The notes beneath the pieces are model-generated. The model was not told the DNA's origin. It saw only the letters and a program-made list of their open reading frames with translations, and searched no databases. Position numbers and translations under genes: made by a program. Below, piece by piece: positions 1 through 64,000 of a stretch of DNA of 64,000 nt (the stretch's first letter is position 1; each line of letters opens with the position of its first letter). The stretch is from Scenedesmus sp. PABB004. Taxonomy: Eukaryota. The stretch spans positions 2,914,001 to 2,978,000 of the forward strand of contig CM026547.1 of assembly GCA_014905635.1 (NCBI GenBank), written 5' to 3'.

Positions 1-1246
1 GCGCGCGGCCTGGCGGAAGAGGTCGCGCAGCGTCCACTGCGTCTCGGGGTCGCGGAACGACGCCACGCTCACAAAGATGCGCGGCGCCGCAGGGCCCCCG
101 GGCGGCGGCGCGCGGGGTGCGGGCAGCGGCGGCGCGGCCGCGAGCGGCAGTGCCGCGCCGCCGCGCTCGCCGCCCTCGCCGCCCTCGCCCGCCGCGCCCG
201 CGCCGCCGCCGGAGCCCGCGCCGCCGGCGGCGTAGAAGAAGGCGGTGATGGAGTAGCGGTGCCGGTGCGCGGGCAGCACCTCGTGCTGCAGGCCGGCCTC
301 AAACACGAGGACCCGCCCCGCCAGCGGCGCCACGAGCGTGGCGGGCTCGCCGCGCAGGTGCCCGAGCGGCTCGCCGCCGCCGCCGCTGTCGCCGTGCGTC
401 GCGTGGGCCGCGTTGTACAGCGCCAGCGCCCCGCCGTCGCGCTGCGGGTCCCAGCCGAGGTTGAGGTACAACAGCGCCGTCACGCTGCGCCCCGGCACCG
501 CGGCCGACGCGTCCGCGTGGCGCACGTAGCGCGCGCCGCCGCCGGGGTAGCACGCGACCTGCACGCTCACCCGCCCGCCCACGTCGTAGCTGCGGCGCGG
601 CGCGGCGCGTCGGCGGGCGCGGCGGGAGCGGCCGCCGGGCGCGGCCCGCGCGGCGCGCGGCCGCGCAGACCCACCCCTGCTGCTGCAGCTGCGACCGCAG
701 GCCGTCCAGCATCGCCACCGCCGCCGCCAGCAGCGGCGCGCCGCCCGCGGCGAGCTCGTCGGCGCTGGCCCAGCTCGCGACGTCGCCGCGCGCCGCGGCG
801 TCGGCCCAGCGCCCCCCGGCCGCCGCTGCGCCCATGCCCGGGCGCCGCCCCCGTGCCGCGAGCCAAGCCTCCGCCGCGGCCGCCACGGCCTGCGGCGCGC
901 GGCGGCGGCGGCGGCGTCTGAGCCGCGTGCGGCGGAGAGGAGCGGGCGCGCCGCCGGCAGCGAGCAGCGGTGCCCGACGTGCGCGCGCCTGCGCCTCGCC
1001 CTCCGACAGCGCGCCGTCCAGGACGCACGCCCGGGCGTCGCCCAGGAGCGGCAGCACGAGGCGCCGCCGGGCGATGGCCGTGGCCGCCGCCCCGGGCGGC
1101 ACCGCCGCGCCCGCGCTCGGCGCAGCGCCGCGCGGCGACCGCGGCGTCGCGGCGACGGCCGACGCCCCGTCGGCCGCCGCAGCGCTGACGATCTTGCGCT
1201 TGACGTTGTCGGGGAGCAGCGCCGCCAGCGCCGCGAGGTCGTCCAT
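1..1246 (-). CDS. 2OG-Fe(II) prolyl 4-hydroxylase (EGLN/PhyA-like) fused in frame to the N-terminus of a GT60 (Gnt1-like) GlcNAc-transferase; 3' end runs off the window
   Basis: ATG at 1246; probable introns 988-890 (GC-AG, in frame) and 674-590 (GT-AG). The last exon reads VQVACYPGGGARYVRHADAS...VTALLYLNLGWDPQRDGGAL...VAPLAGRVLVF...HEVLPAHRHRYSITAFFY (HxD...H...R), then a Gly/Ala/Pro linker and, same frame with no stop, RIFVSVASFRDPETQWTLRDLFRQAAR (GT60 N-terminal motif). Confidence 0.8.
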
Positions 1247-1267
1247 GGCCGCGCAGCGCGCGCGCCG

Positions 1268-1335
1268 ACAGCAGCAGCGGGCGGCGCGGGCGGCGCGGGC
1301 GGCGCGGGCGGCGCGGGCGGCGCGGGCGCGGGCGC
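1268..1335. repeat. 9-bp tandem repeat (GCGGCGCGG)n upstream of the hydroxylase ATG
   Basis: About six copies of gcggcgcgg directly visible. Confidence 0.7.
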
Positions 1336-1993
1336 CAGCCACGAGGCGTGGGTCGCGGCGCAGAGCTAGGCGGCCGAGCGTGGGGCCCGACTTTTCTCCG
1401 CGCGCGCGCGACCCGCCGGCGGTTGCGGCGTGACGAGCGGCACAGCGGCGCCGCGCCGCCGCCGCCGTCCAGAGGCCTCGCCCGCCCGCGCGGAGCCCTC
1501 ATTTGTGTTCCTCCGCTGCGTCGACCGCGCCCGCCCTCGCGCCGCGACCGAGGGCAGCAGAAACGCCGAAACGCAGGCCAACGCGCCCCGCCCGGGCCAA
1601 TCCGGCGACGCCCAGCACGCGTTAGCGACTACCCCGGTCCCGACGCCGCCGCGGGCGCGCGCGCGCGCCCGGAGCAGCACCCGAGCGCTCGAGCGCGCGG
1701 CGCCGCCGCCGCCGGCGATGCGGGCATGAGGGCGCCCCGCGCCGCGGGCCAGGACACGCAGAGGTGGGCGGGGGCTCTGGGGGAGCAGCCAGCCCGCGCG
1801 GCCGCCGCCGCGGCGCGCGCCGAGCTGCAGCCAGCCCCGCGCCGGCGGCGCTGCCCCCCGCCGCCGGCGGCCGCGCCCCGGTCGCCGGCTGCCCGCGCGC
1901 GCGCGCCCCCAGCTCGCGCTCCGCGTCAGAAGCTCGGGTGCGTGCCGCGCCAGCTCACGCGCCGCGCGGCGGGGGGCCGCAGGTGCGGGCGCG

Positions 1994-4900
1994 ATGCCTC
2001 ACTTCATATGCAGGTGGCCGGGCGGCGACGTGCTGCTCGCGTCGGTGGAGAGCCGGCAGGAGCTGGACACCATCCTGCAGGTGCGCGCCCGGCGCGCGGC
2101 GCGGCGCGGCGCGGCGCGGCGCGGCGCGGCGCGGCGCGGCGGCCGGGCCAGGCTGGCGGCCGCGCGGCCGCGCGCCGCGTGCCGCAGCTCGGCGCGCGCC
2201 CGCCTGCGCTCACGCCGGCTCGCGCGCGCGCAGGAGCGCTGCGAGCCGGGCGTGTGCAAGGTCGCGCGCTACCACGGCCCGCTCGTGCTTGAGCTCAAGC
2301 CCCACGTGCCGGGCGTGTCCCAGGCTAGCGCGGAGCGCTTCACGCCGGCCCCCCCGAGCGCGCCGTTCGCGCCCGCCTGGGCCACGCGCGCCGCCGACGG
2401 CGACGTCGACCTGGTCGCCGCGGATGGCGCGCGCGAGCGCGTGCACCGCCTCGTGCTGCAGTGCCGCCTCCCGGGCCTGCGCGGCGAGCCGGTCGCGCCC
2501 GGTGTGCAGCAGGTGCGGCGCCGACGGGCGGGGGAGCTCGCCCCGCGCCCGGCGAGCCCCGCGCGGCCGCGCCTGCGGGCTCAGCGCCGCGCCGCCGCAC
2601 CGCGCGCGCGCCAGGTGCGGCTGGGCTGCGTGCCGGACGGGGGCGTGCTGCACTCCCTCGCGCACTACCTTTACCGGGACGAGCCCCCCGGCCCCGACGC
2701 GCTCACGCCCGCGCTGCACGGCGCGGCGCTCGGCGCCGGCCTGGCGCGCCTCGTGGAGCTCTGCGAGGCGCGCTTCGCGGCGGCGCTGGAGCTGCAGCTG
2801 CTGAGCTGGCAGGGTGCGTGCGCGCAGCCCGCGGGCGCGGGCGCGGGCACGGGCGGCCGCTGCGGGCGGGCGCGTGGTGCGCGGGCGCGACGCCGCCGCC
2901 GCTGCGCCGCAGGGCTGTGCGAGGCGCGGCGCTGCGTGGTGCTGGATAGCTTCATTGGCTGGACGGCGTACGCGGAGCAGCTGGGGCGCACGGAGCTGCG
3001 ACAGCTCTGTGTGCACGCGCTGGCGCGCCACGTCACCGCGGCGCAGGCCAGGTGCGGCGGGCGCGGCGGGGGCTGGCGGGCGCGTGCGCGCCCAAGGGCG
3101 GCGGCCCCGCGCGCCCCGCGCCCTGGCCGCTGACGCGCGCGTGCGCCCGCGCGCTCGCGGCGCCGCGCGCAGGCCGTCCTGGTCCAGCCTGGCGCCGGAC
3201 ACGGCGGCGCTGGTCGCGCTCGTCGCTGCCAGCACCGCGCCGCCGCTGATACACCGCCAGCTCGCGCACGACGGCTCCGCGGTGATCCCAGTGCCTGCCA
3301 ACCCCCCGCCGGGCGGCAGCGGCGGCGGGCCCGTGGTGAGCGTGGACGCCGAGGCCTTTGCGTCGGCGGGCGGGCGCATGACGAGCGCGGAGTGGCAGCA
3401 GCTCTCGTGCTTTCGCTCGGCGGTGCTGGGCAGCCTGCAGTCGCGCGACGCGAGCCCAATTGTGGTGGACCCGCAGCAGCTGGCGGGCAGCAGCCTCGGC
3501 GGCGGCGGCGCCGGCGCGGGCGCAAGGGGCGGGCAGGCGCAGGCGCACGCGCACGCGCAGGCGCCGGGCGCGCCGCACCTGTCGTTCAGCGTCAAGCAGC
3601 CGGTGCTGGGCCCGCACAAGCGCCTCATGGACAGCGTGTGCCGCTTCGCCTTCCCTGCGGTGCACACGCTGCTGGGCAACGGCTGGCAGCTCGGCGCGCC
3701 CGCGCCCGTGGGCGCGCACCCGGCGGCGCGGCAGGGGCGGGGGCTGCCCCTGCCGCCGACGCTGCCGGGGCGGCGGGCGCGGGCGCCGGCGGCGCGGCAG
3801 CCACCGTGGCGACGCCGTCGGCGGCCGGCGCGGCCGCTGGCGCTGCGGCCAGCGCGGCGGCGCTGGCGGCGGCGGCAGACGCGGCGGAGGCGGAGGCGCG
3901 GGCGGGGGCGGCCAGTGCTGCCCCCGCGAGCCTGCCGCTGCCCGTGCCCGTGCCGCCGCCCTGCCCGGCGGCGGGCGAGGCGCCAGAGGCGGGCGCGGGG
4001 CTGGCGGGCGAGAGCCCCGGGACGGCCGACGAGGAGGAGCCCAGCAGCTGCAGCACCCACGCCGCGCTGGCCGAGCAGGCCAGCGTGCGGGCGAGCAACA
4101 CCGGCGGCGGCCCCGTGGCCCCGCCGGCCGGCGGCGCGCTGCTGGGGCGCGTGCTGCGCGCGCGCGCGCCGAGCGGCCAGCCCAGCCCCGCGCGCCGTGG
4201 CATCGCGGCCGGCGCGACGCGGCTGCGGCAGTCCTGGGGCTCGGGCGCGTCGCTGGGCGCGGCCGCGCCCGAGGCGGTCGCGGCGCTGCGGCTGCTGCAC
4301 GAGGAGGAGCTGTCGGGCTCGTGGGGCTCGGGCGCGCTCAGCCGGCAGGCCAGCCTGCCGCCGCTGCAGCTTCCGGCCAGCGCGCTCGGCGGCGGCGGCA
4401 CGGGCGCGGGGCGGCAGCGCACGTCGCACGCGGAACACGACCCTAGCGCAGCGCAGCAGGGCAGGGGCTCTGAGGGGGGCGTCAGCAGCCAGCTGGGGGC
4501 GAACGGGAGTGTACAGATGCACTACACGGGACGCGGCGGCGGCGGCGCGGTGCTCGACCTGCCGGCCGCACGGCAGCCACCGCCGCCGCCGCCGGCCGCG
4601 GCCGAGGGCGAGCCCGGCGCCGGCGGCGGGCTGAGCGCGGGCGCGGCGCGCGAGGCGGCGCTGGCGGCGCTGCAGCGCGCGCTGGTGGAGGACTTTGTGC
4701 TGTATGAGGAGGCCAGCGCGGCGCGGCAGCACGTGGTGGGCATCCTGGTCGCCATCGAGCAGGGCGACGTGGCCGCCGGGCAGCGCCTGCTCGCGCCCGC
4801 GTGCGCGGAGCTCATCGCCGCCACCGCGCCCGCGGCGGTCCCCAACCGGCTCGCGCTCGCGGCGGCGCCGCCGCCGCCGCCGCCGGCGCGGGGGCCGAGG

Positions 4901-6060
4901 GCGCCGCCGCGGCCGCGGCCGGCGCCGCGGCGGCGGCGCTGCGGGCGGCGAGCGAGTACGTGCGCACCACGCGGGGCGTGGCCAAGCTGCTGGGCATGGC
5001 CAGCAGCAGCCGCGCGGCGCTGGAGCCGACGCTCGCGCAGCAGCAGCGCCAGCAGGCGCAGCTGCTGCGCGTGCTGCAGTGCGTCGCCAGCCACGTGCCG
5101 GGCCTGGACCGGCTGCTCGCGGCGCACCCGCTGGCCGCCGCAGCGGGCCTGGGGAGCGGCGGCGAGGCGCCGCGGCCGCCGGGGGCCGGCGGCGAGGTGC
5201 CCGACCTGGCCACCGCGCTGGCGGAGCTGCTGCAGCTGCCGGAGCTCGTGCACGGCCTGCAGCTGCCGGTGCTGCTCTCGCGCGAGCAGTTCCAGGCGCG
5301 CCAGGCGCAGCTGCAGGCCCTCGCCGCGCAGGCGGCCGCCGTGCTGTGCGGCGGCGGCGACGCGCCGGGCGCGGGCGCGGCCGAGGCCGGCGGCGAGGCG
5401 GGCGAGCCGCCGGTGGGCGAGCCGCCGGCGGGCAGCGCGGTCGCGGGCGCGCCGGTGGGCCCCGGCCCGCTGGCGGGCGGCGACGTCGGCCTGCAGCGCG
5501 AGCTGCAGGCCAGCCGGCTGTTTGGCAGCATCCTCGCCTCGCTGGGCGCCGCGGCGGGCGGCGGCGGCGAGGCCGCGGCGGCGGGCGCGCCCGGCGGCGG
5601 CGCGCCGCCCCACGCGCTGGCCCGCGCCGCGGCGGCGCAGCAGGGCGGCGGCGGCCTCTTCGGCGGCGGCGGCGCCGCCGCAGCGCAGGGCGGGGCGCTG
5701 GGCCTGCTCGGCGGCGCCGCGGCGCACGGCGGCGGCGGCGGCGGCGGCGGCGGTGGGTTTGCGCCGACCGGCGTCGGCGCGATGCTCGCGGGCGGGCTGC
5801 TCGCGGAGGGCGGCGTCGCGGGGGACAGCATCCTCGAGGACGTCGCGGCGGACGTCCTGCTGCACGGCGGGCGGCGCATCACCTGCCACGGCCTCTACGA
5901 GCTCTGCGCCGCGCTGGCGCGCCCCACCGGCGTCGGCAGCCCGCCGGCGGCCGCGGACGGCGCGCGGCGTGCGAGCGCAGCCGGGGACCCTGCCGCGCTC
6001 GCGGGGCAGAAGCGGCGGCTCAGCTTCGCCGACGCAGAGTCGCCGGTGCACAAGCGCTGA
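1994..6060 (+). CDS. BTB/POZ(-BACK-like) domain protein with long uncharacterised C-terminal region; multi-exon
   Basis: Exons give DGDVDLVAADGARERVHRLVLQCR...VLHSLAHYLYRD...LARLVELCEARF...AYAEQLGRTELRQLCVHAL (BTB then BACK-like). GT donors near 2081, 2512, 2814, 3052; likely GC donor at 3711; apparent 1-nt frameshift near 4860; TGA at 6058-6060. Start uncertain (ATG 1726 or 1994). Confidence 0.6.
2090..2141. repeat. (GCGCG)n pentanucleotide microsatellite in an intron
   Basis: About ten tandem copies; similar tracts in introns at ~29460 and ~54510. Confidence 0.8.
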
Positions 6061-6568
6061 GCAGGTGGGGCGCGGGGCCGGCGGCGGCCGCACACCGCCG
6101 CGGTGGAGGCAACCGAGCGTGGGCCAGATGTTTACCGCTCGCCGCCGCCGCTGGCAGTTGCAAACGTGATGGGACAGCACACGCCGCGCTGGACCCTGCT
6201 GAGCCCGTCCGCGCGGCGCCTGCATTTGCGCTCGCCCGCTGCGTCGGTCGCGCTCGCCTCGCCTCGCGCCGCGGCGCGGGGGAGGGGGGGGGGGCAGAAA
6301 CGCAGGCCAACCCGCCGCGCCCTCGCCAGCCCGGCGGCGCGCGGCGCACGGGAGCGGACGCTCCGGGCCAGTTGGCAGCTGCCTCCGCGGCAGCTGTGGG
6401 CGCGCGGTGCCACCGCAGAGGGCGCCAGGGCGCCAGGGCGCCAGGGCGCAGCTGCCGGCGGCGCGCACGCCACGCTGAGGGGCCGCGCCGGTGCGAAGGG
6501 CGCCGGCGTCCGCCAGGCGCCAGCGGAGGGGTGGTGTGTGAGGGATGGAGGATTGCCCAGCGGCGCGC

Positions 6569-6850
6569 TCAGCCGTCGTGTCGGTAGTGCTCCTCCGCGC
6601 CTGCGCAGGCGGCAGCACGCGCGGTCGGCGCCGCGGCGGCAGCGCGGGCGCCGGCGCCGCCCCCGGCGGGAGCGCGCCGGCGCGGCCGTCCTGGCTCACC
6701 GATGTCGAACATGGCGTGCGCGGTCCCCATCACGATGTAGCCCAGCACCAGGCCGCACACCAGCCCGACGCCGAGCACGAGCGCCGCCTCAGCCGGCTTC
6801 AGGCGCAGCCCCCGCGCCACCGACGAGAGCAGCGGCAGGCCCTTCTCCAT
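6569..6850 (-). CDS. Small (~60 aa) single-pass membrane protein, two exons
   Basis: GCC-ATG start; MEKGLPLLSSVARGLRLKPAEAALVLGVGLVCGLVLGYIVMGTAHAMFDIG, GTGAGC donor at ~6699, GCAG acceptor at ~6601, then AEEHYRHDG*. Strongly GC3-biased codons. Confidence 0.55.
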   Translation of the reverse strand: MEKGLPLLSSVARGLRLKPAEAALVLGVGLVCGLVLGYIVMGTAHAMFDIGEPGRPRRRAPAGGGAGARAAAAAPTARAAACAGAEEHYRHDG

Positions 6851-7161
6851 GGCGCCCGGCGCCCGCGGGCGAGGAGCGGGCCAGCGGCAGCGCGGCGCAG
6901 AGAGCAGCGGCAGCGAGTGGCGGCAGCGGCGCGGAGGCCCCGTCCAGAGACAGCGCTGGCCGGTCCGGCTGTGGGCGGAGATCGACGAGCTGGGGGGCGT
7001 GGCGAGCAGGGCGTGACTGCGCGCGCTCAGGCCCTGTCACGGCGGTTCGGCGAAACCGCCGCTGCTGTTCAGCACGCCCCGGCGCCGTCGGCCGCCAGTC
7101 CAAACACTGCAGCAGAATCAGCAGGATCAGCAGAATCAGCAGCACCAGCATCAGCAGCAGC

Positions 7162-8124
7162 ATGGCCGACGGCGCGGCGCCGCCGGAGCTCGACGCCGGC
7201 GAGCAGCGGCAGTGCGCGCTGGCTGCCGCGTTCGCGCGCCAGTTCGGCGTGCCGCCGGCAGCCGTGGCGCGCGCGCCGGGGCGGGTGAACCTGATCGGCG
7301 AGCACATCGACTACAGCGGCTTCGGCGTGCTGCCGTGCGCCATCGAGCAGGCCGCGTATGTGGCGGCCGGCTGGCAGCGTCAGCCGCAGCAGCGGGAGGC
7401 GCAGCCGGCGACGGCGGCGCTGCTGTGCGTCGCAAACGTGGCGCCGCGCTACCCCGCCGCGGCGCTGCCGCTGGACGCGGGCGCGCCGCCGCCGCCGGGG
7501 GCGCCGGCGTGGTCGGCCTACTGCCACGCAGCGTTCCGCGGCGTCGCCGAGCTCGCGGCGGCCCGGCGGCACGCGCTGCCCTGCAGCGCCGGCGACGTGC
7601 TGCTGCTGGTGGACGGCAGCGTGCCGGCAGGATCGGGGCTGTCCAGCTCGTCCGCGCTGGTCGTGGCGACCGCGCTGGCCCTGTTGGCGCTGTGGCAGCT
7701 CCCGGCCAGCCCGCACGAGGTCGCCGAGCTCACCTGCCGCTGCGAGCGCTTCGTGGGCACCCAGGGCGGCGGCATGGACCAGGCCGCCTCTCTGCTCGCG
7801 CAGCGGGGCGTGGCGCTGCACGTGCAGTTTGACCCGGTGATACGGCGCGCCTGCGCGCCCGCATGCGCCGACGCGCCTGCGCGCGACACGCGGCCGCGCG
7901 CCCGCGCGCGCCGACGCGGGCCCGCCGTCCCCCCTGGCACGGTCGCCGCCAGGTCCGCGCGAGCCCCGTGCGCCTGCCGCGCGGCGCCGTGCTTGTCGTG
8001 GCCAACAGTCTCGCGGCGTCGCTCAAGGCAGAGACGGCCGACCGCCGGTGCGGCGCGGCGCGGCGTGCCGGGGTCGGGCGCCGCACCCCCGCGCGCGGTC
8101 CGCCTGGCGCGCCGGCCACCCGAC

Positions 8125-8155
<31 letters not shown>

Positions 8156-9172
8156 GCCGCAGCTACAACCTGCGCGTGGTGGAGTGCCGGCTCGCGGCCA
8201 TGGCGCTGGCGGTGGCGCTGGGCATGCCGGCCGGCGAGGCGGCGGGCGTGACGACGCTCAAGGCGGTGGAGCCGCTCATCGCGCGCAGGCACGGCCCCGG
8301 CGCGGAGGCGCAGGCCGCCGCGGTGGCGGAGCACCTGCACGAGGGCGTGTACACGCCGGACGAGGTGCGGCGCCGGCGCGCCGCCAACCCTCGCGCGCGC
8401 CGCCGCGCCGCCGCCCCCAACCCCCCTGCCCGCGCCGCCGCCGCGACGCCGCGACGCCGCCGCAGCTCGAGGCGCTGCTGGGGCGCCCGCTGGCGTCGAT
8501 CTACGAGGGCAACGCGTCCGCGCTGCGCGTGCTGCGCGTTGTGGGGCCGGAGGGCTTCAAGCTGCGCGACCGCGCGGCGCACGTGTACGGCGAGGCGGGG
8601 CGCGTGCACGCGTTCAGGGACGTCTGCGAGGTGCGGCGGGGGCCGAGGGGGCCGGCCGCGCGAGGCGGCCGCAGGCTGGCTCGCACGCTGGCTGGCGCGC
8701 TCAGCCGCGCTCGGCCGCGCCGCGCCGCGCGTGCAGTCGGACGCGAGCGCCGACGACAAGCTCGCTTCGCTGGGGCGGCTGATGGACGCGAGCCACGCGA
8801 GCTGCGCGGAGCTCTACGACTGCAGCTGCGCCGAGCTGGACGCGCTTGTCGGCGCGGCGCGAAGCGCGGGCGCCCTCGGCGCGCGCCTCACGGGTCTGGC
8901 GCGCGCAGCCGCGGCGCGCGCACGCTGCGCGCAGCCTCGGCCGCGGGCGGCCACAAGCGCCGCCGTCTGCCGCCGCCGCCGCCGCAGGCGCGGGCTGGGG
9001 CGGCTGCGCGGTGGCGCTCGTGCGTGAGGCCGACGCGCCGCGCTTCATCGCCGCGCTGCGTGAGGCCTACTTTGCGCCGCTCGTGGCCAGGGGCGTGGTG
9101 CGCGAGGACGAGCTGGACGCTGCGCTCTTTGCGACCGCGCCGGCGGCGGGCGCGTCGGTGCTGGCGCTGTGA
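7162..9172 (+). CDS. GALK: Galactokinase (GHMP kinase, GAL1/GALK2-type), 6 exons
   Basis: ARAPGRVNLIGEHIDYSGF, VPAGSGLSSSSALV, GGMDQAAS, YNLRVVECRLA, RAAHVYGEAGRV, LMDASHASCAELYDCSC, GARLTGAGWGGC after splicing five GT-AG introns. Confidence 0.95.
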
Positions 9173-9595
9173 CCGCGCGGCCGCTGCTGGCTCCCGGGAC
9201 CGCCGCCGGCCGTCGCGCGCGCGCTGCGGGCGTTGCACCGGGCGCGTGCGTGAGGGCCCGCGCCCGGCTGCCGTCAAACGGTCAACAAGGCACGCGCGGG
9301 CCACACGAAAGCAGCAGCAAGTGCGGGCCAGGGGGGGAAAAGACCTGGCCGCTGATGCGCGCGGCGGCACGCGCGTCGCGCAGCGCGAGCAGCCGCCTGT
9401 ACACGCTGCGCACACGCACACACCTGGCTATGCACACAGAGGAAATGCCGGCGCCGGCGGCGCTGCCGCCAGCGGCGCCGGCGCGACCGGCGCGCCGCGC
9501 CGACTGTCTGCTACCCCGCCGCCCGCCCCCGCCCGCCCCGGAGCGCCTAGCGCCCCCCGCCGCCCGCCTGCCCCCGCCCCGCCCCGTCGCCGCTG

Positions 9596-9672
9596 CCGCC
9601 GCTGGGGCGCGGCCGCCGCTGGGGCGCGGCCGCCGCTGGGGCGCGGCCGCCGCTGGGGCGCGGCCGCCGCTG
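9596..9672. repeat. 17-bp minisatellite (GCTGGGGCGCGGCCGCC)x4+ in the BSL1 3'UTR
   Basis: Four perfect copies at 9601-9668 plus partial flanking copies. Confidence 0.85.
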
Positions 9673-9684
9673 CGGCGGCGGTGC

Positions 9685-12600
9685 TCAGAAGTACTCCAGG
9701 CTGCTGCCGGGCGTGTGGGGGCGGCCGCGCGGCGGCGTGGGCGGGCGCTCCTCGTTGACCTGCGTCATCCACGTGTCGGCGCCGGGCGCGTGCGCCGGCG
9801 CGGGCTCCTCGTCCAGCCCCGCGCCGCTGTCGGGCGTGTGCGGCGTCGTGGGCGGCACGGGGTGGATGAGCTTGGGCACCATGACCAGGTCCCGGCCGAG
9901 CACGAGGATCGCGCCCGCGTTGCCCGCGGTGCCGCAGTAGTTGGTCGCGCTGAAGAGCGTGATGAGGTGCCCCTGCGCAAAGCGCTCAAAGCCGTCCATC
10001 ACGCACTCGTGCGCGCGCACGATCATCTGCAGGTTGTTGGTCTGCGCGCGCGCGCCGCGGCGGCGGCGGCGCGAGGAGGCTCGGCGCCGGCGGCGGCCAC
10101 AGCGCGGCGCGGCGACAGCGCGGCGCGGCGCGGCGCTGCGGTGCTGCGGCGGCGCGGCGCTGGGCGCGCGCGCGCCTTGCAGAAGTCCTTGACGCGGTCG
10201 GGTCCAAACGTGACGAGGCCCGGCCCGCGCGGGCTGGGCTGCACGCCCTGCACGCCGTCGTTGGTGGTGGGGTCGCTCCAGAGCAGGTCCATGAGCACGG
10301 GGCCGCCGTCCTCCATGGTGATGGGGCGCTCCAGCTCCGCGATCTGGTCGATGCGGTTGATGCAGCGCCCGATGCCGCCGTGCATGCAGAGGATCTTGCC
10401 CTCAATCAGCGCCGCGAGGGGCAGCCAGTTGAAGAGCGCGTTGATGCGCTTCCACACCCAGATGCCGTCCTCGTCGCCCAGGCGCTCGAGGCACTCCAGC
10501 CTGCGGCGCGGCGCGGCGGCGGCGCGGTCAGGCGCGGCGGCGCGGCGGCGGCGGTCGGGCGCGGCGCGGGCGGGCGGCGGCGGCAGGGGGCCGGCCGGCG
10601 CGGCGGCGGCGGCGCGCGGCGGCTCCCAGGTGCGTGCGCCGGCCCGGACCTGAAGCCGAAGAGCGCGTTGATGTCGGCGGCCTCGTGGTTGCCGCGGATG
10701 AGGTGCACGCTGCGGGGGTGCTCGATCTTGAGCGCCAGCAGCAGGCACATCGTCTCCAGGCTGTGGCTGCCCCTGCGAGGGCGGCGGCGCGCGGGCCGCG
10801 GGCGCGCGCGCGCGTCGGCGCCGGCCGCCGCCGCGCGGCCGCGCGGCCGCGCCGTCCGCGCCGCGCCCCGCCGGGCCCTGGCGGCCGCTGCTGCCCCGCG
10901 CGGCCCGCGCTGCCCGTGCTGCTGCGCCCGGCCGCCGGTCTGGCGCCGCGCCGGACCTGTCCACGTAGTCGCCCAGGAAGAGGTAGTCGATGTAGGTGAT
11001 GTCGCCGGCGGTGTTGGGCGCGCCATACTCCTCAAACAGGCGCATGAGGTCGCCAAACTGGCCGTGCAGGTCGCCGAAGATCTTGATGGGCGCCTGCAGG
11101 CGCGCGCGCGGGCGCGGGAGGAGCGTGCGGGGGCGGGGGGCGTGGGCGCGCGCCGCCGCGCGCGCGGGGGCGGGCGCGCGCCGCCGCCGCGCGCGCTCTC
11201 TCTCTCTCTCGCGTGCGCGCGTCCCGACGCACCCTGAGCTCCAGCACGCTCTTTTCCTGCTTGAACAGCTTCTCCGCGTTGTCGCACAGCTCCACAATCT
11301 CCTCCGCCTGCGCGGCGCGGGGGTGGCTGAGTGCGCCGCAGCGGCGCGCGCGCGGGCGGCGCGGGCGGGCGGGCGGGCGCGCAGGCGGGCGGCGCACCAC
11401 GAGCATGAAGCGCCGGTCCTCGTGGTTTGGCTTCCACTGGCGCGGGCGCAGCAGCTCGTTGATGACGCGCTTGTGCACGCCCGGCATGCTCACGGTGCGC
11501 TGGAACAGCGGCGTCTTGCCCTCGGGCGTGCCCTTGTCGTAGATGCTCACGCGCCGGCCCTCGTTGTCGAGCTGGTCGATCGACAGCTGCCGCACCAGGC
11601 CCCTGCGCGCGCCGCGCGGCGGGGCGGGGCGGGCCCGGCGGGCGCGGCGCGTCGGCGGCGGCGCCCCGCGGCCGCCCCTCGCGGCCGGGCGGCGCCGCCG
11701 CGCGCGGACCCACGCCGCCCGCCCCAGCGCGGCCCGGCCCGGCCCGCACCGCAGCGGTGGCTCCATGGGCGCGACGACGGCGCGGTGGTAGAGCCGCACG
11801 TCTGGCGTGGGCGGGCTCGCGCCGGGCTTGTGGTGGTTGAGCGTGAGCGTGGGGCTCTCGTCCCGGCTGGGGCTGCTCATGCGCCGCTCGCCCTCGGACG
11901 CGTCTGCGCTGCCGCCCTGGCTCGTGCTTCTGCTCGCGACCGCCGCCGCGACCGCCGCCTCTGCCGCCGCTGCCTCGGCCAGCATCTGCGCGGCGCTCGC
12001 GCTGCCGTGCACGCTGTTGAGGTACTGGCTCCACGCCGGCGACCGCGGGTCGCAGATCGTCAGCTCCGCGCCGCCCGCGTCGTCTGGCGCGGCGCGGCGC
12101 ACGGCGGGGCGCGGCGGCGGGTGGGCGCGCGCGCCGCCCGCGCGCCGCCCGCCGGTCCGCGCGCGAGGGCTGCTGCGCGGGCGCCCGCGGCGCGCGCCGC
12201 GGGCGCGCACCCGCGAGCAGCAGGTCGTCCAGCAGCTGGCTGCCCTTGAGGCCGCCGTAGATGAAGACAAACGGCCCCACGCTGGTGACTGCGTGCCTGC
12301 AGCGCCGCGTCACGTCCTCGCCCGACAGCGTGCCCGGCGCGGGCGTGATCCACGCGCCGCCCGACGTGTCCAGCATGACCGTGCTTGTGCTCTCGTCGAC
12401 CTGCGCCGGCGGCCGCGCGGCGGCGGCGTGGGCAGCGGCGGCAGCTGCTGGTGCCGCTGCTGATTGCTGCCGCCGCTGCTGCTACCGCCCTGCTGGGCCG
12501 GCGCCAGCCGCCGCGGCGCCGCGGCGCTGCGCGCACCATCCTGCCGCCGCCGACTGCGCCGCCAGAGATGTGCAGCCGCGTGCCCACAAACACCGCGCCG

Positions 12601-13881
12601 TGCTGGTAGCGGCCGGCTGGCATGCTGCCCGGCGCCGCGTGCCACTCCCAGCGGCCGTCGCGGTGGCGCGCAAAGCCGTACGCGTCTGCCAGCGGCGTGC
12701 CCTGCACGTCGCGGCCGCCGCACAGCAGCAGCAGGCCGTCCGAGCGCGCCGCTGCCGTCGCGTACATCCTGCCAGCGGCGGCGCCGGGCGGCGGGCGGCG
12801 GCAGCGGTCGTCGGCCGCCGGCGCGGCGCGGCGCGGCGGCGCCGACTGCCGCGCCAGCCGCCGCGCGGGCCGCCGCCGCCGCCGCGGCGCACCGCGGGCA
12901 AGGCATCTCGCCCGCGTCTGTGATCTTGCGCCACTGGTAGGGCTTTTCGCTCGTGTCGAGCGCCCACGCGTCGCCGAGCGTCGACTTGCCGTCGTTGCCG
13001 CCCATGGCCACGAGGAAGCGGTTGGCCACGAGGCTCAGCGTGTGCGCGTAGCGCGCGCTCGGCCCCGCGCCCTGCACCAGCACGCGGTGCCAGCGCGGGC
13101 GCTCCATGTCGGTGAAGTCGAGGACGTGCAGGTCCTCCGACGCGAGCCCCGCGGGGCCGATGCCGCCCTGCGCGCACGCGCGCGCAACGCGGCAGGGCGT
13201 GGGCGGCGCGCCGGCTGCCCGCGCGCGCGCCGCACCCGCGCCGCCCGCGCCGCCCCCGCCCCCGCCGCCGCGCCGCGCCTGCACGACGACCATGTTGCCG
13301 ACGGCCGCCGCGGCGTGCGCGGCGCGCGGCGACGGCGGCTCGCCCATGGGCGTGATCTTGGCCCACGTGCCCGTGCGGATGTCGAAGATGTGCACGTCGT
13401 TGGTGGCGCCCGCCAGGCGGATGCCTGCGCGCACGGTTGGCGCGGTTTGTACCGCGCGCGCGCCCGGCGCCGCTGCTGCGCGCCGCGCCCGTGCCCGCCG
13501 CCGCACCCGACGCCGACGGCCCCGGCCCGGGCGACCCCGAGGGCGTGCCGTCCGGGTTCTTGGCGGCCGAGCCCTCCAGCGCCGTGGCGCCGCCTGGCGG
13601 GCGCGGGGGCGGGCGGCCAGCGTGCAGGATCAGCTGCAGGCCCCGGCCGGCCCGCACGTCCCCCCGCCGGCGCCGCGCCTTGGCCCAGGCCCGGCGCGGG
13701 TCGGGGGCTCACCGAACAGCACCAGCTTGGCCTTGTTGACGTCGCCATCCGGCCCCGTGATGGTGGTGAGCGTGTGCCCGCAGCGCGGGCCGGGCGGGAC
13801 GTCGAGTATGGGGAACGGGCGCGGCCGCGGCACGCTCACGGGCCGCGCCAGCGCCCCGCCGGGCCCCTCGTCGATCTGCAT
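9685..13881 (-). CDS. BSL1: Kelch-repeat Ser/Thr protein phosphatase (PPKL; BSU1/BSL family), ~13 exons
   Basis: [10 protein letters not shown], kelch repeats ([22 protein letters not shown]), [10 protein letters not shown], and a PP1-like domain [40 protein letters not shown]. 12 introns, two with GC donors (13278, 10175). Confidence 0.95.
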
Positions 13882-14347
13882 GGCGCGCGCGCGCGAGCCC
13901 GCCTCGCCACGGCCCCCCCGCGCGCGCTGTGGGCTGCCCGGGGCCGCTGGGGTGCGCCTGACCGCTGGCGCGAGACTGGGCGACTCGCAGCGGCGGCGAA
14001 AGTTCGGCGGCGCGCCGCCGCGCCGCGCCGCGCCCGCCGAACCGCAGCGCCCCGGCGCGCTGGCCCCGGCGCGGGCTGGCCGCTTCAGCTGGTGCCGCTG
14101 CTGCGTCTGCGCCTGCGTCCGCGGCCGCGCTGCTGGACGTGGCGCGCCGTGCCGGCCTCGCCGCCACGCGGCTTCGCGGCGGCAGGGCCTGGCGCCGCTG
14201 CGCCGCGCGCCCGCCCGCCCGCCGCCGCAGCGGTGCGTCCTCGCCCGCGCCGCCGCCGCCGCCCACGCACAACCACGGCACCCGGCTCCCGCGCAGCCCC
14301 ACGGCACACCAGCAGCCCACACGCAGCCGCGCGAGAGGCCCCCAGCC

Positions 14348-15275
14348 ATGTCGCAGTCGCTCGCGCGCGCGGCCCGCCCGGCCTGCTCCGCACGCGCGCC
14401 CACGCGCGGCCCCGCGCTCGCGCCGCGCCTTCCGGGAGCGACTGCGCGGCGCCGCGCGGCCATTGCGCGCGTGACGGAGCTGGAAAGCGAGGCGGAGTGG
14501 GAAAAGGAGGTGCTGCAGGTGCGGGGGGCCGCGCAAAGGTGCCGGCGCCCCGCCCCACGCGTGCCGGGGCCGGTGTCGCTGCGTACGAGCAGCGGAAGAC
14601 GGCGCCGCGCCCGGGCGGCGCGCCGGGAGGCGTGGCATCACGCCGGCCCTCCGGTGCATTGCGCCGCAGAGCGACGCGCCGGTGCTGGTGGACTTCTGGG
14701 CGCCCTGGTGCGGGCCGTGCAAGCTCGTGGCGCCGCTGATGACCTGGGCGGAGCAGGCGCGCACGCCGCCGCCGCCGCTGCTCGCGCGCCCGCGCGCCCC
14801 GCGCGGCGGCAGCGCCGCCCCGCTCGCCACGCCAGCATGATGCTCTGGCGGTGGGGGCGGGGGCGGGGCGGCGCGCCGCATGCATGCGGCGCCGCCGCGG
14901 CCCACGCGCGCGCGGCACGGCCGCCGCGGCGCGCAGGAGCACAAGGGCGCGCTGAAGGTGGTCAAGGTGGAGCACGACAAGAACAAGGGCCTGGTGGAGA
15001 AGTACAAGGTGCGGCCACGGCGGCAGCAGCGGCGGCGGCAGGGGCGGCGGCAGGGGCGGCGGCAGCGGCGCGCGCGGGCGCGCCGCGCGGCCCGGCCGCC
15101 GCGGCCGACCGCCGCGCCACGCCGCCGCGTGGTGGCGCAGGTGTACGGCCTGCCCTGCCTCATCGTGTTCAAGGGCGGGGAGCAGGTGGAGGGCAGCAAG
15201 CGCGAGGGCGCGGTGACCAAGGCGATGCTGGCCGACTACATCAAGAAGCACGCCGTCGCGCCCGTCAGCGCCTGA
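14348..15275 (+). CDS. TRXx: Plastid thioredoxin, x-type, 4 exons
   Basis: Transit-peptide-like N-terminus, [47 protein letters not shown] (x-type signature); intron 2 has a GC donor at 14757. Confidence 0.9.
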
Positions 15276-15799
15276 GACGGCCGCGCGGCCGCGGCCGCCG
15301 CCCGGGCGCCCGCCGCAGCGCGGCGGCGGGCGCCGGGCAGGGCCGGCGGCGCGGCGCCGCCGCCCGGCAGCCCGGGCGCGCGCGCCGCGCGGAGAACTGC
15401 GGCGCCCGCCTGGCGCGGGCGGCGGGTTGGACTTGAGCCGACGCTTGCAGCAGCCCGTGCATGCAGCACCAGCGTTGCTGCCGGCGGGGGACGGAGCGCA
15501 TCTCTTGGGCGCCCAATCAACAGGCCGCGCCGCGCGACACGGGCGGCGGGCCTGCACGTCGCGCGCCTCGGCGGCGCGCGCCGGTCACCTAGGAGGGGAG
15601 CGGCCAGGGAGGGAGGTCAGGGAGGGGGAGCTCAGCGGGGCGCCGCCCCGCAGTTGGTCTGGTGTGCTGCTGTGTCGGACCGCTCTGGCGGGACGAGCCG
15701 CGGAGCGTCGAGAGGCGGGCGATTTTGAGCGCGCGGCAAACGTGTGCGCGGCTGCTGGCGCCCCAGAAACGTGGCGGGGGCGGCACGCGCGTAGGGCGC

Positions 15800-15804
15800 T
15801 GTAA
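15800..15804 (+). promoter_or_regulatory. TGTAA polyadenylation signal, likely for TRX-x
   Basis: Chlorophyte-type UGUAA element in the intergenic region between convergent genes. Confidence 0.45.
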
Positions 15805-15826
15805 AACACGAACGCACACGCCGCCC

Positions 15827-16601
15827 CTAGCTGCTGCCCAGCTTGCGGCCCTTGCCCTGCCATGCTGCGCCGCCGCCGCCGCCGCCGCCGCCGCTGCCAG
15901 GCCGGTGCGCGCCGCGCTCGTCGCCGCCGCTGCTGCCGGCACCGGCGCCCGCCTGGCCGCCGAACATGTCGGCAAAGCCGCCGCCACCGCCGCTGCCGCC
16001 GGCCGCGCCGGCCTGCCCGCCAGCGGCGCCGCGCCGGTGCGTCGGCGGCGCCGGCACGCCGCCGCCGGCCCCGTAGGTCAGGTACAGATACCCTGCGCGT
16101 CAGCGCACCGACATTCGGCAGCGCTCAGTCGTCGCACGCTGCCGGCGGCGCAGCGCGCGCGGGCCGCGGCGGCGGCGGCGCACCGAAGATGGCGCCCCCC
16201 AGGACGCCGCGCCAGCCGAAGAACAGCCCAGCTGCGGCCACGGCGAGGAGCCCCATGGTGGGCACGCGCAGGCCATAGACGACGACCGCGTCCGGCAGCA
16301 TCGACGAGCCGGCTGCGCTCGGCACCAGCTGCAGCGGCGGCGCGCTCCAGTCGAGCCTGCCGACGGGCGCTCCGCCGCCCGGCGCTGGCCCGGCGCCGCC
16401 GTTGCGTGCCGCAGCGAACTGCGCCGGAGGCTGCTGGGCCGGGGGCCGGCGCTGCGGCTGCGCCCGGGCCTGGACGCGCGGGTCGTCATCTGCAGAGCGC
16501 GGCGGCAGCAGCCGCGCGTGAGCGAGGAGCAGCAGCGGCAGCGGAGCTTGCAGCAGCGTCCCCTCACCCGCCACGATCTCCCCGTCGATGATGCGGACCA
16601 T
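15827..16601 (-). CDS. FAM241/DUF4605-like small membrane protein, 3 exons
   Basis: Spliced N-terminus MVRIIDGEIVADDDPRV resembles FAM241 (MVRILANGEIVQDDDPRV); hydrophobic hairpin GLLAVAAAGLFFGWRGVLGGAIFGYLYL; C-terminal WQGKGRKLG. Confidence 0.7.
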
Positions 16602-16751
16602 GGCGAGCGCGGATGGCAGCGCCGTGCGGCGGAGAGAGCAAGAGCAGCGGCGGCGTGCGCGGCGCTGTGCGGCGCAGAGAGAGCGAGAGCAGCGGCGGGG
16701 CTCTGGGTGCCAAGCTGCTGTTGGGCGGCGTCCTGCGCACTGGGACAGGAC

Positions 16752-17113
16752 CCCGCCGCCGCTCAACCGCCGCCGCCGCCGCGGTGCAGGGTCTGCGCCC
16801 GCCGCGGCAGCCGATCGCGCGGGGTGCCGGCCAGAGGCGCGCGCTGCCGCGGAGGTTGTCATTCTGTTAGGGCGTTGTGCCAGCGTCAGCAGGTCGGGCG
16901 CCGCTGCACCCGCACCGCACCGCGCGGTCGCGCCCGCGCCACTCCGCCGCGCCGCCCGACCCGCGCCGCCGCCCAGCGCGCCCTGGTGCCGCCTGCTGCC
17001 GCACGCCACCACGCACGCCCCACCCTCGCGCGCGCTCATTGCCGGCCGCGCAGCGCTCCCGCGGCTCTGCCGGAGCACGCAGCACGCACGGCGCGTCTCC
17101 GCAGCGCGCAGGC
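16752..17113 (+). repeat. Inverted repeat copy A (~362 bp)
   Basis: Reverse complement of 19254-19621; identical over long stretches (e.g. ggaggttgtcattctgttagggcgttgtgccagcgtcagcagg) apart from two small indel/mismatch patches. Confidence 0.95.
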
Positions 17114-17896
17114 CGGTTACCTTCTCCCTTCACCATTCCTCTTCACCATTCCTCTGGATTCTCCTCCTCAGTCGACGGCAGGCCCTGCACAGCACCGCTC
17201 CGCTTCCGCCCTCACGTCGACCTCCGCCCTCCCACGAAAAACGAGGCCGGTGCGTGCCGGCACGGCGCCTGGCCTTTGGCAGGCCCGGGGCGCAAAAGGA
17301 CTGCGGCGGCGCCGCCACACGCAAGTTTTTCAATCGTCATAGATGTACACGCACACGGCAGTGTGGAGGCAGGCATGCATGCGGCCGCGCCCCGCCCGCC
17401 ACGTGGTCAGGCGCACCAGACCTGACGGCGAGGGGGCGCGCTTCTTCTTTGGGGTGCGTGCAGGCGGGCGGGCGCGGCGCGCCCGCCCCGCGCGCGCCCC
17501 CGCCGCGGGGCCGGCGCCGGCGACGTTGCGCCAGGCGCCGCGCCCGCGCGGCGGCGGCGGCGCGCAGCAACGGCCTGGGTCGGTTTGTCAGTTTGCTAGC
17601 GAGCTCGGACGACGAAAATGAATGGCAGCAGCAGCCGTGCGGGGGCCGGCCAGCGCCTGTGCAGAGGGCGGAGAGCCCGCCGCGCCGCGCTGGTGTGCCG
17701 GCAACACAAAACGCAAAATGTGGCGGCGCGCGCGCACGCGGGCGCGGCCGCCGGCCGTGCAGCAAAAAGCGCGCCGGGCCGCACGCCTCGCCCGCCCGGG
17801 CGCGCTCGGCGTGCCCCATCCGGCGGTGCAGTGCAGTGGTGCGCTCGGGGTCACGCCCTCTCCCGAGCGGCGCGCCGCAGCCGGCCGCGCGTCGCG

Positions 17897-19168
17897 TCAC
17901 AGCACGCCGGCGGGCTGCGCGGCCAGGGCGTCCACCAGGACACGGGGCACGACGTTGTTCGCGTACACCGGCGCCGCGACCGGCGTGGGCGCGGGCGCGG
18001 CCGGCGGCGAGGGGGGCGCCGCCGCGGCCGCCAGCCTCTCGACGCGCAGCGCGGCGGTGCGCAGCGTGCGCGCGGCGGCGGTGGCCGCCGACACGGCGGC
18101 GTCGACGCCGACGATGCACACGCCGGGCGCGGCCGACGACGCGGCGGCGACGAGGTTGCCCAGGCCCGCCAGGCCCGGCTCGCCGCCGGCAGAGGTGGGC
18201 AGCGCCACGACGGGCACGTCCACCATGCCCGCCACGACGCCCGGCAGCGCGGCGTCCACGCCCGCCACGACGACGACGACGTCGGCGGCGTGCAGCGCTG
18301 CGGGGGCGGGCGGGCGGCGCGGGGCGGCGGCGGGCTCAGCGGCCGCGCGGGCGCGGGCGCGGCGCGCGGCGCAGGCACGTCTCGGGCGCGGCGCGCGGCG
18401 CGCGCGCGCGCGCGCGCGCGCTCACCCGCCGCGTGCTGCATGAGCGTCGGCAGGTCGCGCGTGGAGAGGCCCGGCTTGGCAATGACGTACGCGCCCATGT
18501 GCTCCGCCGCGAGCTTCACCCGGTCGGCGGCGACCTGGTCGGCGGGGCCCGCGCTGACGACGCAGAGCGTCCCGGGGAGGCGGGGCTGCTTGGGGAGCGC
18601 CGGCTCGGGCGGCTTGACGATGAGCATCTTGGCGCGCGCGTGGTACTTGGCGCCCGGCACGAGCTTGCGCAGCGCGGCGTACATGTCGGGCTCGACGCCC
18701 TCCACCAGCGCCTGGGGGCACGCCTGCAGCGCGGCGGTGACCTCGGCCGCGATGTCCTCAGCGCCGCGCGCGGTGCTGCAGATGACGCCTGGCAGGCCGC
18801 GCCGCGGGGGCGCCTGCGCCGCGGCGGGGGGCGGCGGCGGCGGGCCGAGGTGAGCGCGCGCGGGGGTGAGCCGGGCACGCGGCGAGGGGGGGGGGGGCGC
18901 CGCGTGCGGCGCCGCCGCGGAGGGCGGCTGCTGCTCCTCCTGCGCGCTGTCCCAGCCGCCAGCCGCCGGCGGCGCCGCGCCGCTCGGACCGCGGGCTCAC
19001 CGAGGCGCGGACGTCCGAGGGCGTGGCCTGGAGCGCCGCCTCCAGCTGCTGGCGCTCCGGGACGGCGCGACAGGGCAGGCGCGAGGGCCGACCCGCCAGC
19101 TTGCCGCTTGCGCCGCTCAGACGCTGCGCCACGCTGGCGCGGCCGCGCAGGGTGACCAGGGAGGCCAT
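17897..19168 (-). CDS. LarB/CpmA-like (AIR-carboxylase/PurE superfamily) protein, probable transit peptide, degenerate active site
   Basis: YHARAKMLIV, LCVVSAGPADQVAA, ADVVVVVAGVDAALPGVVAGMVDVPVVALPTS, APGVCIVGVDAAVSAATAAAR follow the LarB layout. 5' exon structure (18790-19000) uncertain. Confidence 0.75.
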
Positions 19169-19253
19169 CGCCGCTGCTCACGGGTGGGCGCGGGGCGCGC
19201 GAAGCGGATGCGAGCAGCAGCCTCCGACGCGGGCGACGCGACCCTAGCGCGGC

Positions 19254-19621
19254 GCCTGCGCGCTGCGGAGACGCGCCGTGCGTGCTGCGTGCTCCGGCAG
19301 AGCCGCGGGAGCGCTGCGCGGCCGGCAATGAGCGCGCGCGAGGGTGGGGCGTGCGTGGTGGCGTGCGGCAGCAGGCGGCACCAGGGCGCGCTGGGCGGCG
19401 GCGGCGCGGGTCGGGTGGCGCGGGCGGGGCGGCGGAGTGGCGCGGGCGCGACCGCGCGGTGCGGAGGATGCAGCGGCGACCTGCTGACGCTGGCACAACG
19501 CCCTAACAGAATGACAACCTCCGCGGCAGCGCGCGCCTCTGGCCGGCACCCCGCGCGATCGGCTGCCGCGGCGGGCGCAGACCCTGCACCGCGGCGGCGG
19601 CGGCGGTTGAGCGGCGGCGGG
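19254..19621 (-). repeat. Inverted repeat copy B (~368 bp), in the divergent intergenic region between the LarB-like and exonuclease genes
   Basis: Reverse complement of 16752-17113. Confidence 0.95.
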
Positions 19622-19882
19622 TGCTCGACCCCGCAGCAGCAGCAGCAGCGGCGGCGGGGCGGCGGCGGCGCACTTCTCTCGCCCAGCCCGGCTGCTGGGC
19701 GAGAAGTCACACCCGGATCATCAGTGCACGGCCAGCGAGGCGCGCGGGTGAACCGGCAACGTTTTCGCAGAAACGCGCCGCCGCCGCGCTGTGCCGCTGC
19801 GCGCTCTTTGCCGCCAGCCGGCGGATCGCGCGCCCAGACCGCTAGAACGCCCGAACCACGCGACCCGCGGCGCCCAGCAGCC

Positions 19883-21635
19883 ATGCGGGGGGCGCTGCGC
19901 CACGGCGCGGCCGCGGCACGCCTTCCCGCCGCGCGCGCGGCGCTGCCGCCGCCAGGCTGCCGGCCGCGGCAGTGTTGCTGGGCGCACTCGGCGGCTGCCG
20001 CGCCCGCGGCGGGCGAGGCCGCGGCGGCGCGCGGCAGCGAGGAGCACGCGCGCCACCGGTGCGCGGGGCGCGCGCGCGAGAGCAGCAGCGGGCGCCGCGC
20101 CGCGCAGCGCGCCGCAGGCCCGGCGGTCGCCGCGGCCGTGCCCCGCCCGGCCCACGCGGCGCCGCGGCGGGCCACGTCGCAGGCTGTACGTGGTGGACAT
20201 GATGCCCTTTGTGTACAAGTCCCTGCACGCGGCGGTGGCGGCCGAGGCGCAGCGCGCGGCGGCCGCGGGCGGCGGCGGCGGCGCCGCCGCCGCGGCCGGG
20301 GGGCGCGACGCGAGCCCGGCGCACTACTTTGTGGCGCTGCTGCTCGACCTCATGCGCCGCGCGCCCGACACGCCCACGCACATGGCGGTCGTGGTGGACG
20401 TGCCCGGCCCAAACTTCAGGTCGGGCGCTCGCGCGCCCGCCCGGGGGCCGCATGCGAGCGACCTGCAGCTCCTCAGCCCGCAGCGCGCCACTGCCGCGCC
20501 ACCGCCGCGCCGCGTGCCGCGCCGCGTGCCGCGCCGCGCGCAGGCAGCTCAAGTTCTCCGGCTACAAGGCGCAGCGCGCGCCGCCGCCCGAGGGCCTGGT
20601 CGCCGAGGTGCCGCGCGCGCTCGCGCTCGTGGAGGCGGCCGGCATCCCCGTGCTCGCGGTGCCGGGCGTGGAGGCGGACGACGTCGCGGGCTCGCTCGCC
20701 GCGCGCGCGGCGGGCGACGGCTTCGGCCAGGTCGTGCTCGTGTCGCCCGACAAGGTGCCCCCCCCCCTCGCCCCGCCCTGGCGCCCGGCCGCCGCCAGCA
20801 ACGGGCGCACGGGAGCCAGGCAGTCTCCCAGCGGCGAGCTGCTGCCTCGGCCCCCAGCAGCAAACGAACACCCCGCGCCGCGCCGCCGCCGCCGCGTGTA
20901 GGACTTTTACCAGCTGCTGCGCCCGCGTGTGTCGGTGCTGCGCGGCGGCGCGGGCGGCCCCGCGTACACCGCTGACGACTTTGCGGCCGAGCACGGCCTG
21001 CCGCCGGAGCGCTGGGTCGACTTCAAGGCCCTCGCCGGCGACGCGAGCGACAACATCCCCGGCGTGAAGGGCGTCGGCCCCAAGACCGCGCTCGCGCTGC
21101 TCCGCGCGCTCGGCGGCGTCGAGGCGGTGCTCGCCGCGTTTGCGGCGCCGCCGGGCGGCGCCGCGCCCGCGCCGGAGGAGCTGGTGCGGCCGCCGCGCCA
21201 CGACCCGCGGCGCGGCGCGGCGCGGCGCTGCGGCGGCGCCGCCGCCCACGCGCCGCGCGGGGCGGCGGCTGCAGGTCAAGCTGCGCCGCGGGCAGGCCGA
21301 GATGCTGCGCAGCGAGGACGGCGCCGCGGCGGCGACGCTGGCCAAGCAGCTGGTCACGATCGTGACCGACCTCAAGGCGCCGCCCGTGAGGTGCGCGGGC
21401 GGCGGCGCGGCGCGGGCGTGCGTCGCGCTGGGCGCGCCAGCCGCGGCTCGCCGCCGCCCCCGCGCGCCGCAGGCAGCCGTGGCGCGCGTTTGAGGTCAAG
21501 CTGCCGCCCGACGGCGGCGCGGAGGCCGTGCAGCGCGCCATGAAGCTGCAGCTCACCTGGACGGCGGCGCGGCTGCAGGAGTGGTTTGACGAGCTGCGCC
21601 GCCGCGAGTCGGCCCGCGACGACGGCGGTCAGTGA
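19883..21635 (+). CDS. Stand-alone 5'-3' exonuclease (DNA Pol I N-terminal/FEN-like; organellar OEX-type), 6 exons
   Basis: Targeting-peptide-like N-terminus; LYVVD, THMAVVVD, GYKAQR, GVEADDV, SPDKDFYQL, ALAGDASDNIPGVKGVGPKTA (H3TH). Confidence 0.9.
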
Positions 21636-22037
21636 CGGGCCGCCGGCGGTTTTGCGAGCGCAGCGCGGCCGCGCCAGCACGACGGCGCTGAAAGAGTGCC
21701 GCCTCTGCGCCTGCGGTCACCCTCCTGGCCAACCCTGCGCCCGCCTCCACCCTCGACGGCGGCAGCAGCAGCAGCAGCGTCTGCGCTCGCGCCCGCAGCG
21801 GCTGCCGGCCAGCCCGCCCCTCCCGTCGTCAGCGCGACGCTCGGGAAGCTTCACGCTTCCGGCGCGCGCCCTGCCGGCGCCGCTGCGAGCGGAGGGCGGG
21901 CAGCAGCAGGGCCGCATCGATCCCCCGCCTCCCCCCTCGTCGGCGCCGCCCCTTCGCGGCGGCAGCCGTGCTGAGCGTGCAGGAGCGGGCCCGTATTTGC
22001 CCCCGCGCCGGCGCTTGAGCTGCGGCGGCGGGCAGGC

Positions 22038-22692
22038 ATGGCGCGCTACGGGCGGCTGCTGCTGCAGCGCCTCACGTTCAGCTACTGCGACCGCATGGGC
22101 AGCTCCCGCGGCATCAGGTGCGCGCGCCTCTGGGGCGCATGGTTGGCGGCCACGCCGCGCGCCGCCGCGCGCGCTCAGCGCAGCCGCGCGCCGCGACGCG
22201 GTCGCGCAGGGAGTATATCGAGCAGCAGCTGCCGGCGTTTGCGGCGGCGCACCCGCACGTCGCGGTCGAGACGCAGCAGAAGCGCAACCGCTTCCCCTGG
22301 GTCAAGGCGGAGTACGGTGAGCGCGCGCGTCCGGCGGCGCCGCGGCGCACGCGCGCTGGCGGCGCCGGCGGGCGGCGTGTTGGCGCGATGCACTCACGCC
22401 GCGCGCCCACGCCGCCGCCGCAGCCCTGCTGCCCAACGACGCGCAGCACCTGGAGCGCCAGCTGCTGCGGCAGGCGGCCGGCGGCGGCGGCAGCGGCGCA
22501 GACGCGCGGGTGAACAGCAACGTCATCGGCGTGAAGCACTGCAGCGCCGCCGACGTGAAGGAGGTGGTGTGGTGGCTGTCGCAGAGCCAGGGCCGGCCCA
22601 AGACGCGGCGCGTGCCGACCAAGCACATCGCGAGCAAGCAGCCGAGCATACAGGGCGCGTGGACGGCGGCGACGTTCGGCGTCGCGCGGTGA
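22038..22692 (+). CDS. MRPL43: Mitochondrial ribosomal protein mL43 (L43/L51 family), 3 exons
   Basis: LQRLTFSYCDRMGSSRGIREYIEQQLPAFAAAHPHV...PWVKAEY...SKQPSIQGAWT. Confidence 0.85.
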
Positions 22693-22979
22693 TGACGGCG
22701 CGTGCTGGGGGCTGGTCGTGCAGCGAGGGGCTGCTGCTGCTGGCGCGGCGGCGGGGCGGCGAGCGGCTGGCTGGCAGCAGGGCCAGGGCGGGACGACCCC
22801 CGGGCGACGGTGCCGCCGGCGGTTCTCGGCGGTTCTGTGCAACCGCCTGACGGCAGCTCCACCCCAGCAGCTCCGTCGCCAGCAGCATTCCCAGCCGCGC
22901 GCCAGCCCTCGCTGCCTGCTCCCTGGGCTCCGGGGCCGCTTCGCAGAGGCCCGCCGCCGCAAAGCAGCGCAGCAGCAAG

Positions 22980-24474
22980 ATGGCGATGCCATCGCGAGAC
23001 CTCATCCAGGACATCACGACGCGCTTCATCCTGACGGCTCCCGCGGAGCAGCTCGAGTGAGGGGGCCGCTGAGCGCGCCGGGGGCCGGCGCGACGATTGC
23101 CCGACCGGCTCACCCCGCCCCGCGCGCCAGGTTCTTCGAGAGCATCATGTTCCTGGTGGAGCAGGCGCACTGGTACTACGAGGTGAGCCGCGACGGCTGC
23201 CGGGGGGCCCGGGCTGCACGCGGCGACAGCGCACGCTCGCGCGCCGCTGCTGGCGGCACGCGCACCTCCGTTGCCGTGCGCGGCGCAGGACTTTGTGCGC
23301 GAGAGCGACACCAGCCTGAGGAGCCTGGGGCTCAAGGAGTTCGCCATCGTGGTGTTCGAGAACTGCCCCGAGCTCAGCGAGCACGTGGTGCGCCGCCGCC
23401 GCCCGCTGGCGCCGCGCCGCCCTCTGCTGGCGCTTGCGCCGCGTGCGCCCCCGCGGCGGCGCCGGCCGACCGCGCGCGCCCGTGTGCGCCCCGTGCGCGC
23501 GCGCGGCGCGCAGGGCAACATCGAGCAGATCATGGACCACTTCAAGGCGTTCAAGAAGAACGTGCCGGTCATGGGCGCGATCCTGCTGGACCGGCCCCTG
23601 CAGCGCGTGCTGCTCGTCAAGGGCTGGAAGAACTCCGCCTGCTGGGGCTTCCCGCGCGGCAAGATCCACAAGAACGAGACCGACGCGCAGTGCGCGGTGC
23701 GCGAGGTGCTGGAGGAGACGGGGTACGACATCGAGGGCCTCGTGGGCGAGGACGACTTCATCGAGCTCACGCTCGACGGCAAGCGCAACAAGCTCTACAT
23801 CGTCGCGGGGCTCGACCCCGACAGCGCGCAGTTCGCGCCCAAGTGCAAGGGGGTGCGCGCGGCGCCGCCGCCCGTGGGCGCAGCGGGCGCGGCGGGGGCG
23901 GCGCGCGGCGCGCGGGCGCAGCATGGGCGGCCCGCAGCGCCCCCCCCCCCCCCACACACACACGCACACTCACGCACACGCACGCACACACACACACACG
24001 CACACACACACGCGCACACACAACACCGCAGGAGATTGGCGGCTACGCGTGGCACCGCATCGCTGACCTGCCGGCGTCGCGCGACGAGGGCAACCAGACC
24101 TTCCTGTCGGAGGACGGCGTGAAGCACAAGTTCTTCATGGCGCGCGCGCGGGCGCGCCGCGGGAGGCGGGCGGGGCGCGGGGCCCGCCGCGCGGCGCGGC
24201 GCCCACCCCGCCGGCGGCGCCGGCGCTGTCGCCAGGTGTGGCCGTACCTAAAGCCGCTGCGCAAGTGGATCAAGAAGCGGCACCACAACATGCCCGAGTG
24301 GGACATGCCCGCCCCCGCCGCGGCGGGGGCGGGGCCCGCCGTCGTGCACACGCCGTACGTGCCCGCGCACGTGCAGCACCTGTTCGCCGACACGGCGGGC
24401 GCGCCGTCGCCGCAGGCGCCCAGCGCGCTGGAGCAGCTGCTGCGCGGCAGCAAGAAGAAGCAGCAGGCGCAGAC

Positions 24475-24531
<57 letters not shown>

Positions 24532-24715
24532 ATCGCCGGCGCCGGTGCGCGCGGGCAACGGCGCCGCGCTGCAGGGCCCGCTGGCCGCGCTGTTCGGGGC
24601 GGCGGGCGGCGCGCCCGCCCCCGCCCCCGCCGCGTCTGCCGCGCCGCAGCAGCCGCCGCGTGGCGGGCGGGGCTTTGCCTTTGACCGCCAGGCCATCCTG
24701 CGCGCGCTCGCCTAG
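22980..24715 (+). CDS. DCP2: mRNA decapping enzyme DCP2, 6 exons
   Basis: Box A (DITTRFILTAP, FLVEQAHWYYEDF), Nudix box WGFPRGKIHKNETDAQCAVREVLEETG, KFFM|VWPY with a GC donor at 24140; polyQ tail. Confidence 0.95.
23954..24024. repeat. Imperfect (CA)n microsatellite in a DCP2 intron
   Basis: cacacaca/cacgca tract; a similar tract lies at 29526-29570 in an ABCF intron. Confidence 0.85.
24476..24529 (+). repeat. (CAG)n tract encoding polyQ in DCP2
   Basis: About 18 consecutive CAG codons. Confidence 0.9.
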
Positions 24716-25049
24716 GCGGCGGTGCGCCGTGCTCAGCTGCTGCGTGGCGCCGGGCGGTGGTCGCCGCGCCGGCTGGGCAGCTGGGGCGCGCGGGCGCGGC
24801 GCTCGGGTTGAGGTGGCTGCGCGCTGGGCCCGGCGGGAGCAAGGGCTGCACTGCGGGCTGTGGGAGAACGACCCAGTGGGCTCAGGCACTGCTTCCCTGG
24901 AACTGCTGCGCTGACCTGACTCGCGCGGAGGCGGCATTCGTTGGTCCGCGCGTCATCGCTGCCGGGGGCGGCCCCCTCTGGCGCGGGCCCGGCACTGCCC
25001 ATCACACCTGCTCTGCTGGCGCCCGCGCGCGCAGCGACTGGTGCTGAGA

Positions 25050-25062
25050 TTACAGTGTGTAA
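25050..25062. promoter_or_regulatory. Back-to-back TGTAA poly(A) signals on both strands (TTACA-gtg-TGTAA) for convergent RNase T2 and DCP2
   Basis: TTACA at 25050-25054 and TGTAA at 25058-25062 in the short intergenic region. Confidence 0.6.
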
Positions 25063-25246
25063 GCATCACGCGCGCGCGCCGTGGCGGCGCTGCGCAGCTC
25101 GCTTGTTATCGCGTGAGAACGGCTCGTGCGTGGAAAGCGATCAATCGCTCAGGTACAGGCAGCACGCACACACAGAGAGTACAGGGGACAGCACAGGCGC
25201 GGCGCCCGCATGCACAGGCGATAAAGTACAGTTCGTACGCGCGGCG

Positions 25247-26672
25247 TCACACCGCCACCGCGCCGCGCAGCGGGGCCAGCGCGCCGCCCGGCAGCGCCGC
25301 GTAGCCGTGCTCGCCCCCGGCCCCCGCCGCCGCCGCGCGCCGCAACGCCGTCGCGGCGGCCGCGGCGCTGCCGAGCAGCGCGCCCGCGACCAGCGCCGCG
25401 AGCAGCGCCAGCGGCGGCAGCGCGGGCGCGTCCAGCACGTCGTCCATGAACGCCGCCGCCGCCCGCTCGCCGCCGCCGTCGCCGTGGCGGGCGAGCTTGG
25501 GGATGAGCACCGTGGTGCAGTCGGCGTTGGTCGGGCGCGCCGGCGCGCGCCGCCGGCGGGCGCGGCGCGGTGCGGGTGCGGGCCGTCCACGCAGTCGATG
25601 GGGCGGAGCTTCTTGTTGATGCACATCCAGATCTGACGGAGGGGGGGGGGATGAGGGGCGGCGCGGGGGCGGTCAGCGGCGGCCGCGTGCGGGGCGGCGC
25701 GTGCCGCTACGCGCCGCCGCCGCCGCGCACCTCGGCGAGCTCGCCGCGGTCGTCGCAGGTGACGTGGGGCATCACGCCGTACGCGTCCTCCACCGCGCCC
25801 TTGATGTGCTGCACCGCGTAGCGCCGTGTGTTGCTCGGCTCGATGCCCGCGTCGGCGAGCGCGTCCTGCAGGTTGAGCCGGCGGTGCAGGCGCAGCACGG
25901 CGTCGAAGAACGCGTGCTGCCCGCCGACGACGCGCTCTGCGCACGTGCCGTGCCGCGTCCACTCGTGGTTCCAGAAGCTCTCGTCGTCGCTCGACCAGCT
26001 CGGCCACACGCGCTCGAGCTCGGGCAGCAGGTCGTCGATGTCGCGCTCCTCCAGCGTGCTGTCAGGGTCGCAAAACTCGGGCCACGTGCCGTCGCGCCGC
26101 TGCGGCCAGAAGCCGTGCACCGTGAAGCGGTACCTGTGGCCGGGCGCGGCGGCAGCGCGGGCGGGCGGCGGGTCGGCACCGGCGCGCGCGGCAGTCGCGC
26201 GCGCGCGGCAGCGGCGCGCGCTGCGGCGCCGCCGGGGCATCTTTGCGCGGCGCCGCTGGCTGGGGGCGGGACCCGCGCCCCTGCGCCGCCCGGGCCGGCG
26301 CGGACGGGGCGGCGGCGCCCCAGCGCCGCGCGGCGTGGCCCAACCAATCTCTCACTTGTGCGGCGGGCGGTGCGTGCAGGTGTGCTCGTTGCAGAAGGTG
26401 GCGGGCCACTGCCTGCGACGGGGGCGGCGCGGGCGGGCTTGGGCGCCCGCGCGATGGCCAACCAACCACGCCGCTGCGTGCGAACGCGGCGGCGGCGCAT
26501 CCGCCGCTTCGGGCGGCCGCCCTCCCGCCCCTTTGCGCGGCCACCCCCCGCACCTGACGAGGTAGAAGTAGTCAAAGTCCGCCCGGCGCTCCAGGCCGTC
26601 CGCCGCAGCGGCGCAGGCCAGCCCCGCCGCCGCGAGCAGGGCCGCCAGCGCTGCTGCCGCGCGCCGCGCCAT
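25247..26672 (-). CDS. Ribonuclease T2 with signal peptide and C-terminal hydrophobic segment
   Basis: FDYFYLVRQWPATFC, CAS I FTVHGFWP, CAS II FWNHEWTRHGTCA, EIWMC; a frame break at ~25530-25590 precedes the C-terminal part. Confidence 0.9.
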
Positions 26673-27226
26673 GGTCGCTGCTGCCGGCGTTGCGAGTGGG
26701 TGGGCGCCGGGCGCACGTGGTGTGGTCTCGTGGAGGCGCAGGGGCTGGCCTGGAGCGCGCAGACCAAGCGGCGGCGGTGTAAGGGCTTAGGCGGCGCGGC
26801 CGAGCTGTGCGACGGGGAGCGACACCCCTGCAGTGAGGCAGAGCTCAGCGCGGGGCGCTGAGCGCTCAGCGCCCCGCGCGCACACGCCACGCGCGCGCGG
26901 CGGCCGAGGGCGGGCGGTGGGCAGGCTCGGCGGCGGCCCGGCGCGCACGGCGCCGCGCAAACGCGCGGTCGCGCTCACGACCGGCCTCCCCTGCTCCAGC
27001 TGCTCGCGGATCGCTGCCAGGCGCCGGGCACGCGGTTGCCTGCGCGCTGGGGCGCGCGTCCGGCGCGCGCGCGCCCCGCTCGCTCGCTCGCTCGCTCGCT
27101 CGCCTGCCTCTCCCTATCTCTCTCGGCGCCTTGCACGCGCGCCGCCGCACGCCGCGCGCGGCAGGCAGCAGCGCTCGCCGCGGCGGCGGGCGCCGTGCCG
27201 GCGCGCGCAGCGTCCTCCCTGCTCTA

Positions 27227-29622
27227 CTACTCGTCGTCCTCGTCGAGCTCCGCGTTGATCTCCTTGACCAGCTCGTTGCGGTAGTCGTCAAAGTCGCCGT
27301 TATAAAACGTGATCTTGCCGTCGTCCACGATCCACACCTGCGCGCGCGCACGCCGCGCCGCGCGGCGGGAGGGCGGGCGGGCGGGCGGGCGCTCAGCGGC
27401 GGTGTGCGCGCGCGCCCGACGCCGCCGGGCGGGCGGCTCGGGGCGCAGGCCGCCGCGGCCGGCCGCGCGGGCCCGGCGCCGCGCGCGCCTCGCTGCGCTC
27501 TTCGTCCGCGCAGAGGCGGCTGAGCAGCTGCGAGTCGTGGCTGATGACCACCACGCCGCCCTGGAACTCGTCGAGCGCGTCGCACAGCGCGTCGATCGAC
27601 TGCGCGCGGCGGCGGCGGCGGCGCGGGGCGTTGGATTGCCGGAGGGGAGGGGTGACGGGGCCGGGGCGGGCGCAGCGCCGTGTCTGGCGGCCCGCGCGCG
27701 GCGCCTGGGCGGTGCCGTGTTGCCGTGTGCCGCGCGCACCTGCATGTCCAGGTGGTTGGTCGGCTCGTCCAGCAGCAGGATGTGGGGCCGGCTGAGCGCG
27801 ATGGCGGTGAACACCACGCGCGCCTTCTGACCGCCTGCGGGCGGGGGCGGCCGGCCGCGGCGCGCGGCGCGTCAGCGGCCGCGCCGCCGCACCGGCGCGC
27901 GCCCTCGCGCCGCGCGCGCCCCTCGTGTGCCCCCCCACCCAACCACCCAACCACCCACGCGCGCGCGCGCGCGCGCACCCGAGAGCTTGATGATGGGCGT
28001 GAGGTGGTGGTGCCCCGACAGCCCAAACCGCCCCAGCATGCCGCGCATGCCCTCGGGCTTGAGCCCCGCCTCGGGGAACTTGTTCATCAGGTACTCCACA
28101 GGGTTTTCGTCAAACGCGAGCGCGTCGACAAAGTGCTGGTTGTACCGCCCGATGCGCAGCTTGTGGCTGCGCCGGCTCTCGCCGCACGTCGGCTCGAGGT
28201 CGCCTGGCGCGGCCGCGCGCGCGCGCGCGGCGCGGCGGTGGTGCGGGCGGGGGTGAGCCGCGCGCAGCCGTCCCGCCGCCACCAGCCCACACGCAACCCA
28301 CACCCGCCACCCACCGCCACCCACCCACCCACCCACCCACACGCGTGACCCCGCCGCGCACGTGACCCCGCCGCCGCGCCCGTCGCTCCGCGCACCCGAG
28401 AGCAGGTTCATGAGCGTCGTCTTGCCCGCGCCGTTGGGCCCCGCGATCGCCACGCGGCTGCCCATGTCGATGCCGATGTTGATGCACGACAGGCCAAAGT
28501 CGTCACGGCCTGCGCGCGTGGCGCGGCGGGGGCAGCCGGGGCGCGTGAGCCGCGCGCGCGCGCGGCGGCGGCAGCGGGCCGGCCAGCGCGGGGGCGCCGC
28601 GCGGGCGCGCGCGGCCCCGCCGGCGGCGGTCCCGAGAGCAGTCGCGCCGGGGCAGCCGGCGCGCCCGGCACCGGGCCCGCCGTGCTCCCCGGCTGCGTCG
28701 CGCGCCTGGGTACTTGAAGTCTGCGTCCACCAGCTGCATCAGCGGCGGCGGCAGCTCGGTGGGCTCGGGGAAGTGGAAGCTCACGCTGTAGTCGCTCCAG
28801 CGCTGCGGCGCGTTGCTGCTGCTCGCGCCCGCGTCGTCGACCGGCTCCGCCTTGCGCCCGCCGCCGCGCTTGGCCTGCTGGCGCTGCGCGTTGGCGAGGA
28901 CCTTCTCCTGGTTGGCCTTGCTGTTCTTGCCGCTCTGCTTTGCCGCCTTCATCTGCTTCTCATACTTCTCAAACGCCTTGTTCACCTGGCGGGGGCGGCG
29001 GCGCCAGGGGGCGGGCCGGGCGCGCGGCGGGAGGGGCAGGGGGCGGCGGGGCGTCGGCCCCGGCCCACGCCAGCTCTGCTGCGCCCCGCGCGTTCCTGCC
29101 CCGCCGCTGCGCCGCCGCCTGCCGGCCCAGCCCTGCGCGGCGGGTCGCGCCGGGTCGCGCACCTCGCGCCGCTTCTGCTCGTACATCTCCTCAAACTGCG
29201 CAAAGTTGCCGCGGTAAAAGTGGAGCTTGAGGTCGTGCAGGTGGATGATGTCGGTCGTCACGCTGTTGAGGAAGTCGCGGTCGTGGCTGACCACGATCAG
29301 CGTCTTCTTCCACCTGACCCCACGCCGCGCCGCGCGGCACAGGGCGGCGGCACGGGTGAGCTGTGTGCGCGTGCGTGCGCGTGTGCGCGCGCGCGCGCGT
29401 GCGTGCGCGTGCGTGCGCGTGCGCGGGAGCGCGCGAGCAGGCAAGCCCCAGCCGCTGCGCCGCGCCGCGCCGCGCCGCGCCGCGCCGCCTGGCCCGCGCC
29501 CTCACACCCCCGCCCCCCCCCCCTGCCCACACACACACACGCACACACACGCACACACACACACACGTGCGCGCCCACACGCGCACCGCATGAGGTACTC
29601 CTCGAGCCAGAGGACGGCCCGC

Positions 29623-29659
<37 letters not shown>

Positions 29660-32045
29660 GCGTGGGCTGGATGTAGAGCGCGCGCGCGAGGCTGATGCGC
29701 ATGCGCCACCCGCCGCTGAAGCTGCTCGTCGCGCGCTTCTGCATCGCCGGCGTGAAGCCGAGGCCGTGCAGGATCTTGCTCGCGCGGCTCTCCGCCGTCG
29801 ACGCGCCCAGCTGTGGGCGGCGCGCGGCGCGGCGCGCGCGCGCGCGCGCGTTGAGCCCGGCGCAGCGGCCGCCCAGCGCCGCACGGCGCCCCGCTCCCTC
29901 CCTGCGTGCACGCAGCACGCGGCGCCAGGCGGCGCGCGGCGCGCTGTGCGCGCTGTGCGCGCTGTGTTTGTGTGTGTGTGCCGCGCGGGGGCGTCACCTC
30001 GTTCATGCGGTCGTAGATCTCGTTCAGCCGCGCGCTCGCCTCGTCCATGTCAAACACCGCGTCGTGCTCCTCCGCCGTCATGCTGTCCTGCAGCTGCTGC
30101 TCCTCAACCCTGCGCGCGCGCGCGGCGTGTGGGCGCGCGGCGGCGTGGGCGCGCCGCGCCGCAGCACCGGCAGCGCCGGCCGCGCCGGCGGCCCCCGCCC
30201 GCAGCCCCTTGCCCCGCCCCTGCGCCTCCACGCCCTATACCCCCCCCCCCCGTCCTCTGGTCCTCTGGTCCTCGCCTGAGCTCCATGAGCTCCACGTCTG
30301 CCGCCACGACCGCCTGCAGCGCCGTCTGGTCGTCCATGCCCACCACCTCCTGCTCCACCAGCAGCACGTCGATGTTCTCGGGCACCGGGATCTGCCTGCG
30401 CGCCGCGGCGGACGGCCGCGACGCGGCGCGCGGTCGGCGGCGGGCGCGCACCCCCGGCTGCGCGCAGCGGGCCGGCGCGCTGGCCCCGCGGGCGCCGCCG
30501 CCGCCCCGCCCCCCCCCTCCTCCCACCCACCCACCTGCGTGCCATGAGTTTGAGCAGCGTGCTCTTGCCCTTGCCGTTGGGCCCCGCCAGGCCGTAGCGC
30601 CGCCCCGCCGCGATGGTGAGACTCGTGTTCTCCAGCAGCACCTTCCCCTTGGCGCGGATGGTCAGGTTGGTCACCTGCGGCGGCGTGCGAGCGCGCGGCC
30701 GTGAGGCGGCGCGCGGGCCGACGGGCGCCCGGCCGCGCGGCGTCGCGCGCGCCGCCGGGTGCGCGCCTTGACGTCGGTGGCCGACGCGAAGGGCTCGTCC
30801 GTGCCCATGCCCTCAAAGGCCACGTCAAACACGTTCTCATCCTCGCGCAGCGCGTCGGCCTTGGCGCTGCGCGGCGCGGCGCGGCGCGGGACGGGGCGCG
30901 TCAGCGCCTGCGCGGCCCCGGGCGGCGCCGCTCCCACCGCCGCCCTGCCCGCCTGCCCCGCCGCCCCGCCGCGGCCCTGCCCCCGCGCCCGCGCGCCCGC
31001 CGCCGCGCCCCACCGCAGGGCCTTCTCCATCGCCATGCGCTCCTTGTCGGCCAGCTTCTTGGTCTCGCGGTCAGACGCCTGCGCGCGGCGGGCGCGAGGG
31101 GGCGCTCGCCGCCGGTGCGGGGCGGCTGCCGGCGCGCGCGTCGCCCGCGCTCCCCGCCGCCTCCGCGCGCCGCCCGCGCCGCTTGCCGCCGCTGCGGGCG
31201 CCGCCGCACCTGGACCATGAGGGGCCCCTTGTCAAACTCCCTGCGCTCCACCTCCTCCTCCTCCTCCTCGCTCGGCGGCAGGTCCAGGCCCGCCAGGTAG
31301 TCGTCCCCGGGCGCGGCCTTGGCCGCGCGCTTCACCGGCGGCGGCGGCCGCGGCGGCGGCGCGCGCGGCGCCGGCGGCGGCGCCTTCTTGGCGTCGCCCG
31401 CGCCGCCGGCGCTGTGCTTGCCGTCCTTGTGCTTCACCGCGGCGCCGTCCTTGTGCTCCTTGTGCTCCTTGTGCTTCTTCTCACCCGGCTCCTTGTCCTG
31501 CGCAGCGCGGCGCGGCAGCTCAGCCGGCGCGCCGCTTGGCGCAGCTGCGGCTGGCGGCAACTGCTGGCCGCCGCTGCTGCGCCTGCTCCGCCTGCTGCGC
31601 CCGCTGCGCCTCCGGGCACCTTCTTGTCCTGGCGCGGCGCGGCGGGCGAGGCGGTCGGCGGGCGGGGCAGCGCGGCGGCGGGACGCGTCAGCCGGCTGCT
31701 GTGGCACCCAGCTCCCCCGCCCGCGCCCGCTGTGCCCGCTGCGGCTGCTGCGGCTGCAGCGGCCGCTGCGCCTGCTGCGGCTGCCGTTCGCCGGGCCCCG
31801 CGCGGCGCGGCGCCGGCGCTGCCGCCGGCGCACCTTCTTGTCCTTCTTGTCCTTGTCCCCCTTGTCCTTCTTCTCCTTCTTCTCAGACGGGTCCTTGTCC
31901 TGCGCGCGCGCGAGCACGCAGCGCCGCGGGCGCGAGACGGACAGCAGCGGCGTCGGGCGGCGCGCGGCGCGGCGGCCATGCGGCGGCCGGCGCTGTCGCG
32001 CACCTTCTTCTCCTTCTTCTCCTTCTTCACCTCGTCCCCCGCCAT
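27227..32045 (-). CDS. ABCF: ABC-F family ATPase (ABCF1/plant ABCF4-like), ~17 exons
   Basis: Lys-rich N-terminus; [51 protein letters not shown]; second cassette [34 protein letters not shown]. No TM domains. Four GC donors (30766, 30275, 28705, 27488). Confidence 0.95.
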
Positions 32046-32483
32046 TGCGGCGGCGTGGGCTGCAGCAGCAGCAGCAGCCGGCGCGAGTGATGGCCCTCCC
32101 TGGGCGGTTGCCCTGGCGGCGTGGATTGCGCTGCCGGCGCCGCAACGGTCGCGGTGAGACGGCCGCGGTCTGGGCGCGGCCTGGGCGCACCGCACGGGGC
32201 AGGCACGGCGGCAGGCGGGGCGAGTTAGTGACGAGCGAGGCCCCAAAACACGCGCCCGGCGCGCTCGGCGGTCTCTCGCAGGCTCACCGAACGCGCCCTC
32301 GCAGCCGCGCCGCACTCTGCGCCTCGCCCGCCGCGCCGCCCCACGCCGCCCGCCGCGCCACCGCGGCAGCGCCGCACCCCGCGAGCACAGCTCCCTCGCC
32401 GTCCCGTAATCTTGGCCTCGCCGCCTGGCATCGCGGCGCGCGGCCGGCACCCAGCGGCGGCCCGCGGCGGCCGCGGCGGCGCC

Positions 32484-34756
32484 ATGCTGCTGCGCCACCT
32501 CCGCGCCGTCGCATGCGGCGGCCGGGCGGGCCTGCCCCGCCTCGGCCGCGCCTGGCCGGCAGGCCTGGTGGCGCGTCCCGGCGCTGGCGCGGAGCGCAGG
32601 CTCGGCGGCCGCGAGCCGCCGCGCCCGGCGCGCGACGCCGCGTGCGGCGCGGGCCTCGCCATCGGCCGGCCCTACTCCGCCGGCCCAGAGCGCCCGGCGG
32701 GCTTTGAGGACATGGGCCTGCTGCCCAGCCTCATGAACGCCGTGCGCGCGGCCGGCTTCGCCAAGCCCACGGAGATCCAGGTGCGCGGCGGCTCGGCGCG
32801 GCGGCGGCGCGGCGGCGGCGCGCCGCGCAGACCCCGCCCACGCGCGCCCGGCGGCGCCCGCAGGCCCTGGCCGTGCCCGCCATCGCGGGCGGCGGCGACT
32901 TCTTGCTGTGCAGCCAGACGGGGAGCGGCAAGACGCTGGCCTACCTGCTGCCGGTCGTGCAGCGCATGAAGCAGCTCGAGGACGGCCCCGACGCGGCGCG
33001 GCGCGCGAAGCGGCCCAAAGTCGTGGTGCTGGGGCCGACCAAGGAGCTGACCGAGCAGATCACCGCCGTCGCCAAGACGCTCTGCCACCACGCCAAGTTC
33101 CGCGCCGTCTGCTGCAACTCCAACGCCAGGTGCGCGCGGGCGGCGGCCCCGCAGCCGCGGCACCGCAGCGCACGCCCGGCGCAGCCCCTCACGCACCACG
33201 CCCCCTGCCGCGCCGCGCCGCAGCCTGGCGTCGCAGGCGGCAAAGCTGGCGGGGCCGGTCGACATGGTCGTCGCGACGCCGCAGCGCCTGCGGCAGCTGC
33301 TCGACGCGGGCAGCGTCGCGCTGGGCGACGTGCAGTGGCTGGTCATCGACGAGGCGGACACCATGTTTGACCAGGGCTTTGGCGAGGACGTCGGCGCGCT
33401 GCTCGGCATCCTGCGCGCCAAGGCGGCGCCCGCGCAGGCGGTGCTCGTGTCGGCGACGATGACCAAGGCGGTCAAGCGCCTCGCCGACGCGCAGCTGCCC
33501 GGCCTGCTGCGCCTCGAGGCGGCCGGCTTCCACCGCCCCACCGCGACCGCGCGGCACGACTTCCGCGTGCTGCCGCCCGGCGGCGACAAGCTGCAGCTGC
33601 TGCAGGAGCTGCTCGCCGGCGACGCGGCGCGGCGGCGCAAGGTGCTCGTGTTTTGCGGCAGCGTCGACAGCGTGCGCGCGGTCGAGCACTGCCTGTCCGA
33701 GCGCGGGCTGCCGGTGGTGTGCTACCACGGAGACATGCCCCTCGCCGCGCGCAAGGACGCCATGGCCGCGTTTGCAGGCGCGCGCGCGCCCGCGCCCCGC
33801 GCCCGCGCCGCGCCGCGGCCGCGGCCGTGCGCCGCCCACGCGCCGCCGCGCGCCGTGCCGCGCGCCAGGCTCGAGCGCGGACGCGGGCGCCGACGCGCCG
33901 TGCATCATGGTCGCGAGCGACCTCGCCGCGCGGGGGCTTGACTTTCCGGGCACCATCGACCACGTGGTCAACTTTGACTTCCCCTCAAACGCGATCGACT
34001 TCCTGCACAGGCGCGGCACGGGCCGCGCGCGCCCGGCGCGCGCGGGCGCACGCGTCGAGCGCACGCGTGCGGCGGGCGCGCCGGCCGCCGACCCCGCCGA
34101 CCCCCGCCGACCCCCGCCGGCCCCCGCCGCCGCCGCGCCGCGCGCGCAGGTCGGGTCGCACCGCGCGCGCGGGCGCGACGGGGCGCGTGACGTCGCTGCT
34201 GGGCCCGCGCGACCGCCGGCTCGCGGCGGCGATCCAGTACGCCCTGGACAAGGGCCTGCCGCTGGACCAGGTCACAGCGAGCGGCGCGGCGCCGGCGCCG
34301 CCGCCGGCGGGCCAGGCGGGCGAGGCGGGCGCCAAGCACAGCCCGGCGAAGCGCGCGAAGGCGCAGGAGGCGCGGTGGAACCCGGAGCACAAGTTCCTCC
34401 ACCTCCGCGACGGGCAGCCGATCGTGCCGTTCAAGGAGCTGCTCGCGGGCAAGGGCGGCGACGAGCGCAAGCGCCTGCTGTATGAGATCGCGCTGGACGT
34501 CAAGGAGTGGCGCCGCTGGCGCCACGCGCGCGCCGTCGCGCGCGCGGCCAAGCGCCGCGCCAAGGACGACGCCGCCGCGGCCGCGCCGCGCGGCGGCGGC
34601 GGCGGCGGCGGCGGCGCGCCGCGGCGGCCCGCCGAGCCGGAGGAGCGGTGGAAGGCGAAGGTCGCGCAGAAGCGGCGGCGCCAGCAGCAGGAGCGGGAGC
34701 AGTCGGGACCGGGGCGCGGCCGGCAGCAGCAGCAGCAGCAGCGCAGGGGCAAGTGA
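32484..34756 (+). CDS. Organelle-targeted DEAD-box RNA helicase (RH39/RH50-like), 5 exons
   Basis: Q motif FEDMGL...[56 protein letters not shown] donors at 33778 and 34011. Confidence 0.9.
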
Positions 34757-34859
34757 GCGCGGCGCGCGCGAGCGAGCGCGGCGCGCGGCCGGCACGGCGG
34801 CGCAGCTGCTGTTGCAACGTGTGCACACGAACCCCCCCCCCGCCGCCGCCCCCCGCCGG

Positions 34860-36019
34860 TCAGCTGGGCTTGAAGTGCCGCGCCGCCTTGAGCGCAGCCA
34901 GGCGCTTGCGGCCCTCCTCAAACTGTTGCCGCAGCTCCATGAGCTCTGCGCGCGCGTGGGCGGCGGCGCGCGTGAGCGCGCGGCGGCGGCGCGCGTGAGC
35001 GCACAGCGCCGCGCCCCTGCTGCGGGCCAGCGCTGCGGGCGCCGCGCGTCGCCCCAGGCTGGCCAGCCTGCCAGCCAGCGGGCGCCTCCCTCCCTCGCGC
35101 GCACCGTTTCGCCGCTTGTCGCGCGTCTGGAATCGGTAGAAGTTCTCTGCCTGCTTCGACTGCTTGGTCTCCGCCGCCGCGCGCGCCGCGGCGGCCGCCG
35201 CCGCCGCGACGCCGCCGCTGACGGTCGACACGCCGCCGACGTCGCGCGCGCGCTTGCGGCCCTTGCTGCGCACCACGACCGTCCAGCCGTCCTCGGCCAT
35301 GGCCTGCTGCCGCGCCGCCTCGCGCGCCGCCGCCTCGGCCTCGTGCGCCTCCATCCAGTCGTCGAGCTGCGGTGGGGCGCGCGGCGGCGCCGCCGTCGGC
35401 AGCCGCGACCGACCAGGCCCCTGCCCCTGCTTGCTCCCTGCGGGGGCCGCGCAGTCGCTGCCGCCGGCGCGGCCACACCTGCTTCTGCAGCTCCGCGTTG
35501 CCGGGGCGCGCCGCCTTGTGCTCCGCGACCCAGGCCTTCAGGCCGAGCGGGCCGTCCGGCAGCGGCAGCGCGCACTCCACCACCTGCCCGCCCCGCGCGT
35601 GCGACAGCGCGCTCGCCACGCCCTCCGGCGACTCAAACACCAGCGCCGCCGAGCGCTGCGGGGCCGGGCGCAGCGGGGCGTTGGCAGGCGGCGGCGGCTG
35701 CGGCGGCGCGCGCCTCGGCATGCCCGCCGCGCGGCCGCACCTTGCTGGGGTGCATGACCGTCTGCTCAACGGCCCCAAACACGCCAAAGATGCTGCCCAG
35801 GCTGACCTCGTCGACGCCGAGCGGCAGCCCCGTCACGTACAGCGCGTTGGCGGCCGCCTCGCCCTCGCCCTCGCGGTGGCGCTTGACAAACACGTAGCTC
35901 ACCACCGGCGAGCTGGCGTGCAGGCGCAGGCCGAGCGACCGGAACTCGCCGCGGCCGCCGCCGCTGCCGCGGCCGCCGCCGGCCGGCGGCTGCTGCTGCT
36001 GCTGCGCCGGCGGCGGCAT
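34860..36019 (-). CDS. RRP7: Ribosomal RNA-processing protein 7 homologue, 4 exons
   Basis: RRM-like N-part (ALYVTGLP...FGVFGAVE), EDGWTVV, NFYRFQTRDKRRNELMELRQQFEEGRKRLAALKAARHFKP. Confidence 0.9.
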
Positions 36020-36365
36020 GGTGCTGCGCCGCGGCGCGAGCTGCGGGGGCGACAATGCCGACGCCGCAGCTGCGGCGGCCGGACTGGCTGCGCGCCCAGG
36101 CACGCGCAGAGGCGGCGGCGACCGACGCTGCTGTTGCCCCGTCGCCGTCGCGCCTGCCGAAGAGCCGACGGCTTGCGGTTTGCGTGTGTACGCGAGTGCG
36201 ACGGCGGGCGCGGCACGCGACTGCAGGCGCGCGCAGCGGCGGCGCTGCGCAGCGGGCGAGCGGGCGCTCGTCGTTCGGGGCTCTGCGCGACGCCCCCGGC
36301 AGCCTCCCTTGCTGCTCGTCACGCCACAGCCGCCAGTCTCTCCGCGCTCCACACAGCTCACGCCC

Positions 36366-38742
36366 ATGCGGGTGGCGCAACGAACCCTCCTGGACGCCGC
36401 GCTGGCGGCGCTGGCGGCCGCGCTGCCGGGCCGACGCGGCCGGCCGCTGCTGCCCTGGCTGCTCCTCCCCGGCGGCGCCGCTGCCGCGCTGGCGGCGGGC
36501 GGCTGGCCGCGCAGCGCCCGCGCCGACGCGCTGGCGCCAGCGCCGCCCGAGCGCGCGGCGGGCGGCGGCGACGGCGGGCTGCCGGCGGTGCTGGCCAAGC
36601 TGCTCGGTGACAACCAGATCGCGAGCGGCGGGCTGACGCTGGCGGTGCTCGGCGGCAGCCTCGCGGCCGCGCGCCTGGCGCTCGGCGCGGCGGTGCAGCT
36701 CGCGGCGCGGCGCGTGATGATCCGAGCCGAGGTCGACAGCAGGGATGACGCTTACCGCTGGATCATGGCATATCTTGCAGACCACCCGCGCTTCAAGCGC
36801 GCCACGAGCGTGAGCGTGACGTCGTCGCTCAGCTGCTTCGGCGCGACGGGCCTCCCGGTGCAGCCGCTCACGGGCGCGGGCGCGGACGACGAGGGCGCGC
36901 CGCCGCCGGTCACGTACCTACCGGCGCCCGGCGACCACCTGCTGCGCCACCGGGGGCGCTGGATGCTCATAAGCCGCCGCCGCGGCACGGGAAACCCGCA
37001 GCTCGCAGCCAACGCGCGGTGCGGCGCGCGCGGGTGGCCAGCGGCGGCGGCCGACGCGCTGCGCCGAGCGCGTGCCTGCTGACGCGGCAGCCCGAGCGCA
37101 CGCCCCCGCTCCCGCCGCTGCAGGCTGCTGATGGAGACGCTGACCATCACGCTGCCGGGCACCGACCGCGCGCCGCTGGACGCGCTGATCCGCGACGCGG
37201 CGGCGGCGTACCGGCGCCAGGCCGAGGCGCGGACACTGGTGCACGCGGTCGACGCGGACGGCTACTGGACGCAGGTCGGCAGCCGCCCCAAGCGCCCGCT
37301 CAGCACCGTGGTGCTGCCCGAGGGCCAGGTGCGGCGCCGCCGCCGCTGCTGGGCCCGTGCCGGTGCACCGCGGCGCCCCGGCGCCGCCACGCATGGGCGT
37401 CACCCCACTTGCTTGCCCCCGCCCCCGCGCAGGCCCAGGCGCTGCTGGCGGACTGCCGGGAGTTCCTCAGCGCGGAGAGCGAGGCCTGGTGCGGGCCCGG
37501 CGCGCGCGGCGCGGGCGCGCGCGGCGCGCCGGGGGCGCAGACGGCGCGGCGCTGGCGGCTGACGGCCCGTGCCGCCGCTCCCGGGCTCTGCTCCGCTGTG
37601 CCCCGGGCCCCTCCCCTGCAGGTATGCTCATCACGGCATCCCCTATCGCCGGGGCTATTTGCTTTACGGCCCGCCGGGCACGGGCAAGACGAGCCTCGTG
37701 CACGCGCTCGCGGGCGCGCTGGGCGTCGAAATCTACGCGGTCTCGCTCAGCAGGTGGCGCGGGCAAGGCGGGGCGTCGCTTTGCTTGCGCGTGCCGGCTT
37801 TCCTTGCGTGCCCTGCCTTGCCCGCGCACCCGGATTGCGACTTGCGCGCGCGCGCGCGCCCGCCGACGCCCCGCGCTGCTCAACAGCCCCACGATGAGCG
37901 ACGAGGCTCTCCGAAACCTGCTCAACACCGCGGGCGTGCGGTGCGGCGCGCGGCACGCGGCGCGCGGCGTGAGGCGCGGCGCGGCGAGGCACGGTGGCGA
38001 GCACCGCACCGCCCGCGCGCGTGGCGCGCCGCAGGTCCATCCTGCTGCTGGAGGACGTCGACGCCGCGTTTGTGTCGCGCCAGGCCGGCGACGCGGCGAG
38101 CCGGCTGACCTTCTCCGGCCTGCTCAACGCCATCGACGGGGTGACGCCGCGCCGCCGCCCGCGCCGCCGCCCGCGCCGCCGGGCGCGCCGCCGGGCGCGC
38201 CGCCGGCCGCGCCGCCGCGCCCGCGGCCGCCCCGCCCGCGCCCACGCCCGCCGCGGGCGCCACCGCCGCAGGTGGCCGCGCAGGAGGGGCGCCTGCTGTT
38301 CCTGACGACCAACCACGTGGAGCGGCTGAGCGGCGCGCTCATCCGGCCGGGCCGCGTCGACGTGCGCTGCCTGCTCGGCCCCGCGACGGCGCAGCAGGCG
38401 CGGCTGCTGTTCCTGTCCTTCTACCGAGACCTGCCGCACCTCCCGCTGACGCCGGGCGGCAGCCTCGACGGCGACCGCGACGGCGGCGCCGGCGACGGCG
38501 ACGCGCCCGCCGCGGCGCCCGAGCCCGGCGGCGCGCCGCCCGGCGCCGCGCGCGACGCGCTGCTGTCGGAGCTGGCGGACGCGTTTGTCGCGCGCCTGCC
38601 CGACGCCGCGGGCGTGAGCATGGCGGCGCTGCAGGGCTTCCTGATGACGCACCGCAAGGACCCCTGGGCCGCCGTGCGGCATGCCGGCACGCTCGCGGCG
38701 GCGGCGGCGGCGGCGCCCGAGCCGGCGGCGAGCTCGGACTGA
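36366..38742 (+). CDS. BCS1: Mitochondrial AAA chaperone BCS1, 7 exons
   Basis: BCS1_N ([17 protein letters not shown]), [73 protein letters not shown]. Confidence 0.92.
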
Positions 38743-39551
38743 GCTCGGCGGTTTGCGCCAGGGCTGTGCGTGCGAGCTGTTGCCGCGCGCGCCCCCTCGC
38801 GCCCGCGGGGCGGGCGTGGAGTCGGGCGGCGCCGCGCCCTTCTACGCGCTGGTGAGCGCGGGGCGAGCTCGGACTGAGCTCGGCGGCGGCCGAGCGGCGC
38901 GCTGGGCGCCGGCCCGCGCGCGGCGCAGCGGGCGGCGGGGTGCCGGCGCAGCCTGGCGGGGCGCGGGCGGCGGTGTGCGGCGCGCTCGCGGCTCCGCGCC
39001 GGCGACCTGGACGTGGAGAGATGGGGAGCTGGGAGCTGCGGGTCGCGCCAGGTGCGACGAGCGGTTGCCGCGCGGGCCCCTCGCCCTAGAGCCGCGCGCC
39101 CAGTGCGTCGTCGCAACACCCTCGCGCGCGCCCTCCGCGTGCAGTGGGCCGCAGCGCGCGTGATCAGAGTGAGACAGGGCCGCGCCCCGTTCGCCGCAGC
39201 CGGGGCGGGCGCCTGCAGCAGCACTGCGCCCTTGAGGCCGCGCGCCTCCTCCATCGCCACGCGGCACTGGCAGGCGTCGTCTCTCCGCGACACGTGGTGA
39301 GGCGGGGGACGCACCTCGCGCCGTGCGCGTGCAGCAGCAGAGGGGGGATGCTGCCCTCCGGCTCGCACCGCGCCCTGGCTAGCCGGGAGGCCCCGCCCGC
39401 CCCTCCCTTGCGGCGGCGCTGCAGCGCGGCGGCGGTCCGGCAGCGGCGCCGCTGCTGCCGCCCCCGCTGCTGCTGCCGACGCCGCACGCCCGCCGTGCCG
39501 CCGCCGCGGCCGCCAGGCGGCGCGAGGCCGCCGCACGCTCGAGGGCGCGCC

Positions 39552-41935
39552 ATGAAGGGCGAGCTCAAGATACTGATCGTCGGCGCGGCGGGGCTGGACC
39601 GGCTCGTGTCGGTCGGCGAGCAGGCGCCGTACTATGTGCTCGAGGTGGGGCACCAGCGCAGCCGCAGCAAGCCCGCCGCCGGCGGCGACGGCACGGCGCC
39701 CGTGTGGAACACGGCGCACAAGTTTGCGGTCGACGACGAGCTCGCGGTCGTCGCGGTCATCAAGGACGACGTGACCAAGGGCGTCATCGGGCAGGGGCTC
39801 ATTGAGCTCAGCGCCGCGCGGCGGGCCGGCAAGGACGAGGGCGCGGCGGTGCTCATGAACCTCGGCGGCGCGCCGGCGGGCAGCCTGCGCTACAAGCTCA
39901 AGTTCACGCCCGCGCCGGGCGCCAGCGGCGGCGGCGCCGCCGCCGGCGCCGCGCGGCGCGTGTCAGACACGGGCAGCTACGTCTCGGCCGCGAGCCAGGC
40001 CGCGCGCACGCCGCCGGCGGGGCCGTCGCCGTCGCCGGGCGCGGCGTCCAACGGCGGCGCGGCCGCGCCGGACGACGACGACGACGACCCCACGCTCGCG
40101 GCGGTCGCGAGCAAGGTGTCGCTCGCGAAGCAGGCGATGCAGCAGCTCACCGCCGAGCTGGCGGAGCTCACCGCGGGCGAGCCGGGCGTGAGCCCGCGCC
40201 CGTCGGGCGGCGGCCGCGGCGGCGGCCGCGCGCCGCGCATCAGCACGGGCTCGCTCTCCTCGCCGACCGCGTTCTCGCCGATGCTGTCGCCCGCGGGCTG
40301 GGGCGGCGGGGCGGCCAACGGCGCGGCGCCGCGCGGCGCCGCCGCCGCGGCCGACCTCTCGACCGAGGAGCTGCTCGCGCTGTACGGCGGCGCGCGCGAG
40401 CAGGACAGCCCCGGCCTGCCGGGCCACAAGGCGCTCGTGGCGGAGCTGCAGGCCGCGCTCGCGGCGGCGCACGCGGAGCGCGTGGCGGGCGAGGAGGAGC
40501 TGGGCAGCGTCAAGGCGGCGATGGCGCTCATGAGCCGGCAGCACTACCTGGACGTCAAGCGCCTGCGCGACGCGGCGGGCCAGGGCGGCGCGCCGTGGCC
40601 GGGCCAGCCGGGCACGGCGCACGAGCAGCCCGGCGGCGGGCGCGTGCTCAGCATGGTCGACGGCACGCCGCCGCGGCCGGGGCGCACGCCGCGCGTGTCG
40701 GCCGACGGCAGCGTCGGCGCCGCCGCGGCCGGCGCGCGCGGCGCCAGGGCCGACGCCGGCGAGGCGGCGTCGCCCGTGCCGGAGCACAAGCTGCAGATCC
40801 ACATCCACCAGCTGGAGCGCCAGCTGGCGGAGCAGGCGGCCAAGACGCGGGAGGAGGCGGCCAAGCGCGAGACGCAGGCGCGCGGCGCGGCGGCGGCGGC
40901 CGGCGGGCGCGGCCGCGTCGCGCGCTGGGCCGCGCGCCGACAGCGCCGCCTGCCGCGGCCGCCGCTGCCACGCGCGCGCACGCAGGCCGCCCGGATTGCC
41001 GCGCTGCAGGAGCAGCTCGACGCGCAGGTGGCCGCCACGCGCCAGGCGGAGGCCAACGCGCGCGCCGCCGAGGGCAAGGCAGCGGAGCAGGCCACGCTGG
41101 CGACGGCGGCGCGTGCCGAGGTGGGCAGCGCGCCGCCCGCGGCAGCTCGCAGGGAGGCGGAAGCCGCCTCGCCCGCGCGGGAGCAGCCCCCGACGCGCCG
41201 CCTGCCCGCCCACCCGCCTGCATGCGCGCGCAGCTGTCGGCGCTGTCGGCGCGCAGCGCGTCTGTGAGCGGGCGCGACGCGGAGCTGGCGTCGGAGCTGG
41301 CGTCAGCGCGGGGGAGCTCGCGGGCGTGGTGGCGGAGAAGGCCGAGCTGGAGGAGGCGCTGGCGCTGGCGGAGAAGAACGGCGCCGCAAAGCTGGCATCG
41401 CTGCAGGTGCGTGGGCGCGCCGCGGCGGCCCGGCGGGCGCGCGGGCGCCGGCCCGGCGTCCGCGCGCAGCGGCCGACCCCGCCGCCGCGCCGCGGGCGCC
41501 GCGCAGGCGGAGCTGCACGCGGCGCAGGAGGACGCGTCCGCGCTGCGGCAGGGCAGCGGCGACGTCGCGGCGCTGCGCGCCGAGCTCGCGGCGGCGCGCG
41601 CCGAGGCGAGCGGGCGGTCGGCGGACAGCGAGGAGGTGGACTACCTGCAGGCGCAGCTGCGGCGCACGCTGCGGCAGGTCGTGGAGCTGCAGCACCAGGT
41701 GCAGGTGCTCGAGGCGACGCGGCCGGAGCGTGACACGCGCAGCGACGGCGACGACGCCGACGACCCGGACCGCATCGCGATGGCGAGCGAGCACGAGATG
41801 CTGATGCAGGAGCTCGTCAACACCAAGCTGGAGGTCGCGCAGCTCAAGGAGCGGCAGGTCCGCATGCAGAAGGAGCTCATCCAGGCCCAGGGCGCCGTCG
41901 CGGCGCTCAGCCGCGAGGCGAGCCGGGACGGGTGA
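39552..41935 (+). CDS. N-terminal C2-domain protein with long coiled-coil C-terminus, 4 exons
   Basis: GELKILIVGAAGL...PYYVLEVG...PVWNTAHKF...VIGQGLIEL...GSLRYKLKF (C2); heptad-rich C-terminus ending LMQELVNTKLEVAQLKE. GC donor at 40878; apparent frameshift in a G run near 41310. Confidence 0.75.
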
Positions 41936-42240
41936 TGATCGGCGGCGGCGCCCTGGGTGTGTGAAGGCGGCGCCCTGCGCGGCGGCGCCGGCTTCAAATG
42001 TGACGTGTTTTTTTTTGACCGGCGCCGCCACCGCCGACAGCTGGGCACCGCCGCGCCTTCCTGCGCGCCAGAGCAGCCGCCCAACGCACTCTGTGCGCGC
42101 CCGCATCAACCGCTGCCCAGGCCGCGGATCGGCGCAGCGGGCAGGAGTTGTTGAGCAGCGGAGAACGCTCGCCGCCGCGCCATGGGCCCGTGACGCTGCG
42201 CCCCGACGCTGCCGCTGCTGGCGGGACAAGCCGACAAGCC

Positions 42241-45200
42241 ATGGACGCCGCGCGGCTCAAGCGCAAGCTGGGGCAGGCGGCGCCGCAGGTCAGCGCCGGC
42301 GCCGCGCAGCGAGCACGGGGCAGCGCCCCCAGACCCTTCCCACACTGCCCTCCGGTCCCGCCGCCCGGCAGGTGGTGGCGCCGCTGGCCATCGAGCGCGT
42401 GATCGGGCTGGCCGGCGGCGCGGGCGCGGGCGTCGTCGCGAGCAGCGCCGCGCACCCGGGGCTGCTCGCGTGGCCGGCGGGCGCCTTCGTGGTCCTGTCG
42501 AGCGCGGCCGGCCGGCACCAGAACGCGCTGCTCCGCTCAACCAGCAGCAACGCGCCGCTCGCCTGCATCGACTGGGCGCCCGACGGCGAGCACATCGCGG
42601 CGGGCGAGGACGGGGGCGGCGGCGGCGGCGGCGGCGCGGGCGTGCTCGTGTGGAGCGTCGCGAGCCGCCAGTGCCTGCAGGAGCTGCGCGCGCACAAGCA
42701 CGCGGTCGCGTGCGTGCGCTTCTCGCCCGACGGTGCGCGGCGCGCGCGGGGCGCGCGGGGCGCGCGGGGCGTCCGGCACCGCCGCCGGTGCTCTCCTCGC
42801 CCGCCCCCATCCCACACCCCCGCGCTGCTGCGTGACGCGGGCGCAGGCAAGCTGCTCGTGTCAGCTGGCGCGGCGGGCGACGGCCAGCTCTGCATCTGGT
42901 GAGCTCGGCCGTCGCGGCAGGGCGGGGCTGCAGCGCGCGCAGCGGCTGTGGGCGCCCCCGGCTGCAGCGGCGGGCCGACGCCGCGCGCACGCGCCGGCCG
43001 CCGCCGGCCGCAGGGACTGGCGGACGGGCGGCCTGCTGTGGCGGCAGGCGGTGTCGTCGTCGCTCCGCAGCGCCGCGTTCACGGAGGACAGCAGCTGCGT
43101 GCTCGCAGTCGGGCGCAACACGTTCAAGGCCTGGTCGCTGAGCTGGAACGCGCAGCAGGCGGGGCGCTTCAAGGGCGGCGGCGGCGGCGCCGCCGGCAAC
43201 GTGAGCCTCACGCCGCGGCCGGTGACGCTCAAGGAGCTCCGCACGGCCGCGTTTGTGGACCTCTGCATCGCGCCGGGCCCGCCGGGGCAGCCGGCGGGCG
43301 TCAATGGCGTCTACGCGCTCGTGGCGCGCGGCGTGCTCGTGCTCATGCGCCCCACGGGCCGCGTCATCGACAAGAGCGTCAACCTGCAGGTGCCCGCCGC
43401 GTTCAGCCTGGCCGCGTGCCCCGGCCAAGTGGCCGCGGCGTGCGCACAGGGCGTCGTGCGGCTCTTTGCCAGCAAGACGCTCGCGTTCCGCGCCACGCTG
43501 CCGCGCTTTGTCGCACGCGGGCAGCAGCAGCAGCCGGGCGGCGGCGACGCCTTCCCCGACGCGCGCGCGTGCAGCTTCAGCGGCGAGGGCGGCGCGCAGC
43601 TCGTGGTGGCGTACGCGGACCAGCTCGTCGTAGTCTGGGACGTCGCAGACGCGGCCAAGGTGGGTGGCCCCGCTGCGGCCGCGCGGCGCCGGCCTCCCGG
43701 CCGGGCAGAACCCGCGGCGGCGCGGAGCCCCGCGCGGCGCCCATCCGCCGGCGCCGAGCCCGTCCACGCCGCCCCGCAGATCGCGTGCGTCTTCAGCCTG
43801 TCGGCGCACGCCGGCTGCGTGTGGGGCGTGCAGCCCGTCGGCGCGCCCGCGCTGGGCGCCGGCGCGCCGCAGCCGGGCGCGCCGCGCTTCGCCACGTGCG
43901 CGGCGGACGGGACGGTCAGGTTTTGGCACCTCGCCGCTGACGCGGGGCCAGGCACCGGGCGCGTGCTGACGGGTGCGGCCTTGCCTCGTGGCTGCCGCTG
44001 GCGGCGCGCCCGCGCTTGCCCGCCGCCGCCGGCTCACCCTGCGCCGCGCCGCCCGCCGCCGCGCGCGTCGCGGCGCAGTGCCGGGCAAGCCGGGCGTGGT
44101 GCTGCGCTGCGTGCGCCTCAGCCCCGACGCGCGCCACGTGCTCGCGGGCGACCTGGACGGCCGGCTGTACGTGTGGGACGCGGTCGGCCTGAGGCTGGTC
44201 GCCGAGCAGCAGGCCCACGACGGCGAGCTGCTCTGCCTCGACTGCGCCCCCGCGGGGCCCGGCCGCGCCGGCGGCGGCCTCGCCGCGTCGGGCGGGCGCG
44301 ACGGCCTGGTGCACGTGTACGCCGCGGAGCGCGGCTATGAGCTGCTCGACACGCTGGACGGCCACCGCGGCGGCGTGACGGGCCTGGCCTTCACCGCGGG
44401 CGGCGGCGGCCTGGTCAGCTGCGGCGGCGACGGCGCGATCATCTTCCGCGCCCTGCACGCCGGCGGCGGCGGGTTGTCCGCGGCCGCGTACGCCATGCAC
44501 GCGGTGCCGTCCAGCCTGCTGTACGGCCTCGCGCTCGACCCGCTGGAAGAGTACGTGTGGACCACCGGCTCGGACGGCGCGCTGCGGGCGTGGGAGGTCG
44601 CGAGCGGCGCGCTCGCGCGCACGCTTGCGCCCGAGGCGGGCGCGGGCGAGCCCACGTCGCTCGCCACCGACCCCGGCGGCGTGCTGCTCATCGCCTGCCA
44701 CGCCGACGGCTGCCTGCGCATCTACCGCGCGGCCACGGGGCAGCTGCTCGCGCGCGGCTGGGGCCACTCGACGCTCGTCGCCGGCGCGGCCGTCACGCCC
44801 GACCTCGCGCGCGTCGTGTCGGTCGGCGGCGACGGCTGCGTCATCGTGTGGCGCCTGCCGGAGCCGCTGGTGGCGGAGATCGCGGCCGCCGTCGCGCGCG
44901 TGGCTGCATTAAAGGCGCAGCGCGCGGAGCCGGCCACCCCCGGCGGCGGCGGCGCGTGGGGCGCGAGCACGCCCGCGCGCGGGTCGCCGGGCCCGCCGCA
45001 GGCCACGCCCAGCCCCGAGGCGCCCAGCAGCGAGGGGCTGGGCTCTACGCTGCGGCGCATTCGCCAGCACAAGACGCTCGTGTCGGCCGACAAGCTGCCC
45101 AAGTGGGCGCGCTCGCCCGGCTCGCCGAGCGCGAGCCCGCTCAGCCCCGGCAGCGCCGGCGCCAGCGGCGCCAGTGGCAGCACGGGCGAGCCCAAGCCCC

Positions 45201-48200
45201 TGCTTGGCCGTTGGCTGGGCGGCCGCGCCGCGGCGGCCAAGGGCAAGTGGGTCGTGGAGCCGGAGCTCGCGCTCGCCTGCGACGCCGCCGCGCGGCGGCT
45301 CAGCAGTGAGAGCGCGGCCACGCCGCCGGCCGGCGACGGCGGCGGTGGCGGCGACGGCAGGCACGCGGCCGGGGACGAGGCGCCGTCGGGCGGCAGCGGC
45401 GCCGCGGGCGGCGCGACGGCGGTGCAGGCGACGTGGGGCGAGTGGCCGGAGGAGGAGGAGGACATGGTGGTGATTCAGGACTGGGACGACAGCGCGCCCG
45501 CCGCGTACGGCACGCACGAGGGCAGCGGCGACGCGGGCGCGGCGGCGGCGCCCGCGGACGACGACGAGCTGGACCGCCAGACGCCCAGCCCGCTGCCCGG
45601 CGCCGAGGGTGGGCTGGCTCTCGGCGACCCGCGGCTGGGCCTCGCTGGCGTCGCGCGCCCACGCGTGCACGCGCGCGCTCACGCGCTGCCTGCCCGCCCT
45701 GCTGCGCCGCAGGCGCCGCCGTGGTCCGCGACCTCTTCAGGGACCACTTCAGCAGCCTGGGCAGCGGTGTGGCACCCCTGCGCGGCGGCCGGCACGCCGA
45801 GCACCGGCAGAGCCTGTCGTCGCTGTGAGCGTCGCCGCGCCCGCGCCGCCGGGCCGGCTGTTGTGGACGGCGGCGCAGCGCTGCGGCGGCCGCCGCCCGC
45901 GCCTGACGCCGCCGCGCACCCCGTCGCCCCAGGTTCAAGGCCCGCACCAGCCTCGCTGGTGCCCTGCCTGGCGGGCAGGCGCCTGGTGGCGGCGGCGGCA
46001 TCCTGGCAGCGCTGGACAGCCCGGCCGCGCCAATGGGCGACGCCGGCGGCGAGCTGGCGGGGACGCCGGCCGCTGCGTCCGCGGCGCCGGGGCCGGAGGG
46101 CGGCGACGGCGCGCCGCTGGGCGTAGCAGCGGCGCAGCACAAGCGCTGCAGGCGCGGCGAGGCAGACGGCGAGCCGGCGTCGGCAGCCAAGCCTGCAGCG
46201 GCGGCGGCGGCGCGGAGCCGGCAGGTGTGGCGGTCAGCCGGGCAGGTGCTGCCACGCGGCGCGCCGCGCGCGGGCGCCCCCGCCAGCGCTCAGGCGGGCG
46301 GCGGCTCGGCGCTCGGCGCGACTGCGGCGCGCCAGCCGGAGCCGGCGAGGCCGACGCCGGCGGCCGCCGGCAGCGCTGCCGGGCAGCGCCCCGCCAGCAG
46401 GGGCGGCAGCCTGCCCGGCTCGCACACGGCGTCGCGGGCTGCGTCGCGCACCGCCTCGCGCAGCACGTCATGCGTGGAATCCCGGGCGTCCTCGCGCGCC
46501 TCCTCGCGCGACGGCGAGGCGCCGACGCCGGGCAGCGTGCTGGCGCGGCTCCTGCAGGAGAGCCCCGAGGCCTCGCCCGCGCCGGCGCCCGCGTCCGCCG
46601 AGGCGCAGCCGGGCTGCGGCGCGTCGCCGCGCGCGCGCCTCGCCGCCGCGCTGGACGCCGCCGCGGCGTCGCCCGGCAGCCCCGCCGACGGCGGCGCCTC
46701 GCCGGGGCCGGCAGCCAAGCCGCCCAAGCCGCACGCGCTCGGCGAGAGCGTCACGCGCGTGAGCATCGGCGCCTGCGTTGCGGCGGCGTCGGGAGGCGCG
46801 GCTGCGGCGCCCGCTCCGCAGTCGAGCAGCCCAGCCGGCCAGGCCTCGCTCACGCTGCAGGCGCCGCGCTCGGCGGCCTGCACGGCTGCTGACAGGCCAG
46901 GGCCGGATGCCGTGCAGGCGCGCGGCAGCGACAGCGCTGCCAGCCCGCTCGAGGGCGCGGCGCGCGACGGCCCGCTCGCGAGCGCGGCGGCGCGCACGGG
47001 CGCGAGCACCACGCCGCACGGCCAGCACCTGGTGTGGCCAGGCTGGGGAGAGGCGGGCGCGTGGGAGGACGGCACGCCCAGCCCCGGCTCGGCCGCGCTC
47101 GCGCAGATGTGCGGCGGCTCTGCCGGCGGCGGCGGCGGCCCTGCGGCGGGTGGCGGCGATGCTTTCTGGCTCAAGGCCAACCCCTGCTTCGACATGACGC
47201 CTGCGGGCAGCACGCCCGGCAGCGCGCTGCCCAGCTGCAACGGCGCCGCGCCCGGCGTGCTGCCGGTGCGCGGCTGGCTGCGCGCACGCTGCGCGCCACG
47301 CGCGCTGCGGCGCCGCCCTCACCGCCGCCGCCCGCCCTGGCGCCGCAGTTTGAGGCGGGCCGCATGCTGCCCCCGGCGGCCGTGTCGCCGGAGCTGGAGC
47401 CGCCGCCGGTGGAGGAGCAGCAGCCGGAGCAGGCGCCGGCGGACCACGCGCCGGCGGAGCAGGCGCCGGCGGACCACGCGCCGGCGGAGCAGCAGCCGGC
47501 GGAGCAGCCGCCGGCGGAGCAGCCGTCGGCGGAGCAGCCAGCGCTGCAGGCAACGCCGGCCAAGGCGGCGCCGACCGAGCAGGCGGTGGCGCCGGGGCCG
47601 GGCTCGGGGGCGGGCAGCTTCTCGGCCGGCACCCCCGACAGCCGCGTGCTCTCGCCCCCCTTCTCCTCGGGTGCTGCGTCGCCCGCCAGCGGCAGCGCCC
47701 GGGCGCGCCGCGCGCTGGCGCGGCGGGAGAAGGCCGCCGCCAAGGCCGCGGCGCGCGCGTCGCCGGGTGGCGGCGGGGCCGACGAGCCCGCCAGCCCCGG
47801 CGGCTCCATGCTGAGCCTGCTGAGGCGCATCAAGAGCACCATGCCGGGCATCGCCAAGGCCCGCAGCAGCGTGTCGTGCGCCGGCGGCCTGCCCGCCACG
47901 CACTCCCCCGTCAAGGGCGGCGGCCCGCTCGCCGGCCTCGCCGGCCCGCGCAGCGCCGACGGCGGCACGCCCGCGGCGACGAGCCCGGCCGCGCCGTGCG
48001 CGGCCGCGCCGGGCGGGCAGGAGCCGTGGGCGCGCGGCGCCGAGCGGCGCGAGCGGCGGCAGGCGGGGCTGTCGGCGGACGAGGTGCGCCTCGAGCTCAC
48101 GGCGCGCGCCGAGCCGGCGCCGCCCGAGCCGGGCGCGCCGGCGCCGCCCGCCAGGGCCGGCCCCAGCAGCAGTGGCGGCGGCAGCGCCGACGCGGCGGTC

Positions 48201-48779
48201 GTGGTCACCGTCGGCGCCGGCGCCCGCGCCGAGCCGGCGTCCGCGGCCAAGCGCCGCACCGCGGCGCAGCTCGCCGCGTCGGTGGAGCAGTTCAAGCAGT
48301 CGGTGCACGAGATGCAGGCGCTGTGGGCCCAGCTGCAGGGCATGACGCTGGACGACCAGGACGCGAGCGAGCTCACGCAGCTGCTCACGCCCGGCAGCGC
48401 CGGCGGCGCGGGCAGCCCCGGCGGCGCCGACGCGCCCGCCGCCGGCGGCGCGCCGGCGCAGCTGGCGGTGCGGCAGCGGCTGCAGGACGAGCTGCTGCAC
48501 AGCATCTGGGGCCTGCACGCGACCGTGACCGGCGGCGGCGGCGCCGCTGCGCCGGGTGCGGCAGGCTCGCCGCCGCGCACGCCCGGCTGGCCGCGCCCGG
48601 CCGGCGGCGCGGCCGCGTCGCCCGCGCCGTCGTCGCCCGCGCTGTCGGCCGCGCTGTCGCCGGGCCTCGAGGACCTGACCTCAAAGATTTGCGAGCAGTA
48701 CGCGGAGGTGCTGCTGAAGAAGCTCGACGCCCGGCGGCAGGCAAAGAAGGCTGGCGCGGGGGCCGTGAACGCGCGGTGA
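42241..48779 (+). CDS. WD40-repeat protein, WDR62/MAPKBP1-like, with long low-complexity C-terminus; ~9 exons
   Basis: LAIERVIGL, LAWPAGAFVV, HKHAVACVRFSPDG, FATCAADGTVRFW, LRCVRLSPD, AHDGELLCLD, LAASGGRDGLVHVY, GHSTLV...VSVGGDGCVIVW match the WDR62/MAPKBP1 layout. Confidence 0.85.
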
Positions 48780-49037
48780 TGTCTGCGGCGGTCTGAAAAT
48801 GCGGTGGTCCCACATTCCTGCAGCGTGGGCAGCTCACCGGAGCGCGCCCGCGCGCGGCGCCGCCTCGCGTGCCTGCGCGCCCCACTCCCCAGCCCTGCGT
48901 CGGCGGCGCAAGGCGGCCGCGACTGGGCTTCCCGGCGCGGCATCCCCTGGCGCCAGCGTCAGTCCCACTCCCCTGACGCACAGCGCAGCGGCGCAGGGCC
49001 CTCGGCAGCCGCGTGCCAGCAATAGGCAGGCGGCGAG

Positions 49038-50518
49038 ATGGGCGCGTTCGCCGCCGCCGCCGCGCTGCGCCGCGCCTCAGCCGGCGCGCTGACCGGCGGT
49101 GCCGCGTGCACATTCGGCGCCCCAGCATGTGCCGCGCAGCTGGTGCGCGCGGCGCCCGGGCCCGCGATTGGCGGCCGCGGCGGCGCGCCGCCGCTGCTCA
49201 CCGCCCGCCACGCGCAGCTGCAGGCGCCGCAGTGCCTCTGGTGGCACGCCGCTGGCGCGCAGCAGCAGCAGCGTCAACTTCAGCAGCAGCCGCAGCAGCG
49301 CGCCCTCTGGGCCGGCAGCGGCCGGCCGGGCGGGGCGTGGCGGCCGCCGCTGCTGCAGGCGCAGCAGGCGCAGCAGCCGTGCGGGGCGGGGCCGTCGCTG
49401 GCGATCAGGTGCGTGCGCCGCCGCTTTGCTGGCGGCGCCGCCGCGCGCCGACGGCTGCAGCCGACGGCTGCCCGCGCCCGCCGCCGCCGCCGCCGCCGCG
49501 CAGGCGCGGCGCGTCGGCCGGCGCCGCCGCCGCGAGCGACCAGGTCAAGGCCGCGCTCGAGGCGAAGCGCGCCAAGAGCGCGCGGTACGCCGCGCTGCTC
49601 GACTTCAGCGCCACGACGCTGCCCACGGTGCTCGACCCCTACACGGGCCGCCCCGGCCTGCTGCGCGCGGGCGTGCTGCCCTGGCCGCTCGCGACGGCGC
49701 GCTGGCTCTGGGCGGGCGTGCAGAACCGCATGATGCTCGGCGCCGCGGTCGGCGCAGCGCGGCGCAACATCCCGGGCCACGACACCATGCCGCTCGGCGA
49801 CGTCGTGGCGGGGCTGTACGTGCAGGTCATGTCGGCGCAGGCGCAGTACGAGCTCGAGCGCGCGCGCGACGTGAGCACGCGCGGGCGCGCGCGGGCGCAG
49901 CGCGCAGCGCGCGGGGCGTACAGCCCGCAGCGCGCAGTGCGGGGCGCCGCGGTGCCGCCGCCGCCCGCGCGCGGGGGCCCCGCCACGCGCACGCGCACGC
50001 GCCGCCGCCGCCGCCGCCGCGCGCAGGTGGTGAGCAAGGAGATGTTCATCAAGCTGCGCGCGACCGCGCGGCAGCGCCGCAACGGCCACTGGGACCGCAT
50101 CGACTGGGAGCTGCTGGACCGGGACGAGCTGGCGAAGAACGTCAAGCTGGTGCACGGGAGGTGCGGGCGCTGGCGCGTGCGGGTGGCGGCGCCCCCGCCC
50201 GCCGGGCCGCGGCGCGCGCCGCCGCTGACGGCGACGCTCCCGCTCCCGGCGTGCACGCGCAGGGTGCAGAAGCTGGACAAGGACTCGCCCGTCGACTGGA
50301 TCCAGCTCACCTTCCGCATCACCAGCCGGCAGCGCTTTGCGGCGTGGCGCGTGTCGCGGGGGCAGCCGGACGAGCTCGTCGCGGGCGACCCGGGCGCGGA
50401 GGTGGACGTCGTGGACTACTGGGTCATTGAGCACAAGACCCTCCAGCCCGGGCCCAACAAGGAGAAGCAGTTCCTCAAGGACGCGCGCTGGCGCCTCGTC
50501 GGGCAGCTCTTCCTGTGA
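49038..50518 (+). CDS. Mitochondrial Tim44-like domain protein (mL45/Mba1-like), 4 exons
   Basis: Arg/Ala-rich presequence; WIQLTFRITSRQRFAAW...LVAGDP...VVDYWVIEH...WRLVGQL is the mL45/Tim44-fold C-terminal signature. Confidence 0.75.
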
Positions 50519-50975
50519 CGCGCGCGTGGCGCTGCGCGGCGCGCGGCGCGCGGGCGGTGCGTCGCCGCGGCGCCGCCGCGGCGCGGAATCGAGCGAGGGA
50601 CGGCAACCTGTGCGCTCCCGGTGTGCCGGGCAGCTCCGGGGCCCCTGGAAGAAGCGCCGCGGCGTCACCCGCGCCAGCAGAAGCTGGGTTACCGAGATCA
50701 CCCATACGCGCTGCCGCGCCCGCCAGTCTGCTCCCTTCATCAGCGCGGTGCTCGCCGCAGACCTCCTGCGACTGGCAGCGCTGCTCCTCCGCGGAGAACA
50801 CGGTGCCGGCGAGCTGCAGCCGCGCACAGGCCCCTCGTGACGGGCTGATCCGGTGAGACGCTGGCTTTATGGGAAGCCATGAGATGCGGCGAGCGTCCTG
50901 CGCACCGGCCTGGGCGGCGGCAGCAGCGCTGCACTTTGAACTGGCCTGCGCTGCGCAGGCGGGTCGTCAGGCTCC

Positions 50976-52199
50976 ATGGCCTCCTCGATGGCGGCGCTCG
51001 TGCTGTGCGCGCTCCTGGCGGCGGCAGCGGCGAGCAGCGCGGCCGCGCAGCGGGCGGGCGCGGCGGCGCAGGCCTGCTACTTCCTCGACAAGGACGGCGG
51101 CGTCTGCGTGCCCAGCGCCCAGAACGCTCTGGCAGTGGCGGCGTCCCTGGCGCCGCGCGGCGCGTTTCGGAAGGCCAGCCTGATGGCGCTCGACCGCGCC
51201 GCGGCGTGCAGCGGCACGCACACGACTGAGTCCGCGTGCGCCCAGGACGCCGCGAATCGCTGCTTCTGGCGCGTGCCCCCCGGGGGAGGCCAGGGGATCT
51301 GCCTGTCGGCAGACTACGCCGAGGTGGCGGCATTTGAGCGCAGCGGGTTTGCGGTCGGCGCGGCGACCATCCCGTCGGCGATGACCTGCCCCGGGACGAA
51401 GGCCGCCCAGTTCTTCGCCTGCTACGCCCACCCCGCGCCCGGTGCGGCCCCGCACAGCGCGCGCAGTGCGCACAGCGCGCGCAGCGCGCACAGCGCGCCC
51501 CGCCGCTGCCGGCGCGCCCGCGCGGCGCGCGCAGCGTGCGCAGCGCGAGCCCCGGCGGCCCCGGCTGACCGCACGCGGGGCTCCCCCGCGCAGAGACGTG
51601 CGCCAAGCTGCCGGGCTGCGCGCCCGCGCCGGCGGGCCTGGTGACAGGCAACCGCCCGGTGTGCCTGCCGGCGTGGGCCGCCAAGCTCGACGTCAAGGCC
51701 AGCCAGGCGCTCGCGGCCCAGATCGGCCGCCTCGACGCCGCGGTCTTTGGCAACTGCGAGGCCGCGTGCTGGCTGCGCCAGGCGCGCGCGTGCAGCCTGC
51801 TGGGGTCGGACGAGGCCGCGTGCAGCCGCGACGCCGCGTGCGCGTTCAACCCGATCGCCAAGGCCTGCCTGCGCGCGGCCGCGGCGCCCCCGGGCAAGGA
51901 CAAGTACGACGACGCGCTCGCCGGCCTCATGGTGCGCCGCCCCGCCCGCCCTGCCCGCCCGCCTGCGGGCGCCGCCCTGCCCGCGCGCCCGCCGCCTGCG
52001 CTGCCCTGCCCGCCCGCGCGCCGCGGCGGGGGCCCCGCGCGCCGCTGGGCCGCCGCTCACGCCGCCGCACCGCACCGTGCGCGCGCAGGGCGGGTGCGCC
52101 AAGCTGAGCAAGAAGGGCGACTGCGTGGCCAAGCGCGTCAAGCTGGAGCAGGCGGGCAAGTGGCGGACCTGGGCGCCCGCGACCGCCGCCAGCTGCTGA
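50976..52199 (+). CDS. Secreted cysteine-rich protein of unknown function, 3 exons
   Basis: Signal peptide MASSMAALVLCALLAAAAASSAAAQ; repeated Cys modules (CSGTHTTESACAQDAANRCFW...C; CSLLGSDEAACSRDAACAF...C); canonical GT-AG introns. Confidence 0.7.
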
Positions 52200-52270
52200 T
52201 GGCGGCGTTTTTGGGGCGCGCGCATTAAACGAGTGCGCGACGCGGGCTTGAACTCAAGCTGGCAGAAGCG

Positions 52271-52275
52271 TTACA
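52271..52275 (-). promoter_or_regulatory. TGTAA poly(A) signal of the sulfotransferase-like gene
   Basis: TTACA on + strand about 30 nt beyond the stop at 52303. Confidence 0.5.
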
Positions 52276-52302
52276 GCGCCCCTGCCTGCCCCGTGCGGCC
52301 TG

Positions 52303-53340
52303 CTAGCTAGCGAGCAGGGGCAGCACGCGGCAGTCGGCTGTGCGCAGGAAGATTGGCGGCAGTGCGTCCATCCGCGCGGCCAGCGCCCCGTACATTGCGC
52401 GCCGCTGCTCCTCCGTCACCTGGCTCGCGCGCGGCCGCTTGCGAGCAGCAAACGCTGCCGCCAGCGCAGCCACCTCCTGCTCACTCTTGGCCGCCCGCCC
52501 GCCGCAGCCGCCGCCGCCGGCGGCTGCTGCTGCGGCGCTGCTGCCAGCCGCTCCTGCCGCTGCGCTGCTGCCGGCCGCTAGTGCGGCGGCGCTGCTGCTG
52601 CTGGCGCTGCCGCCGCGGTCTCGCTGCCCGCAGATGTGCGCCAGCATCGCGGTCGCCACGGGCAGGTCGAACATGGCCTCATACCTGCGCGCGGGCGGGC
52701 CGTCGACCAGGCCCCGCAGCGCCCCGCCCCGCCCCGCCCGCAGCAGCGCGCCGCGCCGCGCCGCACCGCACCGCACAAACAGCACGTCGTACGGCGTGGG
52801 CGTGCGCAGCCAGCTGTCCAGGTGGCGCTCGAGGCCGAACAGGTCCTCCCCGCGCGCCACGTACGCATCAAAGTTGGCGGGAAAGCCTGCCGCGCCGAGG
52901 TCGGGCCGGCCGCTCGTCTTGAGTGCTTGGTGGTGCGCGTGCCCGCGGCGGTAGTGGCTCGCGACGCAGGCCAGCGGGTCGCCGAAGAGGTACACCACGA
53001 CCGTGCCCGCGCCCAGGCCCGCCGGCGGCCTGCACACAGGGCAGCGGCGGCGGCGCGTGGCGGCGGGTGAGGCCCGCGCGGGCGGCGGCAGCGCCGCGCG
53101 GCGGCGGCGCCGTGGGGCGGCAGCGCGCCTGCTAGCGTGGCGCATCGCGTCTTGGTCGGTCAGCAGGTTGCAGGCGAGGCGCGCGTCGCGCGTGAGAAAG
53201 TTGGAGAGCTCCGTGCTGCCCACGCCGCCGGGGGAGCAGATGCAGACCTCGAGCTGCAGGCCGGCCAGCGCGGCGAGCAGCTCCTCCACCTGCAGCGACC
53301 GCTCCGGTCGCGCCGCGAGCACCGCCTTGAGCACGTCCAT
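52303..53340 (-). CDS. Sulfotransferase-fold (P-loop) protein, 3 exons
   Basis: CSPGGVGSTELSNFL (5'PSB-like), VVYLFGDPLACVASHYRR (3'PB-like), LFVRYEAM; GC donor at 53128. Confidence 0.6.
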   Translation of the reverse strand: MDVLKAVLAARPERSLQVEELLAALAGLQLEVCICSPGGVGSTELSNFLTRDARLACNLLTDQDAMRHASRRAAAPRRRRRAALPPPARASPAATRRRRCPVCRPPAGLGAGTVVVYLFGDPLACVASHYRRGHAHHQALKTSGRPDLGAAGFPANFDAYVARGEDLFGLERHLDSWLRTPTPYDVLFVRCGAARRGALLRAGRGGALRGLVDGPPARRYEAMFDLPVATAMLAHICGQRDRGGSASSSSAAALAAGSSAAAGAAGSSAAAAAAGGGGCGGRAAKSEQEVAALAAAFAARKRPRASQVTEEQRRAMYGALAARMDALPPIFLRTADCRVLPLLAS

Positions 53341-53662
53341 GCCACAGCCCCTGCGCCGCCTGGGTCTGGGAGGGCAGGGTGTGGCGCCGCCGCAGGCCGC
53401 ACGGCAGAAGGGCGGCGCCGCGCAGCGGAAGGCGGAGCAGCACGCGCGACGCTCGTCGTTCGTGTCGCGCCGCGCCGGCCGGCGACGGCGAGGCCGATCG
53501 GCGCCGCCGGGCGAGGGCCAGACGCAGGCCCCGGCGGCGGCCCCCAGGCAGCGCAACCGCCGGCGCCAGCGGCGCCGCTGCTGCCCCCGACGCCGCTGCC
53601 GGCGCGCGCGCCCGACGCCCCTGCTGCCGCCATGCGGTCCCGCGGTCCTGCCTGATGGCGCC

Positions 53663-56600
53663 ATGTCGGCCCAGGCCTACAGCACGCTCTCGTCGGCCGG
53701 CAAGCGCCGGCTGCACGCGCACGATGACATCGACCGCACCGTCTACGCGTTCGGCCAGACGCTGGCCTCCATCGTCAACGACCCCCGCACCGCCGGGCAG
53801 GCGGCGGGCGGGTGGTGGGGCATGGGCGGCGAGCCCGCGGCGCCGCCGCCGCCGCCGCTCGACCCCGCCCGCTACCCGCCCGTCGCACGGGCCGACGTGG
53901 CGCGCTACGTAGAGCTCGTGCACGGCGCCTACGAGCGCTTCGTGCGCGATCGGGCCAGCCTCGAGGCCTTCGGCGCCGCGCACGGCGGCGACGGCGCGGG
54001 TGCGCGACGGTTGGCCGCTGCTGCGGCCCAGCCGCTGACGCGCTGCCCGCCCTCACCCAACCTCACCCGCGCGCCGCCGCTCAACCCGGCGCAGACGGCG
54101 GCACGCGGCACGGCGGCGCGGGAGAGGGCGAGCCGCTGCTGGCGGCGGCGCAGGCGGTGCCGGCGCCGTTTTTCGAGGAGGGGTTCTTCGACGACTGGTG
54201 AGGGGGGCGCGGGCTGCCCCCCTCCCACCCTGTGGCGGTGGCACGGCCCGCACGCAGCAGCCCCCGGGCTGCAGCCGCCCCGGGGACGCGGCGGCGGTCG
54301 CCGAGCGCCGCGCGCGCCGCGCCGCGCCCTGCGCGCGCGCAGGGACGACTTTTTCCGGCAGTACTGCCGTGAGCAGTCGGCGGAGGAGCTGTACGAGCAG
54401 ATCGACACGCTCAACAGGCACCTGGTGCGGCGCGTGCGCCCGTGCCCACGCGCACCGCTGGCCCGGGCCCGGGCCGGGGCCTGCCATGGCGGCGCTGCCG
54501 ACGTGCCGCGCCGCGCCGCGCCGCGCCGCGCCGCGCCGCGCGGCAGGACGTGGTGGAGCTGCAGCTGCTGCGCGAGGTCGCGAGCCGGTCGGACTCGTTC
54601 TTCCAGGCCGCGGCGAGCCTGCAGCACCTGCTGGGCATGCTGCGCGACAGCCAGGCCGGCATCCGCGCGCTGCGCGCCACGCTCGCGGCGGCGGACGAGG
54701 CAATGTACAGCAGCGCGGTCTCGGTGCAGGCGCTGCAGCGGCGGCGCGGCAACCTGCAGGCCACGCTCGACATCACAAAGGCGCGCGCCAATGCGCGCGC
54801 GGCGGCCGCCCCCGCCGCACGCCGCGCGCGGCGCGCCCCCCAAACGCGCGCGCGCGCCCGCCGGCGGCTCACGCGCGCGCCCCGGGCGCGGCGCCTGCAG
54901 GGCCTGGAGGAGGTGCTGGCGGCGCAGGCGGCGCTCGAGTGCCTGCTGGAGGGCCAGGACTATGCGGGCGCGCTGGAGCTGCTGGAGCAGATCCGGGCGC
55001 TGCTGGAGGCGCCCGGCCTGCGCGGGCTGCAGTGCGTGCGCCACCTGCCGCCGCGCCTGGTCGACACCATCGCCGCGGCCGAGGCCGCGCTCGCCGCGGA
55101 GTTCCTGGCGACGCTGGCCAACGGCGAGCTGCCGCGCGTCGTCGCGGGCGCGGCGGCGGACGCCGAGGCGCACCCCGGTGCGCGGGGGCTCGCTGGCTTG
55201 CTGCGCGGCGCGGGCAGCGGCGGCGGCGGCAAAAGGCAGCAGCGGAGGCTCTGCGCTCATGCGGTCGCACCCGCACCCGCACCGCACCCGCCGCCGCAGA
55301 CGCCGGCATCTCCGCCAGCGGCAAGGAGCCGCCCGGCACGCCGTGGCGCCTGCCGCAGCCGGGGCGCGCCGGCGGTGCCGGCTGCGGCGACGCGGAGGCG
55401 GAGGCGCTGGGCGAGAAGCTGCTGCCGCTGGCGGTCGGGCTCTACCGCAGCGAGCGCCTCGCGGCCACGCTCCAGCGCCACCAGGCGGGCGTGGGCGATG
55501 AGGTCAAGGCCGGCGTGCGCGACGCGGTGCAGGCGGTGCTGCCGCTGCTGCTCGCGGCGAGCGGCGCCGACGCGGCGCCGCAGCCGGACAGGCACGAGGC
55601 GCAGCTGTCGGACCAGCTCGCGGTGAGCGCCGCCGCGGGCGGCGCCGCCCCGGGCGCGCGCCGGCGCCCGCGCCGCCCGCGCCGCCCCGCCGGCACGCTC
55701 AGCGCCGCGCCCACGCCTGCGCGCCTGCGTGCTGCCCGCGCAGCTGCTGCACCACGGCGCGTTCATGGTGCAGCTCCACGCCGCGGCGCGCGTCATCACG
55801 TCATGCATTGACCACGCGGCGCTCGTCGCGCAGCTGCTGGAGGCCACGCTCGCCGGCGTCAGCGCGCCGGCGAGGTGCGGGCCGCACGGGCGCGCGCGGG
55901 ACGCTCGCCGCGGGTGCCTGCCGCCCCCCCCGCCGCCCGCCCACGGCCCCGCGCCCGCCGCCGCGCAGCCAGCTGGCGTCGCTGCGCAAGGAGTGCGCGG
56001 CTGTGCTGCAGGCGGTGGTGGACGTCGGCCTGGACCGCTGGGTGAAGCTGCTGGGCGCGCGCGGCGCGGCGCACACGCGGCTCAAGCAGTACGAGCTGCG
56101 CCAGCTGCTCGACCTCAGCGAACAGGTGAGCGCCGCCGCGCAAGGGGGCAGGGCCGGGGCCCCGGCCGGGGGTGGGGCCCGCCCGTCCCCCGCCCGCCCG
56201 CGGCGGCCCGCCCGCAGCGGCCCGCCCCGCGCTCACCCCGCTCACCCCGCGCCGCGCCGCACTGCAGGTGGCCGCGTACGCCGAGGCCGCGGGCGCGCGC
56301 ACGCCGGGGTCCTTCCGCGCCGCGCTGCAGGCGCAGTGCAAGGCGCTGCTGGACGCGACGCACGCGCGCAGCATGAACCAGCTGCAGCACTTGCTTGAGA
56401 GCGAGCAGTGGGTCGCGGTGGAGGTGCCAGGCAGCTTCCAGGGCATGGTGGACCGCCTGGTGGCGCGCTGCGGCGAGGGCGCGGCGCGGCTCGAGCCGCC
56501 GCCGCCGCCCGGCGGCCGCGCGAGCCCGCGCGGCTCGGCCGACGGCGGTGCGGGCAGCCCGGGCGCGGGCCGGCGCGGCTCAGCCGACGGCGGCGGCGGC

Positions 56601-58895
56601 GCCGAGGCGCACGCGCCGACGCTGGTGGTGTGCGGCAAGGCGTTCCACCTGGTCAACTCTGGGCTGATGGTGCTGAAGATGCTGGACGAGTACATGCGCC
56701 TGTATGAGCTGATGCCCCAGTTTGGTGCGGAGCTGGTGCACCGCCAGCTGGAGCTGCTGCGCCTCTTCAACGGCACGACCGCGGCGCTCGTGCTCGGCGC
56801 GGGCGCGATGCGCACCGCGGGCCTGCGCTCGATCAGCGCGAAGCAGCTCGCGCTCAGCTGCCAGGCGGTCGCGATGCTGAGCACGCTGCTGCCGCTGCTG
56901 CGCGCGGGGAGCCTGTCGCTCGTGAGCCAGCCGCGGCGCGCGCTGCTCATGCCCGAGTTTGACCGCCTGCTCGCCGACCTCACCACGCACGCGGACGAGG
57001 TGCACAGCAAGCTCGTGGACATCATGCGCGACCGCATGGCCGCCGCCGCGGCGGCGCTGCCGGGCGAGGCGCGCGCCGCGGCCGCCGCGTCGGCGGGCGG
57101 CGCGCCGCCGGCGCCCGCGCCCACGGTCGCGCTGCTCGCGCGGCAGCTGGGCACGCTGCGCGGCGTGCTCGTGCCGTACCTGCAGCGCGAGGAGGTGGAG
57201 TTCATCTTTGGCGCCGTCGCGCGCGCCTACAGCGACGCGCTCGCGGAGCTCTTTGAGCGCCTGCTCCAGTCCGACCCCGACACAGAGGCCGTCGTCGCCG
57301 CGAGCGCGCTCGCCATGCTGCAGGTGCGCGCGCGGTGGCGGCCGCGGCGGACGACGCCGCCAGCGGGCAGCCGCACGGGGCGCAGGCGCAGGCGCGCGCG
57401 CGCCGCGGCGCTGCGCCTCACGCGCCCGCGCGCGCCGCCGCCGCAGGCGTTCCGGGAGCTCCCGCTCGACCCGGCGCGCGCGAGCAACTACTGCAGCCGG
57501 CTGTCGACCACCTACACCAAGCACTTTGGCCTGCCGCCCTGGGACCAGGAGCGGCTGCAGGGCCAGCGGGCGGCGCAGGAGCCTCCGGCGCAGCTGCAGC
57601 CGCGGGCAGACGAGGAGCCGCCGTCGGCGCAGCAGCCGCAGCCGCCGGAGCAGCCGCTGCGGCAGCCGGAGCAGCAGCAGCCGGAGCAGCAGCAGCAGCC
57701 AGAGCAGCAGCAGCAGCAGCTGGAGCAGCAGCAGCCCCTCCGGGAGCAGCAGCCCCTCCGGGAGCAGCAGCCGGAGCAGCCGCCCAGCAGCCAAGGCCCG
57801 AAGCCAGGCCGCACCAGCGACACTGAGGCAGCGGGCCTGTCTGTCGAGGTTGTGGAGCCGGGCAGCACCGGCCCGCCGCAGCAGTCGCACGGGCACGCGG
57901 CGGCGGAGCAGCAGCCCGGTGTGGAGCAGCCGGCGGCAGTCGAGCAGCAGCCGCAGCAGTCGGACCAGCGGCCGGAGCAGGAGCTGTCGCAGCCGCAGCA
58001 GCCGCAGCAGCCGCAGCAGCGGCAGCAGCCTGGGCCACTGGTGGAGCTGCCGCAGGAGCTGCAGGATGAGCAGCCGCTCAGCAGCCTGGCGCCGTCCGCG
58101 GGCGAGGCCTGGGACGCAGCGGCCGGCAGCGGCAGCTGGGGCGGCGGCGCTGCCGCCGCTGCCGGCAGCGAGCAGCAGCCGCTGGACGGCGCCGCTGGGC
58201 CGCAGCATCAGCCGGCAGCGCCGGACGCGCCCAGCGACGACGGCGGCAGCGTCGGTGGCCCGCCCTCGGCAGCAGCGGGCGACCTCGTCGTCGCAGCCGC
58301 CGAGCAGCCAGGCGAGCAGTCAGCCGGCGAGTCAGCGCCAGGGCCGCTGTCGGCAGAGCCGCAGCGGGCGACCGCAGCCACCGACCAGGCGGCGCCCGCG
58401 CCGGCGCAGGCGCCAGCGGCGGAGGGCGCTGGCGAGCTGGCGGACCTGCTCGGCGGCTGGGGCGAGCCGGCGGCCAGCGACGGCGCTGAGCCGGCAGGCG
58501 GCGGCAGCGGCGCGCTGGAGTGGCTGCAGCAGGAGGCCGAGCAGTCGGCGCCGGCGACCAGCGCCAGCGGCGGCGGGGCGCTGCTGGACGGGCTGTGGGA
58601 CGGCGCCCCCGCGCAGGAGCGCCCCGGCGGCAGCGCCGCGAGCGAGGCCGCGCAGCAGCAGCTGCAGCAGCAGCCGCAGGCGCAGGCAGCGGACGACGGG
58701 CTTGGGCTGCTGGAGGACGTGTCGCTGCTGGACGGCGAGCCCGGCGCCGCCGAGGCGCCGGCCAAGGCGCCGGGCGGCGGCACCAACGCCAACGGCCTGC
58801 CGGTGAGGGGCAGCAGCTTCGACCCCCTCGACGCCACCAGCGCGCCGCCGCCGCCGGCCGCGGTCGAGCGCGACGCCGCGGACGACCTGCTGTGA
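53663..58895 (+). CDS. VPS54: GARP complex subunit VPS54 with a long Gln/acidic C-terminal extension, ~10 exons
   Basis: GQTLASIVNDPR, LDVVELQLLREVASRSDSFFQA, LESEQWV, FHLVNSGLMVLKML, FNGTTAALVLGAGAMRTAGLRSISAKQLALSCQ, EVHSKLVDIMRDR; GC donor at 54781. Confidence 0.92.
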
Positions 58896-59043
58896 CGCCA
58901 CGCGGCCCCTGCTTACCGGGGCGGCGCGGCGCGCGCCGGCGCGGGGTTGGCCGGCCGCGCGCGCGCGCAGCGAGGGCTCGGAACGGCGCACGCGGGGGCG
59001 ACGGCGGCGGCACGGGCGGCTGCGAGTAAACGAGCGGCACCGC

Positions 59044-60030
59044 TCACGCCGCGGCGCGCACGCGCGCCGCTGCCGCACGCATGTCGCGCATCGCCTGCGC
59101 GGGATCAGCCGCGCCAAAGATGGCCGAGCCCGCGACGAATACGTTGGCGCCCGCCTCGGCCGCCGTGACCGCCGTCGTCGGCGTGATGCCACCGTCAACT
59201 TCGATCAGCAGGTCGACAAAACCGTTGCGCAGCTCGCGACATTTGGCGGCCGCCTCGGGCTTGAACGCCTGGCCGCCAAAGCCAGGCTCAACGGTCAGCA
59301 CCAGCACCTGCCAGGCGGGGCGCGGGGGCGCCGGCTGTCAGCGCAACCAGCGTGCGCGCAGGCGCGGCCGCACGGCCCGCCCCCGGCCGAGCAGCGCGCT
59401 GCCGCACCATATCCAGCAGCCCCTGCCGCAGGTACGGCGTCAGCAGCGCCGCCGGCGTCGCGGGCCGCAGCGCCACGCCGACCTGCATGCCGGCGGCGCG
59501 CACCGCCGCCGCGGCCGCGACGACGTCTGGGTGCGCCGCCTCTGCGCTGAGTGCCGCGAGGTCGGGCACGATCGCCTCGAGGTGGAACGTGAACATGTTG
59601 GCCCCCGCCTTGGCCATGTCTGGGACCCAGCGCAGCGGGTCGGTGACCATGAGGTGGACGTCGAAGAACGCCGCGCTGTGCTTGCGCAGCGACGCGACGA
59701 CCGGCGCGCCGATCGTCAGGTTTGGCACAAAGTGGCCGTCCTGGGCGGCGAGCCCGGGCGGCGGGGCGGGCGCGGCGGTCGTCCGCGGAGGAGCGCGGCG
59801 CTGCGCGACGCCAGCGCCCCTCGCACCATGACGTCGATGTGCAGCCAGTCGGCCCCCTGCTTTACGATGCTGCTACACTCGTCCGCGAGCCGCGCAAAGT
59901 CTGGCGCGGGGCGGCGGCAGCGGTCAGCGCTGCGCAGCAGCCGCTGGCGTCTGCGGCGGCGCCCGGCCCACCGAGCCGCACCTGCGGAGAGTATGCTGGG
60001 CGACAGGATCACGTCGCCCTTGCTCGCCAT
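59044..60030 (-). CDS. RPE: Ribulose-phosphate 3-epimerase, cytosolic type, 4 exons
   Basis: SPSILSADFARL, WLHIDVMDGHFVPNLTIG, FDVHLMV, TVEPGFGGQ, IEVDGG, FVAGSAIFG; no transit peptide. Confidence 0.96.
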
Positions 60031-60367
60031 GGCGTGATCGGCAGGCGGGCGGGCGGGGCGAGCGGCGGCAGCAGCGGCGGCTGCGTCGGTTGGTGGCGCC
60101 GTGGCGCGTGGTCCCGAGGTCTCGGCGATCGCGGACGTGCGTGGGACGGGAGTGGCGATCCACAGAGCGCCGCTGCAGCCTGCGCCCCACTGTCAACCCT
60201 GTGTCGCAAAGCTCGCCGAACCGCTGCAGGCCCGAGTCTGCCCGGCCCGGAGGACAAGTTACCGGGAGCCAGCGCCTGCTGCACGGCGTGCCCGGCCACT
60301 GCCCCCTGCAGCCGCGCGGCCGCTGCCGCGCGCTGGGCGCCGGGCGCCGCCGCGCTCGGCTCAGGGC

Positions 60368-64000
<3,633 letters not shown>

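Follow-up and report, generated by a model that had tools for sequence, protein, structure and literature searches.

Fusions of the same kind as the gene analysed here are already in print: Florimond et al. 2019 (PMC6437050) give, in a supplementary table, 'phyA-gnt1' entries for nine taxa: Pythium, Stylonychia, Ectocarpus, Guillardia, Rhizoclosmatium, Naegleria, Emiliania, Symbiodinium and Volvox carteri. The V. carteri entry (XP_002955656.1) is assigned there to Chlorophyta and to group A1, alongside proven Skp1 hydroxylases, and the same source has the animal PHDs arising inside the PhyA clade. Green-algal genomes (Chlamydomonas) are mentioned as having Skp1-modification-like genes in a passage of PMC3515798 (2012), and a passage of PMC8724618 states that the enzyme pairs of the pathway are often fused across protist taxa. 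Hydroxylation of Skp1 by a PHD-type enzyme of Pythium is given in an excerpt of PMC7864055. A full-text search of a limited literature found no experimental study of Skp1 glycosylation in any green alga, only mentions.

A bifunctional PhyA/Gnt1 of Pythium ultimum was reportedly the subject of work by van der Wel, Gas-Pascual and West in Glycobiology in 2019. Like the product of the gene described here, it is a single chain in which a Skp1-type prolyl 4-hydroxylase is followed by Gnt1, and Pythium is a phyA-gnt1 entry of the published table (PMC6437050). It differs in being from an oomycete, and the consensus of the diverse clade of fused proteins is without the chlorophyte N-terminal motif; the likeness is taken from its description. 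The enzymes of Dictyostelium (PhyA and Gnt1) and Toxoplasma (PHYa and GNT1) have the PHD fold and the HxD...H triad of the present protein, and they hydroxylate Skp1 before GlcNAc is added to it, a sequence of reactions that would also be expected of the present protein; they differ in being separate gene products in both organisms. The fusion is already described in chlorophytes, as V. carteri XP_002955656.1 is a phyA-gnt1 entry in the table of PMC6437050. The gene analysed here adds nothing new in kind, being an already catalogued fusion that occurs in many protists.

Gene layout and coding signal at the left edge of the window

The window, i.e., the whole stretch of 64,000 nucleotides of Scenedesmus sp. 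PABB004 that was analysed, contains the start of the gene on its minus strand, and the gene continues past the left edge (Table 1). A database gene model of the same locus, P0002 (1098 aa), was the source for everything past that edge. The tblastn analysis of P0002 aligned its residues 1-192 with 1246..671 at 99.5%, and the remainder with 589..1. The gene starts with the ATG at 1246-1244 of the minus strand, and the protein opens MDDLAALAALLPDNVKRKIV; this ATG was taken as the start because six homologues begin a few residues from the same conserved N-terminal motif. In addition to the start codon, the first exon encodes the LLPDNVKRKIV motif, a run of low complexity and the N-terminal, helical half of the PHD-type domain. 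The minus strand was read over the first 2.4 kb of the window, and its frame is stop-free from 1365 to 1 (455 codons). The preliminary description had placed an exon boundary at 589, with no stop from there to base 1, and this was confirmed by the AG acceptor at 591/590, from which exon 2 begins at 589, and by the agreement of the P0002 tblastn blocks. The PHD core, linker and GT60-opening motifs that it quoted were likewise all present in the translation of 591..1.

Table 1. Features of the fusion gene within the window, with the basis on which each was placed.
Feature	Position	Strand	Extent and basis
Exon 1	675..1246	minus	P0002 residues 1-190 and two bases of Gly191; tblastn of P0002 and sequence
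Intron, 85 nt, GT-AG, phase 2, GTGGGT...CGCCGCAG	590..674	minus	Gap between the two P0002 tblastn blocks
Exon 2, part within the window	1..589	minus	P0002 residues 191/192-387; continues past the left edge
In-frame stretch, 99 nt, GC...CGCCGCAG	890..988	minus	P0002 residues 87-119, Arg/Ala/Pro-rich
PHD/EGLN-type double-stranded beta-helix core	232..564	minus	P0002 residues 200-310; Pfam PF13640
Gly/Ala/Pro-rich linker, 50 residues	82..231	minus	P0002 residues 311-360; translation
First 27 residues of the GT60/PF11397 domain (RIFVSVASFRDPETQWTLRDLFRQAAR)	1..81	minus	Pfam PF11397

The GC content of the window was 75-83%. The probability of meeting no stop in 196 codons, calculated from the base composition, was 0.28; in the window as a whole, 149 frames ran for 250 aa or more with no stop, and at 1..921 the opposite strand was open as well. 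At a GC content of ~80%, stop-free runs are likely by chance, so the open frame alone was no evidence of a gene and the weight of the argument was carried by homology. The translation of exon 2 was 100% identical to P0002, the locus's own model, and 47% identical to P0003, a transcript-derived ORF of Flechtneria rotunda, another chlorophyte. The GC content of exon 2 at the three codon positions was 0.82/0.62/0.97.

The 99-nt in-frame stretch in exon 1 is probably a GC-AG intron that the gene model failed to remove, and a lineage-specific insertion is the less likely explanation. The residues that it encodes were missing in 7/7 homologues spanning the site, and also in the V. carteri protein (P0021 in our set; V. 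carteri f. nagariensis XP_002955656.1, VOLCADRAFT_96541), and their excision produced a perfectly collinear join with the homologues. The GC3 of the stretch was 0.79, compared to 0.94-0.99 in the flanking coding sequence, and residues 83-111 had pLDDT values <50 in the AlphaFold model. The stretch also ends in the same letters as the true 85-nt intron (Table 1).

Hydroxylase domain, linker and GT60 domain

The first domain is classed, from its profile matches and residue alignment, as a PHD/EGLN-type Fe(II)/2-oxoglutarate prolyl 4-hydroxylase with complete catalytic residues. The translation of 591..1 matched Pfam PF13640 (2OG-FeII_Oxy_3) with an E-value of 2.5e-17 and 64 bits (cut-off 27), covering profile positions 1-98 of 98, and the full P0002 matched with an E-value of 3.5e-16. 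Residue alignment to EGLN1/2 identified the Fe(II) ligands as His215 and Asp217 (RHAD) and His293 (HEV), and the 2-oxoglutarate-binding residue as Arg302 (RYSIT); these four columns were invariant in homologue alignments of 9 and 13 sequences. The PHD-type domain as a whole spans residues ~60-310 of P0002, and its core was modelled by AlphaFold with pLDDT values of 85-94.

The best match among the solved prolyl hydroxylases, by sequence, was animal EGLN1/2 (E 1.9e-15), and Foldseek analysis of the P0002 model returned a PHD2 match (E 3e-12, TM ~0.7). Among the matches listed for the whole model there were PHD entries only, and nothing on the GT60 fold. The Dictyostelium PhyA entry (DdPhyA, 6T8M) was absent from the 42 PDB sequence matches at E up to 1. 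That the closest solved structures are EGLN1/2, with DdPhyA missing, is explained by the emergence of the animal PHDs within the PhyA clade. The animal enzymes EGLN1-3 (PHD1-3) thus give the best sequence and fold matches to the hydroxylase and have identical catalytic residues; they differ in that they target HIF-alpha, have a helix at the C-terminus and lack a fused glycosyltransferase. HIF is not known in green algae. In the AlphaFold model, the hydroxylase fold ends with its last beta strand (302-310), without a C-terminal helix, as does DdPhyA, to which this missing helix is called peculiar in the relevant passage of PMC7864055.

The linker (residues 311-360) is free of stop and Met codons and is all that separates the final beta strand of the hydroxylase from the initial strand of the transferase. 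Disorder is predicted for it, as residues 315-356 had pLDDT values of 27-33 and no secondary structure in the AlphaFold model, and its length differs between homologues. Both domains and the whole junction lie within one exon. The preliminary description had proposed that the hydroxylase and the GT60 domain share one ORF, and this was upheld by the shared exon, by the uninterrupted linker and by the recurrence of the fusion in chlorophytes, including in a transcript-derived sequence.

An annotation artefact, in which two neighbouring genes or a dead gene are read through in stop-poor DNA of 80% GC, was also weighed. Chance open frames are common here, and the linker is of low complexity and gave no codon-position signal (GC of 0.96/0.86/0.94), which speaks for such a read-through. 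However, there is no in-frame stop past the hydroxylase and no Met ahead of the transferase, the 150 nt of the linker are too short for a terminator and a promoter, every catalytic residue is retained, and GC3 was 0.96-0.99 on either side of the linker. The fusion is, furthermore, conserved across green-algal classes and stramenopiles, with a transcript-derived sequence among them. We therefore regard an artefact of this kind as extremely unlikely and treat the gene as a genuine fusion.

Within the window, the GT60 domain was recognised by PF11397 (GlcNAc) from the last 25 residues, at 22.1 bits (curated cut-off 21) and profile positions 2-26 of 352. The remaining ~320 residues of the domain lie beyond the window edge and are taken from the predicted gene model P0002, in which the match rose to 194 bits (E 5.2e-57). 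The D-x-H motif is the metal/nucleotide-sugar motif of GT60 enzymes. It is present in P0002 as VLQVDAHMRF at about residues 456-462, with DAH at 457-459; the homologues carry an equivalent DSH, and the pattern Q[VIL]D[SAT]H occurs in 83 of the 102 fused relatives. The expectation that a full GT60 domain with its DxH would follow past the edge was thus borne out by the profile match and the DAH of P0002, which is a stored prediction and not DNA. The GT60 domain occupies residues 361-705 of P0002, mostly at pLDDT >90. A search by sequence for a solved GT60 structure (query, the Volvox africanus GT60 fragment P0016; E up to 1) found none.

A hydrophobic N-terminus was not found, with the Kyte-Doolittle means over 19 residues remaining <0.8 across the first 60 residues, in keeping with the earlier observation that there is no signal peptide. 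As nothing hydrophobic precedes the domains, the fusion protein should be cytoplasmic, unlike the Golgi GT60 enzymes.

Animal PLOD/LH3 enzymes offer an analogy, which is not a shown homology: they too carry in one chain a 2-oxoglutarate hydroxylase and a transferase that glycosylates its product. They differ from the fusion protein in their families (PF03171 and GT_PLOD), in the reverse order of the domains, in their lysine target and in their location in the ER lumen. PLOD/LH3 was the next-nearest cluster type in a feature search of the ESM Atlas, with scores of 0.87-0.89, which serves as a lead only.

Relatives, domain architectures and the C-terminal tail of the gene model

Word-index searches identified the same hydroxylase-GT60 fusion in Volvox africanus, V. 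carteri, Pleodorina starrii, Chlamydomonas incerta and C. eustigma, as well as in Chlorella sp. A99, Hariotina reticulata, Flechtneria rotunda (transcriptome), the brown alga Pylaiella littoralis and a chrysophyte. The F. rotunda transcript ORF bears both domains. When 1.84 billion representatives were scanned by HMMER with a profile of 13 sequences, 13,618 matches fell within an E-value limit of 0.001 and 2,577 within one of 1e-30. In the ESM Atlas, a cluster of 50 members carried PF11397 in 100% and PF13640 in 98%, with Chlorophyta as the commonest phylum.

Architectures were counted in 164 proteins, which were parsed with two domain HMMs. The hydroxylase was followed by a GT60 domain in 98 of the 164; in four others the same order was seen with the hydroxylase match split in two, and in one the hydroxylase was followed by two GT60 domains. 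The reverse order, GT60 then hydroxylase, was found in five. The rest had two to four GT60 domains only (35), GT60 alone (18) or the hydroxylase alone (three). The top-scoring 'relatives', P0026-P0036 (1088-2461 aa), were rejected as non-orthologous; they combine several tandem GT60 domains with a hydroxylase at the C-terminus and, in many cases, an AhpC/TSA-like module, an architecture that is presumably bacterial.

A FastTree phylogeny was built from 89 fused proteins, using the two-domain match columns from hmmalign and no bootstrap, and without Dictyostelium, Toxoplasma or Pythium sequences. The window protein grouped with those of Chlamydomonas incerta, Pleodorina and Volvox, and adjoining this group were C. 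eustigma and a JGI protein named '[Skp1-protein]-hydroxyproline N-acetylglucosaminyltransferase', a name borne by two of the relatives. As the tree has no bootstrap, only the close grouping with the Volvocales was relied upon. Dictyostelium, Toxoplasma and Pythium sequences were not among the named matches of the word-index search, so that the link of direct orthology with the characterised enzymes is drawn from the published table.

The gene is most probably orthologous to the phyA-gnt1 gene of V. carteri, as judged by comparison of the two proteins. They share the domain order, the N-terminal LLPD.V.R.I motif and a C-terminal WGLGT...GGL..AF, and are 59% identical in the GT60 domain (241 aa) and 36% identical in the hydroxylase half, in addition to falling in the same clade of the tree. 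They differ in that the published V. carteri model is damaged at the junction, where the final strand of the hydroxylase and the IFVS..YRDPE with which the GT60 domain opens are missing, whereas the window gene is intact there.

Beyond the GT60 domain, and outside the window, the tail of P0002 (~740-1098) is an alpha/beta-hydrolase of the BD-FAE/Abhydrolase_3 type, with matches to PF20434 (E 8e-22) and PF07859 (E 2.2e-15) over residues 813-1048. A neighbouring gene was probably merged into the model here. If P0002 were instead right throughout, the protein would be a three-part fusion of hydroxylase-transferase, long helices (predicted) and an alpha/beta-hydrolase with a GQSAGG serine motif, for which the stored length of 1098 aa and the two hydrolase matches speak. 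However, in a blastp comparison the tail was common to none of the other 202 proteins gathered, and 6/8 homologues that reach the C-terminus end a few residues past the conserved GGL..AF, while the other homologue that continues, from C. incerta, enters unrelated sequence. The junction at 708-740 also had pLDDT values <50. We consider a three-part protein very unlikely. Such an arrangement would be compatible with a phyA-gnt1 function and, if true, would mean that Skp1 modification is tethered or coupled to an esterase. P0002 thus likely needs two corrections, for the retained 99-nt intron and for the merged downstream hydrolase gene.

Proposed function and substrate

Membership of the phyA-gnt1 family is highly probable, and a cytoplasmic polypeptide that carries out both of the corresponding steps on Skp1 is the likely function of the gene product, as far as can be judged from its sequence and relatives. 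The steps proposed are drawn from the characterised enzymes of Dictyostelium, Toxoplasma and Pythium. The hydroxylase domain, using O2, would act on a single conserved proline of free Skp1, close to its C-terminus, and turn it into hydroxyproline, and the GT60 domain would then move alpha-GlcNAc from UDP-GlcNAc onto the resulting hydroxyproline. Other cytoplasmic transferases would lengthen the glycan, and the modified Skp1 would hold different F-box proteins, such that the output of the SCF ubiquitin ligases would track the oxygen supply. The fusion of the two steps would let the transferase receive the hydroxylated product directly. Skp1 and the extending transferases (PgtA and others) were not found among the nine frames scanned in the window. 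A separate guess, that a divergent upstream frame at 1730-3133 encodes a BTB domain, was rejected, as the frame had no Pfam match.

The same chemistry could act in chlorophytes on a cytoplasmic protein other than Skp1, or on Skp1 plus others. Skp1 is a putative target in the alga, and hydroxylase and GT60 combinations exist in bacteria, where Skp1 cannot be the target, although the bacterial forms have the reversed domain order and extra modules. An excerpt of PMC11570480 describes the restriction to Skp1 as less firmly established for PhyA than for Gnt1, and the N-terminal motif of the chlorophyte clade could mean a clade-specific partner. However, the window protein clusters with a sequence placed among proven Skp1 hydroxylases in the published phylogeny (table of PMC6437050), and all three characterised members (Dictyostelium, Toxoplasma and Pythium) modify Skp1 according to the relevant text of PMC7864055. 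A different or additional substrate thus seems rather unlikely, and Skp1 is retained as the probable target.

The N-terminal motif itself forms a conserved helix at residues 8-22 of P0002 (LLPDNVKRKIV) and is followed by low complexity at residues 24-48. In the form L-x-x-L-P-D-x-x-K/R-x-x-I, it was present in 12/102 fused proteins, within otherwise unalignable sequence, and all 12 carriers fell in the clade to which every named green alga of the tree belongs; the consensus of the diverse clade had no L..LPD..K/R..I. This motif (LPDxxKxxI) resembles the start of the F-box consensus. None of six N-terminal stretches matched an F-box profile at E up to 10, and the motif was accordingly rejected as an F-box of any known family; the idea survives at low probability. 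We consider it doubtful that the motif mimics the first F-box helix and docks the enzyme on free Skp1, so that the flexible C-terminal proline of Skp1 reaches first one active site and then the other. If true, the motif would be a means of substrate capture with no described counterpart in any PhyA or Gnt1.

The hydroxylation and glycosylation of Skp1 is the oxygen-sensing route of protists and the counterpart of HIF hydroxylation in animals. The literature that was found offers no test of this route in a photosynthetic green alga, which produces its own oxygen. As the junction and both domains are intact within one exon of the window gene, at the point where the Volvox model is broken, the gene may serve as a template for correcting the chlorophyte gene models and for cloning the algal enzyme.

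Composition of the window and its other genes

The GC content of the window was extreme (75-83%). There were 149 stop-free frames of at least 250 aa in the window, with long ones present on all six frames; ORF lists therefore carry no information for the Scenedesmus sp. PABB004 genome. The real genes in the window were far better singled out by codon-position GC, using a GC3 above 0.9 and a GC2 below 0.72. The genes encoding RNase T2, the WD40, Vps54-like and MIT + AAA ATPase proteins are ordinary eukaryotic genes, and no Skp1 connection was identified for any of the four.

Features of the window and of P0002, the stored gene model of the phyA-gnt1-type locus
Feature	Position	Strand	Remarks
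Arg/Ala/Pro-rich in-frame 99-nt stretch	890-988	-	Retained in P0002
Motif L..LPD..K/R..I	1181-1225 (P0002 residues 8-22)	-	Conservation scored among fused proteins
Perfect GC-only microsatellite (GCGGGCGGC) x5.8	1277-1328		~30 nt upstream of start codon
Perfect GC-only microsatellite (GCGCG) x9.6	2094-2141		Within divergent upstream region
RNase T2 gene	25710-26351	-	E 1e-40
WD40 beta-propeller protein gene	43970-46123	+	
Vps54-like protein gene	56130-58892	+	E 4e-37
MIT + AAA ATPase gene	61161-62633	-	
Tail: long predicted helices + alpha/beta-hydrolase (BD-FAE/Abhydrolase_3)	P0002 residues ~740-1098		Beyond the window's left edge; stored gene model

N-terminal motif and domain order

The N-terminal motif, which we take to resemble the beginning of an F-box, is kept in 12/102 fused proteins. 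All of these carriers fall in one clade, which contains every named green alga of the tree. A Pfam search with the motif region returned no match. The high-scoring proteins P0026-P0036 are metagenome proteins of 1088-2461 aa with several tandem GT60 domains. Some of these proteins additionally have a prolyl-hydroxylase domain at the C-terminus, along with an AhpC/TSA-like module; in them GT60 precedes the hydroxylase, the reverse of the order in the algal fusion.

Gene models of the fusion

The 99-nt stretch was missing from all homologues compared. As it starts with GC, ends with CGCCGCAG and has a low GC3, it is likely a GC-AG intron. The GT60 domain of P0002 runs on into the helices and then the hydrolase, which has a GQSAGG motif. 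This hydrolase tail was found in no other relative among those gathered, and is thus probably a neighbouring gene merged into the model.

The published Volvox carteri phyA-gnt1 model (P0021, XP_002955656.1) is missing the final strand of the hydroxylase as well as the GT60 start, both of which are replaced by a Trp/Leu-rich stretch that looks like a mis-called intron. The junction is defective in comparison with the window gene, in which both elements are present, and the correct hydroxylase-GT60 junction for the Volvox model can be read from the window gene.
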